A stretch of DNA of 59,298 nt from an uncultured Candidatus Saccharibacteria bacterium. Lineage in GTDB: Bacteria > Patescibacteriota > Minisyncoccia > JACQLN01 > CAZPCT01. A model generated the notes under the pieces. That model had not been told where the DNA came from, ran no database searches, and saw only the letters and a program-made list of their open reading frames with translations. This document shows, piece by piece, positions 1-59,298 of the stretch (position 1 is the first letter of the stretch; every line of letters starts with the position of its first letter). Location of the stretch: assembly GCA_964600085.1 (NCBI GenBank), contig CAZRHU010000002.1, positions 1-59,298 on the forward strand. The letters run 5' to 3'. Made by a program: the position numbers and the translations under genes.

Positions 1-102
1 AAGGAGTCATTCGACCGGACAGGTCCAGTCACCCGGTCATTCGACCGGACAGGTTTGACCGGACAGGTTTGACCGGACAGGTTTGACCCCTCGGGAGGGG
101 TT
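1..102 (-). repeat. GC-rich tandem-repeat promoter-upstream module, copy A (cut by window edge; its promoter end would lie left of position 1)
   Basis: 14-mer GACCGGACAGGTTT in tandem at 43-56, 57-70 and 71-84, plus degenerate copies and GTCAYYC octamers. These are followed by hairpin GACCCCTCGGGAGGGGT (85-101). Same family as 2129-2194 and 58695-58828. Confidence 0.8.
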
Positions 103-112
103 GTTTGGCCTC

Positions 113-141
113 TTAAAAACACTCAGTTTATACGCTATAAT
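113..141 (+). promoter_or_regulatory. candidate sigma70-type promoter of pilB (TTAAAA-N17-TATAAT)
   Basis: TTAAAA at 113-118, 17-nt spacer, TATAAT at 136-141. The ATG at 149 lies 7 nt after the -10 box, so the mRNA may be leaderless. Confidence 0.45.
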
Positions 142-148
142 ACGAAGT

Positions 149-1813
149 ATGGATAATTCACAAGATGTAGCTAAAAAAAGAGAAGAAAAGCTTCTTGAGG
201 CTAAAGAAGAAGCTCAAGAATCGGAGGCTCAGAGAAAAGCCCAAAAGATAGGAGTTCCCTACCTCGACTTAAAGATGGTTCCTATTGATAGAGATAATTT
301 AACTTTGGTTTCTCTTAAAGAAGCAGAGAGAGCAGGACTGGGAATTGTTAGAAAAAATAAAAAAGAATTAAGGGTTGGTGTCGTTGATATAGAAAACGAA
401 GAAGCAAAACAAATAATAGAACGTCTGGAAAAACAAGGTTTTAAAGTTAAGATTTTTTTAATTTCTCCTCCATCGCTGAGAAAGATTTTAAAAGAATATG
501 AAAAAGTTCCTCTTCAATTTAAGAAAAAAGAGGTCTCTGGACAAGTAGATATAGAAAAATACTTTAAAAAAGGGGGGATTAAAAACCTCTCTGATCTTAG
601 AAAAATAGTAAAGAGTCCTAATGAGGAAACAAGCGAATTATTAGATGTTCTCTTGAGCGCTGCTCTTCTTTTAGACGCCTCCGATATACACGTTGAGCCT
701 CAAGAAAGTAAAGTTGAAGTTCGTTTAAGAATGGATGGAGTTCTTCAAGAAGTGGGAAGTATATCAGAGGAGAGTTATAAACTTCTCTTATCTAGAGTAA
801 AGCTGGTATCAGGTATAAGAATAAATGTTGTAGATATACCTCAAAATGGTCGCTTTACTGTCAGAACTCCTGATTACGAAGCTGAGAGTCGTGTTTCTAT
901 TCTACCTGGCGCCTATGGTGAGTATATAGTCATAAGACTCTTAAATCCTAAGGCGGTTAAGTTAGAGGTTAAAGATCTAGGAATAAGAGAAGAGATATGG
1001 AAAGATATTAAGGAAGAAATAGAAAAACCTAATGGTATAGTCTTGGTAACAGGGCCAACAGGATCAGGCAAAACAACAACCCTCTACGCCTTCTTAAAAC
1101 ACCTCCTAAGACCAGCGGTAAAGATAATCACCCTTGAAGACCCTATTGAGTATCACCTTGAGGGTGTCTCTCAATCCCAAGTTGAACCAGAAAAGGATTA
1201 CACCTTTGATTCAGGCATGCGTTCATCTTTAAGACAAGACCCCGATATAATTTTAGTCGGAGAGATAAGAGATGCAGAAACCGCCCAAACAGCTCTCCAA
1301 GCCTCTTTAACAGGTCACTTCGTCTTCTCTACCCTTCATACTAACGATGCTCCGGGCGCCATACCTCGATTTTTAGACTTAAACGCAAAACCAAAAATAT
1401 TATCGGCCGCCCTTAATGCTGTGATTGCTCAGCGACTAGTAAGAAGATTGTGCTCTGAGTGTAAAGAGCCCAGAAAATTAAAGGGAGAGGAAAAAGAAGC
1501 TATAAAGAAGGAGTTGTCACACCGCAAAGATTTAATAGAAAAGATAGAAGACGAAGAGTTTAATATTTATAAACCAAAAGGCTGTTCAAAGTGTTCAGAG
1601 ACGGGTTATAAAGGAAGGGTTGGTATTTTTGAGGTTTTAAGGGTTACAAAAAAGATTGAAGAGCTTATAAATCAGAACCCTTCTAGACAAGAAGTTTTAA
1701 ACCTAGCAAAAAAGGAGGGGTTTTTAAGTATGTATCAAGACGGCTTAGCTAGAGTTGTTGAGGGAATAACCACCATAGAAGAAGTAGAGAGGGTGGCTCA
1801 AGCTTTAGATTAA
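149..1813 (+). CDS. pilB: GspE/PilB-family type II/IV secretion (type IV pilus assembly) ATPase
   Basis: Walker A GPTGSGKTTT, Asp box, Walker B DPDIILVGEIRD, His box GHFVFSTLHTND and a tetracysteine CSEC..CSKC motif. The N-terminal T2SSE_N-like region starts at MDNSQDV. The TTG start at 83 in the ORF track lies inside the repeat module and is rejected. Confidence 0.9.
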   Translation: MDNSQDVAKKREEKLLEAKEEAQESEAQRKAQKIGVPYLDLKMVPIDRDNLTLVSLKEAERAGLGIVRKNKKELRVGVVDIENEEAKQIIERLEKQGFKVKIFLISPPSLRKILKEYEKVPLQFKKKEVSGQVDIEKYFKKGGIKNLSDLRKIVKSPNEETSELLDVLLSAALLLDASDIHVEPQESKVEVRLRMDGVLQEVGSISEESYKLLLSRVKLVSGIRINVVDIPQNGRFTVRTPDYEAESRVSILPGAYGEYIVIRLLNPKAVKLEVKDLGIREEIWKDIKEEIEKPNGIVLVTGPTGSGKTTTLYAFLKHLLRPAVKIITLEDPIEYHLEGVSQSQVEPEKDYTFDSGMRSSLRQDPDIILVGEIRDAETAQTALQASLTGHFVFSTLHTNDAPGAIPRFLDLNAKPKILSAALNAVIAQRLVRRLCSECKEPRKLKGEEKEAIKKELSHRKDLIEKIEDEEFNIYKPKGCSKCSETGYKGRVGIFEVLRVTKKIEELINQNPSRQEVLNLAKKEGFLSMYQDGLARVVEGITTIEEVERVAQALD

Positions 1814-1822
1814 TAAAAATAC

Positions 1823-1848
1823 AAAAAAGCGCTGGTAAGCGCTTTTTT
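1823..1848. terminator. bidirectional intrinsic terminator
   Basis: AAAAAAGCGC-TGGTAA-GCGCTTTTTT: a hairpin flanked by an A-run and a T-run. It serves pilB (+) and the convergent RNA (-). Confidence 0.75.
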
Positions 1849-2092
1849 CTTTTCTTTCTATTTTTCTCTAACTCCACCTATAAGCCTATAGACAATTCTC
1901 TAGTTTGACCTAGAGAACCCTAAGTCTTGGGAAACACAGGGAGGAGAATGCTCCGAGGATAAGTTCAGTTTAAAGGCCGAAGCCAAAAAACCAATCCGTC
2001 CTAAATCTAAGAGAAAACTCCTGTTATCTATAGGCCTATAAGAAGAGCTTAAAGAGAAGAACAAAAAAGTACAGTACCCCTCCAATACGTAC
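1849..2092 (-). ncRNA. orphan structured RNA of unknown class (rod-like, possibly 6S-like)
   Basis: Own TTGACA promoter and terminator. A 16-bp closing helix pairs 1877-1892 with 2027-2042. It has two G-U wobbles on the minus-strand RNA but C-A mismatches on the plus strand. Internal hairpins include GGC-UUCG-GCC and CUCUAG..CUAGAG. The 61-aa ORF there has no SD and is implausible. Confidence 0.5.
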
Positions 2093-2099
2093 TATCTAA

Positions 2100-2128
2100 A
2101 GGTTAATCTATTATTTTACTCTTGTCAA
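2100..2128 (-). promoter_or_regulatory. promoter TTGACA-N17-TAACCT, fused to repeat module B
   Basis: Reverse complement of 2123-2128 is TTGACA, the spacer is 17 nt, and the reverse complement of 2100-2105 is TAACCT. The upstream flank GGATGACCGGATGACCCC-TTGACA is identical to the one at 58811-58834. Confidence 0.55.
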
Positions 2129-2194
2129 GGGGTCATCCGGTCATCCAGTCACCCAGTCATCCAGTCATTCGACCGGACGGGTTCGACCCCTTAA
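2129..2194 (-). repeat. GC-rich tandem-repeat promoter-upstream module, copy B
   Basis: Minus strand reads GGGGTCGAACCCGTCCGGTCGAATGACTGGATGACTGGGTGACTGGATGACCGGATGACCCC, followed by TTGACA. It has one 14-mer unit plus five GGATGACY-like octamers. Confidence 0.8.
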
Positions 2195-2239
2195 AGAGAA
2201 GTTATCTGTTTTTTTACTAAATATATAAAATCAACTCTT

Positions 2240-2268
2240 TTAAAATTTATTCTGTGGAAAACTATAAT
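2240..2268 (+). promoter_or_regulatory. candidate ruvB promoter (TTAAAA-N17-TATAAT)
   Basis: TTAAAA at 2240-2245, 17-nt spacer containing TGTGGAAAA, TATAAT at 2263-2268. Same architecture as the pilB promoter. Confidence 0.45.
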
Positions 2269-2291
2269 TTTGTGGTAAAGTAAAAAGAGAT

Positions 2292-3305
2292 ATGGCTGAA
2301 GAAAGAGAAGTAAAACCAAAACAAAGCGAAGAAGATAAGGTTTTAGATCAAACGCTGAGGCCCCATCTTTTAAAAAATTATATCGGTCAAGAACAAATAA
2401 AAGAAAACTTGGCTATCTTTTTATCGGCTGCCCAAAAGAGAAAAGAATCCCTAGAACACGTTCTTCTCCACGGTCCAGCTGGACTAGGAAAAACCACTCT
2501 AGCTTATATAATATCTAGAGAATTAGGTGTAAATATAACCACCACCTCGGGACCGGCTATAGAAAGAGTTGGCGACCTAGCTTCTATCTTAACCAATCTC
2601 AACGACGGAGACGTTCTCTTTATAGATGAAATACATAGAATAAATCGCACAATTGAAGAAGTGCTCTATCCGGCAATGGAAGATTTTATCTTCGATATAA
2701 TTATAGGCAAGGGCCCTTCGGCTAGAACTGTTCAACTACAACTCCCCCGCTTCACCTTAATAGGAGCAACCACTAGAGCAGGGTTGTTAAGTTCTCCTTT
2801 TAGAAGTCGTTTTGGCGCCACTTATCATCTTGATTTTTATAATGATAAAGATATAGAAGCGATTTTGAGCAGGTCTTCTAAAATTTTAAATGTAAAAACT
2901 GATAAAAAAGCTATAGAAATAATTGCTGGGCGTTCTAGACAAACGCCTCGAGTAGCCAACCGCCTCTTAAAGAGGGTGCGCGATTATTCCCAAGTAAAAT
3001 CCAACGGAGAGATAAACAAGGAGATTGCCTCAGTGGCTCTTAGTATGTTAGAAGTTGACCAAAAAGGATTAGAAAAAATGGATAGAAAGATCTTAGAAAC
3101 TATTATAAAAAAATTCAACGGTGGTCCCGTTGGAATTCAAGCTTTAGCTGCCTCCGTTGGAGAGGGACGGGACACAATCTTAGATGTTTACGAACCCTAC
3201 CTTCTTCAGGCCGGTCTTATAATCAGAACCCCTAAAGGAAGAGAGGTGACTAACATTGCCTATAAGCACCTATCCTTAGTTCAGTCGCAAGAAAAGTTGG
3301 TATAA
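2292..3305 (+). CDS. ruvB: Holliday junction branch-migration helicase RuvB
   Basis: AAA+ Walker [12 protein letters not shown], Walker B LFIDEIH, sensor motifs, and full-length collinearity with the RuvB family. Confidence 0.95.
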
Positions 3306-3337
3306 GATTAAATAAAACCCCGGTAGCGCTAAAATTT

Positions 3338-3553
3338 TTAAAACCCCATCAACCTTGCCACTGCGTACGCCGAAACACCCAGACCAAAAGGATATACTAT
3401 GAAGAGCCAGATATAAGAAAACCAGTTAGCATTACTTGGATTTTTTATAAAATCAAACCAACTTAACAATCCTACCTTTAAAGCAAAAAAATTAAAAATT
3501 AACGCCCCCACAAGAATTCCTATTCCTAAAATGAATATTTTTAATACTTCCAT
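3338..3553 (-). CDS. small two-TM membrane protein, unknown function
   Basis: 71-aa ORF with two hydrophobic helices, located downstream of the terminator at 3571-3598. Confidence 0.45.
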   Translation of the reverse strand: MEVLKIFILGIGILVGALIFNFFALKVGLLSWFDFIKNPSNANWFSYIWLFIVYPFGLGVSAYAVARLMGF

Positions 3554-3570
3554 AATTATATTATAACATC

Positions 3571-3598
3571 AAAAAGCCCCGCTGTGTGCGGGGCTTAT
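3571..3598 (-). terminator. intrinsic terminator
   Basis: Minus strand AGCCCCGC-ACACA-GCGGGGCU followed by UUUUU. Confidence 0.7.
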
Positions 3599-3600
3599 TA

Positions 3601-3675
3601 CTAGATGAAATAAAGAAAAATCGCTAGACCCATGAGGATAAAAACGCCGAAAACATCTCTTGTTTTAACGTTCAT
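3601..3675 (-). CDS. 24-aa hydrophobic mini-protein (MNVKTRDVFGVFILMGLAIFLYFI)
   Basis: Not in the ORF track because it is under 60 aa. SD-like AAGGAAAGGA lies 6 nt upstream of the ATG. It has a single TM helix after a charged N-terminus. The stop abuts the terminator, and the ORF is co-oriented 30 nt downstream of the 149-aa membrane protein. Confidence 0.35.
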   Translation of the reverse strand: MNVKTRDVFGVFILMGLAIFLYFI

Positions 3676-3704
3676 AAAACATCCTTTCCTTGGGTAATTT
3701 ATTT

Positions 3705-4154
3705 TTATCTTCTTGAGATTTTTTTTGAAAACCTCTTAATTTCATCAAAAACGATTAGAAAGATCAAGACAGCTATAAAGAGAATGACCACAAAATAGAA
3801 TACGAAAAGTGTCGTTTCGTACCTATGCGCTTCGATCGCTAGAGCTAGATTTGTATAACCAAACCTATTTAGGAAGAAAGCGCTCCAGTGAGCAATAATT
3901 GGTAAGAGACAATAGATGGTCCATCCCCAGAAAAAAACTTTTATCATAAGAGAGGGTTGATAGCCACGACCTCTGTGGGGATCAAAAAACCCAGCTAAAG
4001 AGGCTAGAAAAAGCCAGACCAACAAGAAAATAGGAGAAATCATAACAACAGATGGCCAATTAGTCACGCTCCAACCCGCTAAAAAACAATACGGGATAGA
4101 GAAGACCACGCCAACCAAGAGATAGAATAGGGCTAATAAAGCTCCACCAAGCAT
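3705..4154 (-). CDS. polytopic membrane protein, unknown function
   Basis: Five or so hydrophobic helices. The start is moved to MLGGALL (ATG at 4152-4154) because AAGGAGG lies 4-5 nt upstream. Confidence 0.6.
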   Translation of the reverse strand: MLGGALLALFYLLVGVVFSIPYCFLAGWSVTNWPSVVMISPIFLLVWLFLASLAGFFDPHRGRGYQPSLMIKVFFWGWTIYCLLPIIAHWSAFFLNRFGYTNLALAIEAHRYETTLFVFYFVVILFIAVLIFLIVFDEIKRFSKKISRR

Positions 4155-4242
4155 TTTTCCTCCTTTGTAAGAGAACAAAAACAACTCATTAACTACCTCT
4201 TAAATATCATATTGTATACATAATGTCAATAAAATACGAGAC

Positions 4243-5103
4243 CTATCGTTGGGCATTTTTTGGCTCTTTAGGTTTAAAAATATTTTGGAGTGATCGACTT
4301 ACTGCTAAAAAAACAGGGTTGCCACTCTTATCCCAGCTTAATTCTCTTCTTAATTCTATTTTTGTTTTAGTAATACTTTTTATTTTATTTAAAGTTTCTT
4401 TGTAGGCCTCTGCTAAGTTTTCCTGCCCATTTTCGAGAGCAAATTTTCTAAACGTTTCTAGTTGTAGCTGGATTTGGTCCAGAATTAAAAGTTGGACCGG
4501 ATGACAATAGAGAGCATCGTTGTCTCTTTCCATCCAGAGATCGGTTAGCTCTTGTAGAGTTTGAAAATCTACTCCCACAACTACTCTCGGAGTTTTATCT
4601 AACCCTCCTTCTTTAGGGTTGAAATACTTAAGACCCGTTAGACGACCCTCTTCTATCTCTCTCTTTATCCTCTCTAATTTCTCGGTAACAGTATTACTAT
4701 AAGTGACGTCAATAGCTAGCGCTAAGTGGGAAGGGTCTTCTTTAGGGGGATTAAATTCTATAATTTCATCAACGCCATTAACTATATCATCGTATCGCGA
4801 CGCCTTAAAAGTCATCGCGTCTGGACCAAGCCAGTCGCTCAACTCAGCTTGGGTGTGAAAAATAGCTTCAAAAATTAAGCTGTGTTTTTGCGACCTCTCG
4901 TCTTCAGGTAAACTTCTTTCTTTAAAACTCGTTTCTCTACGATCTACATAAGCTAAATCACGTTCTAATTCTTCTCTGCCATAAAAATTTTCGAAATCAG
5001 TCATTTTTATAGCGTCTTCTCTAAGTTCTTTCTCAGCCTTTTCAAAAGCTTTTTCGAAATCAGCTTCTTTAAAGGCTTTGTTTTCTATTTTCTCAAAACC
5101 CAT
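4243..5103 (-). CDS. hypothetical acidic cytoplasmic protein
   Basis: 286-aa ORF with no recognisable motif, 15 nt downstream of the PBP1A gene on the same strand. Confidence 0.6.
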   Translation of the reverse strand: MGFEKIENKAFKEADFEKAFEKAEKELREDAIKMTDFENFYGREELERDLAYVDRRETSFKERSLPEDERSQKHSLIFEAIFHTQAELSDWLGPDAMTFKASRYDDIVNGVDEIIEFNPPKEDPSHLALAIDVTYSNTVTEKLERIKREIEEGRLTGLKYFNPKEGGLDKTPRVVVGVDFQTLQELTDLWMERDNDALYCHPVQLLILDQIQLQLETFRKFALENGQENLAEAYKETLNKIKSITKTKIELRRELSWDKSGNPVFLAVSRSLQNIFKPKEPKNAQR

Positions 5104-5117
5104 AGGTCTTTTATTAT

Positions 5118-7532
5118 TTAAGGAATTATTATTTTCCTTAAAGCCTCTTTGAAAACGAATAAACTTTCTCCATAAATATGGATTTTTATAGTATGCTCTC
5201 CAGAAGAAACACCGAGGGGCAAGCTGTAATTTAAGATGTAATTTGGACCCGGCCCTTCTATAACTCCTATTAATTTGTCATTAAAGAAAAATTCAACTTT
5301 CTTTAACTCTTCTTCTGATTTAGCGTTTACCTCTATAGTAAAACCGGTTGAATCCACTTCCTCGTTTTCCTCTGGTGACAGTATTGAGATAGAGGTGTTG
5401 GAAGAATAACCGTCTTGCCACCAATCACTAACTGCTTTCTCCCAATTTTTAAACTGAATATCTTTTTTAGATGGTGGAGCTCCGAGAGGATCGTTTTTAT
5501 CAATATAATAGAGAATACTATGAACATCGCCGTCCACCACATATTGACCGCTGAGAATAGGTTTAGATCTCTCGACTGGTTGAGGAGGGGTAAAGCTTTC
5601 TTTTGGTAAATCTAAAACCTCAAAGGCCTTTAATAAAAACTCTCGCCACATAGGAGAAGCTACAACTACTCCCGGTTTATTGTTTATGGGCGAATTATCG
5701 TTGTTCCCAGCCCAAACGCCAACAGCTAATGAGGGAGTATAACCCACGGTCCAACCGTCTCTAAACTCGTTTGTGCTACCGGTTTTAGCAGCCACATCTC
5801 TATCACTAAAAGCTAAGGGGCTTGAAGGTCCAAAGACGGGGGTTCGGGCTATATTGTCAGATAAGATATCGGATATTTGTCTAGTTATCTCTGCGTCTAA
5901 AACTTGGGTTGATTTGTCTTCAAATTTTTCTATAACTTCTCCCTCGCCATCTTCTATCTTTAAAATTGAAACGATTTCTTGCCTAACACCCTCGTTAGCA
6001 AATACACCAAAGGCGGAGGTTATATCTAATAAACGAACCTCCCCCCCACCAAGAACCAACGACAGACCAAAACGAGAGCGGTCTTTTAGCGTGGTAATCC
6101 CCATATCTTGAGCGGTGTCTATAGAGTCGTCAATGCCCGCCAAATAAAGAGTTTTTACTGCCGGAATGTTTATAGAATTAGCTAAAGCTGATCTAAGGGT
6201 GACGGGACCTCTAAAAGTTCCATCAAAGTTTCCTGGCCGATAACACTCTGCCCCGGGATATTCCGGATGACTAAAACTATCGCAACTTGGGTTAAATTCT
6301 GTTGAAAGATCAAAGACAATAGTTTTATCTGTGTACCCCTCTTTAAAAGCGGTGGCATAGATAAAGGGTTTAAAAGCAGAGCCCGGCTGTCTTCCTCTAA
6401 GACTTACATTTACATGGGGTTCAAATTTACAACTAATGCCGGGAGTACACCCCTCTGGTAGTGGGTCAGCAAAATAATCTTTTGAACCAACCATAGCTAA
6501 AATCTGACCTGTTTTAGGGTCTATAGCAACAAGAGAAGCGTTGTAAGCCCCTAGATGCTGGTTTTCTTCTACTCTTTTCTTAACGATCTCTTCAGCGGCC
6601 TCTTGGAGTTCTGAATCAATAGTGCTGATCACTTTTAAACCGGCTTGGGAAAGATAATCTTCACCATATTTTTCTTCTAAAATTTCTCTTACATAAAAAA
6701 TAAAGTGGGGAGCGTCTATAGAGGTTCTAACTTTACTAAAATCTAACTCTTCATCTCTAGCCTCCTCCTCTTCTTCGGGGGTTATAAAACCCATGTTTTT
6801 CATCATTCTTAGGGTTAGATTTCTTCTAAAAATAAGCTCGTCCTTATGAGAGCCGTAAGGAGAATAATAAGTTGGGGCTTTAGGAAGAGAAGCTAAGAGA
6901 GCTGATTCTGAAAGAGTAAGTTCTTGGGCATGTTTTGAAAAGAATGTTTGAGCCGCCGCTTCTATGCCATAAGCATTAGAACCGTAAGGTATTTGGTTTA
7001 AATAAAAACCGAGAATTTCATCTTTTTCATATTTTCTTTCGAGCTCTAAGGCTAAAATAGCTTCTTTTATTTTTCTAGTTAGAGTTCTTTCTGGAGAAAG
7101 TATAGAATTTTTAATAAACTGTTGAGTTATAGTGGAGGCCCCTCTCAACCTATCCCCTTTTAAACCGCTTATAAGAGCTGTGATAACAGCTCTTATGTCA
7201 ACTCCCGGATGGCTGTAAAAGTTTTGGTCCTCAATAGCAATTGTTGCGTTTTTAACACTTTTAGGAATGCTAGAAAAAGGAATAACTGTTCTCTTTTCTT
7301 CGCCGTGAATATCATAAAGAACAACCTCCCCGGTTCGATCATATATCTTTGTTGACTGGGTTATCTGGCGCTGATCTATACGACTAGGGTCTGGTAGATC
7401 TTTAGCAAAAAAAAGAAATATCCCCACCCCAAAAATAAAAAAAATTAAAATAAAAATTCCAACTATTTTTAGAATAGCGCTCAGTCCTCCTTTAAAGATT
7501 TTATTTTTTTGATAGTTTTTTCTCCTTGGCAT
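5118..7532 (-). CDS. class A penicillin-binding protein (GT51 transglycosylase plus transpeptidase) with C-terminal beta-sandwich extension
   Basis: N-terminal TM anchor, GT51 motifs EDQNFYSHPGVD and RKIKE, and transpeptidase motifs SAFKP (SxxK) and KTGST (KTG). Confidence 0.9.
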   Translation of the reverse strand: MPRRKNYQKNKIFKGGLSAILKIVGIFILIFFIFGVGIFLFFAKDLPDPSRIDQRQITQSTKIYDRTGEVVLYDIHGEEKRTVIPFSSIPKSVKNATIAIEDQNFYSHPGVDIRAVITALISGLKGDRLRGASTITQQFIKNSILSPERTLTRKIKEAILALELERKYEKDEILGFYLNQIPYGSNAYGIEAAAQTFFSKHAQELTLSESALLASLPKAPTYYSPYGSHKDELIFRRNLTLRMMKNMGFITPEEEEEARDEELDFSKVRTSIDAPHFIFYVREILEEKYGEDYLSQAGLKVISTIDSELQEAAEEIVKKRVEENQHLGAYNASLVAIDPKTGQILAMVGSKDYFADPLPEGCTPGISCKFEPHVNVSLRGRQPGSAFKPFIYATAFKEGYTDKTIVFDLSTEFNPSCDSFSHPEYPGAECYRPGNFDGTFRGPVTLRSALANSINIPAVKTLYLAGIDDSIDTAQDMGITTLKDRSRFGLSLVLGGGEVRLLDITSAFGVFANEGVRQEIVSILKIEDGEGEVIEKFEDKSTQVLDAEITRQISDILSDNIARTPVFGPSSPLAFSDRDVAAKTGSTNEFRDGWTVGYTPSLAVGVWAGNNDNSPINNKPGVVVASPMWREFLLKAFEVLDLPKESFTPPQPVERSKPILSGQYVVDGDVHSILYYIDKNDPLGAPPSKKDIQFKNWEKAVSDWWQDGYSSNTSISILSPEENEEVDSTGFTIEVNAKSEEELKKVEFFFNDKLIGVIEGPGPNYILNYSLPLGVSSGEHTIKIHIYGESLFVFKEALRKIIIP

Positions 7533-7620
7533 TTTCGCTTCGTTCTAATTTTTAGACCTCTAATATTATTAGTTATTCTACCTAACTATTAAACTTTGTA
7601 AAACACGCACAAATTCTGTT

Positions 7621-8841
7621 ATGCTTATAGATATGAATAAAGAAATAGACAAAATACTAGAACGCGGGGTTATAGCTGAAGTGCTACCAACAAAAAAGGG
7701 TTTTAAAAAAGCTCTTTTAGGAGATAAAAAATTAAAATTTTATCTCGGAATAGACCCCACAGCAGCTTCTATTCACCTGGGGCACGCTCAAAATATAATG
7801 CTCTTAGAAGATTTTAGATCTCTAGGTCATGAGGCTATTCTTTTAATTGGTGATTTCACAGCTAGAATTGGAGATCCTTCGGGGATGACAAGTGCCCGAA
7901 AACCTCTCTCTTTGAACGAGATAAGAAAAAATGTAGAAGAAATAACTAAAAATATAGACAATATAATCGGTATTAAAAAAAAGAAAAATCCAGCCAAGCT
8001 TTTATTTAATAGCCAGTGGTTGGAAAAATTAAATTTTGAAGAGGTTTTAAGTCTAAGCTCAAACTTTACTGTTCAGCAAATGATAGAGAGGGATATGTTT
8101 AGAAAAAGAATAGAGGATAAAAGACCAATTTTTTTAAATGAGTTTTTTTACCCTCTTATGCAGGGGTACGACTCTGTGGCTATGAATGTAGATGCGGAGA
8201 TAGGGGGAACAGACCAAACCTTTAATATGCTAGCCGGTAGAACTCTTTTAAGAAAATTAAAAAATAAAGAAAAATTTATTATTACTACAAATTTAATTCA
8301 AAACCCTAAAACCGGGGAGCTGATGTCTATGAGTAAAGGGACTGGTGTTTTTGTAAATTCCCCGCCTAAAAAAATGTTTGGCGAGGTAATGGCCCAGCCT
8401 GATGAAATAATATCGGTCTTATTTAAAAGCAACACCAGAGTTCCTTTAGAAGAAATAAAAGAAACGGAAAAGAGAGTGAAAGAAGGTGGAGAAGAAGTTA
8501 GAGATATAAAAATGAGATTGGCTGAAGAAATAGTTTCTATTTTTTACTCTTCCGAGAAAGCTTGTAAGGTAAAAGAAGAGTATAAAAGAACATTTTCTAA
8601 AAAGAAGCTACCTCGAGATATAAAATTAAAAAAACACCCCCTAAGAAGAGATGCCCTTTTAAATATTGTTTGGAAATCTAATCTAGTTTCTTCTAAGACA
8701 GAAGCTCGTAGATTGATAAAAGATGGAGCTGTTGAGATTAACGGAGAGAAAATAAAGGAAGAAAAAAAAGAAATAGACTTGACCAACGGGATAATTTTAA
8801 AAATCGGGAAACATCGATTTTTAAAATTAGAATCAGAATAA
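7621..8841 (+). CDS. tyrS: tyrosyl-tRNA synthetase
   Basis: HIGH motif (IHLGHAQ), KMSKS-like LMSMSKG and a C-terminal S4 domain. The start could instead be the ATG at 7633. Confidence 0.9.
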   Translation: MLIDMNKEIDKILERGVIAEVLPTKKGFKKALLGDKKLKFYLGIDPTAASIHLGHAQNIMLLEDFRSLGHEAILLIGDFTARIGDPSGMTSARKPLSLNEIRKNVEEITKNIDNIIGIKKKKNPAKLLFNSQWLEKLNFEEVLSLSSNFTVQQMIERDMFRKRIEDKRPIFLNEFFYPLMQGYDSVAMNVDAEIGGTDQTFNMLAGRTLLRKLKNKEKFIITTNLIQNPKTGELMSMSKGTGVFVNSPPKKMFGEVMAQPDEIISVLFKSNTRVPLEEIKETEKRVKEGGEEVRDIKMRLAEEIVSIFYSSEKACKVKEEYKRTFSKKKLPRDIKLKKHPLRRDALLNIVWKSNLVSSKTEARRLIKDGAVEINGEKIKEEKKEIDLTNGIILKIGKHRFLKLESE

Positions 8842-8862
8842 AAGTTTTAAAAAAACTAATTT

Positions 8863-8888
8863 AAAAGCCCCCTTTGCTGGGGGCTTTT
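8863..8888. terminator. bidirectional intrinsic terminator
   Basis: AAAAGCCCCC-TTTGCT-GGGGGCTTTT, between the convergent tyrS and acidic ORF. Confidence 0.75.
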
Positions 8889-8889
8889 A

Positions 8890-9087
8890 CTAAAATTCGT
8901 CGTCTTCTTCGTCTTCCTCATTCTCATCTTCCTCATCTTCATCTAAATCATCCGTGTCTTCGTCTATGTCATCGTCGTCCCCGTAATCATCGTCGCTGTC
9001 TTCATCTACAACATCCACATCCTCTTCTTCGTCTATATCATCCATATTTAAAACCTCTTCTTCGTAAATCATTTTATCGTTGGTCAT
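8890..9087 (-). CDS. hyper-acidic 65-aa protein (about two thirds Asp/Glu)
   Basis: MTNDKMIYEEEVLNMDDIDEEEDVD... The stop lies 1 nt from the bidirectional terminator. The antisense His/Arg/Leu-rich ORF (8874-9125) is the mirror image and less plausible. Confidence 0.5.
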   Translation of the reverse strand: MTNDKMIYEEEVLNMDDIDEEEDVDVVDEDSDDDYGDDDDIDEDTDDLDEDEEDENEEDEEDDEF

Positions 9088-9212
9088 GGTTTTTTATTAA
9101 GTATTATTTTAAAACGACCTTTTGATAGGTGTTGAAATTATTATAATCGTAAAAAAAAGAGTGTCAACCCTTTATTTATATTCTTGTCCACATAAAAGTT
9201 TAAAAAAATAAA

Positions 9213-9704
9213 CTAAGCCTTTTTAGGGGTGTTGTTAAAATAGATTTCTCCAGCAGCGCAAACAGCAATTGCTAAGGCATCGGCTGCGTCATCCGGCTTG
9301 GGTTCTTCTTTTAAATTTAAAATTAATTTGACCATTTTTTGAACTTCTTTTTTATCAGCTTGACCGTGAGTGCTAATCGAACGCTTTACTTCGTTGGGTG
9401 TATAATTTTTTACCACAACACCCCTTTTTAAAGCCGCTAATTTAATCACCCCCCTTGCTTCACTAACAGCCATGGCTGTTTTTTTATTTTTACTAAAAAA
9501 AACTTTTTCTATCGAAACAACGTCTGGATTTTCTTTTTTTAAAATTTCTTCTATTTTTTTATAAATCTCTAGAATTCTTTTTTCTTCTTCTTCTTTTTCT
9601 AAAAAAATACAACCATAGTTTTTAGAAAACAGCTGTTTTTTTTTCTTTTCTATCACCCCAAAACCTATTCTGGTAGTTCCTGGATCAATACCCAATATAA
9701 CCAT
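9213..9704 (-). CDS. ruvC: crossover junction endodeoxyribonuclease RuvC
   Basis: ILGIDPGTTRIGFGVIE N-terminus and RNase H-like catalytic acidic residues, including the C-terminal DAADALAIA. Confidence 0.9.
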   Translation of the reverse strand: MVILGIDPGTTRIGFGVIEKKKKQLFSKNYGCIFLEKEEEEKRILEIYKKIEEILKKENPDVVSIEKVFFSKNKKTAMAVSEARGVIKLAALKRGVVVKNYTPNEVKRSISTHGQADKKEVQKMVKLILNLKEEPKPDDAADALAIAVCAAGEIYFNNTPKKA

Positions 9705-9709
9705 ACTTA

Positions 9710-10255
9710 TTACTTGTTATTAGCTAGTGGTTTTTGATTGGTAAAAATTTCTTGAACGTCTTCTTGTTCTTTTAAGACCAGGATGAGTTTGTGTAAATTA
9801 TTATTATCCTTTTCTGATAACTCAATTGGAAATTTAGGACTCCCGTCGTCTTTAAATTGCCACCTAACACTATCTGTTTCTGTGAGGTTTGATAAATTTT
9901 TTGATAAAGCGTGCTTTATTTCAGAGACGGTCCTGTTTTTATTATCAGTAAAAGTTTTTATAAGAACAGCCACTCCACCCGGGCCGTAAGCCCCGTACCA
10001 AGCCTCTTCTACGTTAGAGGCCTCTTTTTCTTCACCGCTTCCTTTTTTAATAGCTTTTTCGATATTAAGGTTGGGCATATTTATCGACCTAGCCTCTTCT
10101 ATAATAGAACGAAGCTCGTGATTTGTTTCGGGGTCTGAACCCTTCTTAGCAGCCACCTCTATAGCTTTAGTAAGTTTGCTAAAAACTTTCCCCTTTTTTG
10201 TGTCGGAAACTTCCTTTTTCCTTTTTATTTTTGACCACTTATTATGACCGGCCAT
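9710..10255 (-). CDS. yebC: YebC/PmpR-family transcriptional regulator (short form)
   Basis: MAGHNKWSKIKRKK.. and YGPGGVA motifs. At 181 aa it appears to lack about 60 aa of the middle/third domain compared with E. coli YebC as recalled. Confidence 0.8.
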   Translation of the reverse strand: MAGHNKWSKIKRKKEVSDTKKGKVFSKLTKAIEVAAKKGSDPETNHELRSIIEEARSINMPNLNIEKAIKKGSGEEKEASNVEEAWYGAYGPGGVAVLIKTFTDNKNRTVSEIKHALSKNLSNLTETDSVRWQFKDDGSPKFPIELSEKDNNNLHKLILVLKEQEDVQEIFTNQKPLANNK

Positions 10256-10544
10256 GAATTTTGAATTTAATTTTTTTAATTTTATTTTTTTTAAGAACCC
10301 TGTTTAATCTTTCTTTTATTTTCTTTTCATAAAGTTTTAAGTTAGCGGCCTCTGAAGAGGATTCGCAACCTAAACAAAGACTTCCTTTTTTTAAAGATAT
10401 TAATTTAATTTTATTAGAGTTGATATTAAGGTTTTCACAAGCGCTACCCCAAGCTTCCTCTAATAAAATTAAGTCTCCTTTGTTTTTACTATGAAGACGC
10501 TCGGCACTTTTTAATAATACGTCTTTTAAAGAAATAAAACTCAT
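10242..10544 (-). CDS. DUF721/DciA-like small protein
   Basis: 100 aa, positioned directly downstream of dnaN as in many bacteria. The pattern W..A......S....L..G.L.L.C.SS..A..L resembles DUF721. Family assignment is from memory only. Confidence 0.5.
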   Translation of the reverse strand: MSFISLKDVLLKSAERLHSKNKGDLILLEEAWGSACENLNINSNKIKLISLKKGSLCLGCESSSEAANLKLYEKKIKERLNRVLKKNKIKKIKFKIHGRS

Positions 10545-10547
10545 AAA

Positions 10548-11663
10548 TTAAACCCTTATGGGCATCACTACATAAATATAAGAGTTGTCTTCGGGAGATT
10601 TAATTAGAACGGGTTTGGTTTCTTCTGTGAATTTAATTAATACCTTATCATCTTCAACTTGTTGTAATCCTTCTAATAAATATCTCCAATTAAAACTTAT
10701 TTCTATATCGTCTCCCTCTAGCTCTGTTTTTATACTAGATGAATTCTCTCCCAAATCGGGATCGCTAGCATAAGCTTTTAGGTTGGCTTTTTTACCATCG
10801 CCATCAATAGATATTTTAATGTCGTTTATTCGGCTCGACATTAAACTTACCAAACGTATCGTTTTTATAAGTTCGTTTTTATTTAATAAGATCTCTGTTT
10901 TAAATTTAGAAGGAATAAAATTATCATAATTAGGATAACTTCCTTCTATTAATCGCGATGTTAGTTCGTTTTGTTGTGTTTTAAAAGCAACTTGATTATT
11001 ATCTACACTTACCTCTACTTCATTTTTTCCGGATATTAATCTTGTTAATTCAGAGGCTGCTCGTTGAGGAAGAATAAAAGAAAAGTCTAAATTTTTATAA
11101 TTTTTATCTAAGAGTATTCTCTTTTCCGCCAAGCGAAAACTGTCTGTTGAAACAAGTTTTAAGTCTTGATTATTTTTTTCTTTTTTAAAAAGAACTCCTG
11201 TTATCTCTGGCCTGGTCTCTGAAGAAGATGTAAAAGGTATGATTTGGTTTAATGCTTGAAGTAGATCTTGAGCCTTAATTTTTATAGAGTTTCTTTTTTG
11301 GACTTTTGGAATTATAGGAAAATCTTTTGATGTTTGTCCTTTTAATTCTCCTTTATAATTACCAGAAGATATTAATAGGGTTGTACCTTTTTTAGATGTT
11401 AATTCTATATTATCCCCTGATAAATTACTTATAATTCCTGACAAAACTTTAGCGGGAACCGTTATCTCTCCACTTTCTTTTACTTTACAAGAAAACCAAG
11501 AGTGGATACCGATTTCTAAATTAGTAGAAGATAAAAATAAATTACTATCTTCTGTTTTTATTAAGATGTTATTTAAAATCGGTAGAGTTAGATTTTTAGT
11601 AATAACTCTTTCATTGTTTTCCACCGCTTTTTTTAATTTTTCATAAGTACAAATTAATTTCAT
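10548..11663 (-). CDS. dnaN: DNA polymerase III beta sliding clamp
   Basis: 371 aa with three-domain clamp collinearity, immediately downstream of dnaA. Confidence 0.9.
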   Translation of the reverse strand: MKLICTYEKLKKAVENNERVITKNLTLPILNNILIKTEDSNLFLSSTNLEIGIHSWFSCKVKESGEITVPAKVLSGIISNLSGDNIELTSKKGTTLLISSGNYKGELKGQTSKDFPIIPKVQKRNSIKIKAQDLLQALNQIIPFTSSSETRPEITGVLFKKEKNNQDLKLVSTDSFRLAEKRILLDKNYKNLDFSFILPQRAASELTRLISGKNEVEVSVDNNQVAFKTQQNELTSRLIEGSYPNYDNFIPSKFKTEILLNKNELIKTIRLVSLMSSRINDIKISIDGDGKKANLKAYASDPDLGENSSSIKTELEGDDIEISFNWRYLLEGLQQVEDDKVLIKFTEETKPVLIKSPEDNSYIYVVMPIRV

Positions 11664-11878
11664 ATATTTAATTTATTGTTATTATTAAAGAGTATTTTTT
11701 TGGGGATAAAACTATTAATCTTAATATTCTAGAGACTTTTAAAGATTAAGTGGTAGGGAAAAGTTGTTTAAAAAGTATTTATTAAAACTTAAAACTTAAT
11801 GGATAAAAAACATTTTTTAAAAAAGAAAATTATTTTTCATTTTTTATTAGATGTTTTTCCCCAAAAAATTAACAACTT
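11664..11878. promoter_or_regulatory. dnaA-dnaN intergenic AT-rich region with DnaA-box variants (oriC candidate)
   Basis: TGGGGATAA at 11701-11709 (rc TTATCCCCA), ATGGATAAA at 11809-11817, and TTTTCCCCA at 11855-11863, surrounded by long A/T tracts. Confidence 0.45.
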
Positions 11879-13240
11879 TTAATTAAAAAGCCTACTCTTT
11901 ATAAGATCTATTTCTTCGTTGAAATTTTCATTATTTTTAATTTCTTTCTCTATTTTATTACAAGCGTGCATAACCGTTGTATGGTCTCTTCCGCCAAACT
12001 TTTCTCCTATATACGGATAAGAGTTCTTAAGCTCTCTTCTTATTAAATACATACAAATTTGCCTCGGTCTCACAATCTCTCTTTTTCGGGATTTATTAAT
12101 AAGATCCTCTTCTTTAACATCATAAAAACTAGAAACAATTCTTATTATATTTTTAGTGTTTATTTTAGCTTTACTTTTTTGATTTAAACTAAGGAGACTT
12201 CTAACCCTCTCCACTGAGGGAGTTTTACCTGTTAGGTGGGTTGTCGCCACAACCTTATTTAAAGCTCCCTCTAACTCTCTTATATTAGAAGAAACCGTAT
12301 TAGCTATAACACCAAGAATCTCATCGTCAACTCCATAGCTTTTCTCTTCTACCTTTGTTTTTAAGATGGCTAACCTTGTTTCGTAGTCGGGCGCTGATAT
12401 ATCAGCTATCATCCCCCCTTCAAAACGTGAACGAAGTCTTTCCTCAAGAGTTGGTATTGCTTTTGGTGGCCTATCCGAGGATAGGACGATCTGTTTATTT
12501 CTTCCGTGAAGATCGTTAAAGGTGTGAAAAAACTCTTCCTGAGTTTTTTCTTTTCCAGATATAAATTGGACGTCATCCAGTATTAAAAGATCTACTTTTC
12601 TATAATCATTTTTAAATTCCTCGGTGCCCTTTTTTGATATAGCTGACACAAGATCCCTAGTAAACTTTTCTGAGCTTACATATTTTATTTTCTTTTGGGG
12701 ATTGTTGGTTTTTATATAATTTCCAACAGCCTGTAAAAGGTGTGTTTTTCCTAAACCGACCCCACCGTATATAAATAAAGGGTTGTAAGTTTTACCCAAG
12801 TTTTCACTAACGGAAACAGAGGCGGCATGAGCTAGTTCGTTAGAAGACCCAACCACAAACGATTCAAAGGTGTATTTAGGATTAAGGTTGGTTTCTTTAT
12901 CTGTATCTACTTCCGCGAAGTTTAACTGGTTTTCTAAGGCAGCGGTGTCCACCTCTTTCTTTTTTGTTTTCTTTTCTCTTATCGCCAACTCTTCTTGGGG
13001 TTTTATGATAAATTTTATATCTTTTGTGTCAGAGGTTATATTTCTTAACGACTTTAAAACAAGTCGGTTATATTTTTTTTCTAACCACTCTTTAGTGAAG
13101 GTGTTTGGGACAGCTAGAACAACAACACCATTCTTTTTCGAGATAATAGATGTATTTTTAAACCATGTAATAAAATTAGCCCTCGATATAGATAGTTCTA
13201 TTTCAGCTAAAGCTGACTGCCAAAGTTCTTCTTTGTCCAT
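11879..13240 (-). CDS. dnaA: chromosomal replication initiator DnaA
   Basis: Walker A GGVGLGKTHLL, Walker B LLILDDVQF, sensor and arginine finger motifs, and a C-terminal box-binding HTH (GGRDHTTVMHA). Confidence 0.95.
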   Translation of the reverse strand: MDKEELWQSALAEIELSISRANFITWFKNTSIISKKNGVVVLAVPNTFTKEWLEKKYNRLVLKSLRNITSDTKDIKFIIKPQEELAIREKKTKKKEVDTAALENQLNFAEVDTDKETNLNPKYTFESFVVGSSNELAHAASVSVSENLGKTYNPLFIYGGVGLGKTHLLQAVGNYIKTNNPQKKIKYVSSEKFTRDLVSAISKKGTEEFKNDYRKVDLLILDDVQFISGKEKTQEEFFHTFNDLHGRNKQIVLSSDRPPKAIPTLEERLRSRFEGGMIADISAPDYETRLAILKTKVEEKSYGVDDEILGVIANTVSSNIRELEGALNKVVATTHLTGKTPSVERVRSLLSLNQKSKAKINTKNIIRIVSSFYDVKEEDLINKSRKREIVRPRQICMYLIRRELKNSYPYIGEKFGGRDHTTVMHACNKIEKEIKNNENFNEEIDLIKSRLFN

Positions 13241-13466
13241 GGTTTTATTTTATTTAAAATAAAGTAGGGTTTAGGTTATCCCCATAAAGTTCAGAGGTAT
13301 TATAGCACAGCTAAAAATAGAGAAAAAACACCCCAAAAAAGTGAAATAGGTGTGGAAAAGCTGTTGACTATATGCTAACCTAAAGTCCTTTAAAAAATCA
13401 AACAAGACAATAGATTAATTTGTTTTTTTTTGCTAGAATTAACTAGTTAATATAAATACTGTTCTT
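13241..13466. promoter_or_regulatory. dnaA/rpmH divergent intergenic region with DnaA-box variants and promoters
   Basis: TTATCCCCA at 13276-13284, TGTGGAAAA at 13351-13359 (rc TTTTCCACA), TTGACT at 13364-13369 and TGCTAGAAT at 13430-13438. Confidence 0.45.
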
Positions 13467-13616
13467 ATGCCTAAATCAAAAGCTTTAACCTACAACCCAA
13501 AAAAAAAGAAGAGAAAGAGAGCGCACGGCTTTAGAAAAAGATCTTCTTCTCCAACCGGTCGTCGAGTTTTAAAGAATCGACGAAAAAAGAAAAGAAATAA
13601 TCTAACCCCTAAATAA
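13467..13616 (+). CDS. rpmH: 50S ribosomal protein L34
   Basis: Hand translation gives MPKSKALTYNPKKKKRKRAHGFRKRSSSPTGRRVLKNRRKKKRNNLTPK. It is absent from the ORF track (under 60 aa) and sits in the canonical position upstream of rnpA. Confidence 0.9.
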   Translation: MPKSKALTYNPKKKKRKRAHGFRKRSSSPTGRRVLKNRRKKKRNNLTPK

Positions 13617-13628
13617 GCCGGGCTTTTA

Positions 13629-13961
13629 ATGCTCTCTCAAAAAAATAAAATAAAAGATAAAGATTTAATCTCCTTAATTTTTAATAAGGGCGAATTTAAA
13701 AAAACTCGTCTTTTTAATTTATATATTCTTAAACTTTCTCCACCTCGACAATTTCTTGTTGTTGTTAGTAAAAAGCTTCAAAGAAGAGCGATAAAAAGGA
13801 ATCTTATAAAGAGAAGGGTTTATAATACTATAAACAATAATATAGATAGTTTTAAAAAAAATGTTAAAGTTATATTAATAGCTAAAGAAGGTCTTCTAAA
13901 TGAAACCGCTCAAAGTATTAAAAAAGATTTAAAAGATTTATTTATAGATGATAAAAGTTAA
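13629..13961 (+). CDS. rnpA: RNase P protein component
   Basis: 110-aa basic protein between rpmH and yidD, with an RNR-like basic motif (RRAIKRNLIKRR). Confidence 0.8.
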   Translation: MLSQKNKIKDKDLISLIFNKGEFKKTRLFNLYILKLSPPRQFLVVVSKKLQRRAIKRNLIKRRVYNTINNNIDSFKKNVKVILIAKEGLLNETAQSIKKDLKDLFIDDKS

Positions 13962-14217
13962 AAAGATACTAATATTTTTTATAAATATTTACCAAAAAAT
14001 TTTTTCTCCCCAAAAAGGGTTTTTAAAATTTTTATTTAACTCTCCTATACTAAACATCTACGGCAACATCCATCTGGGTTGTCGTTTTTATCCCACCTGT
14101 TCCGAGTATACTAAAAAAAGTATAGAAAAATATCCCATCTCGAAAGCTTTAAAACTTTCTCTTAAAAGAATATCTAAGTGTCACATCCTTAAGGATGGGG
14201 GTGTCGACGAAATATAA
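13948..14217 (+). CDS. yidD: membrane protein insertion efficiency factor YidD
   Basis: CRFYPTCSEY motif. Overlaps rnpA by 14 nt. Confidence 0.9.
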   Translation: MIKVKKILIFFINIYQKIFSPQKGFLKFLFNSPILNIYGNIHLGCRFYPTCSEYTKKSIEKYPISKALKLSLKRISKCHILKDGGVDEI

Positions 14218-14218
14218 A

Positions 14219-15001
14219 ATGATAACAGCTTTTTTTCATACAATTCTAACCCAACCACTATTTAATATACTGGTTTTTCTCTATAACACAGTTGCTTTTG
14301 GTGACTTTGGGTTGGCGGTTATCTTTATAACAGTTCTTATAAGGTTGATTTTATGGCCCCTGTCTTATAAGGCTATTAGGGCCCAGCGGGATATTCAGGT
14401 AATACAGCCCAAGGTAAAAGAGATTCAAAATAAATATAAAAATAATAAAGAAGAGCAGACAAAAGCCCTTTTAGAATTATATAAAGAAAACAAAGTCAAC
14501 CCACTCGGTGGATGTTTGCCCGTTTTAGTACAGTTACCTATTTTAATCGGTCTTTATAGTGTTTTGTTGAAGGGCTTGAATCCAGAATATCTTCAAAACC
14601 TCTACTCTTTTATAGATAATCCAGAAATTATAAACCCGAGCTTTTTAGGTATTCTTGATCTTTCTTCTAAGAGCGCGGTTCTTGCTTTAATAACGGGTGT
14701 TTTGCAATTTTTCCAATCTAAAATGATAATGCCCGGCGTTGGTCTTAGAGATAAGGTTAAAAAGGGTCCCGAGGCCATAGGTCAAATGGTTACCAAGCAG
14801 ACGGTCTATTTTCTACCCGTTGTAACCATCTTTATTGCCTGGAGCCTTCCTGCCGGACTTCCTCTTTACTGGTCAACCACCACCCTCTTTACAATTTTCC
14901 AACAATTTATTATAATGAGAACTCAAAATGGGAAAGAGAGAGGAAATAAAAAAAATAGTCGAGGAGACGATGGGCTTATTAGATCCCAAGGGAAAGATTG
15001 A
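14219..15001 (+). CDS. yidC: YidC/Oxa1-family membrane insertase (short form)
   Basis: Conserved core GCLPVLVQLPILIGLY and LPAGLPLYW. The start is uncertain (14195 or 14219). Confidence 0.85.
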   Translation: MITAFFHTILTQPLFNILVFLYNTVAFGDFGLAVIFITVLIRLILWPLSYKAIRAQRDIQVIQPKVKEIQNKYKNNKEEQTKALLELYKENKVNPLGGCLPVLVQLPILIGLYSVLLKGLNPEYLQNLYSFIDNPEIINPSFLGILDLSSKSAVLALITGVLQFFQSKMIMPGVGLRDKVKKGPEAIGQMVTKQTVYFLPVVTIFIAWSLPAGLPLYWSTTTLFTIFQQFIIMRTQNGKERGNKKNSRGDDGLIRSQGKD

Positions 15002-15383
15002 GCTTAAAGAAGATGCTGAAAAGCTCAGGATTAATTTTAATACAGAAGAAGCCGGAATACTTATTGGAAAAGGGGGAGGCAATTTAAGGGCTCTTCAACA
15101 CCTATTACTACTTGTTGTTTCAAGGAGAATGGGTTTAATTTTTAAGCCCGGGTCATTTGTTTTTGATGTTAATAATTACCACAAAGATAGAGAAAGATAT
15201 CTCGTAGCTTTAGCCAAAAACACAGCCCAAGAGGTGATAGATAGAAGGCGTTCTAAAGAGCTTCAACCAATGCCTGCTTCAGAGAGACGCATCGTCCACG
15301 TTACCCTTGCTGATTATAGCGGGATAAAAACAGAGAGCGTTGGCCAGAGAGATGAAAGGAGGGTGATTATAGGGACGGATTAA
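14928..15383 (+). CDS. jag: Jag/KhpB-like RNA-binding protein (KH plus R3H domains)
   Basis: GILIGKGGGNLRALQ (KH GxxG) and a C-terminal R3H-like ERRIVHVTL. The 74-nt overlap with yidC makes the start uncertain. Confidence 0.8.
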   Translation: MGKREEIKKIVEETMGLLDPKGKIELKEDAEKLRINFNTEEAGILIGKGGGNLRALQHLLLLVVSRRMGLIFKPGSFVFDVNNYHKDRERYLVALAKNTAQEVIDRRRSKELQPMPASERRIVHVTLADYSGIKTESVGQRDERRVIIGTD

Positions 15384-15420
15384 GAAACTAAGAAAATAAG
15401 AAATTCAAAATTGAGTACCA

Positions 15421-15447
15421 AAAAAACTCCCCGGCGGGGAGTTTTTT
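15421..15447. terminator. bidirectional intrinsic terminator
   Basis: AAAAAACTCCCC-GGC-GGGGAGTTTTTTT. Confidence 0.8.
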
Positions 15448-15456
15448 TGGTGAGAA

Positions 15457-15960
15457 CTAAAGGCCTAGTGCTGGTTTAGCGCCTGTTCCTATCATTCTAA
15501 CAACATAAGTGTCTGAATCACAGGCTAAAAAGGGAACGTTGGCTGGCGGAGGTAGTTTTTTAAGCCCTTCGATAATAGGTTTAGTAACGGTCTTAGACCA
15601 GGTTAATCCTAGAGACCACTCAAACATACTAATAGGTTTAAATTCATAAACCTTAGTTGGAGAAAATAATTCTAAAATATCGCTAATACCTGGTATTTTA
15701 CCAAGAATTCCACCTGACATATCATCGGCACTTATCACATAAGCCTCTACTGGAACAGGGTTGCCGACTTTAATTTTTTTAAAAGGACAACCCGCTCCGG
15801 GTGGGATTATTAATTTTATTTTTCCACCAAAGGGCTTACCTCCCACACTAAGGTCATCAACAGGACCTATGGCCGAGGTTGTGTTGGTTAAGAAGAAAAC
15901 AAAACCCAAAACCAGGATTAGTATTAGAGAGAAAGTTGTTAATTTTAATTTATGAATCAT
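15457..15960 (-). CDS. T4SS-like operon, last gene: N-terminally anchored or secreted protein, unknown
   Basis: 167 aa with an N-terminal TM/signal segment. Its start overlaps the upstream stop by 4 nt (15957-15960). Confidence 0.6.
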   Translation of the reverse strand: MIHKLKLTTFSLILILVLGFVFFLTNTTSAIGPVDDLSVGGKPFGGKIKLIIPPGAGCPFKKIKVGNPVPVEAYVISADDMSGGILGKIPGISDILELFSPTKVYEFKPISMFEWSLGLTWSKTVTKPIIEGLKKLPPPANVPFLACDSDTYVVRMIGTGAKPALGL

Positions 15961-17081
15961 TTTAGTTTTAGACGATATAAGTTATTATTTATTTTATCTA
16001 CAAAGAGAAGATAATCTTCATTTTTTGTTAACTTTAATATTGTAGCGTTTCCAAGAGGGGCTCTCTCAACCAACTCGGTGAATCCACTCTCTAAATTAAT
16101 CTTAATAATCCTAGAGTTTTGGGTGGTCAATTTTTCTTTATAATACTCATCTGGCATTATTAAACTAGAAACAGCAGAGCTTATAGTAGAGCAGAATATA
16201 TATCTATCATCTTGCGAAAAAACACACCTCTCTGGAACCGTGGAGATATCCACTAGCTTTTGTTCTCTATCATCTAAAAGAATCTGGTTTATCTTGTAAT
16301 CTCTTCCATCTCTATTTGTTTCTGAAAAGATCGCTCTCTCTCCGTTTATTGAAACTAAAACCTCTATTCCGTTTTTAGAGCCCAGGATACGAGTTAGATT
16401 TTTTGTTCTTGTGTTTAATAAATAAAACACTCCCGGGGCCAACCCCGAAGGTTTTGTTGTTAAAATTAGGGTATTAGTATTCAACCACTTTACTTTTAGA
16501 TCGGGCACAGGAGAACTGTAAATATTTATATCACCCTCTTTAGAAGAAAGAATAACCACACTACCCTCCTCTGACGGCAGAGTGTAGGTTAGTTCATTAT
16601 TTAAAGAAAAGCTCACACTTATTATATCTTTTGGCAGACTAGATATTCTCTTGCTTATTAAGTCGAAACTAATCCAACGATTACCACCCCCTTCTGTATT
16701 TACTAGAGCTACCAACTCTTCTTTATTTGGATTAAAGAAGGCCTTTAAAATTTTTCCAGAAGAAATATTGGCTACCTCTTGAGTAGAGGCGTCTAAGAGG
16801 TTTGTCTCGTTAATAATTCCATCTCTATTTACTGATAAAATTATATTATTAAAAACATAGTAACCAACAACTTCTTTAGCTATTTGAATTAATTCATCTT
16901 CAGGGCCAACCTCATCAATGGCATTAGTGTTGTCTGTATCTGCTGAAAGAGGGCCAGAGTCGTTAGTGTTGTTCGTTGTGTTGCCACTATTTCCTGTGAA
17001 GAATAAGTTATAAATTAAAAGACCAACAAATATAATTGCTAAGATTGCTATTACTATTATGATTATTTTTTTACGAGACAT
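15957..17081 (-). CDS. T4SS-like operon: bitopic protein with Asn/Thr-rich linker and large extracytoplasmic beta-rich domain, unknown
   Basis: 374 aa with an N-terminal TM (IIIIVIAILAIIFVGLLIY), then low complexity, then repetitive beta-strand-like segments. Confidence 0.6.
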   Translation of the reverse strand: MSRKKIIIIVIAILAIIFVGLLIYNLFFTGNSGNTTNNTNDSGPLSADTDNTNAIDEVGPEDELIQIAKEVVGYYVFNNIILSVNRDGIINETNLLDASTQEVANISSGKILKAFFNPNKEELVALVNTEGGGNRWISFDLISKRISSLPKDIISVSFSLNNELTYTLPSEEGSVVILSSKEGDINIYSSPVPDLKVKWLNTNTLILTTKPSGLAPGVFYLLNTRTKNLTRILGSKNGIEVLVSINGERAIFSETNRDGRDYKINQILLDDREQKLVDISTVPERCVFSQDDRYIFCSTISSAVSSLIMPDEYYKEKLTTQNSRIIKINLESGFTELVERAPLGNATILKLTKNEDYLLFVDKINNNLYRLKLK

Positions 17082-17104
17082 GTTGAAATAAGTGTTTTAT
17101 TAGT

Positions 17105-17746
17105 TTAATTATCTTCAGGCTTAAAGCAACACATATCTACGCTGGGATATTCGGCGCCTAATGGTTCTAGTCCTCTAGCTTCACATAAGTTATCAGGAAC
17201 TCCTCGCCATCCTGTACCCAATCTACTACAAGCTTGTTGCCCGGGCCCACTCTGAATCCACTGGTAATTTCCATTTTCTCCCACAATTTCGCACACTCCG
17301 CTTACACATTCGTAATGGTTACTACCACAGTCGGAATTAGAAGAGCAGGAAGTACCTAAAACTCCGGGGTCTTCTGTGTATTTATTAATACTCGGAGTTC
17401 TTAAATTAGTTAAGTCCGGATTTATAGTGTTTAAAAGAAGAACGGAACCGGCTATTATTACTATACCTATGACCGCTCCCCATATCATTTCTTTTGCCTC
17501 TTTAATCTTTTCAGTAGCTCCTGAGGTCATCCAAACAATGCCGGCGTATATTAAGGTTCCTACTGCCGCTATAGAGGTGACGCCCAACATTAGATAAAAA
17601 ATATACTCAATCCAACCGGCTGGCCCTCCCCCCGGCGAAGCTTCGTTAATTGGAGGGTAGTAAACCTCTAACCCCTTGGCCACAATAGGTAGCGCTAGCG
17701 AAAAGAAAAGGATAAAGATTAAAGTTTTATATGTTTTCTTGCTCAT
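17105..17746 (-). CDS. VirB2/TrbC-like T4SS pilin candidate with Cys-rich C-terminal domain
   Basis: A signal peptide is followed by two hydrophobic helices separated by a short charged loop (..IYAGIVWMTSGATEKIKEAKEMIWGAVIGIVIIAG..NTINPDL). A roughly 90-aa tail carries 10 Cys. Confidence 0.5.
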   Translation of the reverse strand: MSKKTYKTLIFILFFSLALPIVAKGLEVYYPPINEASPGGGPAGWIEYIFYLMLGVTSIAAVGTLIYAGIVWMTSGATEKIKEAKEMIWGAVIGIVIIAGSVLLLNTINPDLTNLRTPSINKYTEDPGVLGTSCSSNSDCGSNHYECVSGVCEIVGENGNYQWIQSGPGQQACSRLGTGWRGVPDNLCEARGLEPLGAEYPSVDMCCFKPEDN

Positions 17747-18465
17747 CTGTTTTTTGTTATATATAGACTCGTTGAAGCGCCACCTCTTTCTCCAAGATTT
17801 CCGCGGTTCTCAACACCTAAACTTAGCCTTTTTCTTATCTTTGTAGCTGTTTCACTGCTTATATTTAAATTTAAAGCGTTAGAATTTTTATCTACAGAAA
17901 CTCTTTTTCCGTCAAACATCCAAGAGAAGAACAGTTCACTTAAAGAAGAAACGTTAAAATAAAAAGGTTTAGCTTCTATTGTTTTTACTTCTCCTGGTTT
18001 TGAGACAACCTCCTCCCCCACAAATCTTTCGTCTTCATATAAAATAACACTAGGAGAAACGGTGGGCACTTCTATAAAAACTCTACTAGTTAGATCGTTA
18101 TAAATATTTCTAACCTCTAATTCTATTTTATGAGTAAAGTTCGGTATAACGTCTTCAGTTTGAAAAGTAAAAGTATTATTTCCTATACTAACCTTGTTTG
18201 CTCCTCCACCCCAAGAAGAAGAATCGTTTATAGACCAAGAAAACTCCAAGTTTGCTCTATTTTGAGTTGGGGTAAGGGCTATTAATTCTAAAACACTTCC
18301 TTTCGTGGGCAGGGCTTTTCCTTCATAGTCCGCGGGGATAAACGTATTTGTGCCCCAAACAACATCAACAACAAAATTATTTTCTAGAGCTTTTACTTCT
18401 TGGGCTCCGCCCAAGAAGACTAAGAAAGAAAACGCTAATAATAATACTTTAGTAAAAAATTTCAT
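17743..18465 (-). CDS. T4SS-like operon: secreted beta-sandwich-like protein, unknown
   Basis: 240 aa with a cleavable-looking signal peptide. Overlaps the downstream gene by 4 nt. Confidence 0.6.
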   Translation of the reverse strand: MKFFTKVLLLAFSFLVFLGGAQEVKALENNFVVDVVWGTNTFIPADYEGKALPTKGSVLELIALTPTQNRANLEFSWSINDSSSWGGGANKVSIGNNTFTFQTEDVIPNFTHKIELEVRNIYNDLTSRVFIEVPTVSPSVILYEDERFVGEEVVSKPGEVKTIEAKPFYFNVSSLSELFFSWMFDGKRVSVDKNSNALNLNISSETATKIRKRLSLGVENRGNLGERGGASTSLYITKNR

Positions 18466-18469
18466 ATTT

Positions 18470-18802
18470 TTAAGTAGCTTTTTTTAGGGCTTTAAGCGGT
18501 ATTTTTTCTGTTACTTTATGTCTTAGATAAATAGCTATAACCATTAAGGTAAAGGGTGGAAGAATTTGTAAGATAGGAATTATCTCTACTATCATACTAA
18601 CACTTCCTCCAATTGCTCCCTTAAGACCCAATCCATTAAAGGCAAGCCACAACCAAAGAGAAAGAGAAAAAACGAACATTAAGACCGGGTTAAAAACTTG
18701 TCCAATAAAAGGTATTAAACTAATAAAGAAGCTGGCAGCATCAGCTAAAATAGCTGTTGTGAGCATAAATATAAATGTTGTTTTAGATAATTTTCCGTCC
18801 AT
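18470..18802 (-). CDS. T4SS-like operon: small 3-4 TM membrane protein, unknown
   Basis: 110 aa, almost entirely hydrophobic, with 4-nt gaps to its neighbours. Confidence 0.6.
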   Translation of the reverse strand: MDGKLSKTTFIFMLTTAILADAASFFISLIPFIGQVFNPVLMFVFSLSLWLWLAFNGLGLKGAIGGSVSMIVEIIPILQILPPFTLMVIAIYLRHKVTEKIPLKALKKAT

Positions 18803-18806
18803 AGTA

Positions 18807-20582
18807 TTAACCTAATTCTCTTTTAGCTTTTTCTATTTCTAGTATTTGAGCGGGGTCGGATGTTATAACCTGATCCTCGGTGTAAGAAGCAACAACTTTT
18901 ATAGCTGCTCTCTTTAAGCCCGCAAAAAATATTCCTTCACCAACATTAGACTCTAAAAGCAATAGCTTTTCTTCCTCAGTAAGGTTAAATGTTTTTTGAA
19001 CTATGTCTATAGCTGCCGGCGATTGTTTTAATAAGAGCTGAATAGAAGAGTTGGTAACAATCGGTTTGCCGTAGGCTGATTTCATAAAATCTTCCACATC
19101 TTGGGTTATGGTAGAAAGACCTAAAAAGTATTTTCTTCCTCTTTTAGCGATAGAAAAAAGAAACTCGGCCGCTTCTTTATGTTGCATCATCCACCAAGCT
19201 TCATCTACTACCATTATTCTCTTCTTTAATTTTCTTCTAACACGATTCCAGACATAGTGAAGAAGAATATACATAGCTATAGGTCTTAATTCTGGCTCAA
19301 GGTCGCGAATACTAAAGGCCACGAGATTGTTATTGAGAGCAACATTAGTAGGGTTGTTTAAGAAGCCGGAGTATGATCCAGAAACAAACTTTTCTAAGCG
19401 AGTAGCTAAGCTATCAGCTCCTTCCATATTTTTCAAGACTGTATAGAGATCACCGATCACGGGAGGTGTTTTTCCTTGCCAGTCAGAAGAGGTGGTAATA
19501 TCTTTTGAAGCGTATGTTTCATTTAAGGCCTTATCTATAATTGCCTCTTCTTCTGGTGTTAAGTCACCTAACATAACTTTTAAAAGTCCTGTTAGCTGTA
19601 TTATATGAGAGCGCAGAACCTCGGCCGGGTTATCGTCGTCGGGTATTTCCGGAAGATCAAAAGGATTAATATGGTGCGATGAAGTAAGAGATATATTTAC
19701 ATGAGTTCCCCCAACTACATCTGTTAAGTATTTATACTCGTTTTCTGGGTCTATAATTATAACTTCAGTCCCAAGCATTAAAGAACGCAAGACCTCTAAT
19801 TTAACGGCGTAACTCTTTCCAGCTCCTGATTTAGCAAATATAACGGCATTAGCATTCTCTAAAGAAAATCTATCAAAAAGGACAAGAGAGTTATTGTGGC
19901 GGTTTATACCGTAGAGAACCCCCTTATTCGAAGTTAAGTCCGCTGACACAAAAGGAAAGAAGCTGGATAGTGGCCCAGAATTAAAGCCGTTGTATATCTC
20001 TAATCGATCCCAGTTAATTGGGAGATTGGATCGAAATCCCTGTTCTTGTTGAAAAGATGCTTTTTTAGCATAGACTAGTTTTGACTCTAAGATTGTTGTA
20101 ATATCATTCTCTATCTCATTGAGCTCATCTTTATTGGATCCATAAAACGTTATATAAAGACCAGCCTCAAAAAATCTCTCAACTCCTTGTTGAAGCTTGT
20201 CTCTTAATTTTTCTACGTCTTTGTAAGCGGTTTCTAAAACCGGATCTCTAACAAACCCCTTCTCTTCTTTTTCGCTAACCTGAGCGCCTATCTGGGCAAC
20301 TTTTTTCTGTAATTTTTTTAAGACCTCACCACTATTTACTGGTCTTATAAAGAGGGATATATCCATCTTCTTATCAAGATTTATCACCGGAGAAAACCAA
20401 GAAACGGAAAGGTATCTAGGATAAACAGCTATAAATAAAGTCCGGATCATTTTGTCACCCACCTTTAATTGGGATGGCTCTATTTGCATACCGGCGGGAG
20501 CTAAAAGATCAACAAGAGAACTCTCTCTGGATTTTTCTTCTTTCTTCTTATCTTTTTCGTCTTTTAAAAATGGAATATCCAT
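18807..20582 (-). CDS. virB4: VirB4-like T4SS ATPase, middle plus C-terminal ATPase part
   Basis: Walker A AKSGAGKSYAVK and Walker B IMVVDEAW. The segment preceding them (LKVGDKMIRTLFIAVYPRYLSVSWFSPVI..DISLFIRP) matches the conserved VirB4/TrsE middle region. Confidence 0.8.
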   Translation of the reverse strand: MDIPFLKDEKDKKKEEKSRESSLVDLLAPAGMQIEPSQLKVGDKMIRTLFIAVYPRYLSVSWFSPVINLDKKMDISLFIRPVNSGEVLKKLQKKVAQIGAQVSEKEEKGFVRDPVLETAYKDVEKLRDKLQQGVERFFEAGLYITFYGSNKDELNEIENDITTILESKLVYAKKASFQQEQGFRSNLPINWDRLEIYNGFNSGPLSSFFPFVSADLTSNKGVLYGINRHNNSLVLFDRFSLENANAVIFAKSGAGKSYAVKLEVLRSLMLGTEVIIIDPENEYKYLTDVVGGTHVNISLTSSHHINPFDLPEIPDDDNPAEVLRSHIIQLTGLLKVMLGDLTPEEEAIIDKALNETYASKDITTSSDWQGKTPPVIGDLYTVLKNMEGADSLATRLEKFVSGSYSGFLNNPTNVALNNNLVAFSIRDLEPELRPIAMYILLHYVWNRVRRKLKKRIMVVDEAWWMMQHKEAAEFLFSIAKRGRKYFLGLSTITQDVEDFMKSAYGKPIVTNSSIQLLLKQSPAAIDIVQKTFNLTEEEKLLLLESNVGEGIFFAGLKRAAIKVVASYTEDQVITSDPAQILEIEKAKRELG

Positions 20583-20589
20583 AATGTTT

Positions 20590-21252
20590 TTATTCTGGTT
20601 GTTTTTCTTCTTCCCCGGTGGCTAATAATTGTTCAAAGTTATCTTGCTTTAAGGTTGTGTCTGGGTTATATAGGCTGTGGTAGAGCTCAACTAACTCTCT
20701 ATCTCTTAAAGGAATAGCTCTTAAACTCATTTGAGAAAGAAGATTTATTATTCTACTCATTCTTAATTCTAATTCTTCTACCGCTTCTTCCATCTCTAGA
20801 TCTTTCTTCTTTTTTTTATCCTCTTTACCCGGAACTATCTTTTCTAACCAACCCTTCTTTTTTACGATGGACATATCGTAAGGAACTACTATGTAAAAAA
20901 ACTTAGACATAATATTAGACAACTCTATCAACTCATCTACAAAATCTAGATACTCGGAGGTCTGAATTTTTAAAAGTTCATTATCTTGCTCTCCCTGTTT
21001 TTCTTTAAGGAAAGAAAAATACTCACTAAGGTTTAAGGGTCGTGAATGGATGATAATTTGAGTTGTAAAATCCAGAGAATTTAAAAGGTTTTGGAAAGAG
21101 TTTATAATCGCTTTTTTCTCATCGTTAGATTTTAAGCTAAAGTTTAACGATGAAACCATTAGAACACCCCTAAAGTTGCCGTTTTTTAACACAACGGTTC
21201 CATTTCTTATCTCTTTAACATCTACAAATTGATGGGTTGATTGTTCAGACAT
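20590..21252 (-). CDS. VirB4 N-terminal domain encoded as a separate ORF
   Basis: VDVKEIRNGTVVLKNGNFRGVLMVSSLNFSLKSNDEKKAIINSFQNLLNSLDFTTQIII resembles the N-terminus of Gram-positive VirB4/PrgJ/TcpF proteins. 220 plus 591 aa equals a typical VirB4 length. Seven nt and a frame change separate the two ORFs. Confidence 0.6.
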   Translation of the reverse strand: MSEQSTHQFVDVKEIRNGTVVLKNGNFRGVLMVSSLNFSLKSNDEKKAIINSFQNLLNSLDFTTQIIIHSRPLNLSEYFSFLKEKQGEQDNELLKIQTSEYLDFVDELIELSNIMSKFFYIVVPYDMSIVKKKGWLEKIVPGKEDKKKKKDLEMEEAVEELELRMSRIINLLSQMSLRAIPLRDRELVELYHSLYNPDTTLKQDNFEQLLATGEEEKQPE

Positions 21253-21255
21253 AAT

Positions 21256-21543
21256 TTAATGTTTATTCTTTTTTTTCCAGTGATATTCTTGGGGTTTAAA
21301 AGCAAAACCTATTAGAGATGTTAAGTATCTAGGTAAGCTCATTCCTCCTATCTTAACGAAGGCAAGAGAGAAAGCAACTACAGCTATAGGGATAGAAACA
21401 GTAATGGCGTAAACCAACCTAAAGAGAAAAAAAGATATAAATACAAGAGCGCCTCCCCCGGCCAAGTATAAAAATTGTTTAATAGTAAAGGGGCCTACTA
21501 TCTTGTCTTCAACGTCTATAAATTGTGGAACTTGGTAACGCAT
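21256..21543 (-). CDS. PrgI/VirB3-like small membrane protein
   Basis: 95 aa. The YQVPQFIDVEDKIVGPFTIKQFLYL motif followed by two TM helices is typical of PrgI-like proteins. It sits immediately upstream of virB4, as in virB3-virB4 and prgI-prgJ. Confidence 0.55.
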   Translation of the reverse strand: MRYQVPQFIDVEDKIVGPFTIKQFLYLAGGGALVFISFFLFRLVYAITVSIPIAVVAFSLAFVKIGGMSLPRYLTSLIGFAFKPQEYHWKKKNKH

Positions 21544-21557
21544 AATTTTTTAAAAAA

Positions 21558-22208
21558 TTAATCTCTAGGTTTTTCTCTACGAGGAGGTATTTTAGATAGG
21601 TCTATTGTTCTGCCATTCCATACTCCTTTTTTGGTGGGTTGGGAAGTCATTGTGGCTTGGGTGGAATCTTCCTCGTTCTCTTTTAATTTATTTATAAGAT
21701 CTTCCTTTCTCTTTTTGGCGACATCTTCTTTATTCTCGGTTTCTATCTCTGGTTCCACGATTACTGGCTTTGGTTCTTCTTCAGGAATAGGTTTTGGTTC
21801 TGGGGTCTTATTTTTATTTACCACATCTTCTGACTTTAAGTCGTGAACTAGTAATAAACTTTCTCTTACAGGTTGAAATATCTGTTCATTTATATCTCCA
21901 GCCAGTAGAGATGCTTTTTGAATGTCTATATTTAAAGCTTTAGAGAGCTCTTCTATAAAGTCGCTTACTTTTATTACTCCCAACATTACTAAGCCAATAA
22001 CTCTAGCGACACCGCTTACGCTTTCGTCAGGCAAGCCGTTTTTAGTTTTAACGATATTCCAAACTTTACTACTAGTCTCTTCCGAGATCATTGTTTCTCT
22101 AAGGTCTTTAGGGAGTTGGTAATACAAGGCAACTCTCTCTCTTACCAGAGGACTTTCTATCTGACTTATGTCGTCTAATTGTTGGGGTGTTAAAGTTTGC
22201 GTCTTCAT
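21558..22208 (-). CDS. T4SS-like operon: soluble protein with Glu/Lys/Pro-rich tail, unknown
   Basis: 216 aa with no TM segment. Confidence 0.55.
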   Translation of the reverse strand: MKTQTLTPQQLDDISQIESPLVRERVALYYQLPKDLRETMISEETSSKVWNIVKTKNGLPDESVSGVARVIGLVMLGVIKVSDFIEELSKALNIDIQKASLLAGDINEQIFQPVRESLLLVHDLKSEDVVNKNKTPEPKPIPEEEPKPVIVEPEIETENKEDVAKKRKEDLINKLKENEEDSTQATMTSQPTKKGVWNGRTIDLSKIPPRREKPRD

Positions 22209-22229
22209 AGTGTTCTTTTAAATTTGTTT

Positions 22230-24191
22230 TTATAGATCTATTTCCTTAGTCCCGGATTCAGCCTGCCAGTCCTCGGTATCTTCTCTATCTCTCATCGCTT
22301 GGTGTCCCGGACTTCCTTGAAGGTGCTCCTGAAGTTTTTTAGGCATCCTATCTAAATTTTCATCTAACAGAGTCAATAATTGGCCATGCCTTTTTGAATT
22401 TTCTTCTAAAGATTTATTAATATGAGCTGTTGTAAATCTTTTATCGGCAAACCTATCTACCACTATCTCTTGAATCACGTCATCTTCAAAGGCATTATCA
22501 CTAAGTGTTTTAGCAAATTCGGTTGGTTTAGACGGCATTACATTTTCTATTATGAACTTCTTAATTTCTTCTCGTTCCTCTCTGTTGTCTTTTGATAATC
22601 CAGTAAGACCCTTCCAAGCAGCTTGATCTTTTTCACTTATTCTAGGGTTTGAGGCCAATTCTTTCTGAACTTCTTTTTCCATAGCCCAGTGAGGCACGGA
22701 TTTTAGAATATCTTTTATATCAGCCCCAGAGTTAATAACGTCAGGCAGGTGTTTTTTATCACCCTCTTCTAATTTTCCTTTCTCGGCTAGTAATTTTAAG
22801 GCCTCTACCCTCTCCGCTCTCCCTTTTCGTGTAGTTACGGTTTGATTAACTTTCTGTCTTAGGGCTGTTGGGTCTCCTTTTATTTTTTCTACTTCTTTAG
22901 AGGCCTCTTTTAGGGTTTCTTGTTCTTTTTTATAGGTGTGACCAGGACCGCCCGCCATTTTTCCAATAACTGGTAACCCCTCTGTTTTTTTCCGAAAAGC
23001 TATTTCTTTTTCAGATATCTTTTCGCCTACTGGCGTTCTTTCAAGAATCTCCCCAGTTCTTTTTACTGCTTTACGGGGTGACTTTGCTAAATACTTTCCC
23101 CCTGTCTTCATCTTACCTAGAGACCAATTTTTAGCTTTATCGCTCCAGTTTTTTGCCATACCAGCTCCTGCCAAGCCCCATTTTTGAGACGTTATAAGGC
23201 CGAAGAAGAGAATAAACAGGACGGTTAAGTACTGTAGAAAAAGAGTGATGTTTTGAAATGGCTCTCCTCCTCTCTTAGTTAATTCTCCCGATATCTCTGG
23301 AGCATTGCCAAACAATGATTCGCCAAACCCTAAACCAGTCAAGAGAGCTAAGTATATAAAAAAACCAAAGATGGCTGGGAAAAACGCCCACTTTAAGAAA
23401 TTATCCCACCACCCCGACCAGATTTTTTTAGTATCGGGTAATATATAAGACGCCCAAGCAAATGGTGCTAATATAAGCAAAACCCAGAGATAAATAATTC
23501 TAAATATCATTATTAAAGCCATGGCGAAAAGGAGAAAAGCCACTATGATGACAAAAATTAAATTCATTACTCCACGAATAAGAATGTTTATGTCGTCACT
23601 AGCTGTTTCTCCTTCAGGGTCTATTGTGTTGTATTTAGGAATATTAAATGTGTTGCTTATAGCTAAAGCAGCTTGAATATTATCTCCTACGTTTACAACC
23701 TCCCCCTTTTCGTTAACAGCTCCCGCTGAAGTAAAGAATAAACCCACATCATTTCCCATATCTATAAAGACACCTCCTATTACTAAGCTGAAGTTTATTA
23801 ATAGAGCTATTAGTATGAATTTAGGAAGAAGTTTTTTAACACCATAATTATCTAATTTTAAAATAGTAGCCAATCCGATATACAAGAGTATAAGTATAAA
23901 GAACATATTAGCTACGTCTCTTGATATTGCCCAACCTTCGTTTACTAAAGGATTATTCATAAACTCTCCAGCACTGTAAGACCAGTTAACCAAAGCTCCA
24001 GCTATAGGTAAAAGTACGGCCCCAAAGAAGTTTGCTAAAAAGTGAATAAACCAACCGACTGGTGAAATTAGAGCATCACCCACAAAACCAGTAATAGGAT
24101 TAGCTTTAGCAAAGTGGATTGGAACTAAAAGACCTCCCCCAATTGTGAATAGGGACAGAAGTAAAACATTATATTTATTTCTATATTCCAT
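22230..24191 (-). CDS. VirB6/TrbL-like polytopic membrane protein with hydrophilic C-terminal domain
   Basis: 653 aa. Six or more TM helices occupy the first 340 aa or so, followed by a charged C-terminal half. Size, topology and position match VirB6/TrbL/PrgH-type channel subunits. Confidence 0.55.
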   Translation of the reverse strand: MEYRNKYNVLLLSLFTIGGGLLVPIHFAKANPITGFVGDALISPVGWFIHFLANFFGAVLLPIAGALVNWSYSAGEFMNNPLVNEGWAISRDVANMFFILILLYIGLATILKLDNYGVKKLLPKFILIALLINFSLVIGGVFIDMGNDVGLFFTSAGAVNEKGEVVNVGDNIQAALAISNTFNIPKYNTIDPEGETASDDINILIRGVMNLIFVIIVAFLLFAMALIMIFRIIYLWVLLILAPFAWASYILPDTKKIWSGWWDNFLKWAFFPAIFGFFIYLALLTGLGFGESLFGNAPEISGELTKRGGEPFQNITLFLQYLTVLFILFFGLITSQKWGLAGAGMAKNWSDKAKNWSLGKMKTGGKYLAKSPRKAVKRTGEILERTPVGEKISEKEIAFRKKTEGLPVIGKMAGGPGHTYKKEQETLKEASKEVEKIKGDPTALRQKVNQTVTTRKGRAERVEALKLLAEKGKLEEGDKKHLPDVINSGADIKDILKSVPHWAMEKEVQKELASNPRISEKDQAAWKGLTGLSKDNREEREEIKKFIIENVMPSKPTEFAKTLSDNAFEDDVIQEIVVDRFADKRFTTAHINKSLEENSKRHGQLLTLLDENLDRMPKKLQEHLQGSPGHQAMRDREDTEDWQAESGTKEIDL

Positions 24192-25146
24192 TTATTAAAA
24201 CATCACTTACCCAGATGCTTATTATTGCTCCCACCACCTCATAAAAAGTGTCAGCGTTTTGGACCAAGTGATCAACCTCTGCTCCAACAGCTCTATTAAC
24301 TTGGTCCGATATGTTTATACCAGGAGTTATGGTTATTAGGTCCTCTGGTGGACAAGTAGAGATGTCGCCACCACTTATACATTTTTGCTGTGGTCTATAA
24401 CCTTGATAAGCTACAACCTGCGTTTCTTCTGCTTGTAGTGCTTCTCCCTGGCGCAGTATCTGTTCGTCTCTAGTTTCTAACCAAAAACCCAATTCGTTAT
24501 TAGATGATTCGTGAAATCTTATCCATCTATCCCAGCTACCACTTCTAAAATCATCAAAAAATCTCTCAATAGCTTGGGATTGAATATTTATAGCATCGGT
24601 TAGAGAACAAGCAAAAGGGGAAGATCTATACCACCGCGGTAATGAGTTGTGGAGTATTATCTCGAATTGGGGCCTAAAAGGTGTGCAGATATCTACACCT
24701 ATAACTTCTTCAACAAAACTGGCAGCGGTTACATCAACTGTACGTTTAAACTCCTCCTTAAAATTTTCTATAAATTTATCGGTGTCTCTAACAAAGTCTC
24801 GAATATCATTAGCAAGAGCTATAATAAGAGCTCTCTTAAGCTCTTGTGAGTAGCAATGTTTTTGGTTGTCTTTTTCTCTAGGAATATCCGTTTCTACTGT
24901 TACAGGGACACTGTCACTACCAAGCCCCACATCTATACCTAAATCAAAAAAATCTCCTCCTAAGTCTCCTAACCAATTATCCATAAGGCCTGTAAGTCCA
25001 TCCATCACCAAGCACTTCGCAGCACCAGCAGCAAAATCGTCTAATAAAACAGCCTCTACCTCTTGAGCACGAAAAAAGAAAGTAGAGGTTAGAGAAGATA
25101 TAACCAGAATTACAACAATTACTTTTTGGATTTTAGAATAAATCAT
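24181..25146 (-). CDS. T4SS-like operon: secreted or anchored protein, unknown
   Basis: 321 aa with an N-terminal hydrophobic segment. Overlaps the downstream gene by 11 nt and the upstream gene by 4 nt. Confidence 0.6.
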   Translation of the reverse strand: MIYSKIQKVIVVILVISSLTSTFFFRAQEVEAVLLDDFAAGAAKCLVMDGLTGLMDNWLGDLGGDFFDLGIDVGLGSDSVPVTVETDIPREKDNQKHCYSQELKRALIIALANDIRDFVRDTDKFIENFKEEFKRTVDVTAASFVEEVIGVDICTPFRPQFEIILHNSLPRWYRSSPFACSLTDAINIQSQAIERFFDDFRSGSWDRWIRFHESSNNELGFWLETRDEQILRQGEALQAEETQVVAYQGYRPQQKCISGGDISTCPPEDLITITPGINISDQVNRAVGAEVDHLVQNADTFYEVVGAIISIWVSDVLINGI

Positions 25147-25904
25147 TCTAAAGACTTTTTTATATCGCGGAAATAATTCGTAATTTCTATACCCAGATCC
25201 TGGATCTTATCAGCGGCTGCTATAACTAATATGCCACGCACATTATCCTCTTCCTTTTTAAGAAAACCGCTTTCTATAAAAGCTTGGATGGCTGAAGAAA
25301 AAACTAATAATTTTTTATGGAACTCTACATACTCAACTGGAACCTCTAATTTTCTCGATGCTTCATCCCCAGCTTGAACCAACTTAACAACATTTTCTAA
25401 TCTCCCCCTCTCTTTAAGAGTGACAGATAACGGATCAGAGACCATTAGGGTTTCTTGCCAAGCTCCAAGCAAAACCAAAACCTCTTTTGTTATTTTTTTA
25501 ACATAAGTTTTTTTATCAGCTAGTATCTGTAGGTTTAAATCTTTATCTTTTATCTCTGGAAAAATTGATTGTATTTCTTTTTCCAAAAGAGGTGAAATTT
25601 CCTCCATAATCTCTTTACTTTCTAGATTCTCTTTATTTATTTCTCCAGAAGCAATCTTTTCAGATAAAAAGAATAAGAAGCTGTCTGTCGACGAATTCTT
25701 TTCAGAACCAGAGATAAAATCTAATTCTTTTAATATTTCGTTAGTTGAAGATTGATAAGGAATAGAATCGATATTCTCGCTCCATTGAACCTGCCCTTCA
25801 CTTGTTTCACTCTTGAGCACTAAAAAACCGCCGATAAAAACACCGGCGATAAGAAACACCACTCCGCTAATAGACAAAATTATTTTCCCCCTCCGATTGT
25901 TCAT
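25143..25904 (-). CDS. T4SS-like operon, first gene: bitopic membrane protein, unknown (VirB8-like topology only)
   Basis: 253 aa with a single N-terminal TM. A 280-nt AT-rich intergenic region lies upstream. Confidence 0.6.
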   Translation of the reverse strand: MNNRRGKIILSISGVVFLIAGVFIGGFLVLKSETSEGQVQWSENIDSIPYQSSTNEILKELDFISGSEKNSSTDSFLFFLSEKIASGEINKENLESKEIMEEISPLLEKEIQSIFPEIKDKDLNLQILADKKTYVKKITKEVLVLLGAWQETLMVSDPLSVTLKERGRLENVVKLVQAGDEASRKLEVPVEYVEFHKKLLVFSSAIQAFIESGFLKKEEDNVRGILVIAAADKIQDLGIEITNYFRDIKKSLE

Positions 25905-26184
25905 AAATTAAATTTATATCTAGCTTTATTATAACATCTAACAGCTCTATTTTTTAAGTAAGGTTTGAGGGGTTTTGATTTAATCTTTTAACAAGTTTTC
26001 CCCTTTAATTTATTAAAGTTTAAGGGGTTAAAATTCAGATAATATAAACCTAAAATTTTCTTTAAAAAAATAAAGAAAATAAAAATAAGGTCCATCAACC
26101 TTAATAAAAAGTAACACTCCTTTCTTTTTTATTTTTTATTTAGAAATTTTATTATCCATTATTTAGAAGGATTACCAATGTTTT

Positions 26185-27018
26185 TTAAGGTTGCTTTTTA
26201 AACTTTAGAGAGTTATAAATCTTAAGCCAGTCTTCTTTTTTTATCTCATGAGCTCTAATTCTCGGACTTAAATCTAGTAGTTTTAACTCTTTTTCTAATT
26301 CTGACTTATCCACAGACTCTAACTCTAAAAGATTATTTAATAAAGTTTTTCTTGGTTGTCTAAAACTCTTTTTTAAAAAATTTATAAAATTATTTTTGTC
26401 TTTTATTCTATTTGCTTTAATGGGCTTGATTTCTATAATTGCCGAGTCAACTTTTGGTTCTGGCCAAAAATTCTCTTTTTTTATAATTGTTTTTAAGCTA
26501 GCTCTTCCTAAAAACGAAATCGTCGTAGAAAGAAAATTAGACTTTGGAGGTGTGGCAACTATTCTCTCCGCTACTTCTTTTTGAATTGTGAGGACGATTG
26601 ATTTGGGAAGGTTTTTCGTTAAGAGAAATTTTCTTATAATAGGTCCGGTGATGTAGTAAGGGATGTTTCCAACAACCTTGTAAGGTTGTTGGAGTTCTTC
26701 TTGGTTAAAGTTCAAGATGTCACCCTCTACAACTTTAAAGTTATTTTTTTCTTTAAATTTACTCTTTAATACCTTTACAAAATTTCCATCTTTTTCTACG
26801 GCGATTATTCTACTTCCCCTTTTTAAAATTTCATCAGTTAAATTTCCTGGACCAGGACCTATTTCTAATATTGTTTCACTTGGCGACACTTCAATCAAAT
26901 CAGCTATTTCTTCTATAAATTTTTTATTAACTAAAAAATTTTGACCCTTATATTTAGAAGGTTTTAACATTTTTTCTGCGAGTAATTTTTTTATCTCTTT
27001 TTCTAGATCTTTTTCCAT
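26185..27018 (-). CDS. rsmA: 16S rRNA (adenine1518/1519-N6) dimethyltransferase
   Basis: GQNFL motif and SAM-binding EIGPGPGNLT. Confidence 0.9.
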   Translation of the reverse strand: MEKDLEKEIKKLLAEKMLKPSKYKGQNFLVNKKFIEEIADLIEVSPSETILEIGPGPGNLTDEILKRGSRIIAVEKDGNFVKVLKSKFKEKNNFKVVEGDILNFNQEELQQPYKVVGNIPYYITGPIIRKFLLTKNLPKSIVLTIQKEVAERIVATPPKSNFLSTTISFLGRASLKTIIKKENFWPEPKVDSAIIEIKPIKANRIKDKNNFINFLKKSFRQPRKTLLNNLLELESVDKSELEKELKLLDLSPRIRAHEIKKEDWLKIYNSLKFKKQP

Positions 27019-27025
27019 ATTAAAC

Positions 27026-28978
27026 TTAAGACTCTAGATTAATTATATCTTCATCGTAGCAGGTGTTATCTTTAAAAGAAATTAATTTAATAGGAATATC
27101 AGCTACAAATCTTGATGGTATATTAACTTGAGTTGAGCCAAATAACGTTCTTTGTTTGGTGAAGGTTAAGTAGGCCACGTCTTTGGCTCTCGTGATACCC
27201 ACGTAACACAACCGCCTTTCTTCTTCTAACTGTTGAAGCTCTGAAAAACTTCTAGAGTGTGGAAGCAGTCCCTCCTCACAGCCGGTTATAAACACAACAG
27301 GATACTCTAAACCTTTTACTGAATGAAGGGTCATTAAATTTATAAATTCTCCGTTACTACTTATCTCATCGCTAGGCGAAAGAAGAGCTATTTCTTCTAA
27401 GAAGCTTTCCAGCGCTTCTTTTGGCGGTAGTTCATTAAATTTTTGGGCTACTCCAACGAACTCTCTAACATTCTCCCAACGAGATTCTCCCTCAACTGTT
27501 CCGTCATTTATATATTTTTTATATTTCGTCTTTTTTAATACTAACTCAATAGTTTCACTTAAAGTTTTTTTACTAGATTCTTCTCTAAGAAAATCCAATA
27601 GAGAAGAGAACTTCTCTACTCTTTTACTGTTTCGATTCTTTTTATTATCCTTATCTGAATCTATTATATATTGAAGAGTTACTTCTCCAATACCTCTAGG
27701 CGGGGTGTTGGCCACCCTTCTTAAAGAAACGTAGTCTCTCGGATTTTTTATCAATCTTAAATAAGCAATAATATCTTTTATCTCTCTTCTTTCATAAAAT
27801 TTCACAGAACCAATTATCTTATAAGGTAGCCCCGAAGAAACTAGCAACTCTTCAAGAACTCTTGATTGGGCATTAGTGCGATAAAGAATAACGATATCAC
27901 CCAGAGATTTTATTGGAGATTTTCTATCTTTTAGTAAGCGTTCTATTTCTTCAACTACGAATGCGGCTTCTTTGCTCTCTGTGCTACTCTTTACAACTTT
28001 TATTTTTTCTCCCTCCTTTTTTCTAGTCCACAGTCTTTTATCTGTTCTTTGGGTATTTTTTTCTATCATCGCTTGAGCAGCGTTAAGGATATTTTGGGTG
28101 GAGCGATAGTTTTCTTCTAAAGTTACCACTCTTGCTTCGGGCCAATCTTTTTTAAAGTTTAATATATTACGGAAATCAGCGCCTCTAAACATATATATAG
28201 ATTGCCAATCATCACCCACTACGCATATATTTTTATGGTTTGAAGACAGCTTTTTTAGGAGCGTGTACTGGGCGTGGTTTGTGTCTTGATATTCATCAAC
28301 GAGTATATACTTAAATCTATCCTGGTATTTTTTTAGAACGCCCGGATATTTTTCAAACACCTTTATTGGCAGTAATAAAAGATCATCAAAATCCAGAGCA
28401 TTAATTTCTTTTAATCTCTTTTCATATATCTGATAAATTTTAGCCACAACTCTAGAATAAAAGTCTTCGGCATTTAACACATATTCTTCCGGGTCAACTA
28501 ATTCGTTTTTTTGCATAGAGATGGTTGAGAGAACTCCTCCCGGTTGAAAATTACTACCAGGAACGTCTTCTCTCTTCATTATTTCTTTAACCAGGGCTCT
28601 CCTATCTTTTTCGTCATAAATAATAAAGTCGCCAGATCTTCCCAAAAGGCCAATTTCTTTTCTTAATATTTTTGCTCCTAAGGCGTGGAAAGTTCCCATT
28701 TCGGGCTTTCCTCTATAAACAACCCCCTTTTTATTAAAAGAAATTTTTTTTAAAAGATTAAAAACTCTTTCTTTCATCTCGTTAGCAGCTCTATTGGTAA
28801 AGGTTATTGCCAGTATATTTTCGGGAGGAACTCCCTCTCCTATAAGGTAGCTTATTCTATGAGTAAGAGCCCTGGTTTTACCAGAACCAGCTCCGGCAAT
28901 AATAAGAAGAGGCCCTTCTTTTGTTTGGACGGCTTTTTTTTGTTCTCTATTTAAGTCTTTAAGAATTATTTCTTTCAT
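27026..28978 (-). CDS. pcrA: UvrD/PcrA-type superfamily 1 DNA helicase
   Basis: Motif I AGAGSGKTRALTHR, motif II VDEYQDTN, motif III VGDDWQSIY and motif VI VGITRAKD. Confidence 0.9.
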   Translation of the reverse strand: MKEIILKDLNREQKKAVQTKEGPLLIIAGAGSGKTRALTHRISYLIGEGVPPENILAITFTNRAANEMKERVFNLLKKISFNKKGVVYRGKPEMGTFHALGAKILRKEIGLLGRSGDFIIYDEKDRRALVKEIMKREDVPGSNFQPGGVLSTISMQKNELVDPEEYVLNAEDFYSRVVAKIYQIYEKRLKEINALDFDDLLLLPIKVFEKYPGVLKKYQDRFKYILVDEYQDTNHAQYTLLKKLSSNHKNICVVGDDWQSIYMFRGADFRNILNFKKDWPEARVVTLEENYRSTQNILNAAQAMIEKNTQRTDKRLWTRKKEGEKIKVVKSSTESKEAAFVVEEIERLLKDRKSPIKSLGDIVILYRTNAQSRVLEELLVSSGLPYKIIGSVKFYERREIKDIIAYLRLIKNPRDYVSLRRVANTPPRGIGEVTLQYIIDSDKDNKKNRNSKRVEKFSSLLDFLREESSKKTLSETIELVLKKTKYKKYINDGTVEGESRWENVREFVGVAQKFNELPPKEALESFLEEIALLSPSDEISSNGEFINLMTLHSVKGLEYPVVFITGCEEGLLPHSRSFSELQQLEEERRLCYVGITRAKDVAYLTFTKQRTLFGSTQVNIPSRFVADIPIKLISFKDNTCYDEDIINLES

Positions 28979-29040
28979 TTCTATTTGATTTTACGCTAAA
29001 AGATCTTCTTAGACAAAAAATACTGCTGTGGAAACCCCCC

Positions 29041-29069
29041 TTGACGATTTTAAAAACTGGCATTAGTAT
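29041..29069 (+). promoter_or_regulatory. candidate promoter TTGACG-N17-TAGTAT
   Basis: TTGACG at 29041-29046 and TAGTAT at 29064-29069, upstream of the LysM-M23 gene. Confidence 0.45.
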
Positions 29070-29304
29070 ATAATCGTATCTTCTAAAGGGTACACTTTTG
29101 TCTTTTTAGAATTAATACAAAAAAACGATAGGAGGGTTAAAAACCTTTATTTTAAACCATTTTTCGCGCGGTTTTATAAAGAAATATCCTATTAGTATTA
29201 AGATAAAATATAAATCTATTAAAAGTCTGCTTTTATTCGTTAAAAAGCAGAAGCTGTTTTTTTGGAGCAGGTTTAGTAAAAAGGGGCTTTCCATACCTCT
29301 TTTT

Positions 29305-30336
29305 ATGCTTTTAGGGTTATCTTTAGCAGTTGCTGGTCTTCTTAATATTCAAGATCCGACTCTTTCTAACTCAGAAAACGTTATAGAAGACCTGTCTGAT
29401 AGTGGTTTTTATTCTAAATTTTCCTCTTTATATCCCCAATTTCAGGGAGCAATTTTATTTTTAGGGGAAAAAACAACTCAGAAAGAGATTAACGCCGGTG
29501 GTCCGGAAAATATCGATGATTCCTTTGAATTAGCTACTGTTGGAGGAAGTTCTCTTTTGTCTAAGGGTCAGGTTTTAACCATAGCCCCCACCGCATCAAC
29601 TCTAACAAGAGAAGCTCTCACCTTTAAATATAAGGTTGCTAAGGGAGACACTCTGTCCAGTATAGCCAGTGATTTTGGAGTCTCTCTAGAAACTATTTTT
29701 TGGGCTAATAATATGAATTCTCGCTCTATTATTAAACCGGGAGATGAAATAACAATCCTTCCTATTGATGGTGTAACTCACGTGGTTAAAAGGGGGGATA
29801 CTGTTGAATCTATTACTCGGCTCTACAGGGCCGAAGTCAATGATGTTTTATCTTTTAATAGCCTTAATAGGGAGAGCATTATAAGAATAGGAGATGTTTT
29901 AATTATACCGAATGGTAAACCGCGTAGCGTTTCTCCAAGTCGGGCAAATTATACTACCCCCCTACACTCGCTTATTGATTTAACAGGTTATTTTAGTGTT
30001 CCCGCCCAAGGTCGTCTTACTCAAGGCCTTCATCCCTATAATGCTGTCGATATTGGCGGAAGAGATTTCTGTAACACTCCAATTTATGCTTCTGCTAACG
30101 GTAGAGTTATTAAAGCTGTTTCTAGTGGTTGGAATGGTGGTTATGGAAAATTTATTAAGCTATCTCATCCCAACGGAACGGTAACTCTTTATGCTCACAA
30201 TTCAGAGCTATTAGTTTCTTCCGGCGACCAGGTAACTCAAGGAGAAGTTATTGCTCTTATGGGCGATACCGGTAATACAACCGGTTGTCATGTTCACTTC
30301 GAGGTTCGTGGCGCCAGAAATCCATTTGGCGGATAG
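29305..30336 (+). CDS. LysM-LysM-M23 peptidoglycan endopeptidase
   Basis: Two LysM repeats (YKVAKGDTLSSIA.., HVVKRGDTVESIT..) and M23 motifs HPYNAVD and GCHVHFE. The reading frame is open back to 29131 with a basic plus hydrophobic N-terminal-like sequence but no ATG/GTG/TTG, so the true start is unresolved. Confidence 0.85.
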   Translation: MLLGLSLAVAGLLNIQDPTLSNSENVIEDLSDSGFYSKFSSLYPQFQGAILFLGEKTTQKEINAGGPENIDDSFELATVGGSSLLSKGQVLTIAPTASTLTREALTFKYKVAKGDTLSSIASDFGVSLETIFWANNMNSRSIIKPGDEITILPIDGVTHVVKRGDTVESITRLYRAEVNDVLSFNSLNRESIIRIGDVLIIPNGKPRSVSPSRANYTTPLHSLIDLTGYFSVPAQGRLTQGLHPYNAVDIGGRDFCNTPIYASANGRVIKAVSSGWNGGYGKFIKLSHPNGTVTLYAHNSELLVSSGDQVTQGEVIALMGDTGNTTGCHVHFEVRGARNPFGG

Positions 30337-30404
30337 TAAAAATTTAATAAATTACCACAAACAACAGGATAAAAGTGTAATATTAGGTGTTACACTTTTT
30401 TATT

Positions 30405-31931
30405 TTAATCTTCTTTCTGTCCTACTCTAAACTGCAGAGCTTCAGATAGATGCTTCGGTAAAATTTCGTCGTGCTGGTCTAAATCAGCTATTGTTCGGGC
30501 TATCTTCAATACTCGATGATAGGCTCTAGCCGAAAGTCCATAACGTTCTACGGCCAATCTCATTAAACCACCTCCCTCTTTAGAAATAGCGGAAAAATTT
30601 TTAATATCTTTTAAGCCCATCTCGCTGTTTAGAGAATATCCAAAACTTCTAAAACGATCGCTTTGAATTATTCTCGCTCTTTCTACTCTTTGTCTAATAA
30701 CCTCAGACGGTTCTGCAGACTCATCTGACGATAATTTATCATAATCAACCCTCGGAACATTTATATGGAGATCTATTCTATCTAATAGTGGGCCCGACAG
30801 TTTTTTTCTATACCTTTCTATTTGGTAGGGCGTACAGAGACAGGATTTTTTTGGGTCGTTTAAAAATCCACAAGGGCAAGGATTCATAGTGGCTATTAGC
30901 ATAAACTTTGCAGGAAAAGTTAATGTTCCTTGCACCCTGGAAATAGTAACTATTCCATCTTCAAGGGGTTGACGAAGACTTTCTAAAACAGATCGGTTAA
31001 ACTCTGGAAATTCGTCTAAAAACAAAACTCCTCGATGAGCGAGTGTTATCTCTCCTGGTTTAGGTATTGATCCTCCTCCCACGAGAGCGGCGGTAGAAGC
31101 TGAGTGGTGGGGCGTTCTGAAGGGTCTTTTAGTAATAACGGGCCTATTTCCAGTTGTCAGACCAGCTACCGAAAATATTTTTGTTACTTCTAGTATTTCT
31201 AACAGCTCCATTTTAGGCAAAACAGATACGAGGGCTCTAGATAAAAGTGTTTTACCCGATCCCGGGGGTCCAGACATAAGAATATTATGTCCTCCAGAAG
31301 CAGCTATCTCTAAAGCTCTCTTCACATTTTCTTGGCCTTTAATATAGCTAAAATTAGTAGCCCCGCCCTCCTTGTTTAGTTGTGGTATCTGATGGGGTGT
31401 AGCTTCTAAAATATTTTCTTCTAATAAGTGTTCTAAAATTTCCCGGAGACTTTTTACTGCTAAAACTTTAAGTCCTTTTACTAGAGATGCTTCTAATCTA
31501 TTTTCCCAAGGAACAAATATTTCTTCAAAACCTTTCTCTCTGGCCATTATTGCTGTGGGGAGAATACCATTAACGGGCCTAACTTTACCATCTAACGATA
31601 GTTCGCCCACAAAAATTTTATTTTTAGGATCAAAAAAAATCTGACCAGAGGCCAGAAGATAGGATAAAGCTATTGGTAGATCATACTTCGGCCCTTCTTT
31701 CTTTAGGTTGGCCGGAGCAAGGTTTACAACCACTCTTTGATTAGTTCTTTTTGGCGGTATAAGATTTGAATTTTTAATAGCTGAACCAACTCTTTCTTTT
31801 GACTCTTCTACTGCCTTATCGGGTAATCCAACGATAGAAAAATTATGAAGACCCCGAGAAAGATCAACTTCTACTTCTACTGGGTAAGAATCTAGACCAA
31901 CCAGTGTCGTTGAAAATATCTTAGCAGGCAC
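30405..31931 (-). CDS. comM: YifB/ComM-family Mg-chelatase-like AAA+ protein
   Basis: Lon-protease-like N-terminal domain, Walker A GPPGSGKT and Walker B LFLDEFPEF, with a C-terminal Mg_chelatase_C-like region. Confidence 0.9.
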   Translation of the reverse strand: MPAKIFSTTLVGLDSYPVEVEVDLSRGLHNFSIVGLPDKAVEESKERVGSAIKNSNLIPPKRTNQRVVVNLAPANLKKEGPKYDLPIALSYLLASGQIFFDPKNKIFVGELSLDGKVRPVNGILPTAIMAREKGFEEIFVPWENRLEASLVKGLKVLAVKSLREILEHLLEENILEATPHQIPQLNKEGGATNFSYIKGQENVKRALEIAASGGHNILMSGPPGSGKTLLSRALVSVLPKMELLEILEVTKIFSVAGLTTGNRPVITKRPFRTPHHSASTAALVGGGSIPKPGEITLAHRGVLFLDEFPEFNRSVLESLRQPLEDGIVTISRVQGTLTFPAKFMLIATMNPCPCGFLNDPKKSCLCTPYQIERYRKKLSGPLLDRIDLHINVPRVDYDKLSSDESAEPSEVIRQRVERARIIQSDRFRSFGYSLNSEMGLKDIKNFSAISKEGGGLMRLAVERYGLSARAYHRVLKIARTIADLDQHDEILPKHLSEALQFRVGQKED

Positions 31932-31945
31932 AAATATTTTAGAGA

Positions 31946-32290
31946 TTACTTAGAATGTTTTAGACAGGTAGTTGTCTCAGGTTTTGCTCTTAAGCGCTCA
32001 AGAGGGATTTCTTCTCCTCCCACTTCACAGATCCCATAAGATCCATCCTCTATTCTCTTTAAAGCTTTTTCTATCTCTTTTAGTCTTTCTTCTAAAGTTT
32101 CTTCAAGAGGAACGTTGGTAGCGTATTCAGCTACCTCGTGAGCGTTGTCATCCCACTCATCTCCAATGTCTTCATATTTAGCTTTCCAGTCTCCCTCTAC
32201 TTTTTCAGCAAAAGAGGATAACTCTTTTTCGAGCTGTTTTTTCTTTTCTTCTAGCTTACTTTTTAATTCTTCTAAAATCTTTTTATCCAT
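31946..32290 (-). CDS. DksA/TraR-like coiled-coil protein with degenerate zinc finger
   Basis: Coiled-coil N-terminus. The C-terminal YGICEVGGEEIPLERL..TTCLKH keeps only one Cys of each CxxC pair. Confidence 0.55.
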   Translation of the reverse strand: MDKKILEELKSKLEEKKKQLEKELSSFAEKVEGDWKAKYEDIGDEWDDNAHEVAEYATNVPLEETLEERLKEIEKALKRIEDGSYGICEVGGEEIPLERLRAKPETTTCLKHSK

Positions 32291-32561
32291 ATTTCTATTT
32301 TATTCTATAAGCTATTAAAAAACAAATCCTCATTAGTTATAACTAAATATTGAGCTAAATCGTTTTTAACAAAACTACCCCATTCTAATTTTGCGAGCGT
32401 GACAGAAGGGCAAAGCGCTTTGCCCACAAAAGGATAGACCTATTCGGTCCTCGTGCTTTATGAGGGCTTAGTCGTCTTATTACATTAGTTTATTTTTCAC
32501 ATTAAAATTAAAACAGGGTTAATATTTGTATCTAATCGCCAAGACTCTTTAGATAAATATT

Positions 32562-32588
32562 AAAAAAAAGCTGCCCGGAGCCAGGCAG
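32562..32588 (-). terminator. intrinsic terminator (minus strand)
   Basis: Minus strand CUGCCUGGCUCCGGGCAGC followed by U8 (A-run at 32562-32569 on the plus strand). Confidence 0.7.
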
Positions 32589-32880
32589 TTTATATGTTTT
32601 ACAAACAGCCTCTGCGGGCAGCTAGGTATCCTAGGATACAGGCTTTCGATGAAAGTAACCTGTGTTTCCCAATGAAGAAAGAACAAAGATTGACCTCTTC
32701 TACCTAAGGGGCTAGAAAAGATCGGTAAGAACTAGTTGAGGTGGGTACAAGAAAATTCATAAACGGCTTAGCAATGGCCGTGAAATCTTGTCTTAAGTAG
32801 TTTTTATCCCTCCAAAGGCTCTAGTTGAGCCAAAACTTACTTAAACCATTCAAGGTTACAGTAGTTTTATTAAAGAACTA
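32589..32880 (-). ncRNA. candidate structured RNA or long 3' UTR of unknown class
   Basis: About 290 nt with no credible ORF. GC-richer hairpins include ACAGGCUUUCGAUGAAAGUAACCUGU and GUAUCCUAGGAUAC. It ends at a strong terminator. Strand and class are uncertain. Confidence 0.3.
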
Positions 32881-33045
32881 ATGCTTTCTATTGTCTTTGC
32901 CCGAGACGATAGAATACTAATCCTCAAACTCTCCCATTTTAGGGTGAAAGAACTAGAACTGAGCAACAAAGAGTTTGATGACTACTTTTATTTTCGCACA
33001 GCCACTCCACAAGTCAAGCACAAAAAAGAAACAATTTTTCCACAA

Positions 33046-33567
33046 CTAAATCACAGAACTAGGTTTGGGCGGGTAATATTCTATTCTTTCTTTTTCTAAA
33101 TTAATAACAGATCCTTCTAGTTTTTCTAGATTATTTTTCACATATTTAGTTAGTAGCAATCTAGAAAAAAACTCTAATAAAGGGGCTGTTAAAGTTACCT
33201 CAAGAAAAAACTCTATTATTTTTTGGGTTTTACTCAAAGCACGTTTCCGGTAAAATTTTTGGAGATCAATCCAATTAACCGTTTTTTCTTTATTGATACT
33301 AGATTCGTCTAAAGATAAATTAAAACAAAAACAACCAGTTCTTTTAGAACGACTTCTTCGTCTTCCTAAAAAACTAGTCGTTAAAACTAATAAAACTCTA
33401 TTTAACCAAACTCTGTTTTTCTTTGAAACTACAATCAGGTCTATATCACTTCGGGGGTTTTGAGTTCCTCTAGCCAAAGATCCGGTTAAATAAAAACCTC
33501 TAGTAAAAGGCACTATTCTCATATAGGGTAAATGCCTTTTTATTGTTTTTAGGTTTTTCCCCTCCAT
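33046..33567 (-). CDS. Pol-beta-superfamily nucleotidyltransferase domain protein
   Basis: GSLARGTQNPRSDIDLIVV (GS..DxD) signature near the N-terminus. 173 aa. Confidence 0.7.
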   Translation of the reverse strand: MEGKNLKTIKRHLPYMRIVPFTRGFYLTGSLARGTQNPRSDIDLIVVSKKNRVWLNRVLLVLTTSFLGRRRSRSKRTGCFCFNLSLDESSINKEKTVNWIDLQKFYRKRALSKTQKIIEFFLEVTLTAPLLEFFSRLLLTKYVKNNLEKLEGSVINLEKERIEYYPPKPSSVI

Positions 33568-33587
33568 CTTTCTTCTATTTTAATCTT

Positions 33588-34739
33588 CTATTTTAGAGAG
33601 TTTATAGCAGAATACATAGAAGTTTTAGATGTTGTTATAACGAGAGTGTTTCTCTCAAGAATATAATCAATTGTTGCTGTGTTAATAGGAAAGTTTCTAT
33701 AACGAATCGGAACGCCTTGATAGGAAGCATTTAAGAAGGCTCCATTAGTAACATTTGTTTCTGCTAGTATAAGAGGTTCGAGGTCTGTTGCCATAGCGCT
33801 CTCCCAACTTCTAAGAATTCCATTTATCTCTGTCGAGCTGTTTGTCTCAAGAGCTAAGCCTAAACGACCGCCATAACAATTTGTAATTGTGGAATTTACT
33901 TCTTGGCACGTAGAACGATCAAATGAATTTTCTGGGTAGTAGAAGAGATCATAATTACCAGTAAGGTTGTTTGTTATTTCCTGAGGAATCCTTAGCCCTA
34001 AGAGTGATATTAATTCTGCTAAATCAACAACCTCTTTATTTTGATTTCCGTTGTAAATAAGAACCAATCTCGTGATAGAGTTTTTTAGAAAAGAAGCATC
34101 AATTAAATTGTTTATCTTATTTTTAAACTCTACTGAAGAAATATTATCTAAAGATATCTCTCTATAAGTGTTGTTGTAAGTTAAAAGGGGTGAGGGTATC
34201 TCCGGGGTAACAATATCCGGCTCTTCTTCTGGTTCAGGTAAATTTTCTTCTGGAGCTGGAAGAAAATCTTCCGGCGTTGTGGCTGGTTCGGGCTCTGCTT
34301 TAATAAAGAACCACCATATTTCACCGAATATAAACAAGACAATAACAATAGCTAAAACAGATAGTAAAACCAGCCTCTTTTTTCCTCCCCCTCTTCTAGG
34401 TGGTTTGGACGGTAACTCGCGGGGATTTTTTAGCTTTTCATTCACTCTCTTTTTTTCAGTATTTAAACCAATAGGAGCGGGGGCTTTTTGCTCTGCTCTA
34501 GGAGAAAGAAACTCTCCTTTTTTGGGTAGAGGTCTAGGCTTGGGAGGAAGTGGCGGTAATTCTCTATTTTCTTTTTTTGGTTCAGACATATTTATTTTTT
34601 GGGGCTCATCATCTTTTTTTGGGGAATCAAACTCTATGGGCACGTTAGATGGAGCCGACTCGCTCTTTCCACTTTCTAAATCTTTTTTCATAGATCTTAT
34701 TTGATAATTAGATTTTTGTGATTGTGGGTCTTGAGACAT
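33588..34739 (-). CDS. bitopic membrane protein with Pro/Lys-rich cytoplasmic N-terminus, unknown
   Basis: 383 aa with a central TM (LVLLSVLAIVIVLFIFGEIWWFFI) and an extracytoplasmic C-terminal domain. Confidence 0.6.
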   Translation of the reverse strand: MSQDPQSQKSNYQIRSMKKDLESGKSESAPSNVPIEFDSPKKDDEPQKINMSEPKKENRELPPLPPKPRPLPKKGEFLSPRAEQKAPAPIGLNTEKKRVNEKLKNPRELPSKPPRRGGGKKRLVLLSVLAIVIVLFIFGEIWWFFIKAEPEPATTPEDFLPAPEENLPEPEEEPDIVTPEIPSPLLTYNNTYREISLDNISSVEFKNKINNLIDASFLKNSITRLVLIYNGNQNKEVVDLAELISLLGLRIPQEITNNLTGNYDLFYYPENSFDRSTCQEVNSTITNCYGGRLGLALETNSSTEINGILRSWESAMATDLEPLILAETNVTNGAFLNASYQGVPIRYRNFPINTATIDYILERNTLVITTSKTSMYSAINSLK

Positions 34740-34829
34740 ATTTTTATTTATATGTATAAGGTTTATCTTTACTTTAAATTATATCGGTTATTGTCGATAA
34801 ATTAAAGTCATCCAATTTTAAAGGTCTTT

Positions 34830-36956
34830 TTAAGATTTGTCAGTTTTCTTCTTTGAGTGGAACTCTTTCATTGTAAGATCAATTCTTCCTTCGTTGTCTA
34901 TTTTCTTAACTCTTACTTTAACCTTATCTCCCACCTTAACAATATCTTCTACTTTGTTTACATGCCAAGGAGCAAGTTCGGATACGTGAATTAAGCCCTG
35001 TTTCCCGGGTAAGAATTCTACAAAAGCTCCAAAGTCTAATATTTTTACAACTCTTCCTTCATAAACTTCTCCAGGTTCAACCTCATGAGTTATTTTTTCT
35101 ACCCACTCTAAAGCTTTCTCGGCTGAACCAGCTTCTCCATTTTCCGAAGTTATAAATATTTGACCATCATCATCTATATCAATAGAAGCCCCCGTCTCTT
35201 CGGTTATCTGGTTTATGATTTTACCCCCAGGTCCTATTATCTCACCAATTTTTTTAGGGTCTATCTTTATAGTCATTACTCTTGGAGCGTGGTCAGAAAG
35301 ATTTTTTCTAGATTCCGATATGGTTTTATTCATAACTGCTAAAATTTCTAATCGGGCTTTTTTAGCCTGCTCTAAAGCGTCTTCTAATATTTTAATAGTT
35401 ACACCAAAAACTTTTACATCCATCTGCAAGGCGGTGATTCCATTCTCAGTTCCCGCCACTTTAAGATCCATATCTCCGTGGTGATCTTCCGGTCCTTGAA
35501 TATCTGTTAAGATAGAATATTCTTTTTCTGGTGATTTGGGGTCTTTAGCCATTAATCCCATAGCTATACCCGCTACAGCGCTGGAGATGGGCACTCCTGC
35601 GTCCATTAGGGCTAAAGAAGATCCACAGACAGAAGCCATGGATGTAGAACCGTTAGAAGAGAGTATCTCAGTAACTATTCTAATTGTATAAGGGAAATCT
35701 TCTCTTGAAGGAATAACAGGAGATACCGCTTTTTCCGCTAATGCTCCGTGCCCAATCTCTCTGCGACCTGTAAACATTTTTCCAGTTTCTCCAGTTGAAA
35801 AAGGAGGAAAGTTATAGTGGTGCATAAATCTCTTTTTACCAATAAACTCCATCGTTTCTAAAGATTGTTCTAATCCGGGAGCCCCAAGAGTTAAAATAGA
35901 TAAAGCTTGAGTAGCTCCCCTTTCAAACAATCCAGTTCCATGAGTGCGTGGTAAAACACCCACTCTAGAAGAGAGCAGTCTTACCTGGTCTAATTCTCTT
36001 CTGTCTGGTCTCTTTTTTTCTTCTAAGACGTTTTCATGAATAACGTCCGAAAGCTTATCTTCAAAAAGAATATCAGCCTCTCCTCTAACCCCTTCTTTAT
36101 CTGAAAATTTTTCAATTAAGGTCTCGATAACCTCACCCTTAAGGTCTTTCACCTTTTTTAGAGTAGGGTCTTCATCTAAGACCTTCTTAAGTCGATCTTT
36201 CTTCAAAATGTTTTCCATCTCGCTCTTTAATTCTTCATCAGCTTGAGGCATTTCATCAACTACCTTTTCTTCACCTATCTCTTTTCTTATCCTCTCTTGG
36301 AAACTTATAATCTCATCTATCTCTTTTTGAGCTGTTTTTATTGCTTTAATAATTATCTCTTCTGAAACTTCATTAGAGCTGGCTTCTATCATATTTATGA
36401 AACCAGACGGCCCAGATAAAACTATATCTAAAGACGAACTCTTTCTTTCTTTATAGGTTGGGTTGACGATAAGCCCTGATTCATCTTCAGAAACTCTTAC
36501 GGCGCCAATAGGGCCGTTCCATGGAATATTAGAAATAGTTAAAGCCGCTGAGACTGCAGCAAGAGCAGGAATATCCGGATCATTTTCTCCATCAAAAGAA
36601 AGATTGGTAACGACAACTTGAACATCTCTTCTTAAACGCTTATTGAAAAGAGGCCTTATGGTTCTATCTATAAGTCGGCCCGTTAAGACTGCTTCATCTG
36701 TTGGTCTTCCTTCTCTCTTTATCCAACGAGAACCCTTTATCATTCCGGCGGCATAAAATTTCTCATCAAAATCAACAGAGAGAGGAAAGTAACTCATCCC
36801 CTCTTTTTTCGATTCACTCATAACAACCGTAGCCAAAACTACGGTTTCTCCATATTGAGCTTTCACGGCGCCACTGGCTTGACCGGCCAACTCTCCTGTT
36901 TCTAATACTAATTTCTTTCCACCAAACTCTAACTCAAATTTTTTTAATTCTCTCAT
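34830..36956 (-). CDS. pnp: polyribonucleotide nucleotidyltransferase (PNPase)
   Basis: Two RNase PH domains followed by KH (GPGGKIIN) and S1 domains. 708 aa. Confidence 0.95.
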   Translation of the reverse strand: MRELKKFELEFGGKKLVLETGELAGQASGAVKAQYGETVVLATVVMSESKKEGMSYFPLSVDFDEKFYAAGMIKGSRWIKREGRPTDEAVLTGRLIDRTIRPLFNKRLRRDVQVVVTNLSFDGENDPDIPALAAVSAALTISNIPWNGPIGAVRVSEDESGLIVNPTYKERKSSSLDIVLSGPSGFINMIEASSNEVSEEIIIKAIKTAQKEIDEIISFQERIRKEIGEEKVVDEMPQADEELKSEMENILKKDRLKKVLDEDPTLKKVKDLKGEVIETLIEKFSDKEGVRGEADILFEDKLSDVIHENVLEEKKRPDRRELDQVRLLSSRVGVLPRTHGTGLFERGATQALSILTLGAPGLEQSLETMEFIGKKRFMHHYNFPPFSTGETGKMFTGRREIGHGALAEKAVSPVIPSREDFPYTIRIVTEILSSNGSTSMASVCGSSLALMDAGVPISSAVAGIAMGLMAKDPKSPEKEYSILTDIQGPEDHHGDMDLKVAGTENGITALQMDVKVFGVTIKILEDALEQAKKARLEILAVMNKTISESRKNLSDHAPRVMTIKIDPKKIGEIIGPGGKIINQITEETGASIDIDDDGQIFITSENGEAGSAEKALEWVEKITHEVEPGEVYEGRVVKILDFGAFVEFLPGKQGLIHVSELAPWHVNKVEDIVKVGDKVKVRVKKIDNEGRIDLTMKEFHSKKKTDKS

Positions 36957-36964
36957 TTTATTTT

Positions 36965-37471
36965 TTATTTCTTAAGCAGAAACTTTTTACCCTTCCCTAT
37001 GTCGGTAAAGTCATCAGCTACGTCTTCTAATTTTCCCGAAGCACTCTTTTGAAAAGCCATAACCTCTACTTGAAGACCTCGATTATACTTTAGATATTCA
37101 ACCAGAGGTATAAAATCACCGTCGCCAGTAACAAGAACAATGGCATCTAATTGATCTGCTAGTCTGGCGGCATCTACAGCTATTCCTACGTCCCAGTCTC
37201 CTTTTTTTACTCCTCCGGGAAAGATCTGTAGATCTTTAACACGCATCTCTATACCTATTCTGGTTAAGGCATCAAAAAAAGCTCTCTCTTCCTCGGTCTC
37301 TGTTCGGACAACGTAAGCAATTGTTCTTATTAATTTTCTATTTCCAACTGCTTGTTTTAAAACTTCTTTAAAATTAACCCTAGCTCCATAGAGGTGCTTA
37401 GCTGAGTGGTATAGGTTTTGAACGTCAATTAAAACGCCAACTCTTTGTTCTTTATGTTTAACTACGGACAT
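36965..37471 (-). CDS. NYN/LabA-like (DUF88) putative ribonuclease
   Basis: VGVLIDVQNLYHSAK and VLVTGDGDFIPLV motifs. Located between rpsO and pnp. Confidence 0.75.
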   Translation of the reverse strand: MSVVKHKEQRVGVLIDVQNLYHSAKHLYGARVNFKEVLKQAVGNRKLIRTIAYVVRTETEEERAFFDALTRIGIEMRVKDLQIFPGGVKKGDWDVGIAVDAARLADQLDAIVLVTGDGDFIPLVEYLKYNRGLQVEVMAFQKSASGKLEDVADDFTDIGKGKKFLLKK

Positions 37472-37477
37472 AATTAA

Positions 37478-37526
37478 CTTTTAGCTTTCAGCTATCAGCT
37501 TCTGAAAAATTATTAAAAGCTAAAAG
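37478..37526 (-). promoter_or_regulatory. long intergenic hairpin between rpsO and the NYN gene
   Basis: 11-bp stem CUUUUAGCUUU / AAAGCUAAAAG enclosing an inner AGCUGAUAGCU hairpin. The position is analogous to the rpsO-pnp leader hairpin of other bacteria. Confidence 0.5.
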
Positions 37527-37540
37527 CCGGAAACTGATTT

Positions 37541-37810
37541 TTATTTCTTTAATCCTAGATTCTTAACAATCTTAGTATATCTTTTTTCGTCGTCTTTTTT
37601 TAGAAACTCAAGAAGTTTTTTACGACGAGACACCATCTTTAAAAGACCCCGACGGGAGTGGTTGTCTTTGGGGTGTTTTTTTAGATGCTTGGCTAATTGT
37701 TCAATTTCTTTAGTTATAAGAGCGATTTGAACATCAGCTGATCCAGTATCTTTTTTATGAACCTGGTTTTCAGATATTATTTTATTTTTTTGTCTTATCT
37801 TTAAAGCCAT
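37541..37810 (-). CDS. rpsO: 30S ribosomal protein S15
   Basis: 89 aa. GSADVQIALITKEIEQLAKHLKKHPKDNHSRRGLLKMVSRRKKLLEFL matches the S15 family. Confidence 0.95.
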   Translation of the reverse strand: MALKIRQKNKIISENQVHKKDTGSADVQIALITKEIEQLAKHLKKHPKDNHSRRGLLKMVSRRKKLLEFLKKDDEKRYTKIVKNLGLKK

Positions 37811-37902
37811 ATTTTTACTTTTTATAGTTACTTTATAGTATCACTAATGTCGTTTTTGGGCAAGATTATATATTTTGCGACGTATGATGTATAATAGTAT
37901 AT

Positions 37903-38838
37903 ATGCTAAAAAATCTTTTAAAAGACTATCTTGATTACTTAGAGATAGAAAAAAATCGTTCTATAAAGACGGTTGAGAACTATAAAAGATACCTCAGTCA
38001 TTTCTTAGATTGGGCTAAGGTCTCTAAGCCCAGAGAGATAAACGACGATTTGGTTCGGAAGTATAGAATATATTTAAATAGGGAGGGAGGAAGAGATAAA
38101 AAACCCCTAAAGAAAATAACCCAGAACTACTATATTATAGCTTTGAGGGGGTTTTTAAAATACTTAACCAAGAGAAAGATGGATTCTTTAGCTCCCGAAA
38201 GAGTAGAACTCGCCAAGACCTCAGAGAGAGATATAGATTTTTTAGAAGTAGAAGAAGTGGAAAGATTATTATCTTCTCCAGACACTACTAACTTGAGAGG
38301 TCTTCGCGATAAGGCGATATTAGAGACTCTCTTCTCTACCGGGCTCAGAGTCTCAGAGATTTGCGGTTTAGACAGGGACTCAATAAATTTTAAACGCAAT
38401 GAATTTTCTATTAGGGGTAAGGGTGATAAGGTAAGAGTTGTTTTTTTATCTGAAAGAGCTAAAAAAGCGCTAAAGGAATATCTAGACAAAAGAATTGACA
38501 TTGATGAAGCTTTGTTTATAAGAGTGTTAAGAGGTAATTCTTTCGGCGAAGGGTCTTCTTCATCAGATCTTCGATTAACACCCCGTTCTATTCAGCGTCT
38601 AATAAAAAAATATGCCACCAAGGCCGGATTAATAAAAGACATTCATCCTCACACCTTAAGACATAGTTATGCCACCGATCTTTTACGAAATGGTGCTGAT
38701 CTTCGCTCTGTCCAAGCTTTACTGGGACATTCTAATATTACCACTACTCAAATTTATACCCACGTTACAGACAAGCAGCTCCGCGAAGTTCACCAAAGGT
38801 TTCATAGTAAAAAAAGAAAAATTAATAACTCTAACTAA
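37903..38838 (+). CDS. xerC: XerC/XerD-type tyrosine recombinase
   Basis: N-terminal SAM-like domain. Catalytic residues are present: R (TGLRVSE), HTLRHSYAT and [15 protein letters not shown]. Confidence 0.85.
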
Positions 38839-39826
38839 GCCCCATTGCTCTCTTGGCATCCCCCAAAGTTTTTTGAGCTTCTCTTCGAGCTTTTTTTGTT
38901 CCCTCAAATAAAATTTTGTTAATTATTTCTGGCTCTTTTTCTAACTCTACTCTCCTTTTCCTTATTGGATCCAGGAAAGAATTTATACTCTTGGCTAATT
39001 TTTCTTTTACCTCGACGTCTCTAATACTTCCTTCTCGATATCTTTTTTTAAGGTCTTTTAGTTCTTCTTTATCAGAATTAAAAGATTCGTGGTATATAAA
39101 CACGGGATTGCCCTCTACCTTCCCCGGCTCATCACCGTGAATTCGATTGGGGTCCGTGTACATTTTTGAAACTTTTTTTTCCACTTCTTCTTTTGAGTCG
39201 GATAAGTATATAGCGTTATTTAGAGATTTAGACATTTTAGCTTTACCATCCGTTCCAACTAAGGTTCCCGACTCTTTTGGTATTAAGGAATTTGGTTCAG
39301 GAAAAGTCTCGCCATATAATCTGTTAAAATTTCTGGTTATTTTTCTAGCCAACTCAATATGGGATTCTTGATCTTTTCCAACGGGCACGAGATTAGCTTT
39401 TACCATTAGTATATCGGCGGTTTGAAGAACGGGGTAAGACAACAATCCTAGAGAGGGATTTTTTATATTATTATCCCGCATAACATCTTTTAACGTGGGA
39501 ATGCGCTCAACTTCACTAGTAGAGATAACCATAGATAGCAAGAGCGAAAGATATGCTACTTCTGGAACCTCGGATTGAATGTAAAAAGTGACCTTGTTGG
39601 GGTCCAAGCCAACAGATAGATAATCTATGATCATCTGATGACTATACATTTTTATCTTTTCCACCTCTTGCTTATTCGGCTTGGTGGTTAAAGAATGAAT
39701 GTCAGCAACTAAAACAAACATCTCATACTCTTCTTGGAGTTTTATGCGATTTTTGAGTGTTCCTATATAATGACCTAGATGAAGCAGGCCTGTCGGTCTG
39801 TCACCTGTAAGTATTCTTTTTTTCAT
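38831..39826 (-). CDS. trpS: tryptophanyl-tRNA synthetase
   Basis: HIGH-type LHLGHYIG and a KMSKS motif. 331 aa. Confidence 0.95.
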
Positions 39827-39850
39827 ATTTTATTTTTTAATTTATCTATG

Positions 39851-39922
39851 TGCTCCCGCTAGGATTCGAACCCAGAATTCGACGTCCGAAGCGTCGCGTG
39901 ATATCCGTTTCACCACAGGAGC
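39851..39922 (-). tRNA. tRNA-Arg (anticodon UCG)
   Basis: Hand-folded cloverleaf with acceptor GCUCCUG/CGGGAGC, anticodon loop CUUCGGA and T-loop UUCGAAU. Confidence 0.85.
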
Positions 39923-40000
39923 TAGAAAATTTACAACTATTGCTTTTTATATCGTATCCTGCTAACTTCTTATGGTCAATTATAACTCTTTTTTAAGGTA

Positions 40001-40029
40001 TTGACAACCATATAGATTTATGATAGAAT
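40001..40029 (+). promoter_or_regulatory. promoter TTGACA-N17-TAGAAT
   Basis: TTGACA at 40001-40006 and TAGAAT at 40024-40029. A leader hairpin plus T-run follows at 40033-40062. Confidence 0.55.
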
Positions 40030-40077
40030 AAAGCTATTCCTGGTAAGACGGGAATTTTTTTATTAATTAAGATAAAT

Positions 40078-40623
40078 ATGCGTAATTATTGGTCAAAAAC
40101 ACTAATATTACTAGTAATATTCAACATATTACTAACCCCTGCGTTTGCTTTAGCCAGTGAGGAAACCAGTTTTTTTGCTAGTATCGGCAGTCTCTTAAGG
40201 GGAGGTTTTATTATTAATAATCTCTTTAAGTTTTCAGAAGAGAGTAGTAATATTCCCACAGTTCAGTTTAATGCTTTAGTAGCCCAAAATAAACCAGGTC
40301 TTGCTTATACTCCACTGTCGGACAACTATGACGTTTTCACAGTTACCATAACTGCCTATTCTTCTAGTGTAGACGAGACTGATGATACGCCCTTTATAAC
40401 TGCTTCTGGTAGTAGAACGCGTGATGGTGTGGTTGCTGCTAACTTTTTACCTTTTGGAACCAGGGTTAAAATTCCCGAACTCTTCGGCGATAAAACTTTT
40501 ATTGTTGAGGATAGAATGCATAGACGTTTCTCTGATCGTATGGATATATGGTTTCCTTCTAAATGGGAGGCTAAACAATTTGGTCGCCAAACAGCTCAAA
40601 TTATTGTCTTTAACGAAGGATAA
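40078..40623 (+). CDS. 3D-domain (MltA/RlpA-like double-psi barrel) cell-wall protein
   Basis: Signal/TM N-terminus. VTITAYSSSVDETDDTPFITASGSRTRDGVVAAN..GTRVKIP..FIVEDRM matches the 3D domain with its three conserved Asp. Confidence 0.8.
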   Translation: MRNYWSKTLILLVIFNILLTPAFALASEETSFFASIGSLLRGGFIINNLFKFSEESSNIPTVQFNALVAQNKPGLAYTPLSDNYDVFTVTITAYSSSVDETDDTPFITASGSRTRDGVVAANFLPFGTRVKIPELFGDKTFIVEDRMHRRFSDRMDIWFPSKWEAKQFGRQTAQIIVFNEG

Positions 40624-40632
40624 ACACAAAAA

Positions 40633-40665
40633 ACAATACGACCCCCGGGGTCGTATTGTTTTTTG
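40633..40665 (+). terminator. intrinsic terminator
   Basis: ACAATACGACCCC-CGGGGTCGTATTGT followed by TTTTT. Confidence 0.8.
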
Positions 40666-40704
40666 TGGACTAGCTCTTTTTGTTTTGATATTATTTCTTT
40701 ACAA

Positions 40705-40779
40705 GTCCCCGTAGTTCAATGGATAGAACGAGAACCTCCTAAGTTCTAGATCTAGGTTCGACTCCTAGCGGGGACACCA
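40705..40779 (+). tRNA. tRNA-Arg (anticodon CCU), CCA encoded
   Basis: Acceptor GUCCCCG/CGGGGAC, anticodon loop CUCCUAA, T-loop UUCGACU, 3' ACCA. Confidence 0.85.
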
Positions 40780-40807
40780 AGACTAAATACATGTTATTAT
40801 TAATTAT

Positions 40808-41137
40808 ATGGAAACCATCTCTTTTGAGGATTTTAAAAAATTAGATATTCGGATAGGAGTCATAGTTTCTGCCGAAAAGATAGAGGGCACAGATAAACTT
40901 CTAAAGCTTACGGTTGATCTGGGTGACAAAGATCACAGAGTGGTAGTAGCCGGAATAGCTAAGAGCCACAGCCCAGAAGATTTAAGGGGCAAACAGATTC
41001 CTATGGTTGTTAACCTGGAACCAAGAAAATTAAGGGGAGTTGAAAGTCAGGGTATGATCTTAGCAGCTGTTGTAGATGGAAAAGCTGTTTTATTAAGCCC
41101 CGATAACGATGTTCCACAAGGAACAAAAGTAAGTTAA
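40808..41137 (+). CDS. tRNA-binding (EMAP/CsaA/YgjH-like) OB-fold protein
   Basis: FKKLDIRIGVIVSAEKIEGTDKLLKLTVDLG..VVAGIA..NLEPRKLRGVESQGMILA is typical of the tRNA_bind domain. Confidence 0.85.
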   Translation: METISFEDFKKLDIRIGVIVSAEKIEGTDKLLKLTVDLGDKDHRVVVAGIAKSHSPEDLRGKQIPMVVNLEPRKLRGVESQGMILAAVVDGKAVLLSPDNDVPQGTKVS

Positions 41138-41198
41138 CCAGTTTCATTAAAACAAATTGTTTTTATGTTTTAATGCTTTAATGTTTTTGTAAGATATT

Positions 41199-42272
41199 AT
41201 GCACAATCAAGCGACACCTAATTCTAACCCAGTGGTAAACGCTATTAAAAAGGTACAGAACTCTGTGGTTAGTGTTGTGGTTACTAAAGAGATCCCAGAC
41301 GATTTATTAAAAAAATTACCTCTTACTAATCCTAGTGGCTTACCTTTTCCACAAGTGCCGAAACAAGATAGGGAAAATAAAATACCTCATGACCACGAAA
41401 GAGTTCAGGTGGGTGGTGGTTCTGGTTTTATAATCTCAAAAGACGGTTTAATTCTAACCAATAAACACGTTGTTCGTGATCCAACCGCTACTTATTCAGT
41501 TGTTTTGAATAGTGAGAATGTTTTACCCGCTAAGATAATATCCAGGGATCCAATAAACGACATAGCCGTCTTAAAGATAGAATCAGAAGAAGATCTTCCG
41601 GTAGCTCCTTTAGGATCTTCTTCTAGTCTTCAGCTTGGCGACACTCTTATTGCTATTGGTAATGCTCTTGGCACTTTTAGAAACACTGTTTCAGTCGGCG
41701 TTGTCTCTGGTCTTTCTCGTTTTCTATCTGCTCACGATGGCATTGCTGGAACAGTCGCTCATCTTCGAGGATTGATACAGACGGATGCCGCTATAAATCC
41801 AGGTAATTCGGGCGGGCCCTTGGTTGGAGTAGATGGCAAAGCGGTCGGCATTAGTGTGGCTACTGTTATGGGAGCAGAAAATATAGGTTTTGCCATACCC
41901 ATAGATTCTGCCAAGAAAGATCTAGAAGATATTAAAAAGTACGGTTATATTAGAAAACCCTTCTTGGGTGTTCGCTATCTCATCTTAAATGAAAAAATTA
42001 AAGACCGCTTGGGTTTAGAAATAGAAAAGGGCGCTTATATAATCGCTGAAGATGTCCCTGGGGATGAGGCGGTTGTAGAAGGAAGTCCGGCGCACAAGGC
42101 TGGACTTAGAGAAGAAGATATAATCATAGATTTTAATGGTCAAAAGATAGATGAAAAGATAACTCTCCAAGATGTTTTAGAGAAGTGCGAAGTGGGTCAA
42201 GAAGTAAAAGTGAGGTTTTTAAGAAAAGGACAAGAAGACGAGGTTACTATTAAATTAACAGAGCGAACTTAA
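41199..42272 (+). CDS. htrA: HtrA/DegP-family serine protease with one PDZ domain
   Basis: Catalytic H (TNKHVV), D (NDIAVLKI) and S (GNSGGPL), with a C-terminal PDZ. No signal or TM is seen at the annotated N-terminus. Confidence 0.9.
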   Translation: MHNQATPNSNPVVNAIKKVQNSVVSVVVTKEIPDDLLKKLPLTNPSGLPFPQVPKQDRENKIPHDHERVQVGGGSGFIISKDGLILTNKHVVRDPTATYSVVLNSENVLPAKIISRDPINDIAVLKIESEEDLPVAPLGSSSSLQLGDTLIAIGNALGTFRNTVSVGVVSGLSRFLSAHDGIAGTVAHLRGLIQTDAAINPGNSGGPLVGVDGKAVGISVATVMGAENIGFAIPIDSAKKDLEDIKKYGYIRKPFLGVRYLILNEKIKDRLGLEIEKGAYIIAEDVPGDEAVVEGSPAHKAGLREEDIIIDFNGQKIDEKITLQDVLEKCEVGQEVKVRFLRKGQEDEVTIKLTERT

Positions 42273-42280
42273 TCTGAAGA

Positions 42281-42315
42281 AAAAAACTCCCCCGCTGAAG
42301 GCGGGGGAGTTTTTA
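42281..42315. terminator. bidirectional intrinsic terminator
   Basis: AAAAAACTCCCCCGC-TGAA-GGCGGGGGAGTTTTT. Confidence 0.8.
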
Positions 42316-42331
42316 TTTTCTAGAACTCAGA

Positions 42332-42718
42332 TTAAGCTGTTGGCGGTGTTGGCGGTGTTGCCGGGCCAGTCATTTGGTTTTTCTTACCGAATCCTGCCCA
42401 AAGACCCCACAAGCCAGCTACCAAGTGTACAACATTAGCTACTAGACCATTGTCTAGGGTTATAGCGTCCATAACTCCTGGCAGAATAAATCCTAGAAGA
42501 CCACCAAGAACAAAGATGACGCCAAACCACTGAGCGTATTTTTTGGTACCTTTTCCAGCGAAACCAAGCCAGACACCTAAAATACCAGCGACAATAAACA
42601 ACCAGGTCTGAAGAGCGCCAGCGCTTAGGGCGATACCAAGAAAACTGCCGGTAAAGAGGCCAATAATACCCCAAATAAGTAGAATTACACCGACAATTAC
42701 TGCATATGTTTTAGCCAT
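42332..42718 (-). CDS. four-TM membrane protein, GC-rich gene, unknown
   Basis: 128 aa, Gly/Leu/Trp-rich helices and a Pro/Thr C-terminal tail. Markedly higher G+C than its surroundings. Confidence 0.65.
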   Translation of the reverse strand: MAKTYAVIVGVILLIWGIIGLFTGSFLGIALSAGALQTWLFIVAGILGVWLGFAGKGTKKYAQWFGVIFVLGGLLGFILPGVMDAITLDNGLVANVVHLVAGLWGLWAGFGKKNQMTGPATPPTPPTA

Positions 42719-42847
42719 TAATACGTTGGTTTAGAAATTAATAATAAGAGCTCTTAAATAAAAGGTCGACCTTTTATTACCTTAATTATACCAAAGATGA
42801 AGAAATTTATCTTTTTTATGTATTGTGAATAACTTTATAATAAAAAT

Positions 42848-42871
42848 CGCCTCCGTCAGCTGACGGAGGCG
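42848..42871 (-). terminator. intrinsic terminator
   Basis: Perfect palindrome CGCCTCCGTCAGCTGACGGAGGCG, followed on the minus strand by AUUUUUAUUAU. Confidence 0.8.
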
Positions 42872-42884
42872 AAGAAGAGAACTA

Positions 42885-43058
42885 CTACTTATTCTTATAT
42901 TTTTCTTTGAGGCTCTCGATAGCGTTGAGCACATCAAGATCAAATACGGTGCCATCAATAGGATCCTCAACGAGAATTGCGAGAAAAAACTGCTTGAGCA
43001 TCTCTAAGCGAGTGTAGCGAGTTACATCAAGTGTAACCCTTTCGCGTTGGAAGGTCAT
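42885..43058 (-). CDS. 57-aa protein of unknown function (second gene of GC-rich cassette)
   Basis: MTFQRERVTLDVTRYTRLEMLKQFFLAILVEDPIDGTVFDLDVLNAIESLKEKYKNK. It starts 10 nt after the upstream stop and is followed by the terminator. Confidence 0.5.
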   Translation of the reverse strand: MTFQRERVTLDVTRYTRLEMLKQFFLAILVEDPIDGTVFDLDVLNAIESLKEKYKNK

Positions 43059-43068
43059 TTGTCTTTCT

Positions 43069-43482
43069 TTACATTCCCGAGAATTCGTCGAGGAAGTCAA
43101 AGATGGTCGGTGGTCTTTGATTTGACCATACCACCTGCCAATTTTCTCTGATTCCGACGATCTCTTCCCATACGTTGAATTCTTCGCGCAGAGAAACCCA
43201 GAAGATATCCATTATAAGATCTGCGTAGATCTTGAAGCGAAAGGCCTCTAAGGCTTTCACCTTACCTTCATCTGTATTTAGACCAGCGTACTTAGCCGCA
43301 ATTAAAACTTCCTCGGTTTTTCGACGATAGAGACGTCCTAAACCGAATAGCTTACGGCATCTTTCATCTTCAACGACACCAACAACGTGGTCACCATCTT
43401 CGATTTCGAAGTGGGGGTGGCCCAGCTCAGCAAGTTGGTAGTTGTCGAGCCTTTGCTGGATGGAATCCAGTAGAGTAGACAT
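43069..43482 (-). CDS. 137-aa protein of unknown function (first gene of GC-rich cassette)
   Basis: The start is reset to MSTLLDS because GGAGGAG lies 6 nt upstream. No motif recognised. G+C and codon choice are atypical for the window. Confidence 0.6.
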   Translation of the reverse strand: MSTLLDSIQQRLDNYQLAELGHPHFEIEDGDHVVGVVEDERCRKLFGLGRLYRRKTEEVLIAAKYAGLNTDEGKVKALEAFRFKIYADLIMDIFWVSLREEFNVWEEIVGIRENWQVVWSNQRPPTIFDFLDEFSGM

Positions 43483-43530
43483 ACTTCTCCTCCTTTTGGC
43501 TTGTTTTGAGTTACAAAAGAACTTTTGGTT

Positions 43531-43559
43531 ATGATATAAAAAACAGTGGAATATGTCAA
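43531..43559 (-). promoter_or_regulatory. promoter TTGACA-N17-TATCAT for the two-gene cassette
   Basis: Reverse complement of 43554-43559 is TTGACA; reverse complement of 43531-43536 is TATCAT. Confidence 0.55.
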
Positions 43560-43598
43560 TACCTCTACACAACACGTCGAGAGAGGCTGATTTACAAA

Positions 43599-43627
43599 CA
43601 AAGCGCAACATCGGGTGTTGCGCTTTG
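43599..43627 (-). terminator. intrinsic terminator of the NYN gene
   Basis: CAAAGCGCAACA-N5-TGTTGCGCTTTG (12-bp arms), followed on the minus strand by a U-rich tract (UUUGU). Confidence 0.65.
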
Positions 43628-43655
43628 CAAAGATAAGGTTAGAATTTATTTTATA

Positions 43656-44231
43656 TTAGTTAAGTAATGTCGGCTCCTTAAATTGATCTATGTCTTCGGG
43701 GGCTAGTAATCTAGAGAAATCAGCAACCTTTTGCATTCCCAATGACGGCGAGTGAGAAAAACCAACATATTCAATTCTTTTATTTCTATACTTAATATAT
43801 TTTAATGCAGGGATAAGGTCTGTATCGGAACTTACTATAATTGCTGTATCGTAAAAATCATCGACAGCACCAATTACTAGGTCAACGGCAATTTTTACAT
43901 CTGTGCCCTTTTCTCTAATCTTTCCTCTATCATACATAACCCTGCCTCTCTTTATTATAAATCCTTCATTTTCTATTTTTGCTAGAAATTTCTGTTGACC
44001 CCTGACTATTCGTTTACTTTTTTCTTTACCATCCAGATTTCTTGCGATACCAACATAATATCTTTTAGATGTTAGATTTCTTTTCTTAACTAAAAAATCT
44101 ATAAATTTACTGTGATCAAACTTGGTACCTTTCGGGAATTCTATCTCTTTGTCCTTTAAATATCTAAAGAAGTTATTACCATCTATATAAACGGCCACTT
44201 TTTCTTTTTGTTTTCTTATAAACTTTTTCAT
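43656..44231 (-). CDS. NYN/LabA-like (DUF88) putative ribonuclease, second paralog
   Basis: VAVYIDGNNFFRYLK and AIIVSSDTDLIPALKYI motifs. Confidence 0.75.
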   Translation of the reverse strand: MKKFIRKQKEKVAVYIDGNNFFRYLKDKEIEFPKGTKFDHSKFIDFLVKKRNLTSKRYYVGIARNLDGKEKSKRIVRGQQKFLAKIENEGFIIKRGRVMYDRGKIREKGTDVKIAVDLVIGAVDDFYDTAIIVSSDTDLIPALKYIKYRNKRIEYVGFSHSPSLGMQKVADFSRLLAPEDIDQFKEPTLLN

Positions 44232-44361
44232 TATGACAATATTATATCATAAAACAAAAGAAAACTGCCCTTGCTTATACAAGCAGGGACAGTGATCATA
44301 ATAACTACAGTTTATATCTTTAATATCAACCTGTCAATCCTCTATACTACATATCGAGCTG

Positions 44362-44436
44362 GGTGGATGAGGGGTCTCGAACCCCCAACCTTCGCTGCCA
44401 CAGAGCGACGCTCTAACCAGTTGAGCTACATCCACC
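44362..44436 (-). tRNA. tRNA-His (anticodon GUG) with encoded G-1
   Basis: 8-bp acceptor GGUGGAUG/CAUCCACC including G-1:C73, and anticodon loop CUGUGGC. Confidence 0.85.
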
Positions 44437-44555
44437 ATAAGCTTCGTCTTTGACGAAGAAAGTTAAAATTACAAACTAAAAAATTCAGACAAATCTAAAA
44501 TCCTAAATACAAAATATCAAACCAGCGATAAAAAACAAGGGCTGGTTAATTAATC

Positions 44556-44804
44556 TTATTCTTCCATCTTATATACTACAGAACTGTCAGGGGCTTTCTC
44601 TGTTACCTCAAGACCGATAACATCACCCTTTTTAGCTTCTTCAACTTTGTCGTGCTCTATTTGCATCGACTTCACCTCTTGTTCAAAGTCGTGAGTTCCT
44701 CCTTGTATCTTTATTTTATCTCCAACCTTGATAGAGCCAGAAAGTTTTATAATGGCGACGTTAATTTTACCGTAGTAGTGGGTTACTTTACCTATTTCTT
44801 TCAT
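44556..44804 (-). CDS. small beta-barrel protein resembling EF-Tu domain 2
   Basis: 82 aa. GKVTHYYGKINVAIIKLSGSIKVGDKIKIQG....GDVIGLEV is a pattern seen in translation-factor domain II-like stand-alone proteins. Confidence 0.5.
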   Translation of the reverse strand: MKEIGKVTHYYGKINVAIIKLSGSIKVGDKIKIQGGTHDFEQEVKSMQIEHDKVEEAKKGDVIGLEVTEKAPDSSVVYKMEE

Positions 44805-44879
44805 AGTTATGAGTTATGAATTAAGAATCAGTAATTATGAGCCGACCTTTTAAAAATTGTAAATTGATAATTCTTCTAG

Positions 44880-44951
44880 TACCCCGAGAGGGAATCGAAC
44901 CCCCATCCGCGGCTTAGAAGGCCGCTGTTCTATCCGTTGAACTATCGGGGC
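44880..44951 (-). tRNA. tRNA-Arg (anticodon UCU)
   Basis: Acceptor GCCCCGA/UCGGGGU (G1-U72), anticodon loop CUUCUAA, T-loop UUCGAUU. Confidence 0.8.
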
Positions 44952-45023
44952 GGATGCTTGTTTTATACCAAAATCTAGCTTTAAAGTAAATAAAGATATA
45001 CTTATTGTGATAAAATAAAATTA

Positions 45024-45422
45024 ATGCCAAAGAAAAAAACAAAAGAGATTTTAAATTCTGATGTTTGGACCGTTTTCCTATTTTCACTTCCTATTGGAGC
45101 AGCTTTTTACTATGGCTTGTATATTTTTGGTGGCCTTATAACTCTCTCTACTATCTCCTCTTTATTTTTTCACCTCTCAGGAGAGAAAAAATACTATCTT
45201 CAAGACAGAATATTGGCCACTACGGTTATTTTAGGGAACGTAATATTCTGTATCGCTGGTGGTTTCAGACCGCTAAAGTATCTCTTGGCAGTTGTGATTT
45301 TTTCTTTTTTGGCTATTTATTACTACAATAAAGGAGAGATAAATTATACTCGCGATCATGCTCTATGGCACCTTTTTGGAGCTCTTATAACACTTTCGTG
45401 TATAATGATTTATGTAATTTGA
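45024..45422 (+). CDS. four-TM membrane protein, unknown
   Basis: 132 aa with four hydrophobic helices. Confidence 0.55.
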   Translation: MPKKKTKEILNSDVWTVFLFSLPIGAAFYYGLYIFGGLITLSTISSLFFHLSGEKKYYLQDRILATTVILGNVIFCIAGGFRPLKYLLAVVIFSFLAIYYYNKGEINYTRDHALWHLFGALITLSCIMIYVI

Positions 45423-45465
45423 GTTAATACTTGACTTGAGTTATTGTAAAAGCTAATATCAGAAC

Positions 45466-45730
45466 ATGGCTAAAGAGATAACAAAAAAAGACTTAAAAGA
45501 AACAACCTCAACTATAATTGAGGCGATGGACTTTCGATTTAAGAGAATGGAAAAAAGAATGGGTTCTTTTGAAGAAAAGTTAGATAATCTAGCAACTCTA
45601 CTAAATAAATTTCTGAAACGTTTTACTGATTTTGAGGACGAATTTACTATATTGAAATATATTGAAAGCAGAAGTTAGAGAATTAAAAAAAGTCATTAAA
45701 GATAAATTGGGCGTAGAGATAAAAACTTAA
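45466..45730 (+). pseudogene. small coiled-coil protein gene disrupted by a 10-bp tandem duplication
   Basis: TATATTGAAA occurs at 45648-45657 and again at 45658-45667. Deleting one copy fuses ..EFTILK to AEVRELKKVIKDKLGVEIKT, ending at 45730, 4 nt before the cupin gene. Confidence 0.5.
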
Positions 45731-45734
45731 AAGC

Positions 45735-46094
45735 ATGACAGGCTACATAAAAGATATAGAAAAAGAAACAAAAGAAAACGATAACTTTAGGAAGGTTCTC
45801 TTTACCGGCTCTAATTCACAGTTAGTGGTTATGAGCTTAAAGCCGGGTGAAGATATAGGGTTGGAAGTTCATGAAGGTCACGATCAATTTATAAGAATAG
45901 AAGAGGGAGAAGGTAAAGCCATTCTTAGCGAAGAAGAATACGATATTAAAGACGATTGGGCTATAGTTGTTCCTAGCGGAGTAAAACATAATATTACTAA
46001 CACATCCGAAGATAAAGATATGAAGCTGTACACTGTTTACTCTCCCCCGGAACATCCGGAAGGAACAATCCAAGCAACAAAAAACTCCTCATAA
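45735..46094 (+). CDS. cupin-domain protein
   Basis: 119 aa. GLEVHEGHDQFIRIEEG and VVPSGVKHNITN are the two cupin motifs. Confidence 0.8.
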   Translation: MTGYIKDIEKETKENDNFRKVLFTGSNSQLVVMSLKPGEDIGLEVHEGHDQFIRIEEGEGKAILSEEEYDIKDDWAIVVPSGVKHNITNTSEDKDMKLYTVYSPPEHPEGTIQATKNSS

Positions 46095-46106
46095 AGGAGT
46101 TTTTTG
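46079..46106. terminator. bidirectional intrinsic terminator
   Basis: AAAAACTCC-TCATAA-AGGAGTTTTTT, overlapping the cupin stop. Confidence 0.7.
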
Positions 46107-46125
46107 TTTTAGTGCTTATTACTCA

Positions 46126-47676
46126 TTAAAAATTAGATACCAGACTTTCCCCCTCCATGTCTGAAGGAATTTTTATTTCCAAAAACTCTAAAATAGTTGC
46201 GGTTACATCGGGTAGAATACCCACAACCTCCGTGTTTAACTGAGCTTCTCTTTCTAATTTAAACTTGTTTCCAACTATATAGAAAGGAACAGGGTTTTTA
46301 GAGTGTTCTGTGAGCTTGTCTCCACTATTCACCTCCATCATCTCCTCAGCATTTCCATGATCAGCTGTGACTATAGCTACTCCATCTGTCTCCAAGAGGG
46401 CTTCCAGGACCTTGCCTACTGCTGTATCGACCACCTCTACTCCTTTTATGGCGGAACTCATATCTCCCGTGTGACCTATCATATCAGCGTTGGCAAAGTT
46501 AGCTAAAATAAAGTCAAATCTATTAGATTTTATTGCTCTGCACAACTCCTCAGATATTTCCAAAGCTCTCATCTCTGGTTTTTCTGAAAAAAAGTGGTCG
46601 GAATTTGATGGAATTAATTTTCTCTTTTCTCCCTTGACCTCTAATTCTCTTCCTCCATTAAAGAAGTAAGTTACGTGGGCGTATTTTTCCGTTTCTGCTA
46701 TTTTAAGTTGAGTTTTTTTTGCTCTAGATATTAACTCTGAAAGAGAATTTTTTATTTTTTTAGGTGGAAAGGCGATATTAGCAACGGTTTCTTTTTCGTA
46801 TTCCACCATACTAACAAAATAAAGATTATTTATTTTAGGTAATTTAAGTTCTGTTTTTTCTGGCTCTGTAAAAGCTCTGGTTATCTCTCGGGCCCGATCC
46901 TCTCTAAAATTAAAGAATATAACAGAATCATTTTCTTTTATTAAACCCGGTTCTTCTCCAGGGTTTTTAATAATAACTGGCTCCATAAACTGATCTGTAA
47001 CACCTTCTCTATATTTATTTTCTAGCGCTGAAACCGGATCTTTTACTAAATATCCTTCACCCTTCACTAATAATTTCCAGGCTCTGTCTATTCTCTCCCA
47101 GTTATTATTCCTATCCATAGCGTATTTACGACCTATTAAGGTACTTAGTTTTATATGTATGTTTTTGGAAATATCTTTTTGGAGTCGTTTTATCAACTCT
47201 ACACCCTCTTTTGGAGGACTATCTCTTCCGTCTAAGAATAAATGAAGAAAGACCCTCTCAACTTTCTCTTTTTTTACAAATTCTACAAGAGAATTTAAGT
47301 GTTCCGTCCTAGAATGAACACTTCCGCTCCCCAGAAGACCCATTATATGCAGCGAAGATGAAAATCTTCTTGTGTGCTCAACGGCCTTTTTAAATTCTTT
47401 ATTTTCGTAAAAAGAGCCATTTTCTATACAGTGACTTATCCTTACTGCTGGTTGGTATTGTATTTGGCCTGTTCCTAAACTTATGTGTCCTACTTCAGAA
47501 TTTCCAGGTTCTTCCCAAGGGAGTCCAACGCTAATTCCCGAAGCCTGTAAGAGCCCCGATGGGAAATTTTTACCAAGCGTATCTATGTTTGGAGTTTTTG
47601 CTTGAAGAATAGCATTACCTCTGATTTGTTCTTTATAACCCCAACCATCCAAAATTATTAAAACAACAGGTTTCAT
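46126..47676 (-). CDS. gpmI: 2,3-bisphosphoglycerate-independent phosphoglycerate mutase
   Basis: LIILDGWG N-terminus, catalytic Ser region GNSEVGH, and C-terminal ADHGNAE. Confidence 0.9.
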   Translation of the reverse strand: MKPVVLIILDGWGYKEQIRGNAILQAKTPNIDTLGKNFPSGLLQASGISVGLPWEEPGNSEVGHISLGTGQIQYQPAVRISHCIENGSFYENKEFKKAVEHTRRFSSSLHIMGLLGSGSVHSRTEHLNSLVEFVKKEKVERVFLHLFLDGRDSPPKEGVELIKRLQKDISKNIHIKLSTLIGRKYAMDRNNNWERIDRAWKLLVKGEGYLVKDPVSALENKYREGVTDQFMEPVIIKNPGEEPGLIKENDSVIFFNFREDRAREITRAFTEPEKTELKLPKINNLYFVSMVEYEKETVANIAFPPKKIKNSLSELISRAKKTQLKIAETEKYAHVTYFFNGGRELEVKGEKRKLIPSNSDHFFSEKPEMRALEISEELCRAIKSNRFDFILANFANADMIGHTGDMSSAIKGVEVVDTAVGKVLEALLETDGVAIVTADHGNAEEMMEVNSGDKLTEHSKNPVPFYIVGNKFKLEREAQLNTEVVGILPDVTATILEFLEIKIPSDMEGESLVSNF

Positions 47677-47729
47677 AGTTAGTTAAAAGTTACAGTTATT
47701 ATTATAACATTTCTTTTTACTTTTAATTT

Positions 47730-47758
47730 TTGACACAGCTGGATTTTATTGCTAAGTT
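47730..47758 (+). promoter_or_regulatory. candidate promoter TTGACA-N17-TAAGTT upstream of rny
   Basis: TTGACA at 47730-47735 and TAAGTT at 47753-47758. It leaves a leader of about 135 nt. Confidence 0.4.
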
Positions 47759-47900
47759 TAATTACGGATTTATTAATTATTTGTTAATTAAGAGTTGTCT
47801 AAAGGGCAACAAAGATTGTTGATAAGCTTATTTTAAGAAGATGGTTTTTAAACTAGAAAGCACTTAGCAAAAAGAAACTTTATGACGACTCGTAGGAAAT

Positions 47901-49424
47901 ATGAACAACTTAATACTCATAGCGACACTAGGCTTAGCTGTGGGCCTGGTTCTTGGTTACTTTATAAGGCAAATTATTGCCAAACAGCGAGCGGGGAGCT
48001 TAGAAGCTCGTCTTCAGAAAGCCGCCGAAAAAACTAAGACGGAGGCAAAAGAGCATTTACTAGAGGCAAAAAACAAGGCCGTCCAGATACTAGAGGACGC
48101 CAAAAAACAAGAAAGAGAAAGACAAGCTAACCTCTCTAAAATAGAAGAGCTTCTTTTGAAGCGCGAGGAGGGTATAGATAAAAAAACCAAAGAAGTAGAA
48201 GAAAAGGAAAAAACATTGGACGAGAGCTATAAAAAGACAGAAGAGTTGAATAAAGATCTAGAAGAAGCTAAGGAAAAAAAGCTAGAAGAACTTCAGAACC
48301 TCTCGGGTCTTTCGAGAGAGAGAGCTAAAGAAGAGCTTTTAAATTTGATTAAAAAAGAAAACGAAGAACTTCTTTTAAAAGAGTTTCATAATCTAGAAAG
48401 AGAAGGTAAAGAAAAGTTAGACAAGAGAGCAAAAGAAATTCTTTCGTCTTCTTTACAGAGGTATTCCGGTTCTGTTGTTTCGGAAGTTACTACCAGTTAT
48501 GTTGATTTACCTTCGGAAGAATTAAAAGGAAAGATAATTGGTAAAGAGGGTCGAAATATCAAGGCCTTGGAGAGGCTAACAGGTGTCGATGTTGTTGTCG
48601 ATGAAACGCCAGATTCGGTTATGATTTCTAGCTTCGATCCTATTCGTCGTCAAATAGCAAAAGTAGCTCTAGAGACCTTGATAAAAGATGGTAGAATTCA
48701 GCCCGCAAAAATTGAAGAAGCAGTAGCCGATGCTAGAGATGCTATTAATGAAAAAATAAAAGAGGCGGGCGAAGCCGCTGTTTACGATGTTGGTATTACC
48801 GGATTAGATCCTCGTTTAGTTCAATTATTAGGTCGTTTAAGGTATCGAACCAGCTTTGGTCAAAATATGCTTCTTCACTCTATAGAGGCTGCCCATATAG
48901 CCGGAATGTTAGCCAGCGAATTAGGGGCCGATGTACAGGTTTCAAAAAAAGGAGCCCTATTTCATGATATTGGAAAAGCTATAGATCATGAAGTTCAAGG
49001 CACTCACGTTGAAATAGGTCGTAGAATACTGGATAAATTTGGAGTTGATGAAAGTGTTATAAAGGCAATGCAGTCTCATCATAATGATTATCCTTACGAA
49101 ACTACGGAAGCAATTATTGTTCAGGTGGCTGAATCTATATCTGCTGCTAGGCCGGGCGCTAGAAAAGACACCGTGGAGGCCTATTTGAAGCGTTTAGAAG
49201 ATATAGAGAAAATAGTCTCCTCATTTAATGGGGTGGATAAGTCTTATGCTATTCAAGCCGGTAGAGAAGTGAGGGTTTTTGTTAAACCAGAAAAAATAAG
49301 CGATTTAGAAATGCACCAGTTAGCTGGCAGAATAGCTAAACAGCTAGAGACAGAGCTTAAGTATCCCGGAGAAATTAAAGTTAATGTTATTAGAGAATCC
49401 CGAGCGATTGAATATGCTAAGTAG
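47901..49424 (+). CDS. rny: ribonuclease Y
   Basis: N-terminal TM, long coiled coil, KH domain (GKIIGKEGRNIKALE) and HD domain (LFHDIGKA). Confidence 0.95.
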   Translation: MNNLILIATLGLAVGLVLGYFIRQIIAKQRAGSLEARLQKAAEKTKTEAKEHLLEAKNKAVQILEDAKKQERERQANLSKIEELLLKREEGIDKKTKEVEEKEKTLDESYKKTEELNKDLEEAKEKKLEELQNLSGLSRERAKEELLNLIKKENEELLLKEFHNLEREGKEKLDKRAKEILSSSLQRYSGSVVSEVTTSYVDLPSEELKGKIIGKEGRNIKALERLTGVDVVVDETPDSVMISSFDPIRRQIAKVALETLIKDGRIQPAKIEEAVADARDAINEKIKEAGEAAVYDVGITGLDPRLVQLLGRLRYRTSFGQNMLLHSIEAAHIAGMLASELGADVQVSKKGALFHDIGKAIDHEVQGTHVEIGRRILDKFGVDESVIKAMQSHHNDYPYETTEAIIVQVAESISAARPGARKDTVEAYLKRLEDIEKIVSSFNGVDKSYAIQAGREVRVFVKPEKISDLEMHQLAGRIAKQLETELKYPGEIKVNVIRESRAIEYAK

Positions 49425-49540
49425 TTGGTGTGGTTGCGTAAAAATAGGCATTTTTGCTATTATATATAGCGTAAATAGCTAGTTTTAGCTTTTGTTCTAA
49501 AAGGTCGATAGTGGTTAAGAGTAAAAAATGAAATAATTTT

Positions 49541-49813
49541 ATGACAAAAACAGACCTAATCGACGCAATTGCTGCTAAGGTCGGCAAGCCAAAGACCGAA
49601 GTTGGGGAGACTGTTGACGCTATTGTCGACACCATCACCCAAAAAATGGTTGAAGGTGAAGATGTTAATATTACAGGCTTTGGCATCTTCAAGGCTTCTC
49701 ATCGAAAAGCTCGTCAGGGTGTAAACCCTCGCACCGGTGAGAAGATTCAAATTGAAGCTCGTAATGTTCCTAAGTTTCGACCTTCAAAGACCTTAAAAGA
49801 CGCAGTTAAGTAA
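49541..49813 (+). CDS. hup: HU-family DNA-binding protein
   Basis: MTKTDLIDAIA..GFGIFKASHRKARQGVNPRTGEKIQI. Confidence 0.95.
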   Translation: MTKTDLIDAIAAKVGKPKTEVGETVDAIVDTITQKMVEGEDVNITGFGIFKASHRKARQGVNPRTGEKIQIEARNVPKFRPSKTLKDAVK

Positions 49814-49822
49814 AAAATACTT

Positions 49823-49863
49823 TCAATTAAAACAGCTCTCGTATTTGGGAGCTGTTTTAATTG
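49823..49863 (+). terminator. intrinsic terminator of hup
   Basis: CAATTAAAACAGCTC-N9-GGAGCTGTTTTAATTG. Confidence 0.75.
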
Positions 49864-49899
49864 ACCCTATTCTTTGATACTGTTAGAATTAATCAGCGT

Positions 49900-49924
49900 T
49901 AACGGGCTATAGCCCGTTAGAGAT
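49900..49924. repeat. palindrome / left inverted repeat flanking the GIY-YIG gene
   Basis: AACGGGCTATAGCCCGTT is a perfect palindrome (49901-49918). 49907-49924 is the exact reverse complement of 50181-50198. 49900-49912 is a direct copy of 50186-50198. Confidence 0.85.
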
Positions 49925-50188
49925 ATGTCTATGTGGTATGTTTATGTAATTAAAAGTAAAATAGATGAATGGTATACAGGCTCTACGAAAGATTTGCAAA
50001 AAAGAATTTTAAAGCATAATTCAGGAAAGAATAAATCCACAAAACATGGTGTTCCTTGGAAATTAATTTATTATGAAGGAAGTTTAAATAAAAAAGATGC
50101 GAGAGCTCGCGAAAAGTATTTAAAATCCGGCATGGGTAAACGGTTTATTAAAAATCGTTTAAAATTCTTTTTTGACGAGCATCTCTAA
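49925..50188 (+). CDS. GIY-YIG nuclease-domain protein (UPF0213-like)
   Basis: WYVYVIKSKIDEWYTGSTKDLQKRILKHN..ARAREKYLKS gives the GIY..YxG..R..H..E pattern. 87 aa. The stop codon directly abuts tRNA-Pro. Confidence 0.85.
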   Translation: MSMWYVYVIKSKIDEWYTGSTKDLQKRILKHNSGKNKSTKHGVPWKLIYYEGSLNKKDARAREKYLKSGMGKRFIKNRLKFFFDEHL

Positions 50189-50198
50189 CGGGCTATAG
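50181..50198. repeat. right inverted repeat (overlaps ORF stop and first 10 nt of tRNA-Pro)
   Basis: ATCTCTAACGGGCTATAG is the reverse complement of 49907-49924. Confidence 0.85.
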
Positions 50199-50262
50199 TG
50201 TAATGGCAGCACGAGACGTTTGGGACGTTTTAGTCCCGGTTCGAGTCCGGGTAGCCCGACCA
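50189..50262 (+). tRNA. tRNA-Pro (anticodon UGG), CCA encoded
   Basis: Acceptor CGGGCUA/UAGCCCG, anticodon loop UUUGGGA, T-loop UUCGAGU, 3' ACCA. Confidence 0.85.
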
Positions 50263-50277
50263 TAAAAACATTTTGAG

Positions 50278-50988
50278 ATGGCTCAAAAAATACTGGAGGT
50301 AAAAAATTTAAATATTAAATTGGGCGGGGAAGATATTATAAAAGATCTCTCTTTTGAAGTAGAAGAAGGGGATGTTTTTACTATCTTAGGGCCTAATGGC
50401 GCCGGTAAGACCACTCTCTTTAGAGCTTTATTGGGAATGGTTCCTTATACAGGGGAGATTATTTGGTCGGAAGAAAAAGATAATAGAAGACCTAAGATGG
50501 GTTATATCCCAGAACGTCTATCTAGAGAGAAATTTAGAGAAGCTCCTGTATCAACTAAAGAATTTTTTAGATTTAAAAACTCTTCAGACAGAGAGATATT
50601 AGAAATTCTTAAAGAAGTAGGATTGAGTAAAAAAGTTCTCAATAAGTCGCCAGCCGATCTTTCTTCGGGTCAGTTTCAAAGAGTTTTAGTTGCCTGGAGT
50701 TTAATAGGAGATCCGAGAATTCTTCTTTTTGATGAGCCGACTAGTGGTATTGATATTAAAGGAGAAGAAGCGGTTTATTCTCTTTTAGGTAAGATTTGGA
50801 AGAAAGAGAATATGAGCGTTTTTCTAATCAGTCATGATTTAAACATTGTCCACAAACACTCGAATAAAGTTCTCTGTTTAAATAAGAAGAAAATCTCTTT
50901 AGGGTCGCCCAAAGAGATGCTAACGTCAGAAGTCTTAAAAAAGCTTTATGGTAGCGATATAAAATTTCATTTACATCACCACAGCTGA
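50278..50988 (+). CDS. ABC transporter ATP-binding protein (metal/ZnuC-like)
   Basis: Walker A GPNGAGKTT, signature LSSGQFQR, Walker B LLFDEPTSGID and a His-rich C-terminus (HLHHHS). Confidence 0.85.
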   Translation: MAQKILEVKNLNIKLGGEDIIKDLSFEVEEGDVFTILGPNGAGKTTLFRALLGMVPYTGEIIWSEEKDNRRPKMGYIPERLSREKFREAPVSTKEFFRFKNSSDREILEILKEVGLSKKVLNKSPADLSSGQFQRVLVAWSLIGDPRILLFDEPTSGIDIKGEEAVYSLLGKIWKKENMSVFLISHDLNIVHKHSNKVLCLNKKKISLGSPKEMLTSEVLKKLYGSDIKFHLHHHS

Positions 50989-50990
50989 TT

Positions 50991-51764
50991 ATGGACAATC
51001 AACTAGTTTTAAGTTTAATAACAGCTATATTTATCGGAGGAGTTGCTGGTTATATCGGCTCTCTTATGATAACTAAAAAAATGGCTTTAGTGGGGGGACC
51101 TCTGGGGCATCTTGCTCTCCCCGGGGCAGCTCTAGGTCTGCTTTATAACTTTAATGTTTTTTGGGGAGCTTTAGGAACAATAATATTGGGAGCTGTTATT
51201 ATTTGGCTTTTAGAGATCAGAACTAAACTTCCAATTGAGGCTTTAACAGGCCTGGTTTTCGCAGCTGGCGTGGCTTTTAGTTTTTTAGTTTTGCCGATGA
51301 CTCAAGCAGAAGAAGCTTTAATAGGAGACATTACAAAAATAAACCTTTTAGATTTAATTTTAGCCATAGTCTTAGGAACTATTGTTTTCTTGATTATTAA
51401 GAAGATTTATTCTAAGATGGTTTTGGCTAGTATTTCAGAAGAGATGGCTAGAGCAGAAAAAATCGATATTAAAAAATACAATTTAATTTATTTAGCCGCT
51501 GTTGCTGTGGTTGTTGCTCTTGAAGTAAAGATAGTTGGTGGCTTGCTAACAGTTGCTATGTTGGTTATTCCAGCCTCAGCATCGAATAATTTCAGTAAGA
51601 ACCTTTCTCAATACTCTCTAGGGGCTCTAATTATCGGAGTTGTTACTGCTGTTTTAGGTGTGTTAATCTTTAGTTCTACCGGCTTGCCGGCTGGTCCCCT
51701 AGTAATTCTTTCTGGTGTTGTTATATTTCTAATTTCCTTACTTTTTAAAGTTAAAAGATCTTAA
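50991..51764 (+). CDS. ABC-3 family metal-transport permease (ZnuB/MntB-like)
   Basis: 257 aa with 7-8 TM helices, 2 nt downstream of the ATPase. No substrate-binding protein gene is adjacent. Confidence 0.75.
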   Translation: MDNQLVLSLITAIFIGGVAGYIGSLMITKKMALVGGPLGHLALPGAALGLLYNFNVFWGALGTIILGAVIIWLLEIRTKLPIEALTGLVFAAGVAFSFLVLPMTQAEEALIGDITKINLLDLILAIVLGTIVFLIIKKIYSKMVLASISEEMARAEKIDIKKYNLIYLAAVAVVVALEVKIVGGLLTVAMLVIPASASNNFSKNLSQYSLGALIIGVVTAVLGVLIFSSTGLPAGPLVILSGVVIFLISLLFKVKRS

Positions 51765-51767
51765 AAA

Positions 51768-51842
51768 GCGGGTATCGTATAGTGGCTATTATATCTGCCT
51801 TCCAAGCAGAGGACACGGGTTCGACTCCCGTTACCCGCTCCA
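51768..51842 (+). tRNA. tRNA-Gly (anticodon UCC), CCA encoded
   Basis: Acceptor GCGGGUA/UACCCGC, anticodon loop CUUCCAA, discriminator U, 3' CCA. Confidence 0.85.
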
Positions 51843-51846
51843 TACC

Positions 51847-51875
51847 AAAAAAAACACCCACGGGGGTGTTTTTTT
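51847..51875. terminator. bidirectional intrinsic terminator (copy 1 of a 30-nt identical element)
   Basis: AAAAAAAACACCC-ACGG-GGGTGTTTTTTT. Confidence 0.8.
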
Positions 51876-51894
51876 GAGGAGACAAGGTGAAAAA

Positions 51895-53679
51895 TTACCA
51901 ACTACCACCACCTCCGCCGCCAGAACCGCCGCCGGAAAAACCTCCACTGCTGAAACCGCTACTAGAACCTGATCTCGGAGAACTAATATTAAAAACATGA
52001 TTGAAAGAGTTATTAAATACAATCATATTTTTTACAAGATCGTGACTATTAAATCTTGACGAGGTTGAATCTTCATACCAACTTGGTGTTTTTTGGTATA
52101 CGTTTTCAAACTTGTTTGCCCACTTATCTTCAACGCCCAAAACCATAGCGTAAGCCAGAAATTTTTCAAAAATTTCTGGCTCTAATTTCGGAGCATTAAG
52201 AAGTTCCAACTTATCTTTTTCAGTTAATTGTAAAAACTCTCTAAATCCTAATATTTTCTTTAGCGTAGACATTCCAAGAGATGTTAGTTTATTGGTTTGT
52301 TTAGCCAATAAAACAGAAAAAAAGATTACCAAAGCAGTAATAATAAAAACAATCAAGAATCCGATTTTACTCATAAATAGCAAAGATATTAGAAATCCTA
52401 CAAAGAAAGTGATTATTAAAATCGATAATGCGATTTTTATTTTTTTATATTTTTTATCAATCTCTTTTTTAAAATAGCCATTATTTTTTAACTTTTCTTC
52501 TACATCATCCTTTATTTCTTCAATATTAGAATGAAAGCTTGTTCTCTCATCTTCTAGGTCACTAAGCTTAACGCTTTCTCTGTTGCTGAATAATAAATCA
52601 AAAATTATTTTATCCACAGAATTAAGTGGTCTGTTGTTATTTTTCGTTTTTACTATTTCAAAGTCGTTTTTATCAGGAAGAAAACGAATTTTTTTAGTAA
52701 TGTATTTAATTTTTATAAATCCTCTTACAGCTAAGTCTATAATTATTGAAGATACATCTGTTGTGTCAACTTGACGATCTAATATTGTTCCAACCTCAAT
52801 GGGCGATAAATTACTTGGTGGGTCGTATGAAACAATAATGGGTTCTCCTCTTAACCTTCTTGGAATAACTGGTCTTGGGTTCTTTTTCCTGTTTTTATAA
52901 ATTAGAGACAGAATGATGATCATAATTAGAATAATAAGAGGAAGAAAAGCGACTAGTATGAAAAATTTGTTAGAGTTCGAATTTTCTGGTTCAACATATA
53001 CGTTCTGCACATATGTTGGAGGAAAACCAACCACAATGGTTAATCCTTCTCCCACATCAAGAGGCTTAGTGGTTTTATATTCTACAGCTGAATTATTATG
53101 GCTGAAAGTACAACTTTTGTTATTTTCCCCATAAAGTCCAGTGAAACACCTTGTCATGACATCGGGAATCATGGGGTCTGGAAGAATTACTTTAACGCTT
53201 CCAGATAATATTTCCACGGGCCAATCATTTCCTGTAGCATTCCAATACAGCTCATCATGATCTTCAAATTCTCTAATTGCGTTGTAGGCCTTGTAACTAA
53301 TAACATAATTATTTGGACCTGTTATTAATTTATTTGGGTCACCTATTTTGATGGTTAGTATGTTATTTGAAAGAGATGTGACGTATGAGTAAGGATTGCC
53401 TTCTTCATCTGTAACATTGAGAACTTCAACAATTAAGGTTGGACCGTCGGCAGGTTTTAGAGGTATCTTTCTAAAGATGCCGTGCCCCGGATTCTTTTTA
53501 AAGTCATAGACTATATTTTCAATAACATCAATAGATCCATCTTCCTGAATAGTTATACCAACCCCAAAATTCTTTATCAATTCACTTTCTGCCTTAACTG
53601 TTTTTGCTAAACCAAAAAAAGCCAACAAAAACAGAGCAATAAACAACCCTGTGCTGACTTTTTTATTTGTGAGAAACAT
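51895..53679 (-). CDS. DUF2207-like membrane protein with Gly-rich C-terminus
   Basis: Signal peptide, large extracytoplasmic N-domain, three TM segments and a C-terminal SSGGFSGGGSGGGGGGSW. It is paired with lemA, as is usual for this family. Confidence 0.75.
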   Translation of the reverse strand: MFLTNKKVSTGLFIALFLLAFFGLAKTVKAESELIKNFGVGITIQEDGSIDVIENIVYDFKKNPGHGIFRKIPLKPADGPTLIVEVLNVTDEEGNPYSYVTSLSNNILTIKIGDPNKLITGPNNYVISYKAYNAIREFEDHDELYWNATGNDWPVEILSGSVKVILPDPMIPDVMTRCFTGLYGENNKSCTFSHNNSAVEYKTTKPLDVGEGLTIVVGFPPTYVQNVYVEPENSNSNKFFILVAFLPLIILIMIIILSLIYKNRKKNPRPVIPRRLRGEPIIVSYDPPSNLSPIEVGTILDRQVDTTDVSSIIIDLAVRGFIKIKYITKKIRFLPDKNDFEIVKTKNNNRPLNSVDKIIFDLLFSNRESVKLSDLEDERTSFHSNIEEIKDDVEEKLKNNGYFKKEIDKKYKKIKIALSILIITFFVGFLISLLFMSKIGFLIVFIITALVIFFSVLLAKQTNKLTSLGMSTLKKILGFREFLQLTEKDKLELLNAPKLEPEIFEKFLAYAMVLGVEDKWANKFENVYQKTPSWYEDSTSSRFNSHDLVKNMIVFNNSFNHVFNISSPRSGSSSGFSSGGFSGGGSGGGGGGSW

Positions 53680-54236
53680 TAAAAAGATACTTTTACCAAT
53701 TCTTTTTCACTTTCTTCTGCCCCAAAAAAATCTGATTTCTTGAAACTAAACAGGGTAGCGATAATATTGGTTGGGAATACTTGGATAGTGTTATTCAGTT
53801 CTCTTGTTGCAGCGTTGTAGTATCGTCTTGCTGACTCGATATCATTTTCAACTGTAGACAGCTCATCTTGTAGCTTTTGGAAATTTTTTGATGATTTTAA
53901 ATCTGGATAGTTTTCAGCAACCGCAAAGAGATTTTTTAAAGCACCAGTCAATGAATTCTCTGCTTTGGCTCTTTTTTCCACATCCCCTTTTTGGTTTATA
54001 GCTTCAGTTCGTGCTTTGGTAACTTTTTCGAGAATTGATGCCTCGTAATCCTTATAGCCCTTAACAGTTTCTACAAGATTAGGAATCAAGTCGTAGCGTT
54101 TTTTGAGCTGGACGTCTATATCTGCCCAAGCATTTTTAACTCGATTATTCTTCTTTATTAGTGAGTTAAACGCAATTACAATCCAAATAATTATAATAAC
54201 TCCGATTCCAATCAATATTAAATAAGTTAAAGGCAT
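53679..54236 (-). CDS. lemA: LemA family protein
   Basis: N-terminal TM then [27 protein letters not shown]..YYN, typical of LemA. Confidence 0.9.
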   Translation of the reverse strand: [185 protein letters not shown]

Positions 54237-54301
54237 AGTTTTTAAGTTTAACTAATATTAAGATTATTATATCAATTTTAGAAAATTGTGACTAGATAAT
54301 C

Positions 54302-54329
54302 AAAAAAACACCCACGGGGGTGTTTTTTT
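54302..54329. terminator. bidirectional intrinsic terminator (copy 2 of identical element)
   Basis: AAAAAAACACCCACGGGGGTGTTTTTTTGA is identical over 30 nt to 51848-51877. Confidence 0.8.
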
Positions 54330-54344
54330 GATTTAAATTTCCAA

Positions 54345-54953
54345 TTATTTCTTTTTGGTTTTCTTACTCTTCTTGTCGGGGTAGATTATCTCATCTACCA
54401 CTCCATATTTTTGGGCTTCTTCTGATGTCATCCAAAAATCTCGATCGGTGTCTTTTCCTATTCTAGATAAAGATTGACCTGTATGTTTAGCTAAAATTTT
54501 ATTCAATCTCTCTTTTAGATTTACTATGTGTTTTGCGGAGATCTCTATTTCTGTGGCCTGTCCCTCGGCTCCACCCATTACCTGGTGTATAAGCACTTCC
54601 GAATTAGGCAAGGCAAACCTCTTCTTCTTAGCTCCAGACGCTAAGAGTAGAGCTCCCATAGAAGCGGCGATGCCGACGCAGAATGTTTGGATGTCACACT
54701 TCACATGTTGCATGGTGTCGTAGATAGCCATTCCGGCTGTAACTGATCCGCCCGGACTGTTTATGTAAAGATAGATATCTTTTTTAGGATCTTCGCTTTC
54801 CAAGAATAAGAGCTGAGCAATAACCGTGTTAGCTACAGCGTCTGTAATAGGGCCACCGACGAAGATTATTCTTTCTTTAAGAAGGCGAGAATAAATGTCA
54901 TAAGCCCTCTCTCCTCTGTGAGTTTTTTCTATTACCGTTGGAATTAATTGCAT
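54345..54953 (-). CDS. clpP: ATP-dependent Clp protease proteolytic subunit
   Basis: Catalytic Ser (GIAASMGA), His (IHQV) and Asp. The N-terminus [22 protein letters not shown] matches the family. Confidence 0.95.
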
Positions 54954-54961
54954 GTCTTTAG

Positions 54962-56242
54962 TTATGATTTTATAATATTTTTTTCTAAAAATTCAAAGAC
55001 CTTTTCATTTCTAACTATACTCTGCACATAATTACTAAGAGCTTCTAGATCAACATCTTTAGAATCTTTAATATCTGGAGCTCCATTGATTATTTCTTGA
55101 GTTTTAGCTTCAACCTCTTCTTTAGATGCGGATATATTTTCCTTTTTTCCTATCTCTCTTAAGACCAAAGCAGACCTAACTCTTTTCTCAGCCTGATCTC
55201 TCCACTCTTTTCTAAGGTCTTCCTTTTTCTTTTTTAAGTGAGTTAAGTAATTTTCTTCATCTATATTCATTTTAGCTAAAGAAGATGAGAATTCTCCTTC
55301 CATCTTGTTGAGTTCTGCCTCTACTAATCCTTCGGGAATGTCCATAGAGCTATCTTTGACTATGGTCTCGACTATGTTGAGACGTGTTTTTTCTTTCTCT
55401 CTCTTCTTCTTCTCTTCTTCAAGCCCTTCTCTAACGTTATTTTTCAAATCTTCTAGAGATTGGAACTTGCCTAACTTTTTAGCAAACTCATCATTTATCT
55501 CGGGCAGTTCTACCTCTTGCACGTTTATCATTTTTACCTCAAAGTTCAGTTTTTTTCCAGCTATGTTTTTTTGGTGGTAGTCTTCCGGAATAGATACAAA
55601 AAACTCTTTTTCCTCTCCTTCTTTTAAGCCCTCTAACTTTTCCTCAAACCCCGGTATAAAGTGTTCCTCACCAATTATTAAGGGGTGTTGTTTGCTCTCT
55701 CCTCCTTCAATGGGCGCTCCATTTAAAGTAGCTTTAAAGTCAATTTCCACACGATCTCCCTTCTTGGCGGGTCTGTTGGCGTTTGAATAGTCTGCTCTTG
55801 ATTTTTGTAGTGTTTCTAGAGCTTTTTCTACTTCTTTTTCTTCTACTTTTACTTCTGCCGGTTTTATTTTTATGTTTTTATAATCTCCTAACTTTACTTC
55901 AGGCATAACAGAAACAATAGCTTTATACACAAGAGGATTTCCAGGCGCTGTCTTTAGGGGTTCTATTTGGGGTTGAGAAATTACCTCTAATTTTTCTTCC
56001 ATCGCTACTTTAGCGAACGATTCTTTAATTGCTGTGTCCACAACCTCTTTGAAGAATTTTTCTTTTCCAAGGTGGTTTTCTAATATTTCTGGGGGAACAC
56101 TTCCTTTGCGAAAACCTTTTACCTCTAGAGATTGCGAAAGCCTTTGGGCTGTTTTTTTCTTATACACTTCTAATTCTTCGGTTGATAATTCTACCTTTAT
56201 CTCTACTTGTGATTTTGGAAGGTCTTTTATTTCTTTAGTCAT
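54962..56242 (-). CDS. tig: trigger factor
   Basis: N-terminal ribosome-binding GFRKGSVP motif, a central FKBP-like domain and a C-terminal arm. Sits upstream of clpP. Confidence 0.9.
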
Positions 56243-56271
56243 AGTTTGTTAGTTGGTGTTTAGTGTTAAGA

Positions 56272-57669
56272 CTAATCTTCTTTTTTATCATCTAACTTTT
56301 CTTTATTATTATCTTCTTCATCTTCATCTTCATTCTTATCCGTATCGCTTTCCTCTTCCTCTTCCTCTTCCTCTTCCTCTACCCCTGCCTCTATTTCTGC
56401 CTCTTCTCCTTTCTCTTCCTCGGGAGTTGTTGAGGGGTTGCTTTCCGCGACAGCTTCCTCAATTTCTTTTTTGTGTTCTTCTTCGCTTACACCCTCTTCT
56501 TCTAATAACTTCTCAGCTCCTCTGACATCTATTTTCCAGCCGGTAAGTTTAGCGGCCAGGCGGACGTTCTGTCCTCTTCTTCCAATAGCTAATGATAATT
56601 GATCTTCACTAACATCTACAACAGCAGTATGATTTTCTTCATCCAGATCTACATTAAGAACCTTTGCTGGCGATAGAGCGTTGGCGATAAAGTTTTCAGG
56701 GTCTTCTTCCCAAGCTGTAATGTCTATATTTTCGCCTCCCAGCTCACTAATTACAGCGCTAACCCTGATTCCTTTTTGTCCCACACAAGAGCCAACTGGA
56801 TCAACTCCTTCTTCGTTTGAAGAAACGGCTATTTTAGTTCTTGAGCCGGCCTCCCTAGCTATTGATTTTATCTCTACAATACCAGAAGCTATCTCTGGAA
56901 CCTCAAGTTCGAACAACTTAGAAACAATTCGTGGGTGACGTCTTGATAAAACTATGGCTGGTCCCCTAGAGTCCTTTTCTACTCTCACAACATAAACTCT
57001 TATTCTTTGTCCAGAGCGGTACCTTTCGTGAGGAATTTGTTCTTCTGGAAAAATAACACCGGTACTTCTACCTATATCAAGGTGCACCACCCCTCTTTCT
57101 ACTCTCTGGACTATTCCGGAAACAATATCTCCTTCCTTTTCTTTAAATTCTTCAAAAACAGCGTTTCTTTCAGCTTCTCTTATCCTTTGAATTACAACCT
57201 GTTTAGCTGTTTGAGCAGCGATTCTTCCAAAATCCTCTTTTGTTTCTAACGGCAGAACCAACTCTTCTCCTGCTTTAATATCCTTTTTTTCTTTTTTAGC
57301 GTCTTGAATCATCATGTGTCTCTTAGGATTGAAACGTACTTTTTTTATTTCTTCCTCCTCCTCTTCTTCTTGGGGCTCTTCTTTTTCTTTTTTATCATCA
57401 GAATCTTTTTCTCTTTTTTCTTCCATTTCTTTCAACTCGTTTTCAGAATAGATCATATCTTTATCAACCACTAGAAAAACCTGGGAAAATTCGGCTTTTC
57501 CTGTCTCTTCATTAAACTCTGCTCTTATATTTTCTCCTCTTTCTCCGTAATCTTTTTTATAAGCAGCAGCTAAGGCCTGTTCAATAATATCTGTAACCTC
57601 TTCCTTAGAGATGCCTTTTTCCTCAGCTATCTGGTCCATAGCCGATAGAAATTCTTTTATATTTATCAT
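56272..57669 (-). CDS. nusA: transcription termination/antitermination factor NusA with acidic insertion and acidic tail
   Basis: N-terminal domain, S1 and KH1/KH2 (GQKGIRV, GRRGQNVRLA). There is an acidic roughly 40-aa insert after the N-terminal domain and a roughly 90-aa Glu/Asp-rich C-terminus. Confidence 0.9.
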   Translation of the reverse strand: MINIKEFLSAMDQIAEEKGISKEEVTDIIEQALAAAYKKDYGERGENIRAEFNEETGKAEFSQVFLVVDKDMIYSENELKEMEEKREKDSDDKKEKEEPQEEEEEEEIKKVRFNPKRHMMIQDAKKEKKDIKAGEELVLPLETKEDFGRIAAQTAKQVVIQRIREAERNAVFEEFKEKEGDIVSGIVQRVERGVVHLDIGRSTGVIFPEEQIPHERYRSGQRIRVYVVRVEKDSRGPAIVLSRRHPRIVSKLFELEVPEIASGIVEIKSIAREAGSRTKIAVSSNEEGVDPVGSCVGQKGIRVSAVISELGGENIDITAWEEDPENFIANALSPAKVLNVDLDEENHTAVVDVSEDQLSLAIGRRGQNVRLAAKLTGWKIDVRGAEKLLEEEGVSEEEHKKEIEEAVAESNPSTTPEEEKGEEAEIEAGVEEEEEEEEEESDTDKNEDEDEEDNNKEKLDDKKED

Positions 57670-57866
57670 ATGTCTATTGTTTATCTTTTTTATTATCTAC
57701 ACCCTGTATTCTCTTAATCTTAATGACCTGAATATTTTATTAGGAAGATTAAGATTGTATTATATTCTTAAAAGAATAGCCCGCTTCTTAGCGGACCATA
57801 ATCAAGTAAAACAATCTTGAAAAAAGTCTAGCAGATAGAGATATGGGTGTCAAGCGAGGGTGGTTT

Positions 57867-58523
57867 TTAAGAAAAATAAACAGCTTTTTCTATGTGTTCT
57901 ATCTTAGCTCTACCTGTGTTTTTATCCAATATAATTCCAATTACGTCAATCTGCCAATCAATATTATTAGGTAATTTTTTATGAGATAAGTAAAGTTGAC
58001 AAGAACGCATTAATCTTTTTTGCTTTGAGTAAGTCACTTGTTCTTCCGGCCTCATTATATTTGAGCTCATTGTTTTAACCTCAACAAAGACAATCTTCTC
58101 TCTGAATGCATGTATTGAGCTTTGTTGAATTGTTCTACGTGGAACAATTAGTTTGTTTTTGCTAAAAATAGATTTTAATTTATTCCATATTGTTCTACGT
58201 GCTTGTCTGTTCCGTAGGCGGGGAACATTTTGATCTTTTTTCTCATTTTCTAGCTTTCTATTTTTCTCCATAATTGTTCCACGTGGAACAATTCGATCTT
58301 TTTTCTCAATTTTTAATTTTCTATTTTTCTCCATAATTGTTCCACGTGCCTGCCCGTTCCGTAGGTGGGGAACAATATCTTCTTTTTTAGAGCAAATAAT
58401 GTCAATTTCTCCCCATTTTCGACGAAAATTTCTATCAATTATCTTGTAACCTTTTCTTTCTAGGTGTTTTGAGGCTATTTCTTCTCCCCAAGCCCCAATT
58501 TTTATATTTGAACTGTTTCCCAT
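57867..58523 (-). CDS. yraN: YraN/UPF0102 PD-(D/E)xK nuclease-fold protein carrying a roughly 95-aa repeat insertion
   Basis: GAWGEEIASKHLERKGYKII..RKWGEIDII and VFVEVK..QKRL..IDWQIDVIGI match YraN. The normal spacing of about 5 aa between the D and ExK motifs is replaced by IVPRGTI/IVPHLRNGQARGTI repeats. Confidence 0.8.
   Translation of the reverse strand: MGNSSNIKIGAWGEEIASKHLERKGYKIIDRNFRRKWGEIDIICSKKEDIVPHLRNGQARGTIMEKNRKLKIEKKDRIVPRGTIMEKNRKLENEKKDQNVPRLRNRQARRTIWNKLKSIFSKNKLIVPRRTIQQSSIHAFREKIVFVEVKTMSSNIMRPEEQVTYSKQKRLMRSCQLYLSHKKLPNNIDWQIDVIGIILDKNTGRAKIEHIEKAVYFS
58138..58385. repeat. four palindromic repeat units (two short, two long) plus a duplicated 45-nt spacer, in frame inside yraN
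   Basis: Short units AATTGTTC(C/T)ACGTGGAACAATT lie at 58138-58159 and 58282-58303. Long units ATTGTTCYACGTGC(C/T)TG(C/T)C(C/T)GTTCCGTAGG(C/T)GGGGAACA lie at 58199-58238 and 58345-58385. Confidence 0.85.
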
Positions 58524-58594
58524 TTTTTCTTTTTATTGATTTATCAACTCACAGTCGATCCACTGAAGGTTGATAATTTTTTATTTTCTCTTAA

Positions 58595-58636
58595 AATTGT
58601 TCCACGTGCCTGCCCGCTCCGTAGGTGGGAACAATT
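58595..58636. repeat. fifth copy of the long palindromic unit, intergenic
   Basis: AATTGTTCCACGTGCCTGCCCGCTCCGTAGGTGGGAACAATT, 72 nt upstream of the yraN start. Confidence 0.85.
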
Positions 58637-58694
58637 TTAAAAATCAATAACTCTATAATTTTTAAGGTTATATAATCTATTATCTTGAGACACT

Positions 58695-58828
58695 GAACCT
58701 GTCCGGTCGAACCTGTCCGGTCGAACCTGTCCGGTCGAACCTGTCCGGTCGAATGACCGGATGACTGGATGACTGGATGACCCCTCAAGAGGGGTCGAAC
58801 CTGTCTGGTCGGATGACCGGATGACCCC
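58695..58828 (+). repeat. GC-rich tandem-repeat promoter-upstream module, copy C
   Basis: GAACCTGTCCGGTC x4 (58695-58750), GAATGACCGGATGACTGGATGACTGGATGACC, hairpin GACCCCTCAAGAGGGGTC (58779-58796), a further 14-mer, then GGATGACCGGATGACCCC abutting TTGACA. Confidence 0.85.
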
Positions 58829-58857
58829 TTGACAACTTATCATTTTATTGATATAAT
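58829..58857 (+). promoter_or_regulatory. consensus sigma70 promoter TTGACA-N17-TATAAT
   Basis: TTGACA at 58829-58834, 17-nt spacer, TATAAT at 58852-58857. Confidence 0.75.
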
Positions 58858-58906
58858 AGAACACATAGTTCCAATTTTGTCCAAAATGCTTTAACAAGGA
58901 GAAATT

Positions 58907-59101
58907 ATGAACAAGACTGAGATCGTCCCAACTTCTTCTGTCTCTCACTCAAATCGCTCCAAGCTCTTTCCTCGGCGCTGTGCCCCAACTCAGGTCGAGG
59001 CGCAGAGAAGAGAAGAGGTGGACTGGTCCTTCGGTCGGCGAGCCGGTCGGGTCAAGAAGTTTGATCCTCATGCCAACATGCTGGAGATCTCCAGGGCCTG
59101 A
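58907..59101 (+). CDS. 64-aa basic protein of unknown function in a GC-rich mini transcription unit (could instead be a non-coding RNA)
   Basis: AAGGAG lies 7 nt upstream of the ATG. The unit sits between a consensus promoter and a 15-bp-stem terminator. Hand count of 58981-59040 gives 38/60 G+C, and codon usage (GTC, CTC, CGC, CTG, AAG) is unlike neighbouring genes. Confidence 0.45.
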   Translation: MNKTEIVPTSSVSHSNRSKLFPRRCAPTQVEAQRREEVDWSFGRRAGRVKKFDPHANMLEISRA

Positions 59102-59123
59102 CGGACAAGTACCATTTTCTGAC

Positions 59124-59169
59124 GGAGCTCCGATCCGCCAACTGGCGGATCGGAGCTCTTTTCTTTTTT
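59124..59169 (+). terminator. strong intrinsic terminator
   Basis: GAGCTCCGATCCGCC-AACT-GGCGGATCGGAGCTC followed by TTTTCTTTTTT. Confidence 0.85.
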
Positions 59170-59176
59170 AATACTT

Positions 59177-59206
59177 TTGCTAATCTGTTACTATATATTA
59201 TATAAT
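59177..59206 (+). promoter_or_regulatory. candidate tRNA promoter TTGCTA-N18-TATAAT
   Basis: TTGCTA at 59177-59182 and TATAAT at 59201-59206, about 20 nt upstream of the tRNA. Confidence 0.45.
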
Positions 59207-59225
59207 TGTATTTCAGAAATACAAT

Positions 59226-59297
59226 GCGCCTGTAGCTCAATGGTAGAGCGCTAAGCTTATACCTTAGTGGTTCTAGGTTCGAGTCCTAGCGGGCGCA
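59226..59297 (+). tRNA. tRNA-Ile with genomically encoded UAU anticodon
   Basis: Acceptor GCGCCUG/CGGGCGC, D-arm GCUC-AAUGGUA-GAGC, anticodon stem CUAAG/CUUAG with loop CUUAUAC, and T-arm CUAGG-UUCGAGU-CCUAG. The window ends 1 nt after the discriminator. Confidence 0.75.
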
Positions 59298-59298
59298 C

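Follow-up and report, generated by a model that had tools for sequence, protein, structure and literature searches.

A GC-rich mini transcription unit of a Parcubacteria genome, probably a lineage-specific orphan gene behind an apparently copied expression block

Introduction

What does a short GC-rich stretch of DNA, endowed with its own promoter and terminator, specify in an otherwise AT-rich genome: a small protein, an RNA, or nothing of use to the cell? The question is raised by a mini-unit of about 300 nt that lies within the final 470 bases of contig C2. The genome measures 592 kb in 44 contigs, is 98% complete and has 37.3% G+C; judging by its gene content, it belongs to the Parcubacteria/Paceibacteria within the candidate phyla radiation (CPR). 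Contig C2, 59,298 nt long, is called the window in what follows. An earlier note on this DNA had left two readings side by side, either an acquired small basic protein or a dual-function or non-coding RNA. The first branch, that of an acquired small basic protein or recent import, is the one that we favour, on the basis of codon usage, of a leader, Shine-Dalgarno (SD) motif and start codon homologous to those of WG-repeat genes, and of the absence of the unit from the corresponding site of the nearest genome; the stable RNA found no positive support. On balance, the unit is probably a lineage-specific orphan mini-gene belonging to a GC-rich accessory pool, likely to be translated into a basic protein of 64 residues.

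Anatomy and setting of the unit

The mini-unit is placed between yraN (UPF0102), carried by the minus strand, and a gene for tRNA-Ile(UAU) at 59226-59298, which runs to the contig end (Table 1). Its G+C content, 0.51 against 0.36 for the window, is the highest of any 307-nt stretch and falls within the top 0.03% of positions; the hand counts that had first drawn attention to it, 38/60 G+C at 58981-59040 and 21/60 at 26221-26280, were exact. The promoter matches the consensus at 12/12 positions, with a TG-n ahead of TATAAT that makes it an extended -10 promoter; the 592 kb of the genome contain 13 perfect-consensus promoters, this one included. It had been described as the strongest of the window, and perfect it is, but it shares this rank with a second 12/12 promoter, at 9167 on the minus strand, the spacer of which is 16 nt long. 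Transcription would start near 58864, which leaves a leader of 43 nt from this putative start to the ATG, with the SD motif in a loop of the predicted fold.

What follows has the layout of a protein-coding gene: AAGGAG-N5-ATG, then a frame of 64 codons that ends 22 nt before a hairpin. The ORF at 58907-59101 and its 64-residue peptide are identical to those quoted in the earlier note, which had also noticed AAGGAG and the ATG; the spacing between them is N5, not N7 as was given there. The terminator begins 22 nt past the stop codon with a perfect 16-bp stem (59124-59159), followed by TTTTCTTTTTT. At -34.5 kcal/mol this hairpin is the most stable before a T-run in the window, the runner-up reaching -25.2 kcal/mol, and the claim that this terminator is the strongest of the window stands.

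Table 1. Features of the mini-unit and of related GC-rich loci (positions without a contig name are those of the window)
Feature	Position	Strand	Remarks
GC-rich hairpin-forming repeat module	58695..58829	+	14-nt unit GAACCTGTCCGGTC x4 plus 8-nt GGATGACY units
Promoter, sigma-70-type	58829..58857	+	TTGACA 58829-58834, 17-nt spacer, TATAAT 58852-58857
Leader	58858..58906	+	AAGGAG at 58896-58901; homologue of WG-repeat-gene leader
ORF, 64 codons + TGA	58907..59101	+	product pI 10.8, Arg/Ser-rich
Intrinsic terminator	59124..59169	+	16-bp GC-rich stem, 4-nt loop, T-run
Neighbour outside the unit	59177..59298	+	promoter-like TTGCTA-18-TATAAT, then tRNA-Ile(UAU) to contig end
WG-repeat copies, first four	C1:10928-11281, C4:3-164, C6:1-153, C17:9592-9852		
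WG-repeat copies, last four	C23:44-217, C24:3-164, C27:3-170, C31:5491-5574		
GC-rich hyper-basic orphan ORF, 91 aa	C3:25952-26227	+	pI 12; GC 0.58
GC-rich hyper-basic orphan ORF, 140 aa	C1:10268-10690	-	
GC-rich hyper-basic ORF, 75 aa	C36:3671-3898	+	

The DNA of the unit produced only short chance matches in 60 relatives and in about 400 genomes sampled across the class, and it had no match in phage DNA, plasmid DNA or metagenome contigs; no donor was identified. The nearest genome, G001, which belongs to the same family but to another genus, does not have the unit at the same site: there, the gap between yraN and tRNA-Ile(UAU) contains a different small ORF, on the opposite strand. Atypical GC content (0.51-0.60 against 0.373 for the genome), together with absence from the syntenic site in G001, classes the region as a recently acquired or accessory island.

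Two observations on the boundaries of the unit may be recorded here. An AT-rich inverted repeat of 13 nt (58668-58680 and 59193-59205, 92% complementary) flanks the module and the unit; this may be the trace of an insertion, or a chance occurrence in AT-rich DNA. Separately, the core of the terminator stem, ATCCGCCA(A/G)CTGGCGGAT at window 59128-59155, has a near-exact second copy at C28:5706, and near-exact copies are also present in three distant genomes of the class (L003 in G011, L004 in G037 and L005 in G058). The copy in G037 is placed within an apparent insertion, judged by eye only, of a 16S rRNA gene.

Origin of the expression signals

Upstream of the promoter stands a repeat module, the end of which, ...GGATGACCCC, directly abuts the -35 hexamer. 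About ten copies of this module are scattered across the genome, and the same junction, GGATGACCCC immediately followed by TTGACA, is found again at C24:406, in C31 and at window position 2132 on the minus strand. Local alignment established that positions 58720-58913 are homologous to the region upstream of a WG-repeat gene at C4:315(-). The aligned block, about 190 nt long, comprises the module, the promoter, the leader, the SD motif and ATGAACA, and the homology ends after codon 2. When the leader was aligned alone it scored 46, against 25.2 +/- 4.0 in shuffles, with 0/2000 shuffles reaching 46. The protein family involved, WG_beta_rep, is a real Pfam family. It would thus appear that the mini-unit has its promoter, leader and start codon copied from the expression block of the WG-repeat gene family. 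By the same homology, the AUG at 58907 corresponds to a start codon that works in the paralogous copies.

Beyond codon 2 the body of the unit is unrelated to the WG gene. Two other resident sources were considered and rejected: the repeat module did not give rise to the body (z<2 in all alignments), and it is not a paralogue or a decayed copy of a resident gene, as six-frame tblastn and blastn searches against the 592-kb genome found nothing. As to the proposal that the unit is driven by the repeat module, the promoter does abut the module, and module, promoter and leader were copied as one block, but there is no sign that the module activates transcription.

Other arrangements of these elements were met in the course of the analysis. 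In the window, at about 1790-2190 on the minus strand, a second copy of the module with its TTGACA is followed by some 330 nt devoid of any ORF, up to a terminator; this ORF-less stretch has no Rfam match at E<=0.01. Elsewhere, a conserved block associates a terminator hairpin, AAACGGCTCA(A/C)CCGG(G)TTGAGCCGTTT, with an identical perfect promoter, TTGACAAGATTATTATTATAGATTATAAT. It is present at C1:10768(-), C23:296(-) and C31:5412(+), its terminator part also being found in C4, C24 and C31, and it recurs before genes that differ from one another, WG-repeat genes in some places and a 140-residue basic orphan in another. Decayed copies of the cassette exist as well, for example at C4:30754(-), where a truncated WG gene lies behind a module.

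A GC-rich accessory pool and its ribosome-binding sites

Dozens of GC-rich islands punctuate this genome, and once rRNA, tRNA and tmRNA are removed, they consist mostly of protein genes. Among these are the WG-repeat family, a lipoprotein with SdrD_B/CarboxypepD_reg domains, a Tad4 homologue and several orphans. In this genome, then, GC-richness marks an accessory pool of protein genes, many of which sit behind perfect consensus promoters. The WG-repeat family (PF14903) has at least eight copies (Table 1); as many of them are cut by contig ends, this family probably breaks the assembly. The Tad4 homologue is a 194-residue ORF, C43:1901-2485(-), on a 2.6-kb contig with 60% G+C, and it matches the Pfam family with E=1.9e-29. 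Tad4 is a phage inhibitor of type I Thoeris, and its presence suggests that phage-derived DNA has entered the accessory pool. The pool also holds hyper-basic ORFs, on C3, C1 and C36, with a pI of 11.5-12. At least those on C3 and C1 are placed behind a TTGACA promoter, and neither of these two (91 and 140 residues) has a homologue besides itself. A similarity between the 64-residue ORF and the basic 140-residue ORF of C1 was sought and none was found.

The accessory genes further stand out by their SD motifs. In a crude count based on the first ATG, a motif precedes 8/14 GC-rich ORFs versus 20/383 AT-rich ones. The mini-unit had been credited with a strong SD, and AAGGAG is indeed there. Its strength has to be qualified by the 16S rRNA, the 3' tail of which is GGAUCACUUCUAAC instead of GGAUCACCUCCUUA, so that the anti-SD core is CUUCU and not CCUCC (C39:3123-3347(-), L056 1124-1348). 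AGGAG may form four Watson-Crick pairs and one G-U pair with this tail. Because the anti-SD is degenerate, the SD of the mini-unit is weaker in its host than it appears, a point that we count against the reading of the unit as a mini-gene.

As an aside on this rRNA, the 16S gene is split over two contig ends, C9:1-1069(-) and C39:3123-3347(-), with model positions 1086-1297 missing. The split gene and several GC-rich contig ends may reflect an insertion in the rRNA gene, or a repeat at that place.

A frame with the codon usage of resident genes

Is the frame opened by the SD and the AUG a coding one? Its length carries no evidential weight, because all six frames of the unit are nearly free of stops: they hold only 2-4 each, and another frame is open for 86 codons. 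Codon usage is more telling. A codon table was built from 13 GC-rich protein genes of this genome; under it, the frame of the ORF scores +5.0 bits, the highest value of the six, the five remaining frames giving -10.7, -10.7, +3.6 (antisense, in phase), -6.5 and -6.2. A single outstanding frame, with the in-phase antisense frame coming second, is the pattern expected of a coding sequence. Shuffles preserving the composition of the ORF score -17.8 +/- 7.6 on average (P=0.0009), and stop-free shuffles give P=0.005. The score of the ORF, 5.05, is reached by 0.1% of the stable-RNA windows of this genome and by 2.4% of the stop-free ones; 79.5% of held-out true coding windows attain that level. Codon usage thus speaks for a frame, the one set by the SD and the AUG, that codes at present or did so until recently.

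To be sure, other measures are less favourable. Purines occupy codon position 1 at a frequency of 0.55, versus 0.68-0.79 in native genes, which we count against the mini-gene reading, and the simple coding measures are weak (GC1/2/3 of 0.54/0.51/0.63). The 91-residue ORF of C3 fails the same codon test with a score of -10.2, and this too is held against that reading.

The peptide itself comprises 13 Arg or Lys and 7 Asp or Glu, for a net charge of +6. A hydrophobic transmembrane segment, as would be present in a type I toxin or a small membrane peptide, was sought in it and none was found. From the single sequence, AlphaFold2 predicts two short helices only (pLDDT 67, pTM 0.17), which fits a disordered peptide. 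That the peptide matches nothing recognised had been remarked from the start, and this held in tblastn, HMMER and profile searches, where no credible homologue came up. There was no match in a word search of 5.8 billion clustered proteins, no credible homologue in an exhaustive HMMER search of 1.84 billion representatives, and no match in Pfam, PHROGs, NCBIfam or PDB. Metagenome and genome contigs likewise gave no match and viral contigs no credible one, and six-frame searches of 400 genomes of the class came back empty. The pattern of the leader retrieved just six unrelated chance matches from metagenome contigs, and the two other open frames of the unit have no relatives in viral contigs.

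Two resemblances were scrutinized and judged to be due to chance. P0001, the sole match retained by HMMER (E=1e-6), consists of a translated 48-residue tandem repeat and has SFGRRAGRV in common with the peptide; its score is inflated by five repeats, one repeat alone amounting to 29 bits. The viral sequence L092, with 16/31 identities around FGRRAGRV, corresponds to the N-terminus of a phage tail or virion protein. FGRRAGRV is not conserved in the family of that virion protein, hhalign gives a probability of 6%, and given the scale of the database the match lacks significance. The exact peptide is absent from the protein collection, which indicates that the source annotation apparently did not call the 64-residue ORF; the 140-residue orphan of C1 is present there. 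The orphan status of the peptide, its absence from the collection, the poor fold prediction and the scarcity of stops in all six frames are likewise points against the mini-gene reading. Tryptic peptides of the 64-residue product would include TEIVPTSSVSHSNR and FDPHANMLEISR.

For a mini-gene of this kind, the following course of events may be proposed. A block of about 190 nt (REP-like module, consensus promoter, AU-rich leader with AAGGAG, then ATG-AAC) would have been duplicated from the front of a WG-repeat gene, and would now stand before a unique GC-rich body of 190 nt ending at a very strong intrinsic terminator. RNA polymerase carrying the primary sigma factor would produce a transcript of about 300 nt. 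Ribosomes would start at the AUG at 58907, in a leader predicted to be open, AGGAG pairing with the altered CUUCU tail of the 16S rRNA. The product would be a peptide of 64 residues, with net charge +6 and largely disordered, which, as far as its composition tells, would most likely bind a polyanion (RNA, DNA or an acidic protein).

Protein, RNA or by-product?

The alternative that deserves the closest look among RNA readings is a small regulatory base-pairing RNA, non-coding or dual-function as in SgrS/SgrT or RNAIII, in which the ORF would be incidental or secondary. We regard this as unlikely. A stand-alone intergenic unit of about 300 nt with a strong promoter and a strong terminator of its own is what such an RNA would look like; species specificity is common among small RNAs, the module copy at about 2132 on the minus strand precedes a stretch without ORF, and the peptide has neither homologue nor predicted fold. 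Yet, a scan of the window with all 4227 Rfam families at gathering thresholds returned only 7 tRNAs, and relaxing the cut-off to E<=10 over 58500-59298 added only chance matches, on the terminator hairpin and on the repeat module. The unit as a whole folds better than expected (z=-4.4), but this comes wholly from the terminator: without it, the body (58864-59122) shows no excess folding (plus strand, z=-0.38; minus strand, z=+0.39). At best, the rest of the genome offers a single 16-mer complementary to the unit, as expected by chance. Neither would codon usage specific to the SD-defined frame be expected of a pure RNA, nor does it suit one that leader, SD and AUG derive from a protein gene. 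With no Rfam family, no excess folding of the body and nothing conserved in relatives, the stable or non-coding RNA branch of the earlier note is left without positive support. A diverged housekeeping RNA that would have escaped Rfam, either SRP (4.5S/scRNA) RNA or 6S RNA, is highly improbable. A length of about 300 nt and a high G+C content would suit either, and no SRP RNA (RF00169, RF01854) or 6S RNA turned up in the genome. Against it, RNase P RNA and tmRNA are located elsewhere than in the unit, and Parcubacteria have been reported to be without ffh and ffs (Nelson and Stegen, 2015; PMC4508563), a loss reproduced in the 31 genomes formed by this one and 30 relatives: RF00169 matched 0/31, and the SRP54 GTPase domain PF00448 of Ffh and FtsY was found in 0/31 with reference controls 14/14 positive. 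Within this genome, tblastn with Ffh also gave no match. Because Ffh, FtsY and RF00169 are absent here and their loss is published for the group, no SRP RNA is expected. Moreover, a housekeeping RNA should be conserved, yet neither G001 nor 400 genomes of the class have the unit, the predicted fold of which does not show the rod-like pairing of 5' and 3' ends.

A last possibility is that the unit has no function at all, the block having been copied beside a piece of GC-rich coding DNA, foreign or decayed, so that we would be looking at a proto-gene or at a remnant. We hold this to be rather doubtful, if less easily dismissed than a housekeeping RNA. The cassette has been duplicated at several loci, with decayed copies such as that at C4:30754(-); the peptide is an orphan with no fold; other orphan GC-rich mini-units exist in the genome; and a recent gene fragment would also retain a coding-type codon signal. 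On the other side, a genome streamlined to 592 kb has kept a perfect promoter, an intact frame and a perfect 16-bp terminator, and the body is unlike any other resident gene in any frame, which leaves no parent gene to be named. We therefore return to the orphan mini-gene as the reading to be preferred.

Relation to known systems

The mini-unit resembles the ORFan small protein genes of acquired or accessory DNA: atypical composition, strong signals of its own, a short ORF without homologue, presence in one lineage and a position beside a tRNA gene. It differs from them in that its expression signals would not have been imported with the ORF, being copied from the cassette of a resident multi-copy family. 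Its closest counterpart in the same genome is the mini-unit at C3:25952-26227, located between housekeeping genes, which likewise associates a GC-rich insert, a TTGACA promoter, an SD motif, a hyper-basic orphan ORF and a terminator. The two have no sequence similarity, however, and that of C3 has no repeat module and a negative codon score. Dual-function small RNAs are independent transcripts of about 200-500 nt that also carry a short translated ORF. The mini-unit shares with SgrS/SgrT, RNAIII/hld and SR1/SR1P a putative independent transcript, an intrinsic terminator and a short ORF, but, unlike them, it has no base-pairing target, conserved structure or chaperone partner identified for it. 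Finally, the module recalls REP/BIME repeats, as a dispersed, hairpin-forming, GC-rich element immediately upstream of a -35 hexamer. The difference is that, at the locus of the mini-unit, module, promoter, leader and start codon appear to have been copied together; to our knowledge, the joint copying of promoter, leader and start codon has not been described as a property of REP/BIME elements.

The mini-unit is one more orphan small gene, only modestly unusual. What is modestly new is that a whole expression block, start codon included, seems to have been copied between unrelated genes. The lesson for this AT-rich, SD-poor and SRP-less Parcubacteria genome is that GC-richness flags accessory protein genes, not stable RNAs. 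By duplicating an expression block, streamlined symbionts could bring new sequence under strong expression in a simple way. As a tentative extension, which we consider conceivable without giving it much credence, the block may contribute to gene birth: a recombinogenic segment made of module, promoter, leader and ATG would copy itself before unrelated GC-rich DNA and thus create highly expressed, species-specific micro-proteins or RNAs. As a general 'promoter-and-start-codon donor', it would shape the accessory gene content of this Parcubacteria lineage. Should the peptide prove real, it would be a further member of the abundant but unexplored small basic proteins of CPR bacteria.

The tRNA gene next door calls for a separate remark. 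Of the relatives examined, 12/13 have a tRNA-Ile whose UAU anticodon is encoded in the genome (loci L035-L047), and in G001 the gene for tRNA-Ile(UAU) adjoins a yraN that carries parS-like palindromes.
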